From: Candidatus Marinacidobacterales bacterium
GTDB taxonomy: Bacteria; Acidobacteriota; Vicinamibacteria; Marinacidobacterales; DATDRI01
Direction: 5' to 3'
Assembly: GCA_965226495.1 (NCBI GenBank)
Contig: OZ245365.1
Location: 5,664,001-5,728,000, forward strand
Length of the DNA stretch: 64,000 nt
Below, one piece after another: positions 1-64,000 of the stretch (position 1 is its first letter; the number at the start of each line of letters is the position of its first letter). The notes beneath the pieces were generated by a model. The model was given only the letters and a program-made list of their open reading frames with translations, was not told the DNA's origin and made no database searches. A program made the position numbers and the translations under genes.

Positions 1-2
1 TC

Positions 3-1055
3 CGTGCCCAAGGGGGCGAACCATTCTTTCTTTGGCTTCATTTCATCGATCCCCACTTGCCGTATACGCCGGGATATCCGTACTCGACGCTGTGGAATGG
101 CAAGCACCGCGACGACTCTCAGGTCAAGCACATGCGCTCGATGCTGCAGCGAAAGGTCGAGGAGTTTCTTCCGACTCCTTATGCCGATCTCTCTGGTGGC
201 CCCTACCTCGACCTGGTACTGCGTTACTACCCGGATAACGAAGCGCTGTTGGATCTGGCCTTGCGGCGCCGCCCCCGCGGCGAGATCTTCTTTGGCAAGG
301 CTCAGTACTCGGAGCAATCGCTGCAAGAGGTTCGTAACCTCTACGACGGCACCGTCCTCTATACCGACGACAATCTCGCACGCGTACTTGCTGCGCTCGA
401 CGATTTGGGGATTACCGACAACACTCTGGTTGCAGTCGTTGGAGACCACGGCGAATCGCTCGGCGAGCACAATCTCTTCTTCACACATGACTTCTCTCTA
501 TACGACGAAGTGCTTCGCGTCCCGCTGATCCTTCGCATGCCAGGACGGATTCCTCCTGGAACGGTGGTCGATCAACAGGTTCGTCTAGCCGATCTGACAC
601 CCACGTTTCTCGATTTATTGGGGGTCGACGCCCTGGAGAAAGCCGAAGGAACCAGCCTAGCTCGCCTGACCACGGGAGACTCGCTCCCGTTCCTGCCGGC
701 TTTCGCGGAAAGCGCTCCTTATCGCAGGCTCTTTCCCGAGCAGCGTCGGATCTACTACGAGGGTAACCTCGGAAAATGGAGAATGGTTCGCACGGAAAAG
801 TGGAAGCTCATTCTCATCCCCAATCCCAAGGGGGACCTCTATGAGCTCTACGATCTGGAATCGGACCCCGGCGAAACGACAAATCTATATGAAGAGCTAC
901 CGGGAGAAGTGGGAAGGCTGTTGCCGTTGCTGAAAGAATGGTTGGCCAGCGATCCCGATCGAAACTCCGATCGCAGTGCGGAAGAAGAGCGGGCGCTCGA
1001 GGCGCTCGATCCTGCGGCCCGGCAACAACTGGAGACTCTGGGTTACATCAACTAG
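3..1055 (+). CDS. Sulfatase family protein, 5' end outside the window
   Basis: Frame is open from position 3: PFFLWLHFIDPHLPY, YDGTVLYTD, VVGDHGESLGEH, LYDLESDPGETTNL, and a C-terminal LETLGYI, all typical of the alkaline phosphatase/sulfatase superfamily. Confidence 0.85.
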   Translation, partial: RAQGGEPFFLWLHFIDPHLPYTPGYPYSTLWNGKHRDDSQVKHMRSMLQRKVEEFLPTPYADLSGGPYLDLVLRYYPDNEALLDLALRRRPRGEIFFGKAQYSEQSLQEVRNLYDGTVLYTDDNLARVLAALDDLGITDNTLVAVVGDHGESLGEHNLFFTHDFSLYDEVLRVPLILRMPGRIPPGTVVDQQVRLADLTPTFLDLLGVDALEKAEGTSLARLTTGDSLPFLPAFAESAPYRRLFPEQRRIYYEGNLGKWRMVRTEKWKLILIPNPKGDLYELYDLESDPGETTNLYEELPGEVGRLLPLLKEWLASDPDRNSDRSAEEERALEALDPAARQQLETLGYIN

Positions 1056-1070
1056 GTAGAGCCTTCACGT

Positions 1071-2018
1071 CTAGGGATGCCCCAAAGGGGATTGGTACGA
1101 GTGATTCATTGCTTCCTGCAAGAACTTGTTGAAAGTGGCCATATCGACCTGGAGGCGCGTGCAGTCCTCCTCATTCCAATCATCAAAGCCTGAAGGGCCT
1201 ATATAGTACTTCAACCGTATGTCCTTACCCTCTAGAACCTCGAGCTGGTACCGAACTTCGTCGATAGCCTTCCATCGTTTCCCGTCGGGCACGGTTTGGA
1301 AGTTATGGACAAACAGGTAATGGGATTCGAATTCACTCTTTATCTTGGAATGCTTTTTTCGCCCCAGTTTACCCAGCACTTTGATCGCTTCCGCTTTGTC
1401 TTCTTGATCCGACAATTTCACAAACACGACCTTGTCCATGTCAAAACCTTGCTTTTCAAGGAGTTCCCTAAACTCCTCCAAGCCCATCTGGCCATTGCAA
1501 AACGCGAGGAATGCCTCGATTTGAATATCTAGCCCGTAGTAATCGATGGCCCAATCCGCGAATTCCTCCTTGCTATAGAGCAGAAACTGGCTAAGAAAGG
1601 CTATTCCACCGTCATCGTCCGGCGGGTATTGAACGGGCCCAATCTCCCATTTGCTCCCGGGCGGGGTATGCCAAATGCAGAAAGTAACTTCGTCCTCCTC
1701 TTCGCCGGAACCCCCTAGTAAAGACAGCAAATCGCTCGGAAGACTTTCGTAGATTCCAGGCCAGATCTTGCCATCGTTCTGAGCATGCGGACTCACTTCG
1801 GATTCGTGATCGAACCCTTTGATTAGAGACGCTTTGTCGGACGACACAAACACCAGGTGATCTCCGCCAGGTGCCTCAATCCTGTAATGGCCGTCGGCGA
1901 CTTTCCTGTAAACCGTGTCATCTGAGAGCACTTTCTCGATCTCGCAGAAAAGCTCTAGTCGTTCCGCCAAAATGTTAGGGGTTGGGATTTCTGGCAAGCG
2001 ATTCACTTGTTTGTCCAC
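1071..2018 (-). CDS. Hypothetical protein, lower GC than its neighbours
   Basis: 315-aa ORF with an acidic N-terminal domain (IKGFDHESEVSPH, VTFCIW) and an unrelated-looking Lys-rich C-terminal part; codons visibly more AT-rich. Confidence 0.6.
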   Translation of the reverse strand: MDKQVNRLPEIPTPNILAERLELFCEIEKVLSDDTVYRKVADGHYRIEAPGGDHLVFVSSDKASLIKGFDHESEVSPHAQNDGKIWPGIYESLPSDLLSLLGGSGEEEDEVTFCIWHTPPGSKWEIGPVQYPPDDDGGIAFLSQFLLYSKEEFADWAIDYYGLDIQIEAFLAFCNGQMGLEEFRELLEKQGFDMDKVVFVKLSDQEDKAEAIKVLGKLGRKKHSKIKSEFESHYLFVHNFQTVPDGKRWKAIDEVRYQLEVLEGKDIRLKYYIGPSGFDDWNEEDCTRLQVDMATFNKFLQEAMNHSYQSPLGHP

Positions 2019-2039
2019 TCACAAACCCGAGGCCCTGGC

Positions 2040-3136
2040 CTAGCCCTCACCGTCTCCAAAAGACGTCCCAAGGTCCCGCGCGGCGCGGATGATGTCCGAC
2101 CCCTTCGGCACGCGCTTCAATCGTCCCACCGCTTTCTTCAGAGGAACGGAAGTAATCGACGGCGGAGCCAGCGCCACCATGCGCCCCCATCCTCCATCTC
2201 GAGCGAGACGCACCGCCGCGGAACCGAAGCGCGTTCCCAACAGGCGATCGAAGTTCGTCGGCTGGCCTCCACGCTGAAGGTGCCCCAGCACGAGCGCTCG
2301 GCATTCCTGTCCCGTGAGCTCTTCGATCTGCTCGGCAACCTGCTCGCCGATGCCGCCCAACCGCCCCTCGTACCCCTTCCCCGCCTTTTCTCGGAAGAGC
2401 TTCATTCCTCCGACCGGTGTGGCGCCTTCCGCAACCACGACGATACTGAAATTTCGCCCGCGTCGATTTCGTTCGCGGATTTTTTCCACAACCACTGCCA
2501 TGTCGAATGGAATCTCCGGGATCAAAATCACATCCGCACCGCCCGCAACCCATGCGTGGAGGGCAATCCACCCCGCGTTACGGCCCATGACTTCCAATAT
2601 CATCACACGCCGGTGACTGGAAGCGGTCGTATGAAGACGATCGAGGGCTTCTGTGGCCACGCTTACCGCGGTGTCGAAGCCAAAAGTAATGACGGTTCCA
2701 GAGAGGTCGTTGTCGATCGTCTTGGGGACACCAATAACGGGCAGGCCCTTGCGGTAGAGCCCCAGAGCAATGGAGAGCGTTCCATCGCCGCCGACCACGA
2801 CGAGCCCGTGAAGCTCCAGGGTCCGAAAATTCTTGACCACCTCATCGGATCGATCTTGGTACTCGACTCCGGACCTGTCTTGACTGGGAACTTGAACGGA
2901 TGTCCTCGGTTGCTCGCACCCAGAATCGTGCCGCCGGTGTGAAGAATGCCTCGGACGTCTTTGGACTTCAGCAGTCTCGTCTTCTTCGTCTGGAGGAAAC
3001 CGCCGAAGCTTTCTTCGATCCCCAACACTTGCCAACCGATGTTGTCAGCGGTGCGGAAAACGGCGCGGATCACCGCATTCAATCCCGCGCAGTCTCCTCC
3101 GCCGGTCAAGATGCCGATTCGTTTGGTCTTTCCCAT
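2040..3136 (-). pseudogene. pfkA: 6-phosphofructokinase, split by one frameshift near 2870
   Basis: N-terminal ILTGGGDCAGLNAVIRA and GGTILGASNRG lie in ORF 2663..3136; GGDGT, VPKTIDND, EVMGRNAGW and LGHLQRGG lie in ORF 2040..3035. Adding one base at AGG(x)TCC joins them. Could be a sequencing error. Confidence 0.85.
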
Positions 3137-3154
3137 TTGATGGCTCGACGCGGA

Positions 3155-4291
3155 CTAGCGATAAAAAGAGACAACGGCGCGCGCGACAAGCTCGACCTGC
3201 GCCTCGCTGAGCTCCGGATAGAGCGGTAGAGAAACGATCTCCCGCGCAGCTCGCTCCGCTTCGGGGCATGCTCCCTCACCTTGGCCCAAGCCTCGATAAG
3301 CCGGTTGAAGATGCGCCGGCACCGGGTAGTGGATGAGGGTTTGAACTCCGGCTTCCGACAAGGCCTCCGCTAAGCGATCCCGGTCCGGGGCGCGAGCGAC
3401 CAAAAGGTGAGCTGACGGTACCGTGTCGGGAAGAGCATCCACCCAGTCGAGGGGTGTCTCGGCAAGCGCTTCGCGATATAGGGCCGCAATAGCCCGCCGG
3501 CGCTCGTTCCAGGCGGCAAGGTGGGGTAGCTTTGCACGCAGTACGGCGGCCTGAAGCTCATCCAATCGACTGTTGAATCCAACTTCTTCGTGAACGTAGC
3601 GGCTCGATTGTCCCCCGTTCCGCAGCCGACGGATCCGTCCCGCCAATTCCTCGTCGTCGGTGGTGACGAGACCTGCGTCTCCGAGAGCGCCCAGATTCTT
3701 GGTGGGATAAAAACTGAAGCAGCCGGCCCGCCCCCAACCTCCCACCGGCCGTCCACGGAACGTCGCCCCGTGCGCCTGGCAAGCATCTTCAACGACGGGG
3801 ATGCCGTATTTATCGGCCAATTCTAAGAGCGCAGGCATCTCGCTCGGATTCCCGTAGAGATGAACGGGTAGCAATGCCTTGGTACTCGGGTCCATTCTTT
3901 CCGAGACCGAGCGCGGCGAGAGGTTCAAGGTCGCCGAATCCACATCTGCGAAGACCGGCGTCGCGCCGGTGCGACTGATCGCCAACGCGGTAAAGGTCGC
4001 GGTCATGGGGCTAGTGATCACGTTATCCCCGGGGCCCACCCCGAGTGATAGAAGGGCCAGCGTCAACGCATCCGTCCCGGAGGCAACGCCGACCGCATGT
4101 GCGGTCTCTACCATGGACGCAAACTCATGTTCGAAGGCTTCCACTTCCGGACCTAAGACGAACCAGCCGCTCTCCATCACGCGAGTCAAAGCGTCTCGGA
4201 TCTCCGCGGCGAGCGCCGCGTGTTGGGTGGTCAGGTCGACAAAAGGGACCGGGGGGCTGGGTTGGTCCGGTTTGTCATTTGGGGAAGGCAC
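3155..4291 (-). CDS. DegT/DnrJ/EryC1/StrS family sugar aminotransferase
   Basis: VPFVDL, SGTDALTLAL, PVHLYG, EDACQAHGA, FSFYPTKNLGALGDAG (PLP Lys), NSRLDELQAA; likely start GTG 4291. Confidence 0.93.
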   Translation of the reverse strand: MPSPNDKPDQPSPPVPFVDLTTQHAALAAEIRDALTRVMESGWFVLGPEVEAFEHEFASMVETAHAVGVASGTDALTLALLSLGVGPGDNVITSPMTATFTALAISRTGATPVFADVDSATLNLSPRSVSERMDPSTKALLPVHLYGNPSEMPALLELADKYGIPVVEDACQAHGATFRGRPVGGWGRAGCFSFYPTKNLGALGDAGLVTTDDEELAGRIRRLRNGGQSSRYVHEEVGFNSRLDELQAAVLRAKLPHLAAWNERRRAIAALYREALAETPLDWVDALPDTVPSAHLLVARAPDRDRLAEALSEAGVQTLIHYPVPAHLQPAYRGLGQGEGACPEAERAAREIVSLPLYPELSEAQVELVARAVVSFYR

Positions 4292-4292
4292 C

Positions 4293-5333
4293 TTAGCCAA
4301 GGTAATGGTCGATGTGGGCGCGGTAGTATTCGACGGTTCGACGAAGTCCCTCGCGAAGGTCGATCCGCGGCTCCCAACCAAGCTTCTTCTTTATCTTGCC
4401 GAAATCGTTATAGAAGTCACCGATGTCGATGCGCTTGCGCTCCTCTGGAAACGGCACCAGCCGAAAACCCCCGCCCCCGCCCGCGACATCCAGCAATGTT
4501 TCCACGAACTCTAGGAGGCTGACCGGGGGGCTGGCACCAAGATTGTAGACCTCGCCCACGGCTTCCTCCGAGGAGGCGGCACTCAAGAAGGCTCCCACTA
4601 CATCGTCGATGTAATTGAAGTCTCGCTTCTGCGTCCCATCGCCAAAGAGCTGGATCTCTTCTCCCTGGACCGCCAGACGGATGAACCAGCTCGCGAACCC
4701 TTGCCGGTTGTGCTTGACCAACTGTCGTGGACCGTAGGTATTGGTGAGCCGCAGGGAAGTGGTCCGCAACCCATAAACCTGATGGTAGATCCGATGATAC
4801 ATCTCACCGCCCGCCTTGTTGACACCGTTGACGTCGGTCGGCTGGATAGGATGTTCCTCATCGGCCGGCAGACGCACCGGTCGACCGTAGATCTGCCGTG
4901 TGCTGGCATAGAGGATGCGGACGTCCGGGTTGCCTTTGCGGCAGGCTTCGAGGATTGAAAGCTGGCTACCGCAATTGATCTCCAAATCGGTCCCCGGATC
5001 GCGCATGCTGTCGACGTGGCTTACTTGGCCCGCTAGATTGAAGAGGTACTCCTGACGCTGGAGGAGGTACTGCATCCCGTTCACGTCTCGGACATCGGCG
5101 ATGTTGATCCGGAGCTTCGGCTCGAGCCCATGGACGTTGTACAAGTTCCCGCCGTAGTCCGGAATGAGGGAGTCGACCAAAAGAACCTCGGCGCCAAGCT
5201 CTACCAAACGCCGCGCGAGGTTGCTTCCGATGAAGCCCAACCCTCCGGTGATCAGGACGCGCTTGCCCGAAAAAGTCTCACGGTAGCGGGCGTCCGTCTC
5301 TTTTGGCACGTCTGCTGGCGTGTCAGTTGGCAT
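4293..5333 (-). CDS. NAD-dependent nucleotide-sugar epimerase/dehydratase (extended SDR)
   Basis: ITGGLGFIGSNL, NLAGQVSH, TNTYGPRQ, GDGTQKRDFNYIDDVV; the usual YxxxK reads NGVNK. Confidence 0.9.
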   Translation of the reverse strand: MPTDTPADVPKETDARYRETFSGKRVLITGGLGFIGSNLARRLVELGAEVLLVDSLIPDYGGNLYNVHGLEPKLRINIADVRDVNGMQYLLQRQEYLFNLAGQVSHVDSMRDPGTDLEINCGSQLSILEACRKGNPDVRILYASTRQIYGRPVRLPADEEHPIQPTDVNGVNKAGGEMYHRIYHQVYGLRTTSLRLTNTYGPRQLVKHNRQGFASWFIRLAVQGEEIQLFGDGTQKRDFNYIDDVVGAFLSAASSEEAVGEVYNLGASPPVSLLEFVETLLDVAGGGGGFRLVPFPEERKRIDIGDFYNDFGKIKKKLGWEPRIDLREGLRRTVEYYRAHIDHYLG

Positions 5334-5375
5334 CGACGGTTGGCCGGAAGGAACCGGCGAAAGGCTTGCGATCGG

Positions 5376-6149
5376 CTAAGACGCCAACCTCTGCCTGTCT
5401 CGGGCGGATTCCCGTTCGGCAGACGGCGAGCCCGGCGCAAGGTGGATTTTCCGTATCATCAAGTCGACCCAGAGCCGAGAGAGATCATACAGGGTTCGGA
5501 TGACGCGAGAAAAGTTGAAGAACTGACTCTTTCCATAGGCACGGTGATAATGGTGAACGGGAACCTCTCGAATCGAGTACCCCGCGTCTTGCACCTTTTT
5601 CATCAATTCGACACAGATCACGCCGCTCGATTTGGTGAGCGCTACCCGGTCGAAGACGCTTTTCCGAAACAGTCGAAAATCGCAATCTACATCCCGCAGC
5701 TTGAGTCGGAAGGCGATTCGTACCGTCCAGTGGTACAGCCTTCCAATGACGATGCGGTGGAGGGGATCGGAGCGGCCGATTTTGTAACCGTTGACGAAAT
5801 CGACGCCGTCGTCCATGACTTCCACCAACGACTTCACCTCACGGGGATCGTACTGCGCGTCACCATCGGTGTAGAAAACGAGCTCCTTGGCGGCAGAGGC
5901 GAAACCGGTCCGGAGCGCACCGCCGTAACCCTGGTTCTTCTCATGTTGCACTACTCGGAGCTCGGGGATGACGCTCGCAAGTTCGGCGAGAACATCCGCG
6001 GTGTGATCCTGACTACCATCGTTGACCACCAAGATCTCGAAGTTATCGGTGAGCTCCCGTACCGCCATGCGTGCCGACACGACCATGCTCGCAATGGTAC
6101 CGGCATCGTTGTACGCCGGGAAGAAAACGGAAATGGATGGACGGGTCAT
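5376..6149 (-). CDS. GT2 glycosyltransferase (DPM1-like)
   Basis: FFPAYND, VVNDGSQD, NQGYGGALRTG, YTDGDAQYDP, DVDCDFRLFR. Confidence 0.92.
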   Translation of the reverse strand: MTRPSISVFFPAYNDAGTIASMVVSARMAVRELTDNFEILVVNDGSQDHTADVLAELASVIPELRVVQHEKNQGYGGALRTGFASAAKELVFYTDGDAQYDPREVKSLVEVMDDGVDFVNGYKIGRSDPLHRIVIGRLYHWTVRIAFRLKLRDVDCDFRLFRKSVFDRVALTKSSGVICVELMKKVQDAGYSIREVPVHHYHRAYGKSQFFNFSRVIRTLYDLSRLWVDLMIRKIHLAPGSPSAERESARDRQRLAS

Positions 6150-6346
6150 GGTGCGGAATTCCCTGTCTAGCTCTGCCTATTAAGGCTTTTGCGAGCGCTC
6201 AGTCGGGAGAAAACTATCATAGCAATCTCGGGATGTCAATGAGAGCTAAGGAGTTCCGCGTCTGCGGCGAGTCCCAATTCAGAATGGGTTGAGAGACAAT
6301 GAGCCCTGTGCTAACTTCCAACGCCGTCTCCCGAAGGTATTCTTGA

Positions 6347-7183
6347 ATGCCGGCAACTCTCTACGTCGTAGCCACTCCCATCGGAAATCTAGCCGACATC
6401 TCCGCACGCGCGCTAGAAGTGCTCGAATCGGTCAAGCTGATCGCTTGCGAGGACACTCGCACCACCCGACGACTTCTCAGCCGGCATGGGATCAGGACTC
6501 GAACCATCAGCTACCACGAGCACAATGAGCACCAACGAGCTCCGCAGCTCGTGAAACGGTTGCACTCCGGCGAGGACCTCGCACTGGTCTCGGACGCAGG
6601 AACGCCAGGAATCTCCGACCCCGGCTATCGCCTAGTGGCCGCAGCTCGTGAAAGCGGTGTTCCAGTGCGAACCGTCCCGGGGCCGAGCGCGCCCATCGCC
6701 GCTCTTTCCGTCTCCGGTCTCCCAACCTCGAGCTTTTGCTTTTGGGGCTTCTTGCCGAGCCACGGCGCAGCCCGCGCCAAAGCCATTGAATCCCTTGCGT
6801 CCGTACCACACACGACGATCCTCTTCGAGTCGGCGCGACGCGCGCCCGCTTTGCTGGAAGCGCTCTCGCAGCGACTCGGTTCTCGACCGGCGTTCCTTGC
6901 CCGCGAGATGACCAAAGTCCACGAAGAGCACCAAAACGGCACCCTGACCGAGCTCGCGGTATGGGCTCGTGAGAAATCTCTCAAGGGAGAACTGACTCTC
7001 ATTATCGGTCCCGCCGAAGCAGACGTACGTTCTGCCCTCACACCGGGCGAAATCGCGAAGCGCTATTCAGAACTAACCGCGGAAGGCATGAAACGTCGTG
7101 AGGCGGTCAAGCTCCTCGCCCGGGAGACCGGGCTTCCCACTCGCCTTCTTTATCATCAATTGCTAGGCCCTGGATCGAAATGA
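6347..7183 (+). CDS. rsmI: 16S rRNA C1402 2'-O-methyltransferase
   Basis: LYVVATPIGNLADIS, ACEDTR, LVSDAGTPGISDPG, AREMTKVHEE. Confidence 0.96.
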   Translation: MPATLYVVATPIGNLADISARALEVLESVKLIACEDTRTTRRLLSRHGIRTRTISYHEHNEHQRAPQLVKRLHSGEDLALVSDAGTPGISDPGYRLVAAARESGVPVRTVPGPSAPIAALSVSGLPTSSFCFWGFLPSHGAARAKAIESLASVPHTTILFESARRAPALLEALSQRLGSRPAFLAREMTKVHEEHQNGTLTELAVWAREKSLKGELTLIIGPAEADVRSALTPGEIAKRYSELTAEGMKRREAVKLLARETGLPTRLLYHQLLGPGSK

Positions 7184-8244
7184 AGATCCTCGAGGGCATG
7201 GCCCGGGGCCGCTTCGAGCAGGTCGTCGCCTTGAATGACTCTTCCTGCGGCCTCTCCGGGTTTCTCGTGATCCACGACACCACGCGCGGACCAGCGGCTG
7301 GTGGGATTCGGATCTACCCTTACCGGACGGAAGAGGACGCTCTCGCCGACGGTTTTCGACTGGCGAGCGCCATGACGTTCAAAGGGGCGGCCGCCGACCT
7401 TCCGGTGGGTGGGGGAAAAATCGTACTCCGAGAAAATCCAGACATGAACCGCGAGGAAATGTTGCGCGCCGTCGGTCGCTTCATCCAAGGCCAAGGGGGG
7501 CGCTTTCTGGCGGGTAGAGACGTGGGGGTGTACCCGTCGCGCACGGAGCCTGGGTCCGTAGCGAGACCCACTTCATGGTCGATGAAAGCGAAAAAGGCGT
7601 GGGTGATCTCAACCGCTCGACTGCTATCGGTGTCGAGTCTGGCGCCCGGGCCGCATTGAATTTTCGTCTCGGAGTCGATCGCTGGGAAGGCGTACATGTA
7701 GCGATTCAAGGGGCGGGAGGCGTAGGAAGCTGGTTAGCGAAGATCCTCGCCGCAGAGGGAGCAGAGCTTTCGATATCAGACACCCGAGCGGAAGCTCTCG
7801 AAACCCTATCGTCGGAAGTTCGTTTCCACCCAGTCGCTCCCGCCGAGATCTTCGGTGTCTCGGAAGACTTGTTTTGTCCCTGTGCAGTCGGTGGTGTCAT
7901 CAACGACCAGACGCTCGAAAAGCTTCGCGCCCGTGTCGTGGCCGGCTCTGCCAATAACGTGCTCGCCGAATCGCAACACGGCGAGACGCTCCGGGCACGC
8001 AACATTCGCATACGCGCCCGACTTTTTGGTTAATTCCGGCGCTCTGATCCAGGGCATTCGGTTCTTGCTCAACGGAGAAGCGGACAGCAGCGAGGCCATT
8101 TCGCGGATCGGTGACAAAACGCGTCGACTGCTCGATGAAGCGGCCGCGAAAGGGGAGCCGCCGGAAGCTCTTTTGTTGAGACAAACCCTCGAGACGATCA
8201 ACCGTCGGAGCACATGGCGGGACTGGAGCTGGCCGCACGGCTGA
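7180..8244 (+). pseudogene. Glu/Leu/Phe/Val dehydrogenase with two frameshifts (about 7530 and 8006)
   Basis: IHDTTRGPAAGGIR, MTFKGAAADLPVGGGK, VAIQGAGGVG, PCAVGGVIN, AGSANN and YAPDFLVNSG are spread over three ORFs; a +2 and a +1 insertion return the C-terminus to the starting frame. Confidence 0.85.
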
Positions 8245-8249
8245 GATCC

Positions 8250-10051
8250 ATGAGCAGGTTCCGATCGTTTCTCACTCACCACCGGCTTCCCTGGGTGCTC
8301 GCGGCGGTCGGCATCGTGTTGACTCTTCCGTCGCTGTTTATCGGTTGGGCGATGGACGATCACATCCTTCGGTACGCCAGCGCTGGCGGAGAGGGCATTT
8401 CCTCGGAGCTCCACAAGCCGACCGGCCTCTTCGGATTCCTAGGAGATCCGCAGGTGGTACAGAGCCTCAAAGAAAGGGGCTCGCTTCCTTGGTGGACTGC
8501 CGACGGCTTCTTGTTGGCTTTCTGGAGACCTCTCTCGTCCCTGACGCACTGGATAGACTCCGCCTGTGGCCCGATAACCCCCTCCTCATGCATCTTGAGA
8601 GTGTCCTCCTTTACGGCTTGCTAGTATTCGTTGTCACCCACCTTTATCGACAAACCTTGACGCCAATGTGGGTCGCGGGCCTCGCCGCCTTGCTCTTCGC
8701 GGTCGACGACTCGCACGGTCAATCGGTGGCGTGGATCTCGGCACGCAACTCCCTACTGGCAACGATCTTTGGCAGCTTGGCCTTGATCGCCCATGACCGA
8801 TGGCGGAACCGCGGGTGGAAAGCGGGAGCCTTCCTGGGTCCCCTCGCCTTCATGCTGAGCTTGCTGTCCAAGGAAATGGGTGCAGCCTTCGGTGGTTACG
8901 TGGCTGCGCACGTCGCCTTCCTCGACAAGAATCCCTGGCGGACTCGCATTGGTGCCCTAGCGCCCTATGTCGTGGTCGTGCTGGGCTGGAGATTGCTCTA
9001 CCGCGCGTTGGGGTACGGTGTTTCAGCCAGTGGCATGTATGTCGATCCGTTGGCCGAGCCGGCGAACTTCGCCGCAGCGGTCGTCGAGCGAGCACCGGCG
9101 ATGATACTGGGGTTGTGGGCGCAACCGCCCGCTGATCTGGCAACGGTCGGCCAGGAGCCGATCCCGACGATCATTGGGCTCATGGGGACGATGCTCCTGG
9201 TCCTGCTCGTCGTTCTTTTCAAACCGTTCCTCGAGGAGCGGACCGCGCGGTTCTGGGCAACGGGCATGACCCTGTCGCTCTTGCTGACCAGCACGAGCTT
9301 TCCGGCGAATCGCTATCTGCTCGTCCCGAGTTTGGGCGCCATGGGACTCCTCGCACTTTTCCTCCAAGGTTGGCGCGAGGGATGGCCCGGCTCTTCGAGA
9401 ACGCAAGCCTGGAGGGGCGTCGCAAAAGTGAGCGCCGTTTTTTTTGTCGTCATCCACTTGGTGCTCGCGCCCATCGCGCTTCCCTACAGTGCTTGGGCTT
9501 TAGCTGCACCCGCGGGGGTCGCCGCGAATGTCGCCCGCTCGCTTCCAGATGACCCGGCGCTCTCTGAGTAACAGCTGGTCATCGTCAACGCTCCCGATTT
9601 CCTTATCTTCACCGGTTTCCTTTTCCCGATCCGTTTCATGGAACAGCTACCGGTCGCGAAGCGCCAGTCGGTTCTGGCTACCGGCTCCGTCGAGCTAGAG
9701 CTAAAGCGCGTCGACGAACGAACAATTGCTATCAGGAGTGAACAGGGTTTCCCTTCCGGATTCACGGATGGCGTCTACCGGAGCGGCGACCAGCCCTTCG
9801 CTCCCGGACAGAAAATTCAACTACCCGGCATTAGTGTCGAGGTGATCGCGATCCATGACGAGAACCTAGTTAGTGAGGCGGTCTTTCGCTTTAACGTGCC
9901 TTTAGAAGATCCGTCACTGCGTTGGTTTCGGTGGGACACTGGAGCCTTCGTTTCCTTTCAACCGCCGAGAATCGGCGACACCATCCGACTCGACGCAGCT
10001 CTGTTCTCCGTTGTCGCTCCGGTGGAGCGGCGTCCTGCCGCGTTCGATTAG
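8250..10051 (+). pseudogene. Polytopic membrane protein, GT-C/TMTC-like; frameshift about 8558 and in-frame TAA 9569-9571
   Basis: DDH, FWRPLSSLTHW, WISARNSLL and LLSKE motifs with many TM helices; the sequence after the TAA (QLVIVNAP...) runs in frame into ORF 9638..10051. Confidence 0.65.
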
Positions 10052-10091
10052 CGACGCCCAACACCTACTGGACGCCCTACAGAATCTAAGG

Positions 10092-10135
10092 GGCGCCTGG
10101 CTAGCTCGATAGTGGCAAGGGGATAGTTTGGCGCC
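10092..10135 (+). repeat. 44-bp intergenic element, copy A (partial upstream unit from 10067)
   Basis: GGCGCC-TGGCTAGC...TGGCAA...TT-GGCGCC; aligns with copies at 12.0, 25.5, 29.9, 34.9 and 36.75 kb. Confidence 0.7.
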
Positions 10136-10203
10136 TGTCAGGATCGGAAGAGCCGCCCGTTTGGCAGTGGAGTTCCCGGCCGGCCTCGCCAGGATTGCCC
10201 TGT

Positions 10204-10233
10204 TTGACCCTAAACCCCCCCGGGGCCTATAAT
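10204..10233 (+). promoter_or_regulatory. Sigma70-type promoter for the TPR-yvcK-glmU-glmS-pcrA operon
   Basis: TTGACC(10204-09)-18 nt-TATAAT(10228-33). Confidence 0.6.
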
Positions 10234-10393
10234 TGTGGTCTGTCTTCGATAGGCGACTCGCCCAACCGAGTATCTATTTCGTATTTCGAAGTTTGAGGGC
10301 TCCCGGTTTCATCGGCTTCAAACCGGCTCTACCGGCGTTATCTTCATTGCGCCCGGCTTTTCGGGCAAGAAACGAATTTCTCTAGGAGGTTTC

Positions 10394-10960
10394 ATGGCAA
10401 AGAAGGCCACCACTCGCTCCAAGGGGGGGGTGTTCTCACGAAAAAAATTGGCGAAGAAGGCCGGCAAACTCGAAGGCTACGACAAGTCACTCGAGGCCTT
10501 CGAAAAGGCCTTGAAGGTTCTGCACAAAGGCGACGTCGATCGCGCCCGGGACCAGTTCGAGACCCTGGCCGCCGGACTCACCGATGACTCGGGGCTCGCC
10601 GACCGAGCTCAGGCGTACCTTGCGATTTGCGACCGACAGAAGAGAAGCAAGAGCTCGTTCGCGCCTCGTACGTTCGAAGAAATGGTGACCTACGGTGTTT
10701 TTTGCCACAACCGCGGCGACTATGATCGCGCCATCAAGTATCTCTCCAAAGCCGTCGACTTGGAGCCTAAGAGCGACCACGCTCATTACTGCCTCGCCGC
10801 GGCTCATTCGCGGCATGGAGACGCCCGGGATGCGGCTCGACATCTCAAGCAAGCGGTCGCCGGAGACTCATACAACCGCGTCTTGGCGAAAAACGACGAC
10901 GATTTCGCCGCACTCAAGGACGAAGCAGAAGTCGCCCAGCTGTTGGGAACACCCGAGTAG
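10394..10960 (+). CDS. TPR-repeat protein
   Basis: RBS AGGAGG; TPR pattern GDYDRAIKYLSKAVDLEPKSDHAHYCLA; C-terminal AKNDDDF. Confidence 0.85.
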   Translation: MAKKATTRSKGGVFSRKKLAKKAGKLEGYDKSLEAFEKALKVLHKGDVDRARDQFETLAAGLTDDSGLADRAQAYLAICDRQKRSKSSFAPRTFEEMVTYGVFCHNRGDYDRAIKYLSKAVDLEPKSDHAHYCLAAAHSRHGDARDAARHLKQAVAGDSYNRVLAKNDDDFAALKDEAEVAQLLGTPE

Positions 10961-10983
10961 TCAAAGGTAATTGGGGTTGGGTC

Positions 10984-12012
10984 GTGATTTATGGTCTCCG
11001 AGTCGTCGCAGTCGGCGGGGGCACTGGGCTTGCCGCCCTGCTGACCGGACTCAAGAAGTTCGTCGACCCACCTGATTCCGGCTCTCTCTCGAAAGACTCT
11101 GTTTACTTCGCCGACCTCGCCGCGTTGGTAACGGTCACCGACGATGGCGGCAGCTCGGGCAGGCTACGCGACGAACTCCAGATACTCCCGCCTGGAGACG
11201 TTCGGAATTGCTTACTGGCACTTTCGAGCGACGAGTCGCTACTGTCTTCCCTATTTCAGTATCGCTTCGAAGGCAACGGTGGTCTCGGCGGCCACAACTT
11301 TGGCAATCTTTTCCTGGCGGCGCTCACTTCCGTAACCGGTGATTTCTATAGCGCGGTCCGCGCCGCCTCCCACGTCCTCGCCATCGAAGGACGCATTTTC
11401 CCCTCGACGACTCAAAGCGTCTCTTTGGTTGCCAAGCTCGAGGATGGGAGCGAAGTTCGCGGCGAAACACGAATCAGCGCTTCGACGGAGACCATCCGCA
11501 GCGTTCGCCTGGATCCGCCGGATTGTCCGCCTCTCGAAGACTCTCTCGCCGCTATCGAGGAAGCGGACCTCATCCTCATCGGACCGGGATCTCTCTACAC
11601 CAGCCTGATTCCCAATCTCCTGGTCCCGGGGGTCGTCGAGGCGATCTCTCGATCGCAAGCTTTGGTGGTGTACTTGTCGAACATCATGACCCAACCGGGC
11701 GAGACGACGGGCTACAGCGTACGCAACCACGTGGACGCGTTATTGACAAACTGCCCAAGGCTCGAACTGTCTTTCGTTCTCGCCAACGGCACGCCGGTAC
11801 CCGAGCCGACGCGCGAACGCTATCGCTCCGAGGGCGCGGAACCTGTCACCTGCTCCCCTGCCGACGAGACCGCGCTGTCCTGCCCGGTACTGGTCGAAGA
11901 CCTCCTCGGCGCCGGAGAACCGGTGCGGCACGATGGCAGGAAAACCGCGGAAGCACTCCGAACACTCTTTCCGCAGGCTCGCTTCGAAACGACCCGGCGT
12001 CTGACGCGTTAG
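10984..12012 (+). CDS. yvcK: YvcK/GlmR (UPF0052/CofD-like) UDP-GlcNAc-binding protein
   Basis: [64 protein letters not shown]. Confidence 0.95.
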
Positions 12013-12088
12013 GTCGTGTGGTGACGCTAGAGGGCGTCCAACACGTCTGGCGAGCTCAGCATACTGGCAACTTCGTGCACTGACCGCC
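11996..12088 (+). repeat. Two tandem degenerate copies (B1, B2) of the 44-45 bp element between yvcK and glmU
   Basis: CGTCTGGCGAGC...TGGCAACTTCG...ACTGAC matches 29883-29927; B1 begins GGCGTCTGAC. Confidence 0.6.
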
Positions 12089-12130
12089 GGAAGGCGTGGT
12101 CGATTAGAAAGTGCTAGGCTAGATCAATCA

Positions 12131-13324
12131 ATGCCGTCACAACTTACGCTGGTTCTTTGGTCCGGGTCCGGCGAGAACTACGCAAGGGACCTCCTCGGCA
12201 GGCCGGTCTGGAAACGGACCCTGGAGGCTGCTCAACCGCTCCGACCGAAGCGCTCCCTGTTGGTTCTGGACAAAGGCGGCGGTGCCGCTCTAAACGAACT
12301 CAACGGTATCGAGCCGGTAGCCAAGAGACGCTTCTCCGAGGCGCTTGCCGGACTGAGAGGAAAGCTACTTTTCCTCCCTGCGGAGATGCCATGTGTGACC
12401 GTCCGCAGCTTGCGGCGTCTGGTAGCCGCAGCGCGTTCGGGACCCTCTCGGCTAGCAACAAAGAGCGGCACTCCGATCGTCTGCTGTACTGCGGGACGCC
12501 TTCGAGCCGCAAGCGGCGCATTCCGAAACGGTCTCGATTCCCTCGCCGATCACATACACGCTTCCGAGGTTCGACCCGCGACAACGGAAGAGCTCCTACT
12601 GGTCCAAACGAACGCTGATTGGGCGAAGGCGATACAGTTTATTCGTCGCCGAACCGTAGATCGCCTCATGGCGAGCGGCGTCCTCGTCGAGGATCCATCG
12701 ACCGTGCACATCGATCCCGACGTGAAAGTCGGTCGCCGCACCAGAATTCGTGGGTGGGTTGTGATCGAAGGCGCAAGCCGCATTGGAACTGACTGCGATG
12801 TGGGAAGCTTCACTCACGTTGTAGACTCGGTCGTGGGTTCACGCACCGTACTCCTCGATCATTGCTTCATCCGCCAAAGCCGCATCGGTCGCGGGGCCCA
12901 AGTCGGCCCATTCGCGCACCTGCGTCCGGACTCGACCCTCGGTAACAAAACGAAGGTCGGGAACTTCGTGGAGATGAAAAAATCGACCCTTGGCGAAGGA
13001 AGCAAGGCCCCGCACCTGACCTACCTGGGCGATGCGGAAGTCGGCCGGCGCGTCAACATAGGCGCCGGCACTATCACTTGCAACTACGATGGACGCACCA
13101 AACACCTCACCGTCATCGAGGACGGCGCGTTCATCGGAAGCGACGTGCAACTGGTAGCTCCGGTTCGGATCGGCCGTGGGGCTTATGTGGCCGCCGGCTC
13201 TTCGATCGTGTATGACGTGCCCGCGGGTTCTCTGGCGATCGCGCGGGGCCGGCAGGTTGTGAAGCACGACTACGTGCGTCGTGCTCGAGCCAAGAAATCT
13301 GGGCCTAGTAAGAGTCGACCGTAG
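12131..13324 (+). CDS. glmU: GlmU with an intact LbH acetyltransferase domain and a degenerate, shortened N-terminal uridyltransferase domain
   Basis: C-terminal [41 protein letters not shown] are intact; the N-terminus lacks LAAGxGTRM, QLGTGHA and GDVP. Confidence 0.88.
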
Positions 13325-13332
13325 ATCACCTA

Positions 13333-15174
13333 ATGTGCGGAATCATCGGTTACGTGGGACCCAAGCCGACGGTCGAAGTGTTGATCGATGGGCTCAAGCG
13401 CCTCGAATATCGAGGCTACGACTCGGCGGGCTTGGCGGTTGTCCGGGACGGAAAACTCAGCGTGCTCCGCTCCCAAGGGAAGCTCAACAATCTGGAGCGA
13501 CAGCTATCGAAAACCGAGCTCCAGGGGAGCTACGGACTCGGCCATACCCGATGGGCCACTCACGGCCGTCCCAACGAAGAGAACGCGCACCCTCACCGGG
13601 ATTGCACCGAGACTTTGGTCGTCGTTCACAACGGCATCATTGAAAACTATCTCGACCTCAAGGCAAAGCTGTCCAAAGAAGGCCATCGGTTCGTCACCGA
13701 GACCGATACCGAGGTCATAGCTCACCTGATCGAGAAGCGTCTCGACAAGAGCCTGGAGCAGGCAGTCTTGGACGCTCTCGAAGAGCTCGAAGGCGTTTTC
13801 GCATTCGCCGCCCTCTCCGCGAAAGACCCGGACAAACTGGTCGCCGCTCGTAACGGTCCACCCCTGGTCATCGGGCTGGGAGAAAACGAGGCCTTCATCG
13901 CCTCGGACGTTCCGGCCTTTCTCTCCCACAGCCGCGACGCCGTCTTTCTCGACGATGGTGAGGTGGCAGTCGTTCGTTCCAACGGGGTTATCCTCATGGA
14001 TCGTGACGGCGTCGAAAAAGACTGTTCTCCGACGCGCATTACGTGGGACCCCATACAGGTGGAGAAACAAGGTTTCAAGCACTTCATGCTCAAGGAAATC
14101 TATGAGCAGCCGCGCACGGTCCGCGACACGCTACTTGGGCGTTATTCTCTCGATAGCGGGCGCGTGCACCTCGAGGAAGTCGGATTACAACAGGATCACA
14201 TCAGGCGGCTCGAGAAGATCACGATCCTTGCTTGCGGTACGAGCTGGCATGCCGCGCTCGTCGGAAAGTTCCTCATCGAGGCCAACGCGCACTTACCGGT
14301 GCAGGTAGACGTCGCTTCGGAGTTCCGCTACCGACACCTCATTCTCGGGAAGGATGATCTGGTCGTCGGCATCACCCAATCGGGAGAGACCGCGGACACG
14401 CTGGCGGCACTTCGCGCCGCCGGTGACAGTGGGGCCACCACCCTGGCCATTTGTAACGTGACCGGGAGCATGGCGACTCGTGTCTCGAACGCGACGCTAT
14501 ACACTCACGCGGGACCCGAGATCGGTGTTGCCTCCACTAAGACGTTCGCCGCGCAGTTGGTGGCGCTGCACCTGCTGGCCCTTTACCTTGCGCAGGCTCG
14601 AGGAAGCCTCTCCTCCGAAGAAGTCGGAGAGCGACTCAACGAGCTCGCGCGAGCCGCCCACTTCATGGAGCAAGTGCTCACGCTCGCCCCCAAGATCGAA
14701 TCGATCGCCAGAGATTTCTACATGGCATCCAATTTTCTCTATTTGGGACGCGGCCTCCTCTACCCCATCGCCCTCGAGGGGGCGCTCAAGCTCAAAGAGC
14801 TTTCCTATATTCACGCAGAGGGATATCCGGCGGGCGAAATGAAACACGGCCCGATCGCGCTCATCGATGAGCGGATGCCGATCGTCGCCCTTGCTCCTTC
14901 CGACTCGCTTTTCGAGAAGATGGCCAACAACATCCAGGAAGCCAAGGCACGCGGTGCGCGCCTCATCGTGTTCGGAACCGAGGGCGAGTCGCGTCTCAAG
15001 CAGATTCTCGATGACGAGCACGATCGGCTCATCGAGCTTCCGCCGCATCCCGAAGCCATCTCGCCACTGCTAATGGTCCTGCCGCTTCAACTGCTCGCCT
15101 ATCACATCGCCGTCGCGCGCGGTTGCGACGTCGACCAGCCGCGTAATCTGGCCAAGTCGGTGACTGTTGAGTAG
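13333..15174 (+). CDS. glmS: Glutamine-fructose-6-phosphate aminotransferase
   Basis: MCGIIG, LEYRGYDSAG, GHTRWATHG, QSGETADT, EMKHGP, DQPRNLAKSVTVE. Confidence 0.98.
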   Translation: MCGIIGYVGPKPTVEVLIDGLKRLEYRGYDSAGLAVVRDGKLSVLRSQGKLNNLERQLSKTELQGSYGLGHTRWATHGRPNEENAHPHRDCTETLVVVHNGIIENYLDLKAKLSKEGHRFVTETDTEVIAHLIEKRLDKSLEQAVLDALEELEGVFAFAALSAKDPDKLVAARNGPPLVIGLGENEAFIASDVPAFLSHSRDAVFLDDGEVAVVRSNGVILMDRDGVEKDCSPTRITWDPIQVEKQGFKHFMLKEIYEQPRTVRDTLLGRYSLDSGRVHLEEVGLQQDHIRRLEKITILACGTSWHAALVGKFLIEANAHLPVQVDVASEFRYRHLILGKDDLVVGITQSGETADTLAALRAAGDSGATTLAICNVTGSMATRVSNATLYTHAGPEIGVASTKTFAAQLVALHLLALYLAQARGSLSSEEVGERLNELARAAHFMEQVLTLAPKIESIARDFYMASNFLYLGRGLLYPIALEGALKLKELSYIHAEGYPAGEMKHGPIALIDERMPIVALAPSDSLFEKMANNIQEAKARGARLIVFGTEGESRLKQILDDEHDRLIELPPHPEAISPLLMVLPLQLLAYHIAVARGCDVDQPRNLAKSVTVE

Positions 15175-17350
15175 TCCGGACTCCAAGCCCCCCGACATAC
15201 TCTCCGAGCTCAATGCCGGCCAGAGGGCTGCGGTCACGGCACCCGACGGACCGGTGCTGGTGCTCGCGGGCGCGGGTTCGGGAAAGACTCGAGCCATCGC
15301 GCATCGAGTCGCCTTTCTCATCGGTGAAAGGAACGTCCCACCCTGGACGATTCTGGCTCTCACCTTCACCAACAAGGCGGCTGGCGAGATGCGCTCGCGC
15401 ATCGAGGCATTGGTCGGGGAAGCGGCTCCTGACCTCTGGATCTCGACGTTCCACTCTCTCGGCCTGCGATTACTCCGGCGCTTCGGGGCCGACATCGGCT
15501 TGCCTTCGGAGTTCATGGTTCACGATGAACAAGATCGCCGAACTCTTCTCCGGCGAGTTCTTCAGCAGATCGGCGTCACCGAGCGCGAGTATCCACTTGC
15601 GCGGGTCGCGTCCGCCGTGTCCGCGAAGAAAAATGCCGCCTTCGGAAGCGAGGTGTCTCCCAGCTGGTGGAGAGAACGCGACCGACTCGTCCTCGACCGC
15701 GCTCTCGAGCGCTACCAAAAACTTCTAGAAGACGCTGGCGGCGTCGACTTCGACGATCTTCTCATTCGCTCCGTCGAACTGTTGGAATGCTCCGAGAAAA
15801 CACGCGCCTTCGCCGAGCGGAGGTTCCGGCACCTCCTGATTGACGAGTACCAGGATACCAACCGGATTCAGTACCGCTTGATGCGTCTCCTCGCCCCGCA
15901 CCAGGACGTCTTCGTAGTGGGTGACGAGGATCAATCCATCTACAACTTTCGCGGGGCGGATCTTAGAAACATTCTTGACTTCGAAAAAGACTTTCCGGGT
16001 GCACAGCTCGTCAAGCTCGAAGACAACTACCGTTCCACCAGCGCCATTCTCGAGGCGGCGAGCAGTCTCATCGCCCACAACGAAGAGCGTAAGGGCAAGA
16101 AGCTTGTCGCTCAACGCGGCGAAGGAGAGATTCCCCGGGTCCATGAGGCGGAGACAGATTGGGCCGAGTGTCACTTCGTAGCGGATCAGATTGAGTCGCT
16201 TCGCCAACAGTCGACCTCCACCCGCGTCGCGGTTCTCTTCCGCACCCATGCGCAGACCCGCCTCTTCGAAGAAGAGTTCGTGCGCCGCGGCATCCCTCAC
16301 CTTCTGGTGGGCGGGCAGCGATTCTACGAACGTCGAGAGGTAAAAGACGCCCTCTGCTACTTACGGCTGGTCTCGAACCCGCACGACAATGCCAGTTTTT
16401 TGCGTACGATTAACATACCGCCTCGCGGTTTCGGGGCTGCGACTCTGGCGCTCACCGAGCGAACCGCATCCGAGCGAAGTCTTTCTCTGTGGGATGCGGC
16501 GGCCCAGCTGGATGACGAGAATGCTATCCCGGCAAGGGCGAGCCAAGGCCTCGCTTCCTTCCGGGACATCCGTGAATCTCTCGTGAAGCACGCGGACACG
16601 GGGATGATCGGTTCTTTGGTCGAGGAAACGATCAGACGAAGCGGCCTCACTGCGACGCTCCAAAAAGAGAAAACCGTCGAGGCTGAAGGGCGCGTCGAAA
16701 ATCTCCTTCAACTGGTGACTGCCGCCGTCGATTACCAGGAGCGGGAGAAGGAACCGTCGCTTGCCGATTTTCTCGACCGCGTCAGCTTGCTCACTGATCT
16801 GGATACCGTGAAGGAAGAGGCACCCTGCCTTCTCATGACTCTTCACGGCGCGAAGGGACTCGAGTTCGATGCCGTTTTCCTGACCGGCCTCGAAGAGGGG
16901 CTCTTTCCCCATTTTCGTTCCGCCGGGGACCGACGGGCGCTCGAAGAAGAGCGCCGTCTCTGCTACGTAGGAATGACGCGGGCTCGCACCTTGCTGTTTC
17001 TAACCTACGCTCTCAGTCGAAGAACCGCCCTCGAGAAGGAAGGCCGGACGCCGTCCCGCTTCCTGAACGAGATCCCGACCAAGACCTTGGCGGGCGATGC
17101 TTCGCCTGACACGACGGTGACGACGGGCGCAAGTCCAGGCCGTCTTTCTCCGGGTGCCGTGGTGCGTCACGCCCGCTTCGGCGAGGGAACTATCGTGGAG
17201 GCCGAACCGCCCGGCACCGATCAAAAGATCACGGTGCTCTTCCGGCGCGTCGGGCGCAAGAAGCTCGTCGCCCGGTTCGCGAAACTCGAAGTCCTGGAAA
17301 ACGCGAGACCAACCAGGGGCAGAGGACGGCGACCCTATCCGCTTGCATGA
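15167..17350 (+). CDS. pcrA: UvrD/PcrA DNA helicase
   Basis: LAGAGSGKT, TFTNKAA, DEYQDTN, VGDEDQSIY, NYRS, TLHGAKGLEF, EERRLCYVGMTRA, C-terminal Tudor-like VRHARFGEG. Confidence 0.95.
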   Translation: MSSPDSKPPDILSELNAGQRAAVTAPDGPVLVLAGAGSGKTRAIAHRVAFLIGERNVPPWTILALTFTNKAAGEMRSRIEALVGEAAPDLWISTFHSLGLRLLRRFGADIGLPSEFMVHDEQDRRTLLRRVLQQIGVTEREYPLARVASAVSAKKNAAFGSEVSPSWWRERDRLVLDRALERYQKLLEDAGGVDFDDLLIRSVELLECSEKTRAFAERRFRHLLIDEYQDTNRIQYRLMRLLAPHQDVFVVGDEDQSIYNFRGADLRNILDFEKDFPGAQLVKLEDNYRSTSAILEAASSLIAHNEERKGKKLVAQRGEGEIPRVHEAETDWAECHFVADQIESLRQQSTSTRVAVLFRTHAQTRLFEEEFVRRGIPHLLVGGQRFYERREVKDALCYLRLVSNPHDNASFLRTINIPPRGFGAATLALTERTASERSLSLWDAAAQLDDENAIPARASQGLASFRDIRESLVKHADTGMIGSLVEETIRRSGLTATLQKEKTVEAEGRVENLLQLVTAAVDYQEREKEPSLADFLDRVSLLTDLDTVKEEAPCLLMTLHGAKGLEFDAVFLTGLEEGLFPHFRSAGDRRALEEERRLCYVGMTRARTLLFLTYALSRRTALEKEGRTPSRFLNEIPTKTLAGDASPDTTVTTGASPGRLSPGAVVRHARFGEGTIVEAEPPGTDQKITVLFRRVGRKKLVARFAKLEVLENARPTRGRGRRPYPLA

Positions 17351-17361
17351 ACCTATCGGAT

Positions 17362-18057
17362 CTACTGATCTTGCGCCCGAATACTGACGAGGATCCAACG
17401 CGAGGGTGGGGTAACATTGCTCTGCAAGTTCATCAGCTTGTACTTGCGCAAGGTGAAGAGGTAGGCGGTTCTCGGCCCAGAAACCGTCTCGACATCGACC
17501 AGCACTTCCCGCGTGAGGACCTCGCCGTCAAAAAGCTCGATGTCATCCGATGACATCACCGACTTCCGGGCCGGCTTCTTCTCCTCCACGATCGCTGTCT
17601 TGATTTCGCGGAGGTCGAGCTCCAGCCCGGCTCGCTCCTTTCGGTAAAACTGGTACTCCGCATGGAGATCGGCGAGCTTGCCCTTGAACGGATAGCCGGG
17701 GTTCTGCTCGAGCCTTTCCTCGATGAGCAAAAGATCGGAGTAGTTGGCGAGTCGGAAGTCTGAGAATATAGAGAACTGCGCATCGCGCTCGAGCTTGGCG
17801 GTCTCCGCCCGACTACGCAGCTCGCCGAGCTTGAACGGCGCGCTGGTGGTCGGTCCGACCTCGACGACCTCCCATGATTGGACGGCGCCTCCGGGTAAGG
17901 AAACCAAAGAGACCGCGGCCACGGTGTTGGTGTCCTCGTCTATCGTCGCTTGGAAGAACTTCCTTAAAACCTCCTGCTCCGCCCCTCCACAGGCGGAGAC
18001 CAGAAGGACGAGTCCGAAGCACACTGGCCACTTGCTACTGTCGTTCAATCGACGCAT
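17362..18057 (-). CDS. Putative lipoprotein
   Basis: Lipobox LVSAC after a hydrophobic stretch; coiled-coil middle section. Confidence 0.65.
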   Translation of the reverse strand: MRRLNDSSKWPVCFGLVLLVSACGGAEQEVLRKFFQATIDEDTNTVAAVSLVSLPGGAVQSWEVVEVGPTTSAPFKLGELRSRAETAKLERDAQFSIFSDFRLANYSDLLLIEERLEQNPGYPFKGKLADLHAEYQFYRKERAGLELDLREIKTAIVEEKKPARKSVMSSDDIELFDGEVLTREVLVDVETVSGPRTAYLFTLRKYKLMNLQSNVTPPSRWILVSIRAQDQ

Positions 18058-18096
18058 GTTGGCTGGCCTCCTTCCGCTCCCGGCTCCCCGACTCTG

Positions 18097-18957
18097 TTAA
18101 GGTTGGGGCGTACGGCCTCGACCCCAGCGGAATTGTTTTTCCAGTTCCCCGTTGGCCTCTACCGAGCGCTGTGCTTCCTCTTGCTGTTCAAGGCGAGACG
18201 CCATGCCCGCGATCTCTGGATCGCCTGGAAACTCTTCTTCGGCAACACCAAGGATCGTCTCGGCATCTTCGTAACGCTGGAGATCTCCGAACGCTTCTGC
18301 CTGCATGAGGTACCCCTTGCGACGCGTATCAGGCTCCTCGGCACGGGCGAGGAGCTTTTCCAACGTTTCGATACTCTTTTCGGCCCGCCCGTTCAAGCGA
18401 TCGATATGCGCGACTCGTAGATGTGCGGTCGCCGAACCCTCCCCATAGGGAAATTCTCGAATCACCCGACCGTAAACCTGAGCAGCCAGCTCGAGCTCAT
18501 CGGTGCTGTATCGGCTGTTTGCAATTTTCAAAAGAAGGTTCTTCTTTTCCGCCGTATTGGTCTCGGCCACCAAGAGTAGCTCGTACTCTTGTATCGCCTT
18601 CTCCGGCTGCCCGAGATCTTGCTCGTACATGCGCGCCAGAACGCGCCGAGCATCGCGCGTGACCTCCGCATCCGGGTAGAAGCTCAGCAGCTTCCGAAGG
18701 GTCGACCGCGCGGTTTCGAGATCCCTTCGCTGAAGGTAGTGAATAAGCGCCAGGTCGTACAACGCCTGGGCCGCCTCGGGGCTACCGGGAGCCTGAATCG
18801 TTACCTCGGTGTAGTGCTCTATCGCCTCGCGATAGAGCCCTTGCCCCAGCGCCTCTCGCGCCGCCGCAAGCTCGTCCGAACCCGGTGAGGAACACGCGAA
18901 GGCGCACCCACACACGAGGACGGCCAGGAGAAACAACTGGATGGAACGAGCAGGCAC
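18097..18957 (-). CDS. TPR lipoprotein (BamD/CpoB-like repeats)
   Basis: Signal peptide ending AFAC, several TPR units; start placed at GTG 18957 to avoid overlapping gyrA. Confidence 0.7.
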   Translation of the reverse strand: MPARSIQLFLLAVLVCGCAFACSSPGSDELAAAREALGQGLYREAIEHYTEVTIQAPGSPEAAQALYDLALIHYLQRRDLETARSTLRKLLSFYPDAEVTRDARRVLARMYEQDLGQPEKAIQEYELLLVAETNTAEKKNLLLKIANSRYSTDELELAAQVYGRVIREFPYGEGSATAHLRVAHIDRLNGRAEKSIETLEKLLARAEEPDTRRKGYLMQAEAFGDLQRYEDAETILGVAEEEFPGDPEIAGMASRLEQQEEAQRSVEANGELEKQFRWGRGRTPQP

Positions 18958-19033
18958 GACCTTGAGCTTTGTCGGCCAGCATACACGGCAGCCGACTTCA
19001 GAGCCGCAGCCTTCTATGGCATCGTTGGTATTC

Positions 19034-21511
19034 TTAGCCGGCTTCGTCGTCTTTGGGACCTTCTCCGTTCGTCTCGTCCTGCTTTTCGGCAAGCTTCGCA
19101 ATTGCCACCACGTGATCGCCTTCGTCGACCTGGATGAGTCGAACGCCTTGCGTCGCCCGTCCCAGGACCCCGATTCCGTTGACCCGCAGACGCAGGATCA
19201 TCCCGTTGCCGGTTACGACCATGATCTCGTCTTCATCGCCCACAAATCGGACGCCGACCACTGAGCCGTTCCTCTCGGTGGTTTTGATGTTGATGATCCC
19301 TTTTCCGCCTCGGCTCTGAAGTCGGTAATGCTCAAGGGCGGTCCGTTTCCCGTAACCCATTTCGGTGACCGTGAGCAGAGTTCCCTCTTTCTCAACCACC
19401 GACATGCCGACGACTCGATCCGCCTTCCGTAGCCCGATACCTTTAACCCCCGCTGCCGTCCGCCCCATCGGTCGGACATCGGATGCCGCGAATCGAATGG
19501 CGAGCCCGTTCTTCGTGGCGAGCACGGCTTCGTCCTCCCCCCCGGTTACCGCCGCGGCGATCAGAGAATCTCCCTCGGGGATACCGATAGCGATGATCCC
19601 TCTGGACATCGGATTCGAAAAGGCGGACAGGGGAGTTTTCTTCACCCTTCCGCTTTGCGTCGCCATCAACACGTGCCGGTCTTCGGGGAATTCCTTCACC
19701 GGGCAGACCGCAGCGAGTTTCTCCTTGGAGCTCATCGAGACGAGGTTAACGATCGCCTTTCCTTTACCTGCCGAGCCGACTTCTGGGATCTCGTGCACCT
19801 TACGCCAGTACACCTTGCCGAGATCGGTGAAAATGAGTACGTAATCGTGGGTGGAGGCAATGAAGAGCCGATTCACGAAGTCCTCGTCACGGGTCCGCAT
19901 GCCGATCCGTCCTTTGCCCCCGCGTTTCTGCTTGCGATAGACGGTGACAGGACTTCGTTTGATATAGCCCAGATGGGACACGGTGATGACCATGTCCTCT
20001 TCCACAATCATGTCCTCCACGCGAATCTCGCGGGTCTTGGCGATGATCTCAGTGCGACGGGGATCGTCGAACTTTTCCTTGCCCTCGAGAAGCTCGTCTC
20101 GGACGATCTCTTTGATCCTCGCTTCGTTGGCCAGAATGGCCTTCAACTCCGCAACCAGCTCCTGGATCTGCTTGTGCTCGTCTACGATTTTCTGGCGCTC
20201 CATCCCAGTCAAGCGATGGAGCTGTAGATCGAGAATCGCCTGGGCCTGGAGCTCCGAGAACTCGTAACGGGAGATCAACTGCTCCCGCGCCTCGGCGGGT
20301 GTGCTCGCGGCACGGATGAGGTCTATGATTTCATCCAGATGATCGAGCGCCTTGACGAAACCCTCCAAGAGGTGCGCTCGCGCTTCTGCTTTAGCAAGCT
20401 CGAAGGCGGTTCGGCGGCGAACGACGTCTCGACGGAAATCTAGAAACTCCTTAACGATCTCGAGAAGCTGAAAAACCTTAGGCCGTTTCTCGGAGATGGC
20501 GAGGAGGATGACTCCGAAGCTCGTTTGCAGCGCCGTGTGCTTGTAGAGATTGTTCAAAACCACCTGAGGCACTTCGCCTCGTTTGAGTTCCAGCACCATA
20601 CGCATGCCGTGGCGGTCCGATTCGTCACGCAAGTCCGAGATCCCTTCCACCCTCCGGTCCCGAACCAACTCGGCAATTTTCTCCAGAAGCCGTGCTTTGT
20701 TGACCTGGTAGGGGAGCTCGGTGACGATGATCGCTTGGCGATCCTTACCGATGTCTTCAATCTCGGCGCGGGCTCGCAGCTGAATCGTACCCCGCCCGGT
20801 TCGATAGGCCCGCTCGATTCCTTCCCTGCCATGCACAAAACCCGCGGTCGGGAAATCGGGCCCCGGTATTCGCTCCAGTAGGCCGTCGGTCAGCTCGTGC
20901 TCCGACAATTCTGGGTTCTCGAGCACGAAGACAGCCCCGTCCACCACCTCACCTAAGTTGTGCGGGGGAATATTCGTCGCCATCCCCACCGCGATGCCAC
21001 TCGTCCCGTTTACCAACAGATTGGGCACCGTAGTCGGAAGCACCGTCGGCTCCTCGACATTGCCGTCGAAGTTGGGGGTGAAATCCACGGTATCTTTGTC
21101 CAGATCCCGCATCATCCCCTCGGCCAGCGGTGTGAGCCTCGCCTCGGTGTAGCGGTAGGCGGCGGGGGGATCGCCATCGACGGAACCGAAGTTCCCCTGT
21201 CCGTCGATGAGCGGATACCGGAGGTTGAAGCCTTGCGCCATGCGTACCAGAGTGTCGTAGACGGCGGAATCGCCGTGCGGATGGTATTTCTTCAGGACCT
21301 CTCCGACGATGCCCGCGCACTTCGAGTACGGTCGACTAGCAAGGAGCCCCTCGCGGAACATCGCGTACAGCACCCGCCGGTGGACCGGCTTCAAACCGTC
21401 TCGAACATCTGGAAGAGCGCGGCCGATGATCACCGACATCGCGTAGTCCATGTAGGACTTTTTCATCTCGTCTTCGATGTTGACCGGCAGCCGCTCAGCC
21501 GCTAGGACCAT
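19034..21511 (-). CDS. gyrA: DNA gyrase subunit A
   Basis: [31 protein letters not shown], GyrA box QKRGGKG. Confidence 0.98.
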
Positions 21512-21608
21512 TTGGTGCTCCTTCTTCTTTCTCTATTCTGTTTCTCGGAGGGGAGGGAATGCGAGAGTCTGGTGAGAGCCAAAAATCCGGGTTCGTCACT
21601 CCAGTGCA

Positions 21609-24086
<2,478 letters not shown>

Positions 24087-24117
24087 CTAACTGTTGTGGT
24101 AGTTATTGGTGCGGTAC

Positions 24118-25224
24118 TCACGTCCGCATGGGCATGACCACGTACCGGTAATCCACTTCTTTACTCTCGTTGAAAGGCCTTAGCAAACACTGGGAGGAGT
24201 CGTCCTTAAGCTCGAGCCGGACCTTCTCCGACTCCTCAACATTCAGAAAATCAAGTATGTATTGCCCATTGAAGCCGACCTCGAGGCCGTCCCCTCCATA
24301 CTCGACTTCCATTTCTTCCTTCGCTTCGCCAAGCTCCGGATTCTGTGAGGATATCTCCATCTTGTCCGAGTCGATCGCCATCCGGACCGCACGGGATCGC
24401 TCGTTCGCCAAGAGCGAGACCCGTCGAAGTGCTCCGCCAAGGGAATCTCGACGACATAGCACAACCTTGTCGTTCCCCTTTGGGATTACCTTGTCATAGG
24501 CTGGGAATTGATCTTCTACTCGCTTCGACACGAGGAGGCGGTCCTTCACTCTAAAGAAAAGATGGTTGTCTCCCTGGGAGAATTCGACGTCCCCGTCTGA
24601 CTCACCCAAGATCTTTACCAACTCCAGCAAAGTCTTCTTTGGAACGATGACCGATAGAGATCCGTCTCCTGCCTTACCTTTGACCATTATATAGGCCAGC
24701 CGGTGACCGTCGGTAGCCACCATCCGGAAGCCGTCGGGTCCAATCTCTAGCTTAGCTCCATTCAGAAAGTACCGGCTGTCGTCCGCGGTGATGGCAAAGC
24801 TGGTCTTGTGAATCATCTCTCGCAGAACACCGCCCGGAATGACACAGGCAGGCTCCTTCGGTGGCTCGGCGAGGGAAGGAAAGTCCACCTTCGCCAACCC
24901 GACCATCTTGAAATAGGACTTACCGCTGGTTATGGATGCCCAGAAGTTCTCTAGTTCCTTGATCTCGATCTGGGGCTCGGATACGGCGCGGACGATCTCG
25001 AAGAGCTTCTTCGCCGACAAGGTTAGGGAACCGGCGTCCTTGACCTCAGCGGGAAACTGGCACCGTAGGCCCACGTCCAGATCGGTCGCCGTAAGCGTTA
25101 CTTCGGAATCACCGGCATCGATGAGGACGTTAGCCAATACCGGAATCGTGTTCTTCCGCTCCACAATACCCTGAATCAAGGAAAGCTCCTTGAGTAACTC
25201 GTCCTTCCTAGCGGTAAATTCCAT
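24118..25224 (-). CDS. dnaN: DNA polymerase III beta clamp
   Basis: TIPVLANVL, ATDLDVG, VATDGHRLA, GFNGQYILD, YVVMPMR; start ATG 25224. Confidence 0.97.
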   Translation of the reverse strand: MEFTARKDELLKELSLIQGIVERKNTIPVLANVLIDAGDSEVTLTATDLDVGLRCQFPAEVKDAGSLTLSAKKLFEIVRAVSEPQIEIKELENFWASITSGKSYFKMVGLAKVDFPSLAEPPKEPACVIPGGVLREMIHKTSFAITADDSRYFLNGAKLEIGPDGFRMVATDGHRLAYIMVKGKAGDGSLSVIVPKKTLLELVKILGESDGDVEFSQGDNHLFFRVKDRLLVSKRVEDQFPAYDKVIPKGNDKVVLCRRDSLGGALRRVSLLANERSRAVRMAIDSDKMEISSQNPELGEAKEEMEVEYGGDGLEVGFNGQYILDFLNVEESEKVRLELKDDSSQCLLRPFNESKEVDYRYVVMPMRT

Positions 25225-25587
25225 AGTGTTTCTTCCTTTTAGTAATAGATAGTTGTTAAACAAGTAATTATATCAATAATAGCCTGTTGAAACAAACAAA
25301 ACGCATAGTTAAACCCTTTAAAACTGGTTATTTATAAAGAAATTAAACCATAGGAAACTCCGCGGATAGGATCTACTAAGAATTGTGGAAATTTGGTCTG
25401 GCGGCTTACTCTCTGGTCTTCCACAGACACGTGCATATCTCTGTTGAAAAAGAGGAAAAGTCCGAAGGTGCCTCTCAGGTCGTGCTGGACGTCCAAAATG
25501 GGGAGTAGCCATCGGGTGGCCGTCAAAATACGTTGTGGTAGCAACCAAGGTCGTCAGACGGCGGTAGCCGGCGTCGCTCGTGGAAAT
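25225..25587. other. oriC, dnaA-dnaN part: AT-rich unwinding element, DnaA-trio-like repeats and DnaA boxes
   Basis: Very AT-rich 25225-25385; box-like TGTTGAAAC 25285-93 next to GCC and TAA/TAG triplets; boxes TGTGGAAAT 25384-92, TCTTCCACA 25417-25, TGTTGAAAA 25442-50. Confidence 0.8.
25488..25562 (-). repeat. Copy C of the 44-bp element (25519-25562) plus a partial tandem unit (25488-25524)
   Basis: Reverse complement reads GCCGTC-TGACG...ATTTT-GACGGC, 44 bp. Confidence 0.65.
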
Positions 25588-26907
25588 TCAGTGGAAGGAC
25601 TCTATAAAGCCCTGTATGAGCTTATCGAAGTCGGGATCGGTACCCATCATACCCTTCACCTTACGGATGGAGTGGATGACCGTCGAGTGGTGTTTTCCGC
25701 CGAAACCCTTGCCGATGTCGGGAAGGCTGGCCCTGGTTAGCTGCTTGGCCATATACATGGCAATCTGGCGGGGCAGGGCGACCGACTTGGAGTTGTTGCG
25801 GGCCTTGAGATCCGAGATTTTTAGGCTGTAGTGATCCGCCACGAACTTCTGGATCATCTCCAGGTTGATGATGCGATCTTCGCTCGCTAGGAGATCGCGC
25901 AGAACATCTTGGGCGAGCTCAAGATTCACAGTGCGGCCAGTCAGTGAGGAGTAGGCGATCAGCCGGATAAGAGAGCCTTCGAGCTCCCGGACGTTCGACT
26001 TGATTTTGGAAGCGATAAAGATCGCTACATTGTCAGGGATGTGGACCTGCTCGGCATCCGCCTTTTTTCTGAGAATCGCGATTTTTGTCTCGAGGTCGGG
26101 GGCTTGGATATCTGCAGTGAGTCCCCATTCGAAACGGGAGTGGAGCCTCTCTTCCAAGGTGGGTATGGCCCGAGGAGGGGCGTCACTGCTTATGGCAATT
26201 TGTTTCTGCGCGTCGTAGAGGGCGTTGAAGGTGTGAAAGAATTCTTCCTGTGTGCGTTCTTTCCCCGCGATGAATTGAATGTCGTCGATGAGCAAGACGT
26301 CGATGGAGCGGAGTCGACGCCGGAAGTCGAGGATGCGGTCGTAGCGGATAGCATTGATGAGGTCGTTCATGAACTTTTCGGCGGAGATGTAGACTAAGCG
26401 GACGCTGTTGTTCTGCTGAAGGATCTGGTGACCGATCGCATGTAGGAGATGCGTTTTCCCGAGGCCCACGCCGCCATAGATGAAGAGCGGGTTGTAGGCT
26501 TTCGATGGTGACTCTGCCACCGCTCGCGATGCGGCGTGCGCGAACTGATTGCTGGTGCCGACGACGAAGGAGTCGAACGTGTATTTGGAGCTCAGCGCGG
26601 GGAGTTCTTGTTTGTCGGGAACCACCGAAGGAGCGGTTTCGGTGACCGATGGTCCTTCTTGCTCGGAGGCGGCCTGCGCTGCTTCGAACACCACTTCGAT
26701 CTCGTGTCGATCCAACTCGTCCAGGGACTCGTGAATGACCCCGGTGTAGTGTTTGGTTAGCCAGTCACGAAAGTGCGAATTGGGAACTTGAACCGCAAGC
26801 TTGTTGCCGGTCTCGAACAATAACCGCGTCGGTCGAAACCAGGTATTGAAGCTATGCCGGTTTACCTTGGATTCGACTCTCGCGAGAATACTCTCCCAGA
26901 GATTCAT
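25588..26907 (-). CDS. dnaA: Chromosomal replication initiator
   Basis: YTFDSFVVG, NPLFIYGGVGLGKTHL, LLIDDIQF, QEEFFHTFN, PRQIAMY, HSTVIHS. Confidence 0.99.
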   Translation of the reverse strand: MNLWESILARVESKVNRHSFNTWFRPTRLLFETGNKLAVQVPNSHFRDWLTKHYTGVIHESLDELDRHEIEVVFEAAQAASEQEGPSVTETAPSVVPDKQELPALSSKYTFDSFVVGTSNQFAHAASRAVAESPSKAYNPLFIYGGVGLGKTHLLHAIGHQILQQNNSVRLVYISAEKFMNDLINAIRYDRILDFRRRLRSIDVLLIDDIQFIAGKERTQEEFFHTFNALYDAQKQIAISSDAPPRAIPTLEERLHSRFEWGLTADIQAPDLETKIAILRKKADAEQVHIPDNVAIFIASKIKSNVRELEGSLIRLIAYSSLTGRTVNLELAQDVLRDLLASEDRIINLEMIQKFVADHYSLKISDLKARNNSKSVALPRQIAMYMAKQLTRASLPDIGKGFGGKHHSTVIHSIRKVKGMMGTDPDFDKLIQGFIESFH

Positions 26908-27009
26908 AGTTAGGCCAGGCTAAACAACTTAAACTAATAGATTTACGAAGGCCGCCACGGGCGTTCGTGGGAAACTTCCAAGGACACCGCGGCCACTCTC
27001 CGGGAGGCG

Positions 27010-27041
27010 TTTTGCACAGTTTTTTCCACAGGTGTTGAAAA
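27010..27041. promoter_or_regulatory. DnaA box cluster upstream of dnaA
   Basis: TTTTGCACA 27010-18, TTTTCCACA 27022-30, TGTTGAAAA 27033-41. Confidence 0.75.
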
Positions 27042-27290
27042 AAAGTACATCCAACGACTCCCCTGCTGATGCAGTTTGCGGTTTTTTGTACCGGACGAGC
27101 GGCAAACATTAGCACAAGGGATCGAGTCCGACAAGAGAAATGTAGGACGCATGTTCCGTGAAAAGTGTGTTCCTTGGTTGACAGTTCGGGAGGACGGAGG
27201 TAGCATGACTGGTTTGGCCAGTGAACGGTTTTCGTCTCGGTTCTTGCAGGCGGGAGCGGAAGGCGGCTCAGCAGTGAGAGAGGTTAGAAC

Positions 27291-27425
27291 ATGAAAAGGA
27301 CATTCCAGCCGAACCGTCGGCGCCGGAAAAAGACGCACGGTTTCCGGATCCGCATGAGTAGCAAAGCAGGGCGCGCCGTGATCGCGCGTCGCCGTCGCAA
27401 GGGCAGGCGTCGGCTGGCCGGCTAG
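27291..27425 (+). CDS. rpmH: 50S ribosomal protein L34 (not in the ORF track)
   Basis: Manual translation [44 protein letters not shown]. Confidence 0.97.
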
Positions 27426-27445
27426 GCCAGCGAAGCCTGCGAAAA

Positions 27446-27844
27446 GTGAAGAGACGAGCGATCGCTTGGAGTGCTTTGAAACAACAGCTGGGTCGCCAGG
27501 ATCGGTTGAGACGGAAGGCGGATTTTGAGAAAGTCTACTCGAAAGGACGACGGGTTTCCGGACGACTCTTTATTGGCTACCTCTTGTTTGGGGAGCGGGG
27601 CCCGCTTCGGGTCGGCGTCGTTGCCAGCCGTCGAGTGGGAGACGCGATTCGTCGAAACCGGGCAAAGCGTCGGCTCCGCGAAGTGTTTCGCAAGAACAAA
27701 CCGCGCGGTTCAATAACCGCGGATGTCGTCCTCATTGCCAGAGCCGCGATCACCGAGGCCAGCTTTGAGGATATCTCTAGAGCCTATGTTCGAGGCGTGG
27801 GCCGAGCTCTCGAGGAAGGCAGCCGACAACCTGAAGGCACTTGA
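27446..27844 (+). CDS. rnpA: Ribonuclease P protein component
   Basis: [37 protein letters not shown]; synteny; start may be TTG 27476. Confidence 0.93.
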
Positions 27845-28064
27845 TCGGCTCGTACTGGCACGAGTGGTGCTGGCCGGAATCTGGTTCTACCGGGTCTTCC
27901 TGTCATGGTTGTTTCGCGGCACGTGCCGTTTCGTCCCTTCCTGCTCCGCCTATTCGGCAGAGGCCGTAGAGCGCTACGGGGCCATCCAGGGTATCTGGAA
28001 AACGGTCCGTCGCCTCGGAAGATGCCACCCGTTTAGCCCCGGTGGTTTTGACCCCGTTCCTTAA
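27723..28064 (+). CDS. yidD: Membrane protein insertion efficiency factor
   Basis: [10 protein letters not shown]...[14 protein letters not shown]; true start probably further downstream. Confidence 0.9.
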
Positions 28065-28072
28065 GGACTTTA

Positions 28073-29839
28073 ATGGAAAAGCGAATCTTGATGGCCTTCG
28101 CGCTGTCGTTTATGGTCTTCACTCTTTATCTGAGGTTTTTTGCCCCGCCGCCGGAACCACAGCCGCTTACCGAGCCCGGGCAGCCAGGAAGTACCTTCGA
28201 GGACGCCGGTCGTCGGCCCCTCGAAACGTCGAGACCTCCAGCACCGTCGGCGTCGGTGCCCGTGACGTCTTCGATTGAGGTTTCGAGTGAAGGTTCCGAA
28301 GCCGAGGCACCTGCCGGTGAAGTGCGCGCAGACGCCATCGACCGGACGATCGAAGTCAACACGCCGCTTTACCGGGCCGTGTTGGTGAATCGCGGTGCCA
28401 CCATCCAGAGCTTCACCCTCAAGGAATATGCGAACGAACAAGGGGATCCTTTCGAGATGGTTCCCATCGAGGCGAGCGAGATCCTGGGAGTCCATCCCCT
28501 CGCTCTAGACCTCCGGGACCCCGCGATCACGGAAGAAGTGAAGGATGCGCTTTTCGAGACGTCGCGCTTGCGGATGGACTTGCGTCCGGGAGAAACCGGA
28601 GAGCTCTCGTTCGATTGGGCGAACGGGCGAGGACTTACCGTCAGCAAGAAGGTGGGATTTTCCGCCGAAACCTACCGGCTCACGGTCGAGGTTTCGGTCC
28701 AACGAAACGGCATCGAGCTCGACAAGATGATGCTCTACGGACCCGGCGTTGGAGATCAGGCGCGCGAAGGCAGATACGTGCAACCCGACCAGGGCGTAAT
28801 CCAGTCGAATGGTCAGATGGAGTTCTTCTCGCTGGGCGACATCGAGGACTTCCCGGGGGCTTCGGTGGGAGTTCAAATGGCAGGCGTTTCCGCCCACTAC
28901 TTTGCCGGACTCATGGTGCCGGAGAAGGACAGCCGCCTCGCCGCAACCCTCGCTACCCAGACGCTCGAGCTGGGCGGGGAGACTCCCCAGAAACGTGTCT
29001 TCATCACGGCCGGGCTCGAAGCGGCGAACGCGCCTCTAGCAGCGACGGTCTTCATAGGGCCCAAGAAGCAAGACCTGCTGGCCGAGCTCGGTCCGGGAAT
29101 CGACAAGGTCGTCGACTACGGAAGCTGGATGCGCCACCTGGCCTTGCCGCTTCGCCAGGGCCTCTTGTGGATCTACGGCTACGTCGGTAATTTCGGATGG
29201 TCGATCGTCTTGCTGACCGTTGGGATCAACGTGCTCCTGATTCCTCTCAAGCACCATAGTTACGTCTCGATGCGGAAGATGCAGAAGCTCGGACCGCAGA
29301 TCAAGCGTATCCAGGAGCGGTACAAGAAGCTCAAGTCCACCGACCCACGCCGGCAGGACATGAACAAGGAGGTCTACGGCCTATACAAGGAGCACAACGT
29401 CTCCCCGCTCTCGGGGTGCCTGCCGATGGTCCTGATGATCCCCTTCTTTTTCGCCTTCTACCGCCTGCTGATGGTTTCGATCGAGCTTCGGCAAGCGCCA
29501 TGGATTCTCTGGATCCAAGATCTCTCCACATTTGATCCCTTCTTCGCGCTACCCATTTTGATGGGCGTCAGCCAGATCGCCATTCAGAGACTGAGCCCTC
29601 AGACCACTGCCGATCCGGTGCAGGCCAAGATCATGGCGTTTATGCCGGTCGTGTTCGTCTTCATCCTGGCTTGGGCTCCGTCCGGCCTGGTGCTGTACTG
29701 GTTCGTAAACAATTTGGTCTCCCTGGGTCAGCAGACCGTGACCAATCGGATGCTAACAAAGGGCGGGCCGGAAGGAGCGGGTACGGCCGGTGCTAAGAAA
29801 AAGAAGAAGAAGAAAGCAAGCGCTCAGACGGTTGTCTGA
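28073..29839 (+). CDS. yidC: Membrane protein insertase YidC
   Basis: N-terminal TM, large periplasmic domain, GNFGWSIVLLT, PLSGCLP, ELRQAPW.LWIQDLS, SGLVLYW. Confidence 0.96.
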   Translation: MEKRILMAFALSFMVFTLYLRFFAPPPEPQPLTEPGQPGSTFEDAGRRPLETSRPPAPSASVPVTSSIEVSSEGSEAEAPAGEVRADAIDRTIEVNTPLYRAVLVNRGATIQSFTLKEYANEQGDPFEMVPIEASEILGVHPLALDLRDPAITEEVKDALFETSRLRMDLRPGETGELSFDWANGRGLTVSKKVGFSAETYRLTVEVSVQRNGIELDKMMLYGPGVGDQAREGRYVQPDQGVIQSNGQMEFFSLGDIEDFPGASVGVQMAGVSAHYFAGLMVPEKDSRLAATLATQTLELGGETPQKRVFITAGLEAANAPLAATVFIGPKKQDLLAELGPGIDKVVDYGSWMRHLALPLRQGLLWIYGYVGNFGWSIVLLTVGINVLLIPLKHHSYVSMRKMQKLGPQIKRIQERYKKLKSTDPRRQDMNKEVYGLYKEHNVSPLSGCLPMVLMIPFFFAFYRLLMVSIELRQAPWILWIQDLSTFDPFFALPILMGVSQIAIQRLSPQTTADPVQAKIMAFMPVVFVFILAWAPSGLVLYWFVNNLVSLGQQTVTNRMLTKGGPEGAGTAGAKKKKKKKASAQTVV

Positions 29840-29882
29840 CGGCCGGCGACTGAACGGGGACGAAACATGAGCATTGAAGAAG

Positions 29883-29927
29883 GCCGTCTGACGGGGTGTA
29901 TCGTTGGCAACTTCGCATACTGACGGC
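29883..29927 (+). repeat. Copy D of the 45-bp element between yidC and jag
   Basis: GCCGTC-TGAC...TGGCAACTTCG...ACT-GACGGC. Confidence 0.7.
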
Positions 29928-29956
29928 TGAAAGGATGCTGGATTCGAGATGAGATC

Positions 29957-30403
29957 ATGAATATCGAGGAAGAAGTGAAAGCCTTTCAAACTGAGGTGGT
30001 CGAGCGCATGGGGTTCGACCTCCGCGTCGAGGTCGAGTCAACGGACGAGAACATACTGGTGGAGATGAGCGGCCCGGATCGGGACGAGGTTCTGCAGGAG
30101 AAAGCGGAGCTCCTGGACACCTTCCAGTACCTGCTCAACCGCGTCTTCGCGACACACCTGTCCGGTCGACGCATCGTCGCCGACTGCGACGGCTTCCGCA
30201 TACGCAAGGAAGAGGAGCTTCGGCTGATTGCGCAAAAGGTCTCCCAAAGAGTCAAGCTCACTGGGGCCGGCGAAATCCTTGGCCGGATGAATCCCCACGA
30301 GAGGCGCATCGTTCATCTGGCGGTAGCCGAGGAAGAGGGGGTCACCACCGAGAGCGAAGGCGAGGGCTTCATGAAGAGCATCACCATCCTTCCCCAAAAC
30401 TGA
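29957..30403 (+). CDS. jag: Jag/EloR-like KH-R3H RNA-binding protein lacking the Jag_N domain
   Basis: LDTFQYLLN, MNPHERRIVH (R3H), TESEGEG; synteny after yidC. Confidence 0.88.
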   Translation: MNIEEEVKAFQTEVVERMGFDLRVEVESTDENILVEMSGPDRDEVLQEKAELLDTFQYLLNRVFATHLSGRRIVADCDGFRIRKEEELRLIAQKVSQRVKLTGAGEILGRMNPHERRIVHLAVAEEEGVTTESEGEGFMKSITILPQN

Positions 30404-30456
30404 CGTCCAATCCTCGCAACCCCACCAGGAACCCCCAACTGCCGGAGGAGAGTGGC

Positions 30457-31089
30457 GTGGAAGAGCGTCTCGCAGATCGCTTGCGCGGACTGGACATCCC
30501 CCTAGGCAGTGCTCAGGTCGGGCAGCTGGTCAAGCTCGATGACCTGCTCGACAAGTGGAGCGAGGCCGTCGATCTCTCGGGATTTCGAGATGGCGAGGAA
30601 CGGTTCCATCGCTACTTGGCGGAGCCTCTCGACGCCCATCGATGGCTCCCCGCCCTCACCGGCGCGGCCCTCGATATCGGCTCCGGTGGGGGCAGCCCCG
30701 CCCTTCCTTTAGCCGTCGCGCGTCCAGGTGATCGCTGGACCCTTCTCGAGCCCAACCGCCGACGGGCGGTCTTTCTGGAGGAAGCCCTGTCGATCTTGGG
30801 GCTCGAAGCGTCGCACGTGGTCCGCCGACGGTGGGAAGACTTCGTTCCCGACGCACCCTTCCTGACGATCACCAGCCGTGGGGTTGCTTTGCCAGCGAGC
30901 GCGCTTTCGACACTGGCCCACTGGCTCGAGCCAGCAGGAAGGCTTCTCTTGTTCACGGGCCAGGAGCGTAGTGAGGAATTGGTGCAATGGGGGGCCGACA
31001 TCCCGACGCTCCACCTCAAGGGGCAGATCGCCCTCGGCCCCCAGCTCAAGGCGTGGCTGGTCGTCTTCGAGGGGCGCGGGACGACGTGA
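30457..31089 (+). CDS. rsmG: 16S rRNA m7G527 methyltransferase (divergent)
   Basis: LDIGSGGGSPALPLA, TLLEPNRRRAVFL, ITSRGVA; position before parAB. Confidence 0.82.
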   Translation: MEERLADRLRGLDIPLGSAQVGQLVKLDDLLDKWSEAVDLSGFRDGEERFHRYLAEPLDAHRWLPALTGAALDIGSGGGSPALPLAVARPGDRWTLLEPNRRRAVFLEEALSILGLEASHVVRRRWEDFVPDAPFLTITSRGVALPASALSTLAHWLEPAGRLLLFTGQERSEELVQWGADIPTLHLKGQIALGPQLKAWLVVFEGRGTT

Positions 31090-31456
31090 GTGACGAGAGC
31101 CTTTCGGCCAGCTCGTCGAGCCGCTCGCGCTCCGGGTGACGGAACCGCGATTTGATCTCCACCATTTCTCGCCAGACGCCGAAGACCTCGTGTTTGTGCC
31201 CCAGCAAAGGGTAACGGTCGAAATGGTCCACGACGGGAAGGAGCTCGTTATGGCGGCTGACACGGTAGTAAAGTCCCCCGGGCGAGACCGGATAAATCCG
31301 ACCCCCACCCCAATAGCTCTGAAGGTCCTCCAGAATGACTCGGTCCCGCTCGGGAAGACGGAGGGAGAAGTAGACCGAGATGTTGCCGGCGCTGCGGCTA
31401 AAGGTGAAAGAGCCGCTCGCGTCGGCGAGTCCGGTGACGTATTCGGGGGCTAGCAT
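31046..31456 (-). CDS. Single-motif LAGLIDADG-family protein, predicted nuclease-dead
   Basis: YVTGLADASGSF helix, then RDRVILEDLQSYWGGGRIY, YYRVSRHNELLPVVDHFDRYPLLGHK, matching the LAGLIDADG_1 pattern. Confidence 0.85.
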   Translation of the reverse strand: MLAPEYVTGLADASGSFTFSRSAGNISVYFSLRLPERDRVILEDLQSYWGGGRIYPVSPGGLYYRVSRHNELLPVVDHFDRYPLLGHKHEVFGVWREMVEIKSRFRHPERERLDELAERLSSLTSSRAPRRRPATP

Positions 31457-31498
31457 CGTCTATAAGTTCGGGGCACCTGAAACTGTTTATATCAGAAC

Positions 31499-31514
31499 TG
31501 TTTCACGTGCAACA
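31499..31514. promoter_or_regulatory. parS centromere site
   Basis: TGTTTCACGTGCAACA, one mismatch to the consensus TGTTTCACGTGAAACA, about 95 bp upstream of parA. Confidence 0.9.
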
Positions 31515-31607
31515 TCCGTGACTGCTCAGCTAGTGGGTGGCACGAGTTGACACGACAAGGTTTCCTGCGGGGATGGGCGTTCATGCTATGCTGTGTCCTT
31601 CCGTCTT

Positions 31608-32384
31608 ATGGGCAGAATTGTCGCAATAGCTAACCAAAAGGGCGGTGTCGGAAAGACCACCACCGCGATCAACCTGGGGTCGTCCCTCGCCGCGGCCGAG
31701 GTCAGCACGCTCGTCGTGGATGTGGATCCCCAAGCAAACCTGACGAGTGGGTTAGGGCTTAGGCCGAAATCCCAAAACGGGACCATCTACGATGCTCTCA
31801 TCGGGGACAAACCGGTCACGAGCTTGATCGTGGACACGTCGCTCGAACACCTGAAAGCGATCACGTCTGAACGCAATTTGACCGGGGCGGAAATCGAATT
31901 GGTGGGCGAGTCGCGCCGCGAATTTCGACTCAAGGATGTCCTGGCGCCGATCGTCTCGGATTTTGACTATGTGCTCATCGACTGTCCTCCTTCGCTGGGG
32001 TTGCTTACGGTGAATGCCTTGGTGGCGGCCGACTCGGTTCTGATTCCACTGCAGTGCGAGTTCTTTGCGCTGGAGGGAGTGAGCGAGCTCATGTCCACCG
32101 TCGAGAGAATTCAGCAAAGTTTCAACCCGGAGCTGACGGTCGAAGGTATCCTCTTGACGATGTTCGACGAGCGGACCAACCTCTCCGCCCAAGTCATCGA
32201 AGACGTCCGGAAGCATTTCCAAGGAGCAGTCTTCGAGAGCGTCGTGCCCCGCAACATCCGGCTTGCCGAGGCCCCTTCCCATGGGCAACCGATTCTGCTG
32301 TACGACATCCGATCCAAGGGAGCGGAGGCGTATTTGTCGCTCACCAAGGAGATCCTGAAGCATGAAACGCAAAGCGCTCGGTAA
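31608..32384 (+). CDS. parA: Chromosome partitioning ATPase ParA/Soj
   Basis: NQKGGVGKTTT, DVDPQAN, IDCPPSLGLLT, QCEFFALEG, RLAEAPSHG. Confidence 0.97.
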   Translation: MGRIVAIANQKGGVGKTTTAINLGSSLAAAEVSTLVVDVDPQANLTSGLGLRPKSQNGTIYDALIGDKPVTSLIVDTSLEHLKAITSERNLTGAEIELVGESRREFRLKDVLAPIVSDFDYVLIDCPPSLGLLTVNALVAADSVLIPLQCEFFALEGVSELMSTVERIQQSFNPELTVEGILLTMFDERTNLSAQVIEDVRKHFQGAVFESVVPRNIRLAEAPSHGQPILLYDIRSKGAEAYLSLTKEILKHETQSAR

Positions 32385-33243
32385 AGGTTTATCCGCCCTG
32401 CTTCCGCAGGCTCCCGCCGGCGCCGCCGAGAATTGGGCGGAGATCGAGATCGAGCGCATCGACCCCAACCCCTTCCAGCCGCGACAGCACATGGAAGAGG
32501 GGAAGCTCCGCGAGCTTTCGGAGTCACTATCCAAACAAGGGTTCATGCAACCGCTTCTCGTTCGGCGTATCGCCGGACGCTATCAACTCATTGCCGGAGA
32601 ACGGCGCTGGCGAGCCGCCCGACTGGCCGGGCTCAAGAAAGTGCCTGTGGTCGTCCGGCAAGTTGAGGAATCCCAGCTCCTCGAGCTGGCACTCATCGAG
32701 AACATCCAGCGAGAAGAGTTGAACCCCATCGAAGAGGCCGGTGCGTACCAGAAGCTGATTTCGGAGCTCGGTTTGTCCCAGGAGCAGGTTGCGTCGCGCG
32801 TCTCCAAGGACCGATCCACCGTGGCGAACATGCTTCGGCTACTGCGCCTACCCACCGCTATACGGAAAGCCATCGCCCAGCAACAGATATCGCCCGGTCA
32901 CGCCCGACCGCTGCTGGCGCTCGACGGGGCCGACGCCCAGATGGGTATTGCCCGTGAGGTCGTCGAAAAAGGACTTTCCGTTCGTGACGTCGAGCGGCGC
33001 GTGAAGGCGCTTCTCACCGAGAAGAGCCGCTCAGGGAAAAAGAAGACGAAGTCGCCGCTTGCCGATCCCAATACGCGAGCAGCCGAGGACCGGCTCCGAC
33101 AGGTTCTGGGCACCCGAGTCCGCATCCTTCGAAACGGCCGCGCCGGACGGATCGAGCTCTCGTTCCACTCCGAGGAAGACCTCAGCCGCCTCTACGAGAT
33201 GCTGCTCCGCGGAGCTCGCGCGAAGCTATCGCGCATCCGTTGA
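32362..33243 (+). CDS. parB: Chromosome partitioning CTPase ParB/Spo0J
   Basis: LGKGLSALL, PNPFQPR, IAGERRWRAA, ENIQREELNPIEEA, KDRSTVANMLRLL. Confidence 0.97.
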   Translation: MKRKALGKGLSALLPQAPAGAAENWAEIEIERIDPNPFQPRQHMEEGKLRELSESLSKQGFMQPLLVRRIAGRYQLIAGERRWRAARLAGLKKVPVVVRQVEESQLLELALIENIQREELNPIEEAGAYQKLISELGLSQEQVASRVSKDRSTVANMLRLLRLPTAIRKAIAQQQISPGHARPLLALDGADAQMGIAREVVEKGLSVRDVERRVKALLTEKSRSGKKKTKSPLADPNTRAAEDRLRQVLGTRVRILRNGRAGRIELSFHSEEDLSRLYEMLLRGARAKLSRIR

Positions 33244-33247
33244 TATC

Positions 33248-33277
33248 GCCTGCGAAAGCCTGCGAAAGCCTGCGAAA
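33248..33277 (+). repeat. Three copies of the 10-bp tandem repeat GCCTGCGAAA
   Basis: Read directly; a single copy also occurs at 27435-27444. Confidence 0.9.
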
Positions 33278-33319
33278 GAATGTATCGTTCAATACTGTGT
33301 GCGCCGGAAAGGGGGAACA

Positions 33320-33733
33320 TTGAAACTGAAGGGTGAGGCAGCGGGAGATCTCTCCGGCTTTCTCGATAACGAGACCGATCTAACCGGCGAGCTCAACTTC
33401 AAGGACACCATGCGCATTGACGGAAAGTTCCAAGGAAGTGTCCGGACCGGCAAGAGCCTGGTGATTGGTGAGACGGCGGACGTCAATGCAGAGATCGACG
33501 TGGATGCGATCTTTATCAGTGGGAAGGTGCAGGGTAAGGTACGGGCGCGAGAACGCGTCGAGCTTCACCGGACCGCCCGGGTCGATGCCGAGCTCCACAC
33601 GAAGATCCTCGTCGTCGAGGAGGGCGCCCAGTTCGAGGGCCATTGTTCGATGAAGAGCACGACCGTAAAGAAGCCGCTCGAGCAAGCAGCAACCACACAA
33701 GGCGAAAAGAAACAAATATTCGAAGTGAAGTAA
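33320..33733 (+). CDS. Bactofilin (polymer-forming cytoskeletal protein)
   Basis: GELNFKDTMRIDGKFQGSV, LVIGETADV, LVVEEGAQFEGHCSM; TTG start after GGGGGAA. Confidence 0.92.
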   Translation: MKLKGEAAGDLSGFLDNETDLTGELNFKDTMRIDGKFQGSVRTGKSLVIGETADVNAEIDVDAIFISGKVQGKVRARERVELHRTARVDAELHTKILVVEEGAQFEGHCSMKSTTVKKPLEQAATTQGEKKQIFEVK

Positions 33734-33762
33734 CGCGCAACGGGAAAGAGTTGCCGAAAGCG

Positions 33763-34812
33763 ATGAAGAAAAACAAGAGGCTAACAGAGCTAGTCACCAG
33801 TGCCGGGTGAGCGTCCAAACTGAGTCCAGTGGACCTCGCCCAGGTACTGGGAGGCTTGCCGAAAAACGAAGACCCTCGGGTACTGGCCGATTATCGTGAG
33901 GCCAGCGACGCCGGGGTGTATCTTCTGGACGGTGAGGACGGGAGCGACGCTCTCGTTCAGACCGTAGATTTCTTCACTCCGATTGTCGACGACCCATACG
34001 TCTACGGTGCGGCGACGGCCGCCAACTCTTTGTCCGATCTCTACGCCATGGCCGCCACTCCGATGACGGCTCTCTCGATCGTCGGGTTCCCTAAAGCGGG
34101 CGTCGATTTTTCGATTCTCGCCGAGATACTTCGGGGTGGACACGACAAGCTCCACGAAGCGGGGGCGGTACTGCTCGGTGGCCATACCGTGCAGGATCCC
34201 GAGATTAAACTCGGTTATGCGGTAACGGGCAGAGTAAAGCGGGATGCGCTGGTTCGCAATGGTGGTGCACGGATGGGCGATCTACTCTATCTCACCAAGC
34301 CGATTGGCACCGGCGTTCTCTCTACCGCTCTCAAGAAAAGGAAGCTCAGCGACGACGCGGTCGCGGCCCTTCATCGGAACCTCGTTACCCTCAACCGAGC
34401 CGCCTCCGACGCGATGCGGGAGATCGGGGTTTCCTCCGCGACCGATATTACGGGCTTTGGTCTGCTCGGTCACGCGGCGGAGATGGCGCGAGCGAGCTCG
34501 GCGGCTCTCGAAATAGAAGCCGTATCAGTACCGCTACTGCCCGAGGCGATCCATCATCAGAAGAAAGGCCACGTGACCGGAGGGCTGGAGACGAATCGCA
34601 GCTACGTCGAGGACGTCCTCGAGATTGCCGGCCAGGTCGATCGCCATCTGTTGGACTTACTACTGGATCCGCAGACTTCGGGGGGACTTCTCATTGCCGT
34701 TCCCGAGGCGAAGGACGAACCCTTCCGGCAAGCGCTCACCGCCAAGAAGACCGCGGCGGCCAGGATCGGTCGTGTCGTTTCGGAGGAGGCGGCGAAGATC
34801 GTCGTTGTTTGA
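33763..34812 (+). CDS. selD: Selenide, water dikinase; selenoprotein with in-frame UGA at 33808-33810
   Basis: MKKNKRLTELVTSAG(U)ASKLSP is in frame with ORF 33829..34812; QTVDFFTPIVDDPY, AANSLSDLYAM, GGHT, TDITGFGLLGH, DPQTSGGLL. Confidence 0.95.
33813..33854 (+). promoter_or_regulatory. Candidate bacterial SECIS hairpin(s)
   Basis: GUCC-AA-ACUG[AGUC]CAGU-GGAC (33813-34) and CCU-CG-CCCAG[GUA]CUGGG-AGG (33834-54) directly 3' of the UGA. Confidence 0.55.
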
Positions 34813-34881
34813 GTTTCCAGTCCTCGAGCGGCACGTCCTTTCAGACTCCACACTAAGAGCCGCGGCTTGCAGTTCGTGTCG

Positions 34882-35018
34882 GGCGTCAAAATGGCGGGTT
34901 GCTCGTAGTTAGGCTAGCCAGACCCTCGTAGTTCTTGCTGGGCGTCCAGTTGGCGTACTGATAAGTTCCTGCTAGCCGCCCAAACACCTGGTTGCCAATC
35001 CCAAGCTAGCCAGGCGGC
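34882..35018 (-). repeat. Tandem array of three copies (E1-E3) of the 44-45 bp element between selD and atpF'
   Basis: Units start at 34882, 34941 and 34975; E3 reverse complement is GCCGCC-TGGCTAGC...TGGCAAC...TTTG-GGCGGC. Confidence 0.7.
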
Positions 35019-35181
35019 GGGCGGCGCTATCGGTCGCGGGAGGACGCCGGTTAAGTCTCGCCCTTTAAAGGGCTCGTTTCGTTGACGGAGCCCTTTCGGC
35101 GTGTTATCTTTAAAGGCTTTGTGCGGCTCATATCGCACAAATCTCAAGATAGTTTAGGAAGAAGTTGGCTAGGAGCTAGGG

Positions 35182-35610
35182 TTGATCAGTGTCGATTTTT
35201 CCGCCCTCATCATTACAGCACTCGTTTTTACCCTTGTCCTGGTGCTCGGCCGATTCTTCTTCCAGCCTCTTGCCGGCGCGATGGAAGAGCGCCAAAACCG
35301 GATCGACGCTGCGGAGAACATACGTGCCGAAACGATGAAGGAGGTCGAGGAGATCCTTGCCACCCACCGCGAAGCCATGAGCCACGCCCGCGACGAGGGC
35401 TATCAGGTTCTGGATACGGCTCGGTCGGCTGGTCAAGCGGAAGCGGATCGCCACTTCGGCGCCGAGCGTGAGAAGACACTCCAGGACATGGCGCGAGCGC
35501 GAGAGGAGCTTCGACAGCAGGGCGAAGCAGCACTCAGGTCCCTCGAGTCCGAATCCGATCGGTTGGCTTCGGAGATCGCTTCGCGCATCCTTGGGAGGAA
35601 AGTGGCTTGA
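35182..35610 (+). CDS. atpF: ATP synthase F0 subunit b'
   Basis: N-terminal TM, FFQPL...EERQNRI, charged coiled coil. Confidence 0.88.
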   Translation: MISVDFSALIITALVFTLVLVLGRFFFQPLAGAMEERQNRIDAAENIRAETMKEVEEILATHREAMSHARDEGYQVLDTARSAGQAEADRHFGAEREKTLQDMARAREELRQQGEAALRSLESESDRLASEIASRILGRKVA

Positions 35611-36170
35611 AGCTGCGGTTCATTGTCCTCGGCGTTCTTGCCTTTCTTATCGGAGGATCTGGAATAGCCGAGGCCGCATCCGGGGAAGGCGGGCACGGAC
35701 TGGATTTTCTTATCCGTGTGATCAACTTCGCAATTCTGGCTGGTGCTTTGGTATATCTGTTGAAGAAACCGCTCGGCAATTACCTCGAGGCAAAAACCGA
35801 CCAGATCCGACAAGACCTGGCGGAAGCGGCCGGGAAGCGAGAGCGGGCGGAGACCGAACGCAAGGAAGCGAAGGCCCGTCTAGAAGGACTGGACCAGGAG
35901 ATCGCGGAAGCGCGAAAGAAGGGGTTATCCGAGGCGGAGGCGGAGCGTCTACGGATCCTGGAGGCCGCAAAGGCCGACGCGATGCGTCTTGCAGAGCATG
36001 CCAAGACGGAGCTCGCGGATGAGCTCGAGCTGGCGCGCCGGAAGCTGACGGCCCGTGCCGCGGAGCTATCGGTGGAGGTGGCGCGCAAGAAGATCGGCGA
36101 GCAGATAGGCGACGACGACCGCCGTCGGCTCTTCGAAAAAGGTCTGGAGAAACTAGGAGAGGTGCGGTGA
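35607..36170 (+). CDS. atpF: ATP synthase F0 subunit b
   Basis: RVINFAILAGALVYLLKKPL followed by a coiled coil. Confidence 0.9.
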   Translation: MKLRFIVLGVLAFLIGGSGIAEAASGEGGHGLDFLIRVINFAILAGALVYLLKKPLGNYLEAKTDQIRQDLAEAAGKRERAETERKEAKARLEGLDQEIAEARKKGLSEAEAERLRILEAAKADAMRLAEHAKTELADELELARRKLTARAAELSVEVARKKIGEQIGDDDRRRLFEKGLEKLGEVR

Positions 36171-36727
36171 AACTTTCCGGGGAAGCGCTGGTAGTCGCCA
36201 ACCGCTACGCGAAAGCCCTGTTTCAGGTGGTGCTCGAAAAGAAGGCAGACGCGGAGCGGATTGATCGTGAGCTACGAGACGTTTCCGCCTTGCTCGAGGC
36301 CAACCCCGAGCTCGATAGGACGCTGGGGAGTCCGGCCGTCGTTTCGTCGAAACGCGTCGCGATCGTAAAGCAACTATTCGGCAAGAAGAAATTGAGCCGC
36401 ACCACGATGAATCTTCTCGAAGTCATGACCGCCAAAGAGCGGATGCCGATCCTTCCCATGGTGCGGACAGCCTATCGCCGACAGGTGGACGAGCACGAGA
36501 AGGTCGAGAACGCGGAAGTGTTATCTTCCTACGCGCTCTCCAAGAAGGAAGAGAAGGCGCTGATCGGAAGGCTAAGCGAGATCACCGGGAAGACCGTACG
36601 CGCCGAGTTTAGTACCGACCCCGAGCTCGTGGGGGGACTCATCATCAAGATCGGTAACCTGATTTACGACTCGAGCGTGACGACCCAGTTGGTGCGATTC
36701 AAGGAGCGTCTGCTCTCGACGCATTGA
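36167..36727 (+). CDS. atpH: ATP synthase subunit delta
   Basis: ANRYAKALF, DPELVGGLIIKIG..IYDSSV. Confidence 0.94.
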   Translation: MKLSGEALVVANRYAKALFQVVLEKKADAERIDRELRDVSALLEANPELDRTLGSPAVVSSKRVAIVKQLFGKKKLSRTTMNLLEVMTAKERMPILPMVRTAYRRQVDEHEKVENAEVLSSYALSKKEEKALIGRLSEITGKTVRAEFSTDPELVGGLIIKIGNLIYDSSVTTQLVRFKERLLSTH

Positions 36728-36748
36728 GTTTGGAAGTTCTTCAAAACC

Positions 36749-36793
36749 GGCGTCTGGCCAGCTAGATGACTAGCACCATCGTTTGTTGACGCC
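36749..36793 (+). repeat. Copy F of the 45-bp element between atpH and atpA
   Basis: GGCGTC-TGGCCA-GCTAG[ATGA]CTAGC...GTT-GACGCC. Confidence 0.7.
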
Positions 36794-36817
36794 AAACATA
36801 ACGAGGTCAAGGAGTTC

Positions 36818-38347
36818 ATGGAGATCAAAGCGGACGAGATAACAAAGGTCCTTAGAGAGCAGATCGGAGAGTACGAAGCCGGTGTCGATGTCTCAGAGGT
36901 TGGCACCGTCGTTTCGGCTGGCGACGGGATTGCGCGCGTCTACGGACTCGAGCGAGTAATGTACGGGGAGCTGGTCGAGCTACCTGACGAGGTCTTCGGT
37001 CTGGCGATGAACCTCGAAGAGGAGTCGGTCAGCTTGGTGCTTTTCGGTGACACCACCCACATCAAGGAAGGCGATACCGCGAAGCGGACCGGGCGGATTC
37101 TCCAGGTGCCGGTAGGGGATGCCATGGTCGGTCGCGTCGTCGACGCGCTCGGTCGACCAGTAGATGGCAAGGGGCCGATCCTGACTAAGGAGTTCAATCC
37201 CGTCGAACGCGTTGCCGCCGGCGTCGTGGAGCGCCAGCCGGTGAAGGAGCCGCTACAAACCGGCATCAAGGCCATCGACGCGATGATCCCCATCGGTCGT
37301 GGGCAGCGGGAGCTCATCATTGGTGACCGGCAAACCGGAAAGACCGCCATTGCAGTGGACGCGATCATCAACCAAAAGGGCAAAGGTGTCATTTGTATCT
37401 ACGTTGCAGTGGGCCAGAAGCAATCCACGGTGGCTCAGGTGGTGAGGACGCTCGAGGAGCACGGCGCCATGGAGCACAGCATCATCGTGGTGGCAGCGGC
37501 CTCCGATCCGGCATCGCTTCAGTACATCGCACCCTACGCCGGTTGCGCCATGGGCGAGCACTTTCTCTTCAAGGGTGAACACGCACTGTGCATCTACGAC
37601 GATCTATCGAAACATGCTGCCGCCTACCGTGAGATTTCACTGTTGCTCCGGCGTCCACCGGGACGCGAGGCCTATCCGGGCGACGTCTTCTATCTCCACT
37701 CCCGGTTATTGGAGCGCGCAGTGAAGCTGAGCGATGATCTAGGCGGCGGCTCGCTGACCGCTTTCCCGTTCATCGAGACGCAGGCCGGGGACATCTCGGC
37801 CTACGTGCCGACCAACGTCATTTCCATCACCGACGGACAAATCTACCTAGAGTCCGACCTCTTCCATTCAGGCGTTCGCCCTGCGGTCAACGTCGGTAAC
37901 TCCGTCAGTCGTGTAGGAGGTTCGGCGCAGATCCGAGCGATGCGACAGGTGGCGGGAACGATGCGGCTCGATCTGGCCCAGTACCGCGAGATGGCTGCCT
38001 TCGCGCAATTCGGGTCCGATCTCGACAAGGCGACGCAGGCGCAGCTGGCCAAGGGTGAGCGCTTGGTGGAGATCCTGAAACAGGACCAGTACCAACCGCT
38101 GCCGGTCGGAAAGCAAATCGCGGCCATCTTTGCCGCCAATAACGGTTTCCTGGATGACCTGCCGGTGTCGGAGTGCCGCGCGTTCGAGGCGGGACTCAAC
38201 AAGTTTCTCGACGATCGGCATCCCGGAATTCTGGCCGCCATCGACGAAAAGAAAAAGTTGGACGACGACCTGACGAAAGAGCTCTCCCAGGCGATCACGA
38301 ACTTCAAAGAAGAATATAAGTCTTCCAAAGAGGAATCGGCGGCCTAG
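36818..38347 (+). CDS. atpA: ATP synthase subunit alpha
   Basis: [36 protein letters not shown]. Confidence 0.99.
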
Positions 38348-38372
38348 CTAAGCCCAGCTAAGCCCGGCTAAG
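38347..38372 (+). repeat. About 2.6 copies of the 10-bp tandem repeat GCTAAGCCC(A/G) in the atpA-atpG spacer
   Basis: gctaagccca gctaagcccg gctaag. Confidence 0.8.
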
Positions 38373-38388
38373 AAAGCACGCACCGAGA

Positions 38389-40702
<2,314 letters not shown>

Positions 40703-40715
40703 TGGCCGTGTTTTT

Positions 40716-40759
40716 CGCCCGAGCGTGAGCGAGGGCGGCGAGTGGGGGTGGGGCCCCAC
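40716..40759. repeat. Double-hairpin REP-like element in the atpD-atpC spacer
   Basis: CGCCC..GGGCG (40716-37) and GTGGGG..CCCCAC (40742-59). Confidence 0.55.
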
Positions 40760-40789
40760 GAGCACTAATCTATTTCCGAGAACTAACTC

Positions 40790-41218
40790 ATGCCCAACCA
40801 AATCGAATTCGAAATCGTGACCCCCGAGGGAGTCTCCGTCCGCGAGGCCGTCGACGAGGTGGAAGCACCTGGCAAGGAGGGGTACTTCGGGGTGCTTCCC
40901 GGGCATACGCCGTTTTTGACTCAGCTGAAGGCCGGCACCGTCCGCTACCGTGTCGGAAAAGAAGAGCACCTGGTGAGCGTGACCTGGGGTTTCGCCGAGG
41001 TCCTTCCGTACAAAGTCACTTTGCTGGTCAGCACCGCCGAGCGCGCTGAAGACATCGATCTCCAAAGGGCAGAAACGGCTGGCGAGCGTGCGCACGAGCG
41101 CCTGGAAGAGTTCGGCGTTGCCTACGAGGTAGATAAGATACGCGAGGCTCGCGAGGCGTCGGAGCGGGCGCAGGCCCGATTGGATACCGCCCGGCGGGCG
41201 AACAAGGAGGGGCACTAG
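40790..41218 (+). CDS. atpC: ATP synthase subunit epsilon
   Basis: EIVTPEG, GYFGVLPGHTP, GFAEV, AERAEDIDL. Confidence 0.96.
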   Translation: MPNQIEFEIVTPEGVSVREAVDEVEAPGKEGYFGVLPGHTPFLTQLKAGTVRYRVGKEEHLVSVTWGFAEVLPYKVTLLVSTAERAEDIDLQRAETAGERAHERLEEFGVAYEVDKIREAREASERAQARLDTARRANKEGH

Positions 41219-41278
41219 CCTTCTCCGAGACCTTCTCCAGAACCCGCACGTCGAGCGAGTCCAATAACACGTTGGTAG

Positions 41279-41527
41279 CGCGTTGGTAACGCACTGGCAG
41301 TAACCACGATTCCCCCTCTCGCCGCGGGAGACGACCTGACGGTAGGAAAGGCACGGCTCTTGTTCGAAGGCCGCTGGTATGCTGGCAGCGCCGTTGCCAA
41401 CTACGACGTGACTCCGGAGGGCGCCCGATTTCTTATGATGCAGACGACGGAAGCCGATACCCCGACCCAGGTCAACGTGATTTTGCATTGGTTCGACGAG
41501 CTGGCGAAAAGGCTCGGGCCTTCTTGA
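41279..41527 (+). pseudogene. Orphan C-terminal fragment of a Ser/Thr kinase-TolB-like beta-propeller protein
   Basis: Manual translation ...LTVGKARLLFEGRWYAGSAVANYDVTPEGARFLMMQ...QVNVILHWFDELAKRLGPS*; no start codon ahead of this segment, in-frame TAG at 41276. Confidence 0.7.
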
Positions 41528-41577
41528 AGACTCCGCGAAGTTTGGGTACAATTTAGCTCTTATGCACACCTCCAACT

Positions 41578-41604
41578 GACACTTGGGCAACGCGCCCGAG
41601 TGTC
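41578..41604. terminator. GC-rich hairpin downstream of the atp operon
   Basis: GACACTTGGGC[AACGC]GCCCGAGTGTC, 11-bp stem with one G-U pair; no U-tract. Confidence 0.35.
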
Positions 41605-41719
41605 TCGACGCGGCAACCGGAGCTACCTTTCCGCGCTCCCCGACCGACCCCGTTCTCTCAACTTTTTAGTAATTCGTTAGAGAGTGCTACTTGTAGCGCT
41701 TCTCGAGTGATGGAACATT

Positions 41720-43160
41720 TTGGAGCAAGAAAAATTGAAACCGAATGAACAGGCCCGAGAGGCCGAGGCAGCGGAGGAACCGGGCTTTTGGGCTTCGGTA
41801 CAGGAGTCTCTCAGGGGAACCGAGACGGACTTCACCAAAGGAAGCCTGAACCGCGCGGTCGGGCTTCTCGCTGTTCCGATGGTTTTGGAGATGGCGGGGG
41901 AGTCGGTCTTCGCGGTCTGCGATGCCTTTTTTCGTCGCGCGCCTCGGATCCCATGCTCTCGCCGCAGTGGGGCTTACCGAATCCTTGCTCGAGTTCATCT
42001 ACGCCGTTGCGGTGGGGCTCAGCATGGCTACGACGGCCATGGTGGCCCGCCGCACCGGCGAGAAAGACCGGCGCGGGGCCGCACGAGCCGGGGTCCAGGC
42101 CATCGTCGTCGGAATCCTGACCGCGGTTATCTTCGGCATTGCGGGCGCCATTTTTGCGCCACGGCTTCTCGGGTTGATGGGGGCGGCACCTCAGACAGTG
42201 GAGATGGGAACCACGTACACGCGAGTGATGTACGCTGGAATGATCACCGTCCTGCTGCTCTTTCTGAACAACGCGATCTACCGGGGTGTGGGCGACGCCG
42301 CGACCGCGATGCGGGCGCTTTGGATCGCGAACGCCATCAACCTTGTCCTGGACCCTTGTTTGATCTTCGGTCTCGGCCCCTTCCCGGAGCTCGGTCTGAT
42401 GGGAGCGGCGGTGGCGACGACCATCGGGCGCAGCACCGGAGTGCTTTACCAGTTCTGGTGATTCCGGAGGAGCAAGCGTCTCAAGATGACTCGTGAAGAT
42501 GTCGCGATCGACTGGGACGTGATCGTTCGACTGCTCCGCCTATCTGCTGGAGGCGTGGGCCAGATGCTCATCGCCACCGCGAGCTACGTCGGACTCATCC
42601 GTATACTCGCCACATTCGGAAGCACCGTACTCGCCGGATACGTAATCTCCATTCGCATCGTTATCTTTGTCATTCTTCCGTCGTGGGGCTTGAGCAACGC
42701 TGCCGCAACGCTGGTGGGACAAAACTTGGGGGCTCGAAAACCCGAGCGGGCAGAGCGCGCGGTGTGGTTGACCGGGATGTGGAACACGATGTTTATGGCA
42801 GTGGTCACTGTGGTGCTTCTGATTTTTGCACCCGAGATCATACGCGTCTTCACAAGCGACTCCGAAGTGTCATCGCTCGGAATCCAGAGCCTGCGCATCA
42901 TCAGTTGCGGTTACGTGTTCTACGCATGGGGCATGGTCATGATGCAAGCATTCAACGGGGCAGGTGACACCGCGACGCCGACGTGGATCAACTTCTTTTG
43001 TTTTTGGCTATTTCAGATCCCGTTGGCCTATGTTCTGGCGAAACCCCTAGGTGTGGGGCCGGCGGGCGTCTTCATTTCCATCGCGGTTTCGTACTCGTTA
43101 TCCGCGTTCGTGGGAATCGTCCTGTTTCGTCGTGGTAAGTGGAAACAAAAGACGGTGTGA
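41720..43160 (+). pseudogene. MATE family efflux transporter; +1 frameshift in T6 (41927-32) and in-frame TGA 42459-61
   Basis: LAVPMVLEM, RGVGDA, NLVLDPCLIFG, GAAVATTIGR, VGQNLGA, AFNGAGDT; ORF 42486 is in frame with the TGA. Confidence 0.85.
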
Positions 43161-43172
43161 AGAGCGCCTGGA

Positions 43173-43931
43173 CTAAGGGGCGCGTTGCGTGGCGACGCCG
43201 TCGCTCGCATCCAAAACGAGCGTTGCGTCGAGGTCTTCCCGGCGAAGAGTTCCGAAGGCGAACATCGTGTAGGTCGCGTTTCTCGCCAGTCCATAGGGCA
43301 CGACTGGCAGTAGGGCTTCCTTCGTTCCTGTACGGCGCACCTCCAAAGGGTAGTTGCCGGCGTCGAGATTCCGATAGGGCGCTTGTTCTAGGTACTCGAC
43401 ACGACGTACTAAGGCGTTTCGGCGATTCTCCCAAAGGCCGAGAGGCGACGGAAAGTCCGACATCGCGTTGATGAGGCGTATCCGTGCTCGTTCCCCGCTC
43501 GGTGCGAGATCGTCTTGGATGTCGGTCACCCTGAGCGTGCGGGTGTCCACCAAGCCGGAGGCAATGATGGTCACCGCGTCCATCGGACCGATGTCGAAAG
43601 GTGTCTCGAGATCGACGGTACGCGGGTCGACGCCAGACTTTGGCGGGGGTATGAAAACGATGCGATGGGATCCCGGCTCGATGCGCTGGTAGCTCGTCAC
43701 CGCCGGGTAGCTGAGCCGCTCACGAAAGATCCTTCCGTCGAGACGGACTCTAGATCCGTTCAGATCCGAGCTCAGGTTTGCGACGCGGAGCCAAGTACCG
43801 GAGAAGGTTCCGACGATAGATGTGGGGTCTGACGGCCCGGTCACGTCTGGCGTGTCATCCCCGCCGTTGCACGAAAGCGGGAGCACCGTCGCAAGAACAA
43901 GGGACCACCCTCGCAGGTATTGTTTCCTCAT
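43173..43931 (-). CDS. DUF4397-like lipoprotein
   Basis: Lipobox LPLSC; two repeats LRVANLSSD / IRLINAMSD. Confidence 0.75.
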   Translation of the reverse strand: MRKQYLRGWSLVLATVLPLSCNGGDDTPDVTGPSDPTSIVGTFSGTWLRVANLSSDLNGSRVRLDGRIFRERLSYPAVTSYQRIEPGSHRIVFIPPPKSGVDPRTVDLETPFDIGPMDAVTIIASGLVDTRTLRVTDIQDDLAPSGERARIRLINAMSDFPSPLGLWENRRNALVRRVEYLEQAPYRNLDAGNYPLEVRRTGTKEALLPVVPYGLARNATYTMFAFGTLRREDLDATLVLDASDGVATQRAP

Positions 43932-44004
43932 TGGGAGTCCATTCTATCGGATGAGTCCAACTGTGAGGTATTGAAAAAAGGAAAGTTGTAAAACTGGGGG
44001 GCCG

Positions 44005-44868
44005 CTACTCGGCGCGTTGGAGCTCAGACTCGGCGGCGATATACCCGAAGGCCGGCCAATAGGGGCCCTCGACGATCTTTTGGAGGAGCTTGCGAGCCTT
44101 CGCCTCCTCTCCGTTGAAAAAGTACTGGCTGGCGAGTCCGTGGCCGTATGTCGCGAGCTCGAGAGTGGACGCGGTCTCCGGATCGATGAGCGCGTTTTCC
44201 TCCAATCGTCCTTTGTAGAAGGCGAGGAGCTTGAAGTAGGCCACCATGCGTTCGACCCTCATAGCGGGTCGGATCGGCTCCAAAACAGCCTGGGCCTCTT
44301 CGTCTCGATCGAGATGGCGGAGGGATAGATAGAGCCAGTAGGACGCGGCGATTCGGTCGTCATCGTTGGTCGCGAGATCGAGACTCTTCTGGTATGCGGT
44401 GACAGCCGTAGCGAAATCCAGTGTCAGGTAGTATGTGAGCGCGAGGTGATACGAGATGTCGAAGCTTTTGGGTTCGAGTTGGCTGGCCTTTTCTAAATCT
44501 GTCCGTGCCTTGGAGAAATCGCGAACGCTGATGTAGCGATGGCCGCGGTGTCGATAGAGCGGAGCAGAGTTGGGCCATTGCTCAATACCACGGGAGTAGG
44601 TCGCGATGGCCTGGCGGTAGAGCTTCAAGGAGCCATAGGTCAACCCTAGATCCATCAGTAGCCCCATGTTGTCGGGATCCGCAGCGAGGCGAGCTTGTGC
44701 TTCCGCGATAACACCGCGCGCGTCGGGCGAGCCGTAGAATTTTCTCCCGCTGGGGGAAATGTACTCGGGTACTTCCTGAAATGGCTGAAATGGCTGAAAT
44801 GGCTGAAATGGCTGAAGGGGCGCCAACGCCGTCGCCATCATCCAAGCCGTCAAACAGAAGAACATCAT
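44005..44868 (-). CDS. Secreted TPR protein
   Basis: Signal peptide, TPRs, LYRHRGHRYIS, C-terminal WPAFGYIAAE. Confidence 0.8.
   Translation of the reverse strand: MMFFCLTAWMMATALAPLQPFQPFQPFQPFQEVPEYISPSGRKFYGSPDARGVIAEAQARLAADPDNMGLLMDLGLTYGSLKLYRQAIATYSRGIEQWPNSAPLYRHRGHRYISVRDFSKARTDLEKASQLEPKSFDISYHLALTYYLTLDFATAVTAYQKSLDLATNDDDRIAASYWLYLSLRHLDRDEEAQAVLEPIRPAMRVERMVAYFKLLAFYKGRLEENALIDPETASTLELATYGHGLASQYFFNGEEAKARKLLQKIVEGPYWPAFGYIAAESELQRAE
44776..44816. repeat. About 4.5 copies of the 9-bp in-frame tandem repeat CTGAAATGG, encoding (QPF)n
   Basis: Read directly. Confidence 0.92.
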
Positions 44869-44881
44869 CTCCTCACAGTCC

Positions 44882-45724
44882 TCAATCGCCGCTGCCGTAG
44901 ATCAACAGTTCATCGATGGCGCCGCGGCTTCCTGCCTTCGAGTTGATCGAACGGGCGACGCGGACGCGATCCAGCATCGGTTTCGGACTGAGTACTCCAT
45001 AAAGGCTTCTTACGATCTCCGCATCGCTGTTCGACAAAATGACGAAGGCGCCCTTTTTCCTCAGAATCTCGAACACCCGCGCCAACCGTTCTTGCTCTTC
45101 GCGACCGAATCCTTCCGGCGTATAGGAGGTGAAGCGGCTGGTTGCGGAAAGAGGCTGGTAAGGTGGATCGAAGTAGATCAGATCGTTTCGACCGCAGTCG
45201 CCCACCGTCTCTTCGAAATCTACGCACAAGATCTCTACATCCTGAAGTGTTTGAGAAACGAGTCGAAGGTTTTTTTCGTCAAGGATTTTGGGGTTCGTGT
45301 ATCTCCCCAAAGGCACGTTGAATTCACCCCGCCGGTTGACTCGCCAGAGCCCGTTGTAACAGGTGCGGTTGAGGTAAATAAAGAGAGCGGCCCGCTCGAC
45401 CGGATCGCTGGGATTGCTCTGACGAACCTCATAGTAATGGTCGGGTGAATGTTTTCGCGCGTGAACCTCTAGTGCTGAGATCAATTCATCCACGGCGTCC
45501 CTAACGACGACGTACGTGTTGGTCAAGAGTGGATTGCGATCGGCGATACGACAAGTGAGCCGTGGTAGCTCGTGGCGAATCCAGAAAAAGATAGCACCTC
45601 CGCCCACGAAGGGCTCTACATAGCGCGTGAAGGTTTCTGTTGGTGAGACACGCTTGGCGATCTCTTCGATCAGCGTCGTCTTGCCGCCTGCCCACTTGAG
45701 AAAGGGATGGGGCCGGTCTTGCAA
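44882..45724 (-). CDS. dam: Dam-family (alpha class) N6-adenine DNA methyltransferase, orphan
   Basis: FLKWAGGK, YVEPFVGGGAIFF, YLNRTCYNGLWRVN..GEFNVPLG, YFDPPY, LSNSD. Confidence 0.93.
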   Translation of the reverse strand: MQDRPHPFLKWAGGKTTLIEEIAKRVSPTETFTRYVEPFVGGGAIFFWIRHELPRLTCRIADRNPLLTNTYVVVRDAVDELISALEVHARKHSPDHYYEVRQSNPSDPVERAALFIYLNRTCYNGLWRVNRRGEFNVPLGRYTNPKILDEKNLRLVSQTLQDVEILCVDFEETVGDCGRNDLIYFDPPYQPLSATSRFTSYTPEGFGREEQERLARVFEILRKKGAFVILSNSDAEIVRSLYGVLSPKPMLDRVRVARSINSKAGSRGAIDELLIYGSGD

Positions 45725-45771
45725 GCGCGATGGGCGCGAAGCCTTGCCCGCTAGGAACTTCGGTCGGCCTG

Positions 45772-46671
45772 TTATGCTCGTACCCAGCTGTCTTTCTCCA
45801 AAGATTGCGAAGCCGTTTGCTCGGTTCCGGATTCGGGTTTTCTGAGGAGGTACTCGAGATTACTATAGATGATGCTTTGCGTGAAGCGGTTTCGCTCCAC
45901 CGACCGGCGCAAGACACGGGGCACGCGTCGAGCGAAGAAGCCGCTCATTTGACGTTTTTCCTTCACCAATCGAAACCCGGTTCCCTTTAGCCATCGGCGT
46001 ACCGCGGAGACGGTCACCTTCTGAAGAAGGTCATCCTTCTTCTGTTCTCCCCGAGCAGCCATCATGTGGCAGGAGTTCGACTCCCCTTGTTGTTCCAACC
46101 AAGAAGGGTGGTTACCGGCTAAATAGAAGTTCAGACGGAAGGCCCAGCTTCGAGGCAGGAGAAGCTGGTACGGAATCGGAATCTTGAGCCTCGCCAGATG
46201 TGAGCCCGAGGAGGAGTAGTACGGGGGGGTCGAAAGAAAAAGAACGCCCCCAGGTCGTAAGACGCGGAAGCACTCACTTAGGTAGGTTTCCGGGGATTCA
46301 ACATGCTCGATGACAGAGTGCGAGAGCACGACATCAAAGTAGCCGTCTTGGAAGGGAAGAGAGATCCCGTCGCCTTGCACGAAGGCGACATTGGCGACGT
46401 CATGTTCCTTTGCAAGACGCACCCCGGCGTCGGTGAACCGGTCGACGATATCCAAACCGACTGCAAACTCGGATTCTTCGGCGAAGGAGACGGCCACACC
46501 ACCACCGCCGCAGCCAGCATCGAGAACCGGCCCGGAAGCACGAATACCGGCGCCTTCGATCTGGCTCAGTATCTTCGCGCTTCGGTAGTATTCGAAAAGG
46601 GAGTAGTGATAGTCAGACCGGAAACGAATGGCGCCGTATTCACGAATGGCGTCTGGCTGGACTTCCCGCAA
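45772..46671 (-). CDS. Class I SAM-dependent methyltransferase
   Basis: VLDAGCGGG, LPFQDGYFDVVLSHSVIEHV, RVLRPGG; TTG start 46671 with GAGGAG upstream. Confidence 0.88.
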   Translation of the reverse strand: MREVQPDAIREYGAIRFRSDYHYSLFEYYRSAKILSQIEGAGIRASGPVLDAGCGGGGVAVSFAEESEFAVGLDIVDRFTDAGVRLAKEHDVANVAFVQGDGISLPFQDGYFDVVLSHSVIEHVESPETYLSECFRVLRPGGVLFLSTPPYYSSSGSHLARLKIPIPYQLLLPRSWAFRLNFYLAGNHPSWLEQQGESNSCHMMAARGEQKKDDLLQKVTVSAVRRWLKGTGFRLVKEKRQMSGFFARRVPRVLRRSVERNRFTQSIIYSNLEYLLRKPESGTEQTASQSLEKDSWVRA

Positions 46672-46753
46672 GGATGGCTCCTCGGCTCGGTGCAGTGACC
46701 CCCTGAGTTGTCGTGGACTGGGGCTGAGTGTCGTTCGTCGCGCTTTAGGAGCG

Positions 46754-47161
46754 CTACCCCCCTCTGATTTGCACCTTTGCCGTCCCGGAGATGACGGTCT
46801 TCCTGCCGTTCTTGAGTCGTAAACGGATTGTGTAGGTTCCCGGATGCTTGTACTGGTTGGAGCTGCTGAAACGTCGATTGATCTCCATACCGGGTTCAAA
46901 GGGATCGCAGTCCACCTCGTGGAGCGAAGGGTTTCTGTCGTCGCCCCAATCCCACTCTTCGTCGAGGCAGTAGTATTTCTCCAGATCGTCTGGCTCACCC
47001 TCGAGCTCGGCGGTGACCCTCACCGTGACGGTTAACTTATAGCCGGACCGCGGGTCGGAAATGGGAAGGAAGACCATGTGCGGGGCCTCTAGGTCGAGAT
47101 CCATGTCGTCCGTGGCGCCCAAGACGAGCATCGCAGCTGCGAGACCGATGAGAATCTTCAT
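46754..47161 (-). CDS. Small secreted PKD-like domain protein
   Basis: Signal peptide; WDWGDD and YKHPGTYTIRL. Confidence 0.7.
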   Translation of the reverse strand: MKILIGLAAAMLVLGATDDMDLDLEAPHMVFLPISDPRSGYKLTVTVRVTAELEGEPDDLEKYYCLDEEWDWGDDRNPSLHEVDCDPFEPGMEINRRFSSSNQYKHPGTYTIRLRLKNGRKTVISGTAKVQIRGG

Positions 47162-47202
47162 GCCCCTATGTTAGCACGCTGCCACCATGCCCCAAGACTC
47201 CT

Positions 47203-49251
47203 TCAAGGTGGGCCTCTTAGGGCTTCGAGCACGTCATCCAAGTTCTCGGTCGGCGCCTGACAGGCGTAGTTTTGGCACACGTAGAAGCGAGGCGTGCCAT
47301 TGGCGGGAGTCTTTCCAGTAAGCAATGGAACCTTCTGCTCCACTTCGTCGCGATGGGGCCACGAAGGATCGAGAAGTGCCACCGCCTCGTTGGGAGTGAA
47401 GAGTCCCCAGATTTTTGCCAGCGCGTCTTTGGTGGTCGCCGCGCCCGCCAACCCCACGACCGCAACCTCGCGTTTCGCACCGAGGTAATAGTCCAACGCG
47501 GAGAGCATCTGCGCGAAGCCGGAAGGAGAGCGGCTCAATTGGGCGTGAAACGCGTGAATCGTCTCCTGGCCCCGCGCTTCGAAATCAGACTGCCCGGAGT
47601 AGGTCGCGAGCTTTAGTAAATAGGATGCGGCCACGGCGTTGCCGGCAGGGATGGCCCCGTCGTACCCGGTTTTTGAGCGCATGATCAGCGATTCATGATC
47701 GGAACCGGTAAAGAAGAACCCACCGCGGTCCTCATCCCAAAACAGTCGCACCATCTCTTTGGCTAGCCGTGTCGCTTCGTCGAGCCAGACAATATCGAAA
47801 TCCGATTCGTATAGCTCGAGGAGACCTCCAATAAGGAACGCGTAGTCATCGAGATACGCGGGCAGCTTCGCCCGTCCCTCTCGGTAAGTTGCCAGCAGGC
47901 GTCCGTCCTTGTTGAGCGTTGCCCGTGCAAAACGCGCGGCATTCGCCGCCGAGTCGAGAAATTTCTGCTCACCGAGAATCCGGAATCCCCGGGCCATGGC
48001 GATGATCATCAAGCCGTTCCAGCTAGTGAGGACCTTGTCGTCGAGCCCGGGCTTGATTCGCTGTTCGCGCGCCTGGAAAAGGATGCGACGCGCTACCGAA
48101 AGCTCATCAGAGCTCGGGTCGATATTTTGAGAGTCGGATAGGAGCCGGTTCAGAATGTTCGTTTCTTCCCAGTTACCGCCTTCGGTGACGTCGTAATACT
48201 TGCAGAAGGTCTCGGCTCGATCCCCGAGGAGAGCGTCGACTTCTTCTTTCTTCCAGACGAAGAACTTGCCTTCGACACCTTCACTATCCGCGTCTTGGCT
48301 GGAGTAGTAGCCACCCTCCGGTCCCTGCATTTCGCGAAGCACGTATTCGAGAGTCTCTGTCGCCACGCGTGCGTACTCAGCTTTGCCAGTCACCTGGTAG
48401 GCCTCGAGATAAGCCGGCACCAGAAGGGCGTTGTCGTAGAGCATCTTTTCGAAATGGGGGACCAACCACCGCGCATCCGTGGAGTAACGATGGAAGCCTC
48501 CCCCCAATTGATCGTACATCCCGCCCGCCGCCATCTTCTGGAGCGTGAGCTCCGCCATTTGCAGTGCATCCTCGTCACCGTGGGCGTGATGGAAGCGAAG
48601 TAGCAACGAGATCGCGCCTGACGGGGGAAACTTGGGCGCGGGTGAGAACCCGCCGTCGCGCGGATCGAAACGCCCGGCAAGCTCCCGAACCGCGTCGCGT
48701 AGGAGGTTCGGCGAGAGTAGCTCCGGGCTCGCACTCGTTTGCGCCATCGTTTGGAGGTGTTGAGTGAGCTCCCCGGCGGTCGTTTCTACCTGGCCTCGAT
48801 GGTCGCGATAGATCCGAGCGACTTCGTTGAGCACGCTCGCAAAGCCGGGGCGGCCAAAGCGATCGTCGGGCGGAAAATAGGTTCCGCCATAGAAGGGCTT
48901 GAGGTCGGGAGTCAAGAAAACCGTCAGCGGCCATCCACCGGAGCCGGTCATGATCTGTACGGCGCCCATGTAGATCTCGTCGATGTCCGGGCGCTCTTCT
49001 CGATCCACTTTGATGGATACGAAGTGCTCGTTCATCAGGGCGGCGATGTCTTCGCTCTCGAAGGACTCTCTTTCCATCACGTGACACCAGTGGCAGGCGG
49101 AGTAGCCAATGGAGAGGAGGATAGGTCTGTCTTCTTTCTTGGATTTCTCCAAGGCCTCCGCACCCCACGGATACCACGCGACGGGATTATGGGCGTGTTG
49201 GAGGAGGTAGGGGCTGGTCTCGTCGGCGAGCTGATTCGTGTGCTCGGTCAT
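47203..49251 (-). CDS. YyaL/SPATA20 thioredoxin-domain protein
   Basis: [52 protein letters not shown]. Confidence 0.95.
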
Positions 49252-49399
49252 CGATGTATTCTAGTCAAGATCCACGAACCCAGGCGACACAGCCAGCGCG
49301 TGCTACGCGGTACAAGTTTAACGGGCTTAGCTTGGCGCTGGCTCGCGCCTTCTTCGCTCCTTCGATCGCAAGCCGTCGATGGGTTCGAACCTCATTCTC

Positions 49400-51461
49400 T
49401 TACCAGACCACCGGCAACTTCTCGCCGGTGATGAGGTCGAAAAACCCTTCCGTGGTTAGGTTCCATTGCCAGGGGGCAGGCGTGAGAAACCAAAAGGTCA
49501 TGGCGTCCGTCGCGTGAACCTGATGCCCCTTGTCATCGAAACCCGCCCACTCGAGCGCGTCAGAAGCGGCCCGCATGGTTGCGAGCTCGCGCAGTAGGAT
49601 TAGTGGCTCCGCGTTGCTCATGAGCCCGGTCACCGGAAGACGTACTTCCGCCTGGATTTCTCCGTCGGCGACAACGACGAAGCCTCCACCGATCTCGATC
49701 AGCCGATTGGCGGCCATCGCCATCGCCTCGTCGCAGCTACCATGGATCGTAAGCTGGTGCGCGTCGTGTTGGACGGTCGTGGCGACGGCGGAACACGGAT
49801 GGCTCGGGCTAGTCGCAGTGAACATCGCGCCCATTTGGATCTCCGCAGCCGGTTCCGGTCCGAGGCTTTCGTGTCGCTCGATGGCTGCCATCTTGTAGAC
49901 CCCGAGATCGGTTCCGTATTGCACAACACCGTCTTGGACCGGTAGCTCGACGGTGTCGGGCCGTTTTCGGAAATCACGAGGTTTCCACAGCCAAGCGGTG
50001 GCCCTCGTCTTACCCGCGGGAGCGCGGATGCGGAAGTCTTCAGGTGCTAATTCGCGGGCCAGCGAGACGGTATCGAGCGTGTAAGGAGGAGCCTCCTGCG
50101 CAGGTTCGATCCCGTCGATGAGCTTGCCACCCTCGACGACGAGGGTGCCGGAAGCCACTACCCGATCGATGTCGACTTTGGCTAGTTCGTCGGGTACTCG
50201 TCCATTGAGAAACACGATGTCGGCGAAACAGCCCGGAGAGAACGAGCCCACCTCGTCGTCCATCTGGAGGAGCACGGCGGCGTTGTAGGAGGCGGCGCGA
50301 AAGGCATCGATCAGGATCCTTTTCTTGCTTTGCTGGATGTCTCCGGCGGCGATGGCTGCCCATCCCTCTTCGATGTATCTACGGACGTTATAGTCAATGT
50401 CTCCCCACTCCATGAGCTCTGGAAGATCCCGATCATCCGTCGACAACGTGCCGAAGGCTGCCGCGTAAGGGGCGTCGGAGGAGTAGATCCCGCGAACGAG
50501 CGCTCCGAACTCGCCTCGGTTCGGCGGGTTGTCCGTCCAAAGCCCGAGGCGCGCGACCCGGACGATGTGGTCATTCTCGCCTTCGACGGGACCGTGCGGG
50601 TTGTGGTTCGATACGGACGGCGAGGGTTCGAAAAGAGGAAATGTTGCCGTAGTCGTTCCCGCCGGTATGGCCCTGAATCGCTTGCCTCGCGTCCCATCCC
50701 GCTTGAAGCACCTGGTGTAGGCGTTGATATCCGGGACTCTCGGGATCTTGAATACCCGGTTCGAACATCACTTCACCGATGCTCCGGACGCGCGGATCGT
50801 GTGCGAAAAGCCGACGTGCCGATTCGTACCCGATCCAACCACCGGTCGGCTCCATGATGTCGTCGGTGGGAGGAACGGCCGAAGTGACTGCGGGGAACAC
50901 TTTCAAATGCTTCGGCTGCATATCGAGCCAGAACGTCACGCCCGCCTCGCCTAGAACGTTTCCCGTTTCGTGATCGCCTTCTACCAACCAGGTCGTTCCG
51001 AGAGGCAGAGCCACCTGCGCGAAGCGGTCTGGAGTCAGTCGGCTCGATTCGATGTGGTCGTGGCTATGGCCGAACCCGGGCACCAGTGTTTGATCCGACG
51101 CATCTAAGACCTTGGTCTCCGGTCCTACTAGCGTATCGATCATCTTCATGTCGTTTCGGTCGGGGGCCGCCTTCGGTGTCTCGTCCTCTGGTCCTAGATA
51201 GGCGATCCGCTTTCCCTTAGTGGCGATGAGCCATCCGTCTTTCAACTCACCGGTCTGCGCGATGAAGACTTGCCCGCCTTTCACGACGACGTCGGCCGGT
51301 TCACGTCCCAATGCCACCGGAACCAGGGCCTAACGGGACTTCCAGTCCTCACTGAATTGAAACTCTTCTTGAGTGTTGGGCGGTGAATTAGCTGGTGGTA
51401 GTTGGCAGGCGATGAGAGTCAATACGACGAGGCAGGCACCAAGACGCACGCATTTTTTCAT
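49400..51461 (-). pseudogene. Adenine-deaminase-like amidohydrolase with lipoprotein signal; in-frame TAG 51330-32 and frameshift about 50612
   Basis: MKKCVRLGACLVVLTLIAC; ALGREPAD, HSHDHIESS, HETGNVLG, STDDR, TTVQHDAHQ, LPVTGLMS. Confidence 0.8.
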
Positions 51462-51514
51462 TGGAACTCTCCAGGCGGGCTGGATTGGATCCGCCCCTTC
51501 CGCGCCGTTCCGAA

Positions 51515-52519
51515 TCAGGCCGATTTCAGCCCGGTCCAGCGGAACAAACACGAGCCCACCGTCAGCCCGGCGCCGACGGAAGCAATCAGGATGAGCTCGC
51601 CGGGTTTGAGGAGCCCCTGTTCTTGAGCGTCGGTGAGCGCGAGGGGAATCGTGGCGGCGGTGGTGTTACCGTACTTGTCGATGTTCTTGATGACCTTCTC
51701 CGGCGGGAGCTTTAGCCGCTCGGCCGCCGCGTCCAAGATCCGGGCGTTCGCCTGGTGTGAGACGAGCAAGGAAATATCCGAGGCAGTGAGGCCGTGCTTC
51801 TTGAGCAGAGCCGACGCGGCTTCGAAGGTCTGCCGGACCGCAAACTTGAAGATCTGGGGGCCGGCTTGGTGCACGTAGTGGAGTTTTTCGGCCACCGTCT
51901 TGTCTGAGGCCGGCTTCATGCTTCCGCCTCCAGGCATGTACAGAAAGAAGCCGCCGCTTCCGTCAATGTGGTGGTTGAAATCTATGAGGCCCCCCGAATC
52001 GTCCTCGGCGGGCTCCAGTAGGACGGCACCGGCACCATCGCCGAAGAGCACACACGTCGTTCGGTCCTCGTAATTGATGATGCTGCTCATCACGTCCGCA
52101 CCAATGACCAGGACACGGTCGTGGGAGCCGGCGGCCACGAAGTGGGCGCCCGTCGTGAGCGCGTAAACGAAACCGCAACAAGCGGCGGAAAGATCGAACC
52201 CCCATGCGCGGCTCGCCCCCAACTTGTCCTGAACCAAGCAGGCGGTTGCGGGAAAAAACATGTCCGGCGTGACGGTGGCCACGATGATGAGATCGATGTC
52301 GTCCGGAGTCAGCCCGCGTTGCGACAACAGATCTTGTGCGGCGCGGGTGGCCAGATCCGACGTGGTCATCCCGTCGGCGATGTGGCGCTCGCGGATCCCG
52401 GTCCTTTCGATGATCCATTCATCGGAAGTATCGACTATCTTTGCGAGGTCGGCATTGGTGAGGATCTTTTCCGGAAGGTAGCGGCCCATGGCGGTAATGG
52501 TGGCGCGACGAAGAGTCAT
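51515..52519 (-). CDS. fabH: Beta-ketoacyl-ACP synthase III
   Basis: [46 protein letters not shown]. Confidence 0.97.
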
Positions 52520-52528
52520 AGAGCGCCC

Positions 52529-52557
52529 ATCCTAGATCCCAGCTTCGCCCCAGTCAA
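52529..52557 (-). promoter_or_regulatory. Sigma70 promoter of fabH, nearly leaderless
   Basis: TTGACT-17 nt-TAGGAT, 9 nt before the ATG. Confidence 0.65.
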
Positions 52558-52604
52558 CGGAATCCTTGCCAATCGGGTATAAGGCGAAACGAAAACGAAC
52601 AAAC

Positions 52605-52644
52605 GTGAGGGACCTCACCCAGGCCCTCTCCCGAAGGGAGGGGG
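52605..52644. repeat. CCTCACCC...CCCTCTCCC/GGGAGGGGG REP-like palindrome
   Basis: Same type as 59565-59620. Confidence 0.6.
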
Positions 52645-52720
52645 ATTAACGGAAGAAGAAACCATCAATAGCAACGGTGACATAATCAGGGGCCAGTTGA
52701 GAGTTTAGGCGCAACCGCGT

Positions 52721-53461
52721 ATGATCCAACGATTATCGTGGATTCGACGGGGGAGCGATGCCACGTCCCCCTTCCCAAATAATCAAGGAATAGAGACTTT
52801 GCCGGCGGCTGCTTTCTACGATTTGGACGGGACACTCTTGAGCACGAACCTTGTGCACACGTTCGCCTTCTACGCCCGAAACGACCAGGGCATACTCCGG
52901 AGCCTGGGGCGGACGGCCACGACGTTTCTCGGCATCCCGCTATTTCTCGCCACAGATATGTACAGCCGGAAGGTCTTCAACGACCTCTTCTTCAAGTGGT
53001 ATCGCAACCAGTCCGAGGACCGGCTCCGCTACCTCTCTCAAGACCTGTTCGACGAGGTCATCAAGCCGTCGATCTACCCGGGAACGATGGAGCTTCTGGA
53101 CAAGTCTCGAAGCCTCGGTTTGCGCCAGGTGGTGGTCACCGGTGCCCTCGATCTCAGTATTCAGCCTTTGTTGAGACATCTAGGCATCGAGGAATTCGTG
53201 GCCAACCGATTGGAGTTCGTGGACGACGTGGCCACCGGTCGATTGGTGCCTCCGATCATGGCGAGCGCGACCAAGGCCTCCTGGATCCGGACCTACGCCG
53301 AGCGCGAGAGTATTTCTCTGAGCGACTGCTTTTGTTACGCCGATAGCATGAGCGACCTTCCCATGCTTTCCATCGTGGGACACCCGACCGCGACCAATCC
53401 CGATCTCAGGCTGCGGAGTACGGCGCTCCGGCACGACTGGCCGATTCTTTCTCTCAAGTAG
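52721..53461 (+). CDS. elbB: HAD-IB family phosphatase, ElbB-like
   Basis: [30 protein letters not shown]; position in the cluster; start may be TTG 52799. Confidence 0.82.
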
Positions 53462-53486
53462 AAAGATAGCGAAAGGAACCGACTTC

Positions 53487-55085
53487 ATGAGTCCCCTCTT
53501 GCGTCGCAAGCTGGATCCGGCGACAGTCATGATCGACACCGATTCGGCCCCTCGCGTCCTCCATTTCGGAGAAGATTTCCTAGAAGTGGATCTGCCGGTC
53601 GGCACGCGGGTCATTTATCCCAAGCCTCCGATCCAAGGCCTGCCCAATCCCCGAGCCGCCGTTCGGTACGCTCTAAACAACCCGTTGGGATGCGATCCGC
53701 TCTATGCACAGCTTACGCCGGGCATGAAGGTCACAGTGGCGCTCGACGACATCAGTCTGCCGCTTCCCCCCATGCTTCCACCCGACGTCCGACAGACCGT
53801 CCTGGAAGTCGTGTTGGAGATGCTTTCCGACCATGGCGTCGACGACATCCACTTGGTCGTCGCTAACTCGCTGCATCGCAAGATGACGGGATCCGAGATG
53901 CGGAGGATGGTGGGCTCGAAGATTCACAAAGAGTTCTATCCCGATCGCTATTACTGCCACGACGCCGAGGACCCCGACGGTTTGGTTAATCTCGGAAAGA
54001 CAAAGCATGGCGAGATTCTTCGAATCAATCGGCGAGCCTGTGAAAGTGATCTCGTCATTTACATCAATATCAATCTGGTTCCCATGGATGGTGGCCACAA
54101 ATCGGTGACGGTCGGGCTTTGTGATTACGAAAGCCTCACCTCCCATCACGAGCCGCAGACGATCATCGACTCCGACGGCTACATGGATCCGCAGCGGTCG
54201 GCCTTGGCAAAAAAGTGCGATCGCCTGGGAAAGCTAGTCGACAAGAACCTCAACGTCTTCCACATCGAGACGGTGCTCAACAATCGGATGTATTCCGATC
54301 AACTGAATTTCCTTGGGAGAAACGAAGACGATTTCACCGAAGCGGATCGCCTCAAGTTGCGAGCCACTCGTTGGTCGCTCGAGAAAATGCCCCGCGCCGC
54401 GAAACGAGCGTTCCTGCATGCGATACCGGCGCACTTCCAGATGATCGCCTGCAATGCCGGCAAGACGGAGCCGGTCCACGAGCGCACCCTCGAGCGATCG
54501 TTCGAACAGTATGCGGTTCGCGTCAAGGGACAGGCCGACATCTTGATCGTGGGTATCCCTTACATCTCACCCTATAACGTGAACTCGATTTTGAACCCGC
54601 TTTTGGTCCAGGTCATGGGCCCCGGCTATTTCTTCAACATGTATCGCGGCAAGCCTTTGTTGAAGAAGGGCGGCGTTTTGATCCTCGCGCATCCGTGTTA
54701 CGACGAGTTCGATGCCAAGTTCCACCCCAGCTACATCGAGTTCTTCAACCGCGTGCTTCCCGAGACCCAAGATGCCTTCACGCTTCGCGAGAAATACGAA
54801 GAAGAGTTTGCCAAGAACCCGAGCTATATCCAGATGTATCGTCAGGGCAATGCCTATCATGGGGCCCATCCTTTCTTCATGTGGTATTGGGGAGAGAACG
54901 GACGCCGTCACGCCGGCAAAATCATCGTCGCCGGTGCGGAAACCCAGCACGTACCCTCCCTCCTAGGTTGGGAGCGCGCCGAGTCGGTCGCCGAAGCGAT
55001 CGCGATGGCCCGCAGCTTTACCGGGCCTTCGGCTGAGATCTCGATGTTGCACTTGCCGCCCATCGTGATCCCGGAAGTCGAGTAA
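53487..55085 (+). CDS. elbC: LarA-N (DUF2088) domain protein, ElbC-like
   Basis: [41 protein letters not shown]; position in the cluster. Confidence 0.8.
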
Positions 55086-55097
55086 GCGGAGAAGATC

Positions 55098-58000
55098 TTG
55101 TCCGACCTAAAGCCTAGCGAGGCCTTCGCCGGCCGACGTATCTTCCTTCTCGGAGGGACCGGTTTTCTCGGCAAGGTCGTCCTGAGCATGTTGCTCGATC
55201 GCTTTCCCCAGATCGGCCGGGTCTACTTGATGGTTCGTGCGGCCTCCGATGCGGAAAGCGAAAGCCGTTTCTGGGAGACCATCCTGCCCTCCCCGGCGTT
55301 CGATCCGCTGCGGGCACGATACGCCTCTGGGCTCGAGGCCTTTCTTCACAAGAAGCTTGTGATCGTCGGTGGCGACATTACCGATGAGAACCTTGGCTAC
55401 TCCGAAGAACAAGCGGCACGCATTGCTTCCGACATCGACGTTCTGTTGAATAGCTCGGGCCGGGTGACCTTCAATCCGCCTCTCGAAGCCGCTCTCAAGA
55501 CCAACGTCACCGGGACTCTCAATATCATTGCCTTCGCCAAGCGGATGAAGCGACCGGCGCTCGTCCATGTCAGCACCTGTTTCGTCGCCGGAAACCGGTC
55601 CGGCCAGATCTGGGAGAACGAGCCACTCGTCGGCTATTTCCCTAGGAAAGGAGAGCCCGAGGTCCCTCACTTCTCCGTCGAGCAGGAGATTAAGGACTGC
55701 GAGCGCCTCGCGGCCCGGGTAAGGGACGAGGCACAGGATAATTCGCTGGTCGATCGGTTCCAAGAGGCGGCCAAGAAGCGTTTCCTCGAAGAGGGTCGGG
55801 ATCCAGATGATGAAAAGGCGCTTCGCCTCGCGGTGGCGCGCGAGCGAAAGAACTGGATCCGCTCTCGCCTGACTGATCTCGGAATCGAAAAGGCGAACTG
55901 GTGGGGTTGGCCCAACATCTACACCTACACCAAGAGTTTGGGAGAGCAGCTCGTGGCGGCGGAGACCGATATCGTCCGCACAATCATCCGCCCGGCCATC
56001 GTCGAGAGCTCGTTGGAGTTCCCCTTCCCTGGGTGGAATGAGGGCTTCACTACCACCGCTCCGCTCATCCGGATGGCCTTGAAAGGCCAGAACCTCTTTC
56101 CAGTCGAAGAAAATCTCACGCTGGACATCATCCCGGTCGATCACACGGCGGCGGTGGTGCTGGCGGCGACTGCGCAGGCCTTGGTGGAAGAGCCGGCGCT
56201 GGTGCACCAAGTATGCTCGGGAGATACGAATCCGGCGCGCATGGGGCGACTCGTCGTCTTGCTCGGGCTTTATAAGAGAAAGCACTTCAAAGAAAAGGAG
56301 ACCGGTTCGCGTCTTCTCAACGAGATCGCTGCCCGCATGGAAGCGCAGGCGGTGAGCCCGGACCGTTTCGAGCGGATCTCGATGCCGATGTTGCATCGCG
56401 GTACGCGGAAGATTCAAGAACTTCTGGAGCAACTGCCACCCCAGCAGCTCGGTCCTTTCGGCGGCGTCGTCGAGCAGGCCCGGGACGCGGTGAAACGCTT
56501 CGAGAGCTTCACGAGTCAGGGTGAAGAGCAATACCAAACCTTCCGCCCCTTCATCGTCGACAACGACTACACGTTCCGAGCGGATAACACTCGTGCGATT
56601 TTCGAGAGAATGCCCGCCGAGGAACGAGAGCTTCTTCCCTGGGGTATCGCCTCGCTCAATTGGTATGACTATTGGCTGAAGGTTCATCTTCCCGGCCTCG
56701 AGAAGTGGGTGTTCCCACGGTTGGACGAAGCGGAAAAGGTGAAGCCGCGACGGATCTATACCTACGGCAGCCTGTCCGAGCTCTTCGATGCAGCGACCAA
56801 GAACCACGCTGGCCGCATTGCCATGCGCATCGAGAGGAAGGGGCGCGAAGAACGTTACACCTATGACGATCTGAGAGAGTGCGTACACCGCGCGGCCGCG
56901 TACTTCGTAGGCCAGGGCGTGAGAGAGGGCGAGCGCATCGGTTTGGTCGCCGAGAATTCCCCCGAGTGGGGCATGAGCTATTTCGGTATCTTGAAAGCCG
57001 GCGCAACCTGCATCCCGATCGAAAAGGAGGCGACCACAGAAGAGATCGTCAACCTGCTACGCCTCGGCGAAGCGACCGGGTTGGTTATTAGTGATGAGCT
57101 TAAGAAGAAGCATGTCGAGCTCGACCGTCAGCTCGCGGAGGTCGACGTCAAGTCTCCAGTATGGGCGTTCCAAGAGATCTTTGCTCTCGGTGACGAGGCC
57201 GTCGAGCGGGAAAGAATCGCCGCGCTTCCGGCGAGGGTCGGTCCCAAGGCGTTGGCCTCCATCATCTTCACGTCCGGCACCACCGGAAACCCCAAAGGGG
57301 TCATGTTGACGCACCGGAACTTCACGAGTCTGGTTGCCAAGCTCCTAACCGTCTACGACATCAACAACGAAGACGGGATGTTGAGCGTGCTGCCGCTTCA
57401 CCATTCGTTCGAGTTCGCGACCGGGTTTCTCCTTCCTCTCAGCCGTGGAGCACAGATCACGTATTTAACCGAGCTCACCGGTGACACCATGACCAGGACA
57501 CTCAAGAAGGGACACGTCACCTGCATCGTGGGTGTTCCGGCTCTTTGGGATCTCCTGAAGCGACGCGTGCTGAGCCGTCTCTCCGACCGCTCGACCAAGC
57601 TCGAGGACATCGCTACCGCGCTCATCGACGGAAACTACTTGTTGCGCGGCGAGACTCCTTTCAACCTGGGTCCACTCCTTTTCTCGCCGGTTCACCTTGG
57701 TTTCGGGGGAAGGATCCGCTACCTAATCAGCGGTGGCTCGGCACTCTCCGAATCGACACTCAAAACGTTTCGCGGTCTGGGATTCAATCTCAACGAAGGC
57801 TACGGCATGACCGAAGCGGCACCGGTGCTCACCGTCACCCCGCCTACAGGCCGTCCCATTCCTGGCAGCGTGGGGCAGCCTTTACCGGGAATCGACATCC
57901 GCATCGACACTCCGAACGCCCGGGGCGTGGGTGAAGTCCTCGCCCGCGGCCCCAACATCATGGTGGGTTATTACGGGAACGAGCGGGCGACCAAGGAAGT

Positions 58001-59513
58001 GCTGCGCGATGGATGGCTCCACACCGGGGACCTCGGTCGAATGGACCAAGAGGGTAATCTCCATATCGTCGGTCGCTTGAAGGAGATGATCGTCGACGGG
58101 AATGGCAAGAACGTGTACCCCGACGAGCTCGAAGAAGTCTACGCCGATCCGAAATGGATCAAAGAGCTCGCGGTAGTGGGTTTTCCTGACGGCGCGGCCG
58201 AGCGGGTGGCTTGCCTGGTGGTGCCTAATGTCGAGGACAACAAGTCGATGAGTGAAGGGGAGCTTCGCGCCGAAATAGAAAGGCATTTCCAGAGCGCGTC
58301 CAGCCGGCTGCCTCTTTACAAGAGAGTCAAGATCCTCCAGTTCACCGACAAAGAGCTGCCTCGCACCTCGACGCGAAAAATCAAGCGTCGAGAGGTCGTC
58401 GCGTTGATACAAGAGCTCAAACGAGAGACCGATGCCGAGACGGCGCTCGCCAGCGAAGCCCCCGGGCTCGATGCCAACTGGCTCCTCGATGTGGTGGCGA
58501 CCATTTGCGAGAAACCGCGCGCCGAAGTACATCTCGATAGCCGACTCGATGAGCTGGGGTTCGACAGCCTGATGTACAACGAGCTTGCGACGGCCCTAGA
58601 AAGTACCACCGGCGACGTGCCCTCGCCGGATGTCCTGGCGGGCTTGAACGACATTCGAGAGCTCGTGGACTATCTCAAACGGAAGCCGGTGAGCGCCGAC
58701 CGAAAGGTTGCTGCACGCGCGGTCGCGGAGAAGAAGGAGGAAAAGGAAATTGCTGTTCCTCCTCTGATCGCCAACCTCGGGCGTCAGGGCCTGACCGCGG
58801 CCCAGGGGTGGTTCTACCACGAAGTGTTGAACCCGGAATTTCACGGCCGAGGGCACATACCAAAGCACACGCATTTCATCGTCGCGGCGAATCACTCGTC
58901 CCATTTGGACATGGGACTCGTGAAAACGGCGCTCGGCGACGCAGGAAAAAATCTCGTCGCATTGGCCGCTGCCGATTACTTCTTCGATAACCGTCTGAAG
59001 CGAGCCTTCTTCGAGAACTTCACCAACCTCGCGCCCATGGAGCGAAAGGGATCCCTCCGGAAATCACTCGAGTGGGCACTCAATATCGTCGAACAAGGGT
59101 ACAACCTGCTTCTCTTCCCCGAGGGTACGCGCTCTCGAAGTGGCCGCATGCAACGTTTCCAGCGCGGCCTGGGTCACCTTGTCTTGCGCGCCAAGGTCGG
59201 GGTACTTCCGATGTATCTCAGTACCCACGAAGCCTTGCCGCCGGGAGGTTGGTATCTGAAATCACGCGAGGTGAGCGCCGTGATCGGACCGTACCTCCAG
59301 CCCGAATTGCTTCAGCGGGTTGGAGAGGGGCTTGCACGCTCGGACGCCGAGCGGGCGGTGACTCGATTGGTCGAGCGGGTGGTTGAAGATCTTCGCGATG
59401 GACGCGAGACGCGGATCGAGGAAGAGGCGCAGGCCATACGTCAGGAGTATCGCACCGAGCGGCCGGCTCGAGACGCCGTTCCCGTGACCAGCGGCCGCAG
59501 CAAAAAATCCTAG
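55098..59513 (+). CDS. elbD: Multidomain fatty acyl reductase / acyl-CoA synthetase / ACP / acyltransferase, ElbD-like
   Basis: GGTGFLGKV and YTYTKSLGE (FAR); FTSGTTGNPKG, GYGMTE, TGDLG (adenylation); LGFDSL (ACP); NHSSHLD, FPEGTRS (PlsC). Confidence 0.9.
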   Translation: MSDLKPSEAFAGRRIFLLGGTGFLGKVVLSMLLDRFPQIGRVYLMVRAASDAESESRFWETILPSPAFDPLRARYASGLEAFLHKKLVIVGGDITDENLGYSEEQAARIASDIDVLLNSSGRVTFNPPLEAALKTNVTGTLNIIAFAKRMKRPALVHVSTCFVAGNRSGQIWENEPLVGYFPRKGEPEVPHFSVEQEIKDCERLAARVRDEAQDNSLVDRFQEAAKKRFLEEGRDPDDEKALRLAVARERKNWIRSRLTDLGIEKANWWGWPNIYTYTKSLGEQLVAAETDIVRTIIRPAIVESSLEFPFPGWNEGFTTTAPLIRMALKGQNLFPVEENLTLDIIPVDHTAAVVLAATAQALVEEPALVHQVCSGDTNPARMGRLVVLLGLYKRKHFKEKETGSRLLNEIAARMEAQAVSPDRFERISMPMLHRGTRKIQELLEQLPPQQLGPFGGVVEQARDAVKRFESFTSQGEEQYQTFRPFIVDNDYTFRADNTRAIFERMPAEERELLPWGIASLNWYDYWLKVHLPGLEKWVFPRLDEAEKVKPRRIYTYGSLSELFDAATKNHAGRIAMRIERKGREERYTYDDLRECVHRAAAYFVGQGVREGERIGLVAENSPEWGMSYFGILKAGATCIPIEKEATTEEIVNLLRLGEATGLVISDELKKKHVELDRQLAEVDVKSPVWAFQEIFALGDEAVERERIAALPARVGPKALASIIFTSGTTGNPKGVMLTHRNFTSLVAKLLTVYDINNEDGMLSVLPLHHSFEFATGFLLPLSRGAQITYLTELTGDTMTRTLKKGHVTCIVGVPALWDLLKRRVLSRLSDRSTKLEDIATALIDGNYLLRGETPFNLGPLLFSPVHLGFGGRIRYLISGGSALSESTLKTFRGLGFNLNEGYGMTEAAPVLTVTPPTGRPIPGSVGQPLPGIDIRIDTPNARGVGEVLARGPNIMVGYYGNERATKEVLRDGWLHTGDLGRMDQEGNLHIVGRLKEMIVDGNGKNVYPDELEEVYADPKWIKELAVVGFPDGAAERVACLVVPNVEDNKSMSEGELRAEIERHFQSASSRLPLYKRVKILQFTDKELPRTSTRKIKRREVVALIQELKRETDAETALASEAPGLDANWLLDVVATICEKPRAEVHLDSRLDELGFDSLMYNELATALESTTGDVPSPDVLAGLNDIRELVDYLKRKPVSADRKVAARAVAEKKEEKEIAVPPLIANLGRQGLTAAQGWFYHEVLNPEFHGRGHIPKHTHFIVAANHSSHLDMGLVKTALGDAGKNLVALAAADYFFDNRLKRAFFENFTNLAPMERKGSLRKSLEWALNIVEQGYNLLLFPEGTRSRSGRMQRFQRGLGHLVLRAKVGVLPMYLSTHEALPPGGWYLKSREVSAVIGPYLQPELLQRVGEGLARSDAERAVTRLVERVVEDLRDGRETRIEEEAQAIRQEYRTERPARDAVPVTSGRSKKS

Positions 59514-59564
59514 TAGACGGTAACGATGAAATCGATACTCGACTCAATCGCCGCTATCGACGAG

Positions 59565-59620
59565 CCCCCTCACCCGTCCGCCTTCGGCGGACGACCTCTC
59601 CCCCGCGGTCGGGGGAGAGG
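59565..59620. repeat. Double-hairpin REP/CIR-like element between elbD and elbE
   Basis: CCCCTCACC-CGTCCGCC[TTC]GGCGGACG-A-CCTCTCCCCC[GCGGTC]GGGGGAGAGG. Confidence 0.75.
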
Positions 59621-59672
59621 CAATAGAGGTGGTACCAACTTCGTTGGTACAGCCTGCTAGGCGCGAGTCACC

Positions 59673-60674
59673 ATGCCCAAAGTTCTCATCACCGGTGCAA
59701 CGGGCTTCCTAGGAAGTCATCTCGTTGAGCTTCTTATGGAACGCGGCGAGGATGAGCTTCGCGTTTTGAGCACCTCGCCACCCGAGAAACTCTCTAAGAA
59801 AGGCGTCGAGCTGGTCGAAGGCTCGATCACCTCACCCGAAGTGGTCGGTCGGGCAGTGAAGGGCATTCAACAAATCTACCACCTTGCCGGGAAGGTCTCC
59901 CGGAATCCCGACGATCAGCGCGAGATGTACGAAGTACATGTCGACGGAACGCGCTTTCTGTGTCGGGAAGCCGGCCGTGCAGGAGTCCAGCGCATCGTTC
60001 TGGCCTCGTCGAGCGGAACGATCGCGGTCACCGATGACGGCGAGAAGATCCCGGACGAAACCTGGCCGACGCCTCTCGACATCATCTCGCGCTGGCCTTA
60101 CTACTCCAGCAAGGTCTATCAGGAACAGGTGGCTCGACAGGAGACCGAAGGCGGTCCGGAGCTGGTGATTCTGAACCCCAGCCTCTTGCTCGGTCCAGGA
60201 GACGAGCGCCTGTCTTCGACCGATGACATCCTCAAGTTTCTAGCGCGCGAGATTCCCGCCATACCACCTGGCGGCCTCAATTTCGTGGACGTGCGGGACG
60301 TCGCGCCCGCCTTTGTCGAAGCCATGAAGCGCGGCGTTTCCGGCGAGCGTTACTTGCTGGGCGGACCCAATTGGGAGTTCGCGAAACTCTTCGGTAGATT
60401 AGAACGCCTCACGAAAATAGCCGCGCCTCGGCTTCGTCTCCCGGCGCCGGTGATCGAATGGACCAGTCAAGCGATCGACGCCCTGTATCGACATTGGGGA
60501 AAAGCCCCTCCCGTCGATCGTGTCAGCGTCGAGATGAGCTGCTACTTCTGGTACCTCGATTCATCGAAGGCGGAGCACGCCCTAGGATTTAGTTCGCGGG
60601 ATCCGGGGGACACGCTATACGAAACCGTCGCGTATCTCAAAGAGCGTTTTCTCGGCGCCGGTGCATTCCGATAA
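59673..60674 (+). CDS. elbE: NAD-dependent epimerase/dehydratase (HpnA-like SDR), ElbE-like
   Basis: ITGATGFLG, YHLAG, YYSSK, NFVDVRDVA, GERYLLGG. Confidence 0.82.
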   Translation: MPKVLITGATGFLGSHLVELLMERGEDELRVLSTSPPEKLSKKGVELVEGSITSPEVVGRAVKGIQQIYHLAGKVSRNPDDQREMYEVHVDGTRFLCREAGRAGVQRIVLASSSGTIAVTDDGEKIPDETWPTPLDIISRWPYYSSKVYQEQVARQETEGGPELVILNPSLLLGPGDERLSSTDDILKFLAREIPAIPPGGLNFVDVRDVAPAFVEAMKRGVSGERYLLGGPNWEFAKLFGRLERLTKIAAPRLRLPAPVIEWTSQAIDALYRHWGKAPPVDRVSVEMSCYFWYLDSSKAEHALGFSSRDPGDTLYETVAYLKERFLGAGAFR

Positions 60675-60868
60675 CCCCGGAGGCCTCCTTCAGGCAAACC
60701 CGGTGAAGCTCGAGTACTTCAGATTTTCCTTTATTCTTGGATTCAACTTCGCCCTCAACTGACCGAAGCGGAGGAGGTGTATTGCGGAGAGCACTTGAGT
60801 CAGGTTATTTTGTCGCAGCGCTTTGGTATCCGAAGGACAAACGCAAAGAAAGAGCATAGGAGGCAAGC

Positions 60869-62098
60869 ATGTTAGCGAAATTCAAACCCGGCTGGATTGC
60901 AGCGTTGGCCATAGGCGTGGCGATTGGAGCCGTCATCACCAGCAATCTGGGGCTGGACCAGCGGGCCCAGGCCCAGACCCAGGACAATTTGCCGAAGGGG
61001 CGCGAGGCTGCGGCGATAGACGATGGCCAGTACCCAGCCACCTATTTCCCGAATACCGAGGTCCTCGGCTCCGGCGAAATGAGGATCACCGCCCTCGGTA
61101 CCGGCATGCCGAATCAGACCAAGAAGGCTGTGTCGATCTCGTATCTGGTGGAGTTGGGCAATGGGGAAAAGTTCTTGTTCGATCTTGGAAGTGGCTCGAT
61201 GGGGAACCTGTTCTCCCTGCGCCCCGACTTTTCGAAGCTCGACAAGGTATTCGCCAGCCACCTGCACGTGGACCACGTGGGCGACTTCATGGGGCATCAT
61301 ATCGGTAGCTGGCTTTCAGGGCGCTATACACCACTCCACCTCTACGGACCGACCGGGTCCACCCCCGAGCTGGGCACCAAGGCCTTTGCCGCCGCCATGC
61401 AGACGGGCTACGCCTGGGACATCGCCACCCGTACCGGCGCACTTCCGGATGCGGGTGGGCACATCGAGGTGCACGAGTTCGACTACAAGCAAGAAAATCA
61501 GATTGTCTACCAGCAGAACGGCGTGACGATTCGATCTTGGCCGGCCATTCACAGCCTGGACGGCCCGGTGAGCTATGGTCTCGAGTGGAGCGGGCTCAAG
61601 TATGTGTTCGGCGGTGATACCTATCCCAACAAGTGGTACCTCGAATATGCCACCGGTGCGGACGTCGCCTCGCACGAGGCGTTCCTTCCGCCAAAGGCCC
61701 TGGCAGAGTATTTTGGCTGGGACTTGGCCCAGGCGACGTATGTGTCGACGAGAATCCACACCGAACCACAAGCCTTTGGGAAAGTGATGTCGGCACTCAA
61801 ACCGCGAATGGCCGTTGGCTACCATTCGGTGCAATCGCCAGAGAACAACGCCGCGATCACGGATGGCATCCGCAAGACCTATGACGGGCCGCTGACCATA
61901 GCGCGAGACCTGATGGTCATCAACGTCACCAAGGAAACGATCAAGGTGCGCATGGCCGTAGTGGATGAGTACGCTCTACCGCCCGATGTCACTAAGGCGT
62001 ACATAGATGCACCTCGCACAGACCAAAAAGATCCTTCCGCGGCAATCTTGAGTGGCAAGTGGAAAGGCTACACCCCGCCGCCCATGCCAAAGAGGTAA
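60869..62098 (+). CDS. Exported MBL-fold hydrolase (RNase Z/AtsA-like)
   Basis: Signal peptide; LGTGMP, FDLGSG, SHLHVDH, AIHSLDG, GGDT, RIHT. Confidence 0.85.
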   Translation: MLAKFKPGWIAALAIGVAIGAVITSNLGLDQRAQAQTQDNLPKGREAAAIDDGQYPATYFPNTEVLGSGEMRITALGTGMPNQTKKAVSISYLVELGNGEKFLFDLGSGSMGNLFSLRPDFSKLDKVFASHLHVDHVGDFMGHHIGSWLSGRYTPLHLYGPTGSTPELGTKAFAAAMQTGYAWDIATRTGALPDAGGHIEVHEFDYKQENQIVYQQNGVTIRSWPAIHSLDGPVSYGLEWSGLKYVFGGDTYPNKWYLEYATGADVASHEAFLPPKALAEYFGWDLAQATYVSTRIHTEPQAFGKVMSALKPRMAVGYHSVQSPENNAAITDGIRKTYDGPLTIARDLMVINVTKETIKVRMAVVDEYALPPDVTKAYIDAPRTDQKDPSAAILSGKWKGYTPPPMPKR

Positions 62099-62271
62099 GT
62101 AGCGGCAAACTCAGCGACGCGGGTTGGGTTTTACCCCACCGCCGCAATGGTGGAAGGAGCGCGTACCTATCGCAGCGATGAGTCCTCGTGGTTCAATGCC
62201 TGGTGCAGCATTGGCCGAAGGACATCTACCGATCCAGGGGGATAGCTTCACTCAGCAATGCACGCCTTGTT

Positions 62272-63228
62272 CTAGACTGGTACGCGAACATTGAGGGCAG
62301 CCGGGCACACCTCGAATTTCGCCGGCAGTGTGCCCGGAGTCTCCCCGTCCACTTCCACGCCAACCTTCGCTTGCTCATCCACCGGCCAAGCTTTGATCGA
62401 TTTTACCTGCACGTGATCCACCTCCGGAAGTGAGACATGAGTCCCGGTGTAGATGCGTGGACCGTCGGCGAGGATCCGGGCGAAAGACACCTTTCGAATC
62501 ACGACAAGGTCGAGAAGCCCGTCGACTAGCCTCGCCTCGGGCGCGATTTTCATGCCCCCGCCGAAGAATCTTCCGTTGTTGACCGAGACCTGGGTAATGG
62601 GAAGTCGGCGCTTCTCCTGCTCATCGGTTTCGAGCCAGACCTCAGGTGCTTCGAACGCGAAGGCCGCTTTGACGGTGTGGGTCGCGTAGGCCAGCTTTCC
62701 TCCCAAGGCAGAGCCGATCCCGCTCGAACGGTTCGCCCGATTCATTCTTGCCGCGACTTCTCCGCTCAAGCCAAAGGAGGACGAGTTGACGAAGTAGCGG
62801 GAAGTGGTCTTCCCTTCAGCATCGGTGTACTCCACCTTGCCGACGTCTATTCGCCGTGGTTCTCCGGTGCGGAGGGCTCGCGCCGCGTCGGCCAATCGCT
62901 TCGGCGTGCCGAGCGTTCTCAGGAAGTCGGCACCTGTACCCTGGGGAAGTACGCCGAGCTCCGCGGCGGCACCCGAACGTAAGATACCCCTGGCCACCTC
63001 GCTGATGGTGCCGTCGCCCCCGAACGTGATCAGCAAAGTGCGTCCCGCTCGCGATTGCTCCTCCGCGATGCGGGTCGCGTCGCCTTCACCTTTCGTAAAG
63101 GCACACTCGTAGGGACCGAAATGGGTCCGAATCGTGGCGGCGGCGCTCGCCCAGGAGCGTCCCGCCGCACCGCCCCCGGCAGCAGGATTAATAATGATTA
63201 GAGGGAGCCTATCGTTCAATTTGGGCAT
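62272..63228 (-). CDS. Diacylglycerol/lipid kinase family (YegS/DgkB-like)
   Basis: INPAAGGG, GGDGTISEV, LPQGTGADF, NGRFFGGG, VDGE; start uncertain (63228-63294). Confidence 0.9.
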   Translation of the reverse strand: MPKLNDRLPLIIINPAAGGGAAGRSWASAAATIRTHFGPYECAFTKGEGDATRIAEEQSRAGRTLLITFGGDGTISEVARGILRSGAAAELGVLPQGTGADFLRTLGTPKRLADAARALRTGEPRRIDVGKVEYTDAEGKTTSRYFVNSSSFGLSGEVAARMNRANRSSGIGSALGGKLAYATHTVKAAFAFEAPEVWLETDEQEKRRLPITQVSVNNGRFFGGGMKIAPEARLVDGLLDLVVIRKVSFARILADGPRIYTGTHVSLPEVDHVQVKSIKAWPVDEQAKVGVEVDGETPGTLPAKFEVCPAALNVRVPV

Positions 63229-63363
63229 TTCGGGCACGGTGTCGCCGGATCTTAGCATGCGGCCAAACAGCAGGCTTTGCGCCTGCGCGCGCATCGCTCG
63301 GGGGCGATGAGCGCCAAAATGTGATACATTTTCTCCCCCCTAGCCAGCTAGGACGGATTCACC

Positions 63364-64000
63364 GTGGAAGCCAAAGTCACTCTCGATCAGCCACATCCGC
63401 CCCCGCCCGGGCTCATTCCCTTTCTCCGGGCGATCGCGGTTGCCCTTTCGAGGGTCGTGGCGGGCGTCTTTGGCTGGGCCAGGGACGCCATCGCCCGGGG
63501 CATCATCCGGGTCGGAATCCCGCCGAATGCGGTGACCTTGACAGGGCCGGTCGTGGTTTCTTTGGCCTTTATCCCGGTCTTCGAAGGAAACCAAAGGCTG
63601 GCCGGCCTGGTTTTGATTGCCGCCGGCGCCTTCGATCTGCTCGACGGCGCGGTGGCCCGCATCTCGAGGGGAAGTACAGTCTTCGGAGGGTTCCTGGATT
63701 CTGTAGTGGATCGCTACACGGATTTCATTATGCTCTTTGCGATCCTGGTCTACACCAACCGACACGTTCACACCCATCGTTTGCTTTACTTCACGCTTTG
63801 GTCTCTGGCGGTCGTTGGAACGGCGACCACGCCTTACGTGCGTGCCCGGGCGGAGAACGTCATCGATGGTTGCAAGGTTGGTTTCATGGAACGGGCCGAG
63901 CGTACGGTCACCATCATTATTGGTGCGCTCGCCTTCAACCTGCACATTACGCTCTGGATTCTCGCGATCTTCACGAACCTCATCGCGATCCAGAGGATCT
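63364..64000 (+). CDS. CDP-alcohol phosphatidyltransferase, runs off the window (not in the ORF track)
   Basis: Manual translation PNAVT...FDLLDGAVAR...FGGFLDSVVDRYTD...YVRARAE...VGFMERAER. Confidence 0.92.
   Translation, partial: MEAKVTLDQPHPPPPGLIPFLRAIAVALSRVVAGVFGWARDAIARGIIRVGIPPNAVTLTGPVVVSLAFIPVFEGNQRLAGLVLIAAGAFDLLDGAVARISRGSTVFGGFLDSVVDRYTDFIMLFAILVYTNRHVHTHRLLYFTLWSLAVVGTATTPYVRARAENVIDGCKVGFMERAERTVTIIIGALAFNLHITLWILAIFTNLIAIQRI

Follow-up and report, generated by a model that had tools for sequence, protein, structure and literature searches.

A candidate domesticated LAGLIDADG protein without the catalytic acid, encoded beside the chromosomal parS site of an acidobacterial genome

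In the window (the whole stretch of 64,000 nucleotides of DNA that was analysed), a gene for a 136-aa protein lies on the minus strand between rsmG and parA, immediately beside the only parS-like site that we found in the genome. As far as its sequence can tell, the product is confirmed as a single-domain LAGLIDADG protein without the metal-binding acid, and it should be unable to cut DNA because this acid is missing. We consider it fairly probable that the protein is a domesticated, homodimeric and nuclease-dead DNA-binding protein of the parS region, which came from a homing-endonuclease lineage and has been kept by selection. We infer that it binds DNA at a target in this region, that it is under the control of ParB, and that its cellular role is that of a regulator or an accessory of the partition complex. 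Bacteria segregate their chromosomes mainly by ParABS, a system whose core components have decades of research behind them; if a further conserved protein is tied to parS in several phyla, the bacterial centromere would have either an additional accessory component or a parasite new to science.

RESULTS

Identity and predicted structure of the LAGLIDADG protein

An earlier note, made from the sequence alone, had described the gene as encoding a single-motif LAGLIDADG protein, and the ORF (31046–31456, minus strand, ATG start) was confirmed. A Pfam profile search matched the product to PF00961 (LAGLIDADG_1) with 44.9 bits (cut-off 23.1; E 2.4e-11), the match spanning residues 8–98 of the protein and positions 2–101 of the 102 in the profile. 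The solved structures nearest by sequence (phmmer) were I-OnuI-family enzymes, with E down to 5.5e-22, and I-CreI was absent among the sequence matches to solved relatives. The structure model (pLDDT 90.5) has the LAGLIDADG_1 fold, with helices at residues 4–14, 36–49 and 69–81 and strands at 15–22, 25–35, 53–57 and 61–66, and its best Foldseek matches were LAGLIDADG meganucleases (E about 5e-10), homodimeric I-TnaI among them. About 12 residues at the C-terminus make up a basic tail, modelled with low confidence, whose coding part overlaps the 3' end of rsmG. Pfam gave neither an HTH family (E up to 1) nor a WhiA match for the protein, and neither NCBIfam nor PHROGs assigned a family to it; with one domain and no HTH, it is distinct from WhiA, as had been held. 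The composition of the gene (GC 0.623, GC3 0.73) is host-like, being within the ranges of its neighbours (0.58–0.66 and 0.72–0.77, respectively).

The replacement of the catalytic acid by Ser was borne out: the HMMER alignment of the motif VTGLADASGSF to the I-OnuI-type motif puts Ser14 on the catalytic Glu, and the C-terminal end of the LAGLIDADG helix, where an active homing endonuclease has Asp or Glu, is therefore occupied by Ser. Asp12 and the conserved Lys102 are still present, and the protein might thus remain a nuclease or a nickase by means of another residue, such as Asp12, or as a heterodimer with another LAGLIDADG protein. We regard this as very improbable, because the source genome has no second LAGLIDADG copy to pair with (6/6 genomes checked have one copy each), because position 14 varies freely in the clade of the window's gene (S, G, I, A, V, Q, C and H), and because Gly13 is relaxed. 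In acid-less sequences of the family described below, Gly13 drops from 87% to 36% and Lys59 is lost, and the remainder of the protein is still conserved.

The protein is predicted to form the usual LAGLIDADG-helix dimer, in agreement with the homodimer proposed before. The modelled interface consists of residues 2–14, i.e. the LAGLIDADG helix through which such domains pair, and the ipSAE was 0.75 (runs 0.72–0.76) against 0.01 for the best control; at least 85% of contacts agreed between runs, and the partner pLDDT was 84. Among 30 proteins solved as one-chain pairs, 20 attained the mark used for this score, compared with 1 among 23 whose structures are single chains, and, since solved homodimeric LAGLIDADG structures exist, the high score may reflect likeness to them.

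The rsmG-parS-parA locus

The 16S rRNA methyltransferase gene rsmG (30457–31089, plus strand; PF02527, 91.4 bits) and the LAGLIDADG gene are convergent and share 44 nt (31046–31089). On the other side, parS (TGTTTCACGTGCAACA, 31499–31514) agrees at 15 of 16 positions with the 16-mer that we take to be the parS consensus, and 42 nt separate it from the start codon of the LAGLIDADG gene. It is followed by parA (31608–32384, plus strand; PF13614, 213.8 bits), for which the ATG at 31608 agrees with homologue N-termini and the longer ORF call begins with the GTG at 31593, and by parB (32362–33243, plus strand; PF02195, PF17762 and PF23552). The parS 16-mer thus adjoins Pfam-identified parA, for a Walker ATPase, and parB, with the N-terminal, HTH and C-terminal domains of ParB, as in a chromosomal ParABS system, and the neighbours, the overlap and the closeness to parS are all as the earlier note had described them. 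A pattern search of the whole 6.3-Mb genome, allowing at most two mismatches, found one parS-like site, this one, and its position equals that of the single parS of relatives without the LAGLIDADG gene.

Reading the sequence by eye, we noticed two degenerate parS-like units that abut parS on the LAGLIDADG side (31474–31498): the unit at 31484–31498 keeps the arms around an AT-rich centre, and 31474–31483 is a half site. These units are missing from the empty sites of relatives, and comparable arrays of 2–3 parS-like units, likewise read by eye, stand upstream of most family members. The idea that a tandem array occurs only together with the gene holds in the window's gene order and is weakened by G465, a close Omnitrophota relative that has two parS-like units before parA and no LAGLIDADG gene. 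The idea that parS is mutated at occupied sites as a form of immunity was also rejected as a general rule. In the window's clade parS has one mismatch, and the empty sites are perfect in 4/5 cases with one mismatch in the fifth; G184, however, is a family member whose single parS, 29 nt upstream of the gene and with no clear array, is perfect.

A possible extended -10 element of the LAGLIDADG gene (TGnTATAAA, 31486–31494, minus strand) was found by eye, with a TTGCAC hexamer resembling a -35 element inside parS, 15 nt upstream of it. The consensus promoter scan of 30900–31700 returned no sigma-70-type promoter, which makes this element a weak candidate; in two loci of the Omnitrophota type the scan found TTGACA-16-GATAAT (11/12) just upstream of the parS-like units. 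The conserved or nearly conserved motif CATGCTATGCTGT (31582–31594, plus strand), exact or as a close variant, precedes parA in the window and in five related genomes (G004, G005, G006, G008 and G010), and is likely to be the extended -10 of the parAB promoter. Contigs from an RNA run (X20) that shares few words with the region match parA only, in its conserved Walker-box part and in one stretch of 217 nt, and coverage of the LAGLIDADG gene was zero. Strain variants of the LAGLIDADG gene are present in three DNA runs, in which we found no contig joining rsmG to parS without the gene.

A LAGLIDADG family linked to parS

We defined a family of single-domain proteins of 120–215 aa that have the N-terminal motif L-x-P-(W/E)-Y-V-T-G, one copy per genome and a parS-like site at most 150 nt upstream, all of which are features of the window's gene, and found its members in MAGs of several phyla. 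When a parS-like site is taken as having at most 3 mismatches over 14 specified positions, 45 of 49 distinct loci have one within 150 nt upstream; among background windows the count is 5 of 1197. A parA, parB, rsmG, yidC or mnmG gene is adjacent in 47 of 56 family loci, the remaining 9 being mostly on short contigs. Adjacency to parS is the sole feature common to the four gene orders of the family. The arrangement yidC-LAGLIDADG-parA-parB, with the gene 0–20 nt upstream of parA, was found in 17 Omnitrophota genomes. The parS/parAB synteny that had been predicted for homologues is thus conserved far beyond the genus. Not counted as family were 26 of the 73 metagenome loci (L070–L072, L074–L093 and L095–L097), which are other LAGLIDADG genes without parS context and with at most 37% identity (one has 51% over 20 residues); L019, with no LAGLIDADG match by tblastn, was left out. 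A full-text literature search, with supplementary files outside its scope, returned no paper describing a parS-linked single-domain LAGLIDADG family, which is apparently undescribed so far.

The strand residues that face DNA are conserved across the family (T18 94%, S20 78%, R21 86%, K/R33 92%, Y55 97% and R65 90% in 124 sequences), and this argues for one shared DNA target. The idea of a plasmid or phage vehicle found no support: tblastn gave no phage match, and the plasmid matches were only two unannotated Peribacillus "plasmid" records with 33–36% identity. Identities of the LAGLIDADG proteins and of ParA correlate with each other (Spearman 0.74; 406 pairs from 29 loci), and between phyla both are near 45–55%; because of this similar level, and because the pairs are not independent, the correlation is compatible with ancient vertical descent as well as with transfer long ago.

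Patchy distribution and empty sites

Strong matches were found in 4 of 61 relatives (G000 included) and matches at E up to 0.001 in 7 of 61. All five gene-less relatives examined have an empty rsmG-parS-parA site with every part intact and one parS, which supports the view that no host gene is interrupted, and the gene therefore shows the invasive pattern of presence and absence at one fixed site among relatives. In samples from two phyla, the family was found in 4 of 401 genomes of the window's own phylum and in 21 of 301 of Omnitrophota. These prevalences are lower bounds, since scoring was limited to 10–13 first-look candidates per genome and many of the MAGs lack part of the genome. The clean empty sites in close relatives and the rarity point to origin as a site-specific invader, and the patchy spread agrees with a homing element that targets the parS region; the rarity also indicates that the function is dispensable for ParABS in general. 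The copy of G003, a genome of the sister genus, carries one in-frame TGA, which implies that the gene can be lost if the stop is not an assembly artefact, and around the copy of G001 an IS256-like transposase and an insertion of about 110 nt have landed.

These disruptions and the patchy distribution with its empty sites, together with the fact that the nearest relatives are true homing endonucleases, speak for a selfish relic, i.e. an inactivated free-standing homing endonuclease gene without host function, whose conservation would be no more than apparent, owing to recent arrival or to hitch-hiking with essential genes nearby. The age of the acid-less clade and the selection on it, which we describe in the following section, make this unlikely.

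Loss of the acid and purifying selection

In an outgroup-rooted tree, the window's gene belongs to a 25-row clade (SH-aLRT 97) in which the acid is present in 0/25 sequences (A, S, Q, H and I instead), and Glu is kept in basal lineages and in a 19-row clade. The trees were made without L004, L061, L066, L069, L073 and L094, in which the motif regex failed or fewer than 100 residues followed the motif. The conserved loss of the catalytic acid that the earlier note had predicted therefore holds in the 25-row clade and fails for the family as a whole, in which 46 of 122 representatives keep Glu or Asp, and some members could be no more than selfish nucleases that are still active. Similarly, of the independent domestication proposed there, the lack of the acid, the selection and the synteny stand; the gene is not private to one lineage, being a member of a parS-linked family.

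The dN/dS, expected to be below 1, is about 0.1–0.2. It was computed on codons 1–122 only, which avoids the rsmG overlap, and was 0.08–0.31 in 36/36 pairs of nine sequences of the window's clade, which come from two genera and reach dS above 1. In the same genome pairs, and at similar dS, the values were 0.08–0.20 for the LAGLIDADG gene, 0.07–0.09 for parA, 0.14–0.29 for rsmG and 0.09–0.20 for jag; the window's acid-less clade is under purifying selection at a level like that of the neighbouring genes. The range was 0.10–0.25 in four further acid-less groups and in one pair that mixes Glu and Ala, and for the Glu clade 27 of 120 pairs were used (dS between 0.02 and 2.5). A recent relic is not expected to show such values at dS above 1, in two genera and alike in four further acid-less groups, or to form an old clade spread over MAGs labelled as several phyla, and hitch-hiking does not lower dN relative to dS. 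The earlier note had considered that sporadic, non-syntenic or decaying homologues would speak against domestication; sporadic they are, yet they are syntenic and not decaying.

Purifying selection without catalysis would also be expected of an immunity factor, a dead dimer that occupies a target in the parS region and shields the only centromere from cleavage by circulating Glu-bearing relatives. The active-looking and dead forms have strand residues in common and so probably share their target, the target region is unique in the genome, and the 52-row tree requires at least three changes between acid and no acid. Cleavage of parS or its flank by any member is, however, hypothetical, and the insertion of the gene should as a rule have broken up or changed the target by itself; we know of no precedent for such a dead LAGLIDADG immunity factor, and consider this explanation unlikely.

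DISCUSSION

The reading that we prefer is a domesticated DNA-binding protein, and it can be put as follows. The ancestor would have been a free-standing homing-endonuclease lineage sited immediately beside the chromosomal parS; in the window's lineage the nuclease site would have been lost long ago, and the protein retained to bind DNA in the parS/parAB region. The dimer may bind a palindromic site in the parS-like repeat array through the surface of its beta-sheet, which the whole family conserves, and the array would then be its operator. Transcription of the LAGLIDADG gene presumably begins inside or next to this array, which would expose the gene to ParB bound at parS.

As a more tentative and wider proposal, the family as such may consist of homodimeric enzymes that home to parS, and dead dimers may have been recruited repeatedly as partners of ParB at the parS array, with a role in tuning ParB loading or the expression of parAB, or in shielding the centromere from active cousins. 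Since parS is unique, palindromic, conserved across phyla and hard to mutate away, the gene could land on either side of it, giving at least four gene orders in several phyla. Because acid-bearing and acid-less members occur at the same site, the transition from nuclease to dead protein is open to direct study. Should the acid-bearing members cleave parS or the DNA just beside it, they would be naturally occurring meganucleases for a sequence of which most bacterial chromosomes have one copy or a few.

Comparison with known systems

The closest known proteins in sequence are the monomeric homing endonucleases of the I-OnuI family (I-OnuI, I-AabMI, I-CpaMI, I-PanMI, I-SmaMI and I-LtrI; phmmer E 1e-13 to 1e-22), which are also closest in fold (Foldseek E about 5e-10, TM 0.74–0.79 on the query) and have the LAGLIDADG helix and the four-stranded sheet in common with the 136-aa protein. 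Each of them combines two domains, both with an acid, in a single chain of about 300 aa, and most are encoded in organelle introns, whereas the window's protein has one domain and 136 aa, is chromosomal and free-standing, and lacks the acid. In having one domain per chain, and in its predicted pairing through the LAGLIDADG helix, it resembles the homodimeric single-motif enzymes, namely I-TnaI (5gkk), with a whole-chain match (TM 0.78 on the query and 0.72 on the target), and I-CreI, likened by type only; as for these enzymes, a palindromic target would be expected. Enzymes of the I-TnaI/I-CreI type are catalytically active and are encoded by introns in rRNA genes, whereas the window's protein is encoded outside introns, beside parS, and has Ser at the catalytic position.

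Noc of Bacillus is a ParB paralogue encoded between gidB/rsmG and soj/parA. It is an accessory DNA-binding protein, as proposed here for the window's protein, and is encoded at the same place of the rsmG-parA-parB cluster; it differs in fold and origin. Some homing endonucleases or their descendants are reported to have regulatory or host functions, examples being I-TevI as an autorepressor and the HO endonuclease (PMC3384342). These belong to other families or architectures, and both are still nucleases, unlike the window's protein.

WhiA is, to our knowledge, near-universal in Gram-positives. WhiA/DUF199 is a LAGLIDADG-derived bacterial regulator without the catalytic acids, with two LAGLIDADG-like domains, a C-terminal HTH and a partly acidic sheet surface (PMC3384342), and it is reported to regulate a parAB promoter in Streptomyces (PMC3384342; PMC3781837). 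The window's protein is similarly derived from LAGLIDADG nucleases and lacks the catalytic acids; unlike WhiA, it consists of a single domain lacking an HTH, its strand residues are basic, and it is rare and tied to parS. It would be the second domestication of a LAGLIDADG nuclease in bacteria, independent of that of WhiA and simpler, with one domain and no added HTH.

The LAGLIDADG gene and its surroundings

The ATG-started open reading frame on the minus strand at 31046-31456 encodes 136 amino acids and, as the earlier note had claimed, follows the single-motif LAGLIDADG pattern along its length: it matches Pfam PF00961 (LAGLIDADG_1) nearly end to end with 44.9 bits against a cut-off of 23.1; the NCBIfam and PHROGs profiles gave no family for it. 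The closest solved proteins by sequence are I-OnuI-family meganucleases, with chain 36of_A (depositors' name aHE15) as the best match (E 5.5e-22), I-OnuI variants at about 1e-19 and the homodimeric I-TnaI at 2.8e-4. The uncertainty of the structure model is limited to the last ~10 residues, and its Foldseek matches are LAGLIDADG enzymes (E ~5e-10). In alignments to the solved meganucleases, VTGLADASGSF falls on the LAGLIDADG motif and Ser14 stands opposite the catalytic Glu of I-OnuI-family enzymes, so that the Ser noticed at the catalytic position is correctly placed.

Genes are ordered yidC, jag (R3H), rsmG, the LAGLIDADG gene on the opposite strand, parA and parB. These neighbours and the 44-nt overlap with rsmG are as described before, and the host-like composition was likewise found, GC and GC3 resembling those of neighbouring genes. 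The parS reported near the gene start is a 16-mer at 31499-31514, 42 nt from the start codon, which agrees at 15 of 16 positions with the parS consensus. The window's genome holds one copy of the family. GTG 31593 is listed as the parA start, but ATG 31608 agrees with the MG(K/R)(I/V)VAIANQKGG N-terminus of homologues. At 14-26 nt upstream of the window's parA start stands a conserved TGCTATGCT-like element, with an exact or close variant in five relatives. Other LAGLIDADG-like frames of 160-187 aa, with 25-30% identity to the window's protein, were found in relatives (loci L007, L008 and L009 of genomes G008, G002 and G003, respectively), where parS and parAB are absent nearby; the window's genome contains none of these frames.

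Gene orders and the parS-like array

The scans yielded 56 family loci, 9 from genomes and 47 from metagenome contigs. In 47 of the 56, parA, parB, rsmG, yidC or mnmG stands beside the gene, the nine others being mostly contigs of 1-2.5 kb; none of the 26 more distant LAGLIDADG loci of the same scan has such a neighbour. Four gene orders were distinguished (arrowheads give direction): order A, that of the window, is parB< parA< (parS) gene> rsmG< mnmG<; order B is yidC> (parS-like) gene> parA> parB>, with a gene-parA gap of 0-36 nt; order C is mnmG> rsmG> (parS) gene>; and order D, in two Myxococcota-labelled metagenome-assembled genomes (MAGs), is an unrelated gene> (three parS-like units) gene> rsmG<, parAB being absent within 4 kb. 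Common to all four is a parS-like site directly upstream of the LAGLIDADG start: 45 of the 49 distinct loci have one within 150 nt, compared with just 5 of the 1197 background windows taken from these loci. The conserved synteny proposed earlier stands as regards parS, with four gene orders rather than one.

The usual array has two or three abutting parS-like units of 15-16 bp: a good parS, a unit whose arms are conserved and centre changed, and a half or whole unit reaching or entering the start codon. Because gene callers often read through these units, 18 of 132 short family proteins start with translated parS (for example ETFSRGT, ETVSRET and FHVKH, among sequences P0020-P0135), and such N-terminal peptides are a handy marker of parS adjacency when the DNA is not at hand. 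In two Omnitrophota order-B loci, an 11/12 sigma-70 promoter lies immediately upstream of the units. Two order-A loci have 1.5 kb between parA and the array (L015 2547-4037 and L018 ~2500-3960), and that of L015 contains a gene of the CCA-adding enzyme/poly(A) polymerase family (PF01743, PF12627, HD).

Empty sites were found in five relatives, from three genera of the window's family and two of the next family: rsmG is followed by ~100 nt with a single parS, perfect in four and with one mismatch in the fifth, and then by parA. When one of these (G006) was aligned with the window, the extra DNA lay exactly between the rsmG stop and parS, and consisted of the LAGLIDADG ORF and two degenerate units. 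In a gene-less Omnitrophota genome, whose ParA is 75% identical to a carrier's, yidC is followed by a promoter, two parS-like units and then parA. Whether or not they carry the gene, genomes of the window's order have a single parS-like site each (G000, which is the window's genome, G001-G004, G006, G008 and G010; G005 has two), as does G184 from another family of the phylum. These sites always lie between rsmG and parA, and that of G000 adjoins the LAGLIDADG gene. So low a number is unusual in chromosomes of 3-8 Mb.

Distribution of the family

Among 61 related genomes including the window's, strong matches were present in both other genomes of its genus (88-90% identity) and in the sister genus (67%), and absent from three other genera of the family and the rest of the order. 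Gene order in G002 and G003 is that of the window, and the G003 frame holds one TGA. In G001, the ORF is intact with an altered C-terminus (128 aa), ~110 extra nt lie between the parS array and its start, and a 417-aa IS256-like transposase ORF (L003 1618-2871; also in L011) lies between it and rsmG. Among 5.8 billion proteins, a word-indexed search picked out 31 clusters (124-158 aa, 40-89% identity), and 91 matches below 1e-30 came from 1.84 billion representatives searched with a profile; the best are mostly single-domain proteins of 120-215 aa, which from ~1e-36 grade into two-domain organelle-type enzymes. The unannotated Peribacillus 'plasmid' records NZ_CP110133.1 and NZ_CP110134.1 (26-39 kb), with LAGLIDADG matches of 33-36% identity, may not be true plasmids and are perhaps organelle DNA. 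A metagenome protein of 141 aa (P0015) has both ends of the G002 type and residues 16-55 scrambled, which suggests the outcome of a compensating frameshift pair; in one DNA run, a +1/-1 indel pair 7 nt apart was seen at window positions 31276/31283.

According to record titles, family loci come from MAGs labelled Marinacidobacterales (the window's group), Thermoanaerobaculia, other Acidobacteriota, Kofleriaceae, 'Deltaproteobacteria', a 'proteobacterium', Eremiobacterota and Omnitrophota. In the window's phylum, 4 of 401 sampled genomes, including the window's, carry the gene, and the four belong to different families; in one of these four (G184), which shows order A, the catalytic position is Cys and a perfect parS precedes the gene by 29 nt. 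In Omnitrophota, 21 of 301 sampled genomes have matches at 22 places, 18 of which hold family members immediately followed by parA (17 in full order B), and Glu is present in all 16 with a readable motif. A gene that is rare and patchy, yet beside parS where it is present, shows the pattern of a site-specific invader. Of the outcomes that the note had listed as refuting (sporadic, non-syntenic or decaying homologues), the first fits the rarity and patchiness of the family; the position beside parS and the low dN/dS speak against the other two.

Selection and the catalytic position

In the window's clade (9 sequences, 36 pairs), dN/dS by the Nei-Gojobori method was 0.08-0.31, below 1 as predicted, at dS from 0.07 to above 2, codons 1-122 being used so that the rsmG overlap was avoided. 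Values of 0.10-0.25 came from four other groups that are acid-less (no Glu or Asp at position 14) and from one mixed Glu/Ala pair; for the Glu clade, in which 27 of 120 pairs had usable dS, the median was 0.089. Across matched genome pairs, values were 0.08-0.20 for the LAGLIDADG gene, 0.07-0.09 for parA, 0.14-0.29 for rsmG and 0.09-0.20 for jag, with similar dS; the gene has thus been passed down together with the locus, under constraint as strong as that on the housekeeping genes around it. The sole broken copy among the compared sequences is that of G003 (L004 1501-1896), which aligns over 136 residues except that, after codon 86, one in-frame TGA stands in place of the Arg of relatives. 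This TGA is either a nonsense mutation of recent date or an error of assembly; the closest metagenome relatives of the G003 copy are intact. That the window's gene is a pure relic without function is contradicted by this selection, and we regard it as quite unlikely.

At position 14, 46 of 122 sequences in a 124-sequence alignment have Glu/Asp and 76 are acid-less (A 22, S 20, I 10, L 5, V 4, G, Q and C 3 each, and others); the 58 loci divide into E 25, A 16, S 7, I 3, Q 2, H 2 and unreadable 3. In acid-less sequences, the preceding Gly is relaxed from 87% to 36% and the loop Lys at position 59 is also relaxed, the remainder being kept. Trees were quick builds with support by SH-aLRT only. When rooted on the N-terminal domains of eight two-domain relatives, 52 family rows split from the outgroup (91), several Glu-bearing lineages were basal, and the order-B genes formed a Glu clade (98). 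A 25-row clade (97) that includes the window's gene and Myxococcota-, Eremiobacterota- and 'proteobacterium'-labelled genes is entirely acid-less, and the unrooted 52-row tree requires at least three changes between the states. Acid loss is thus conserved in this clade, but not throughout the family. Residual nuclease activity of the window's protein, which has Ser at this position, is very improbable; that it acts as a shield against active relatives is unlikely.

Dimer, DNA target and proposed role

The dimer check proposed in the note gave a predicted homodimer via the LAGLIDADG helix, which is retained in the window's protein, with a score of 0.75 against 0.01 for the best control, contacts agreeing by at least 85% across runs and a partner pLDDT of 84. 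Of proteins solved as pairs of one chain, 20 of 30 reached the mark, as did 1 of 23 solved as single chains, and this pass may show mere likeness because LAGLIDADG homodimers have already been solved. The strand residues T18, S20, R21, K/R33, Y55 and R65, which face DNA in this fold, rank among the most conserved columns of the 124 sequences, acid or not. Since such positions are the variable ones in ordinary homing endonuclease families, we infer that family members would have one shared DNA target. The parS-like array is the only DNA conserved beside all members, and parS, being palindromic, is the type of site that a homodimer reads. Given the way LAGLIDADG enzymes contact their sites, the second unit, with arms kept and centre changed, would still suit a LAGLIDADG dimer and not ParB.

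On the basis of the dimer prediction, the conserved strands, the parS array and the gene placement, we consider it probable that the window's protein is domesticated and nuclease-dead, binds the parS region as a homodimer and descends from a free-standing homing endonuclease that settled on the flank of parS. A role in regulating or modulating the partition locus is likely. Judging from the placement of the gene start and, in order B, of the promoter, ParB at parS would cover the promoter or lie immediately downstream of it; a promoter scan of the window's intergenic region found none, and the window promoter is a by-eye reading. The observation is real and more extensive than the note had it.

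Comparison with known systems

The window's protein belongs to the LAGLIDADG fold family and lacks the defining acid of an active homing endonuclease. WhiA is reported to have a partly acidic sheet surface and to bind DNA probably through its HTH (PMC3384342). With two domains and an HTH as described there, WhiA is distinct from the window's protein, as had been stated; the likeness lies only in the principle of retaining a LAGLIDADG scaffold without catalysis. A full-text literature search of main texts found no LAGLIDADG gene linked to parS, parAB or rsmG. Domesticated and site-specific LAGLIDADG elements are known; what is new and surprising is a bacterial centromere as the partner.
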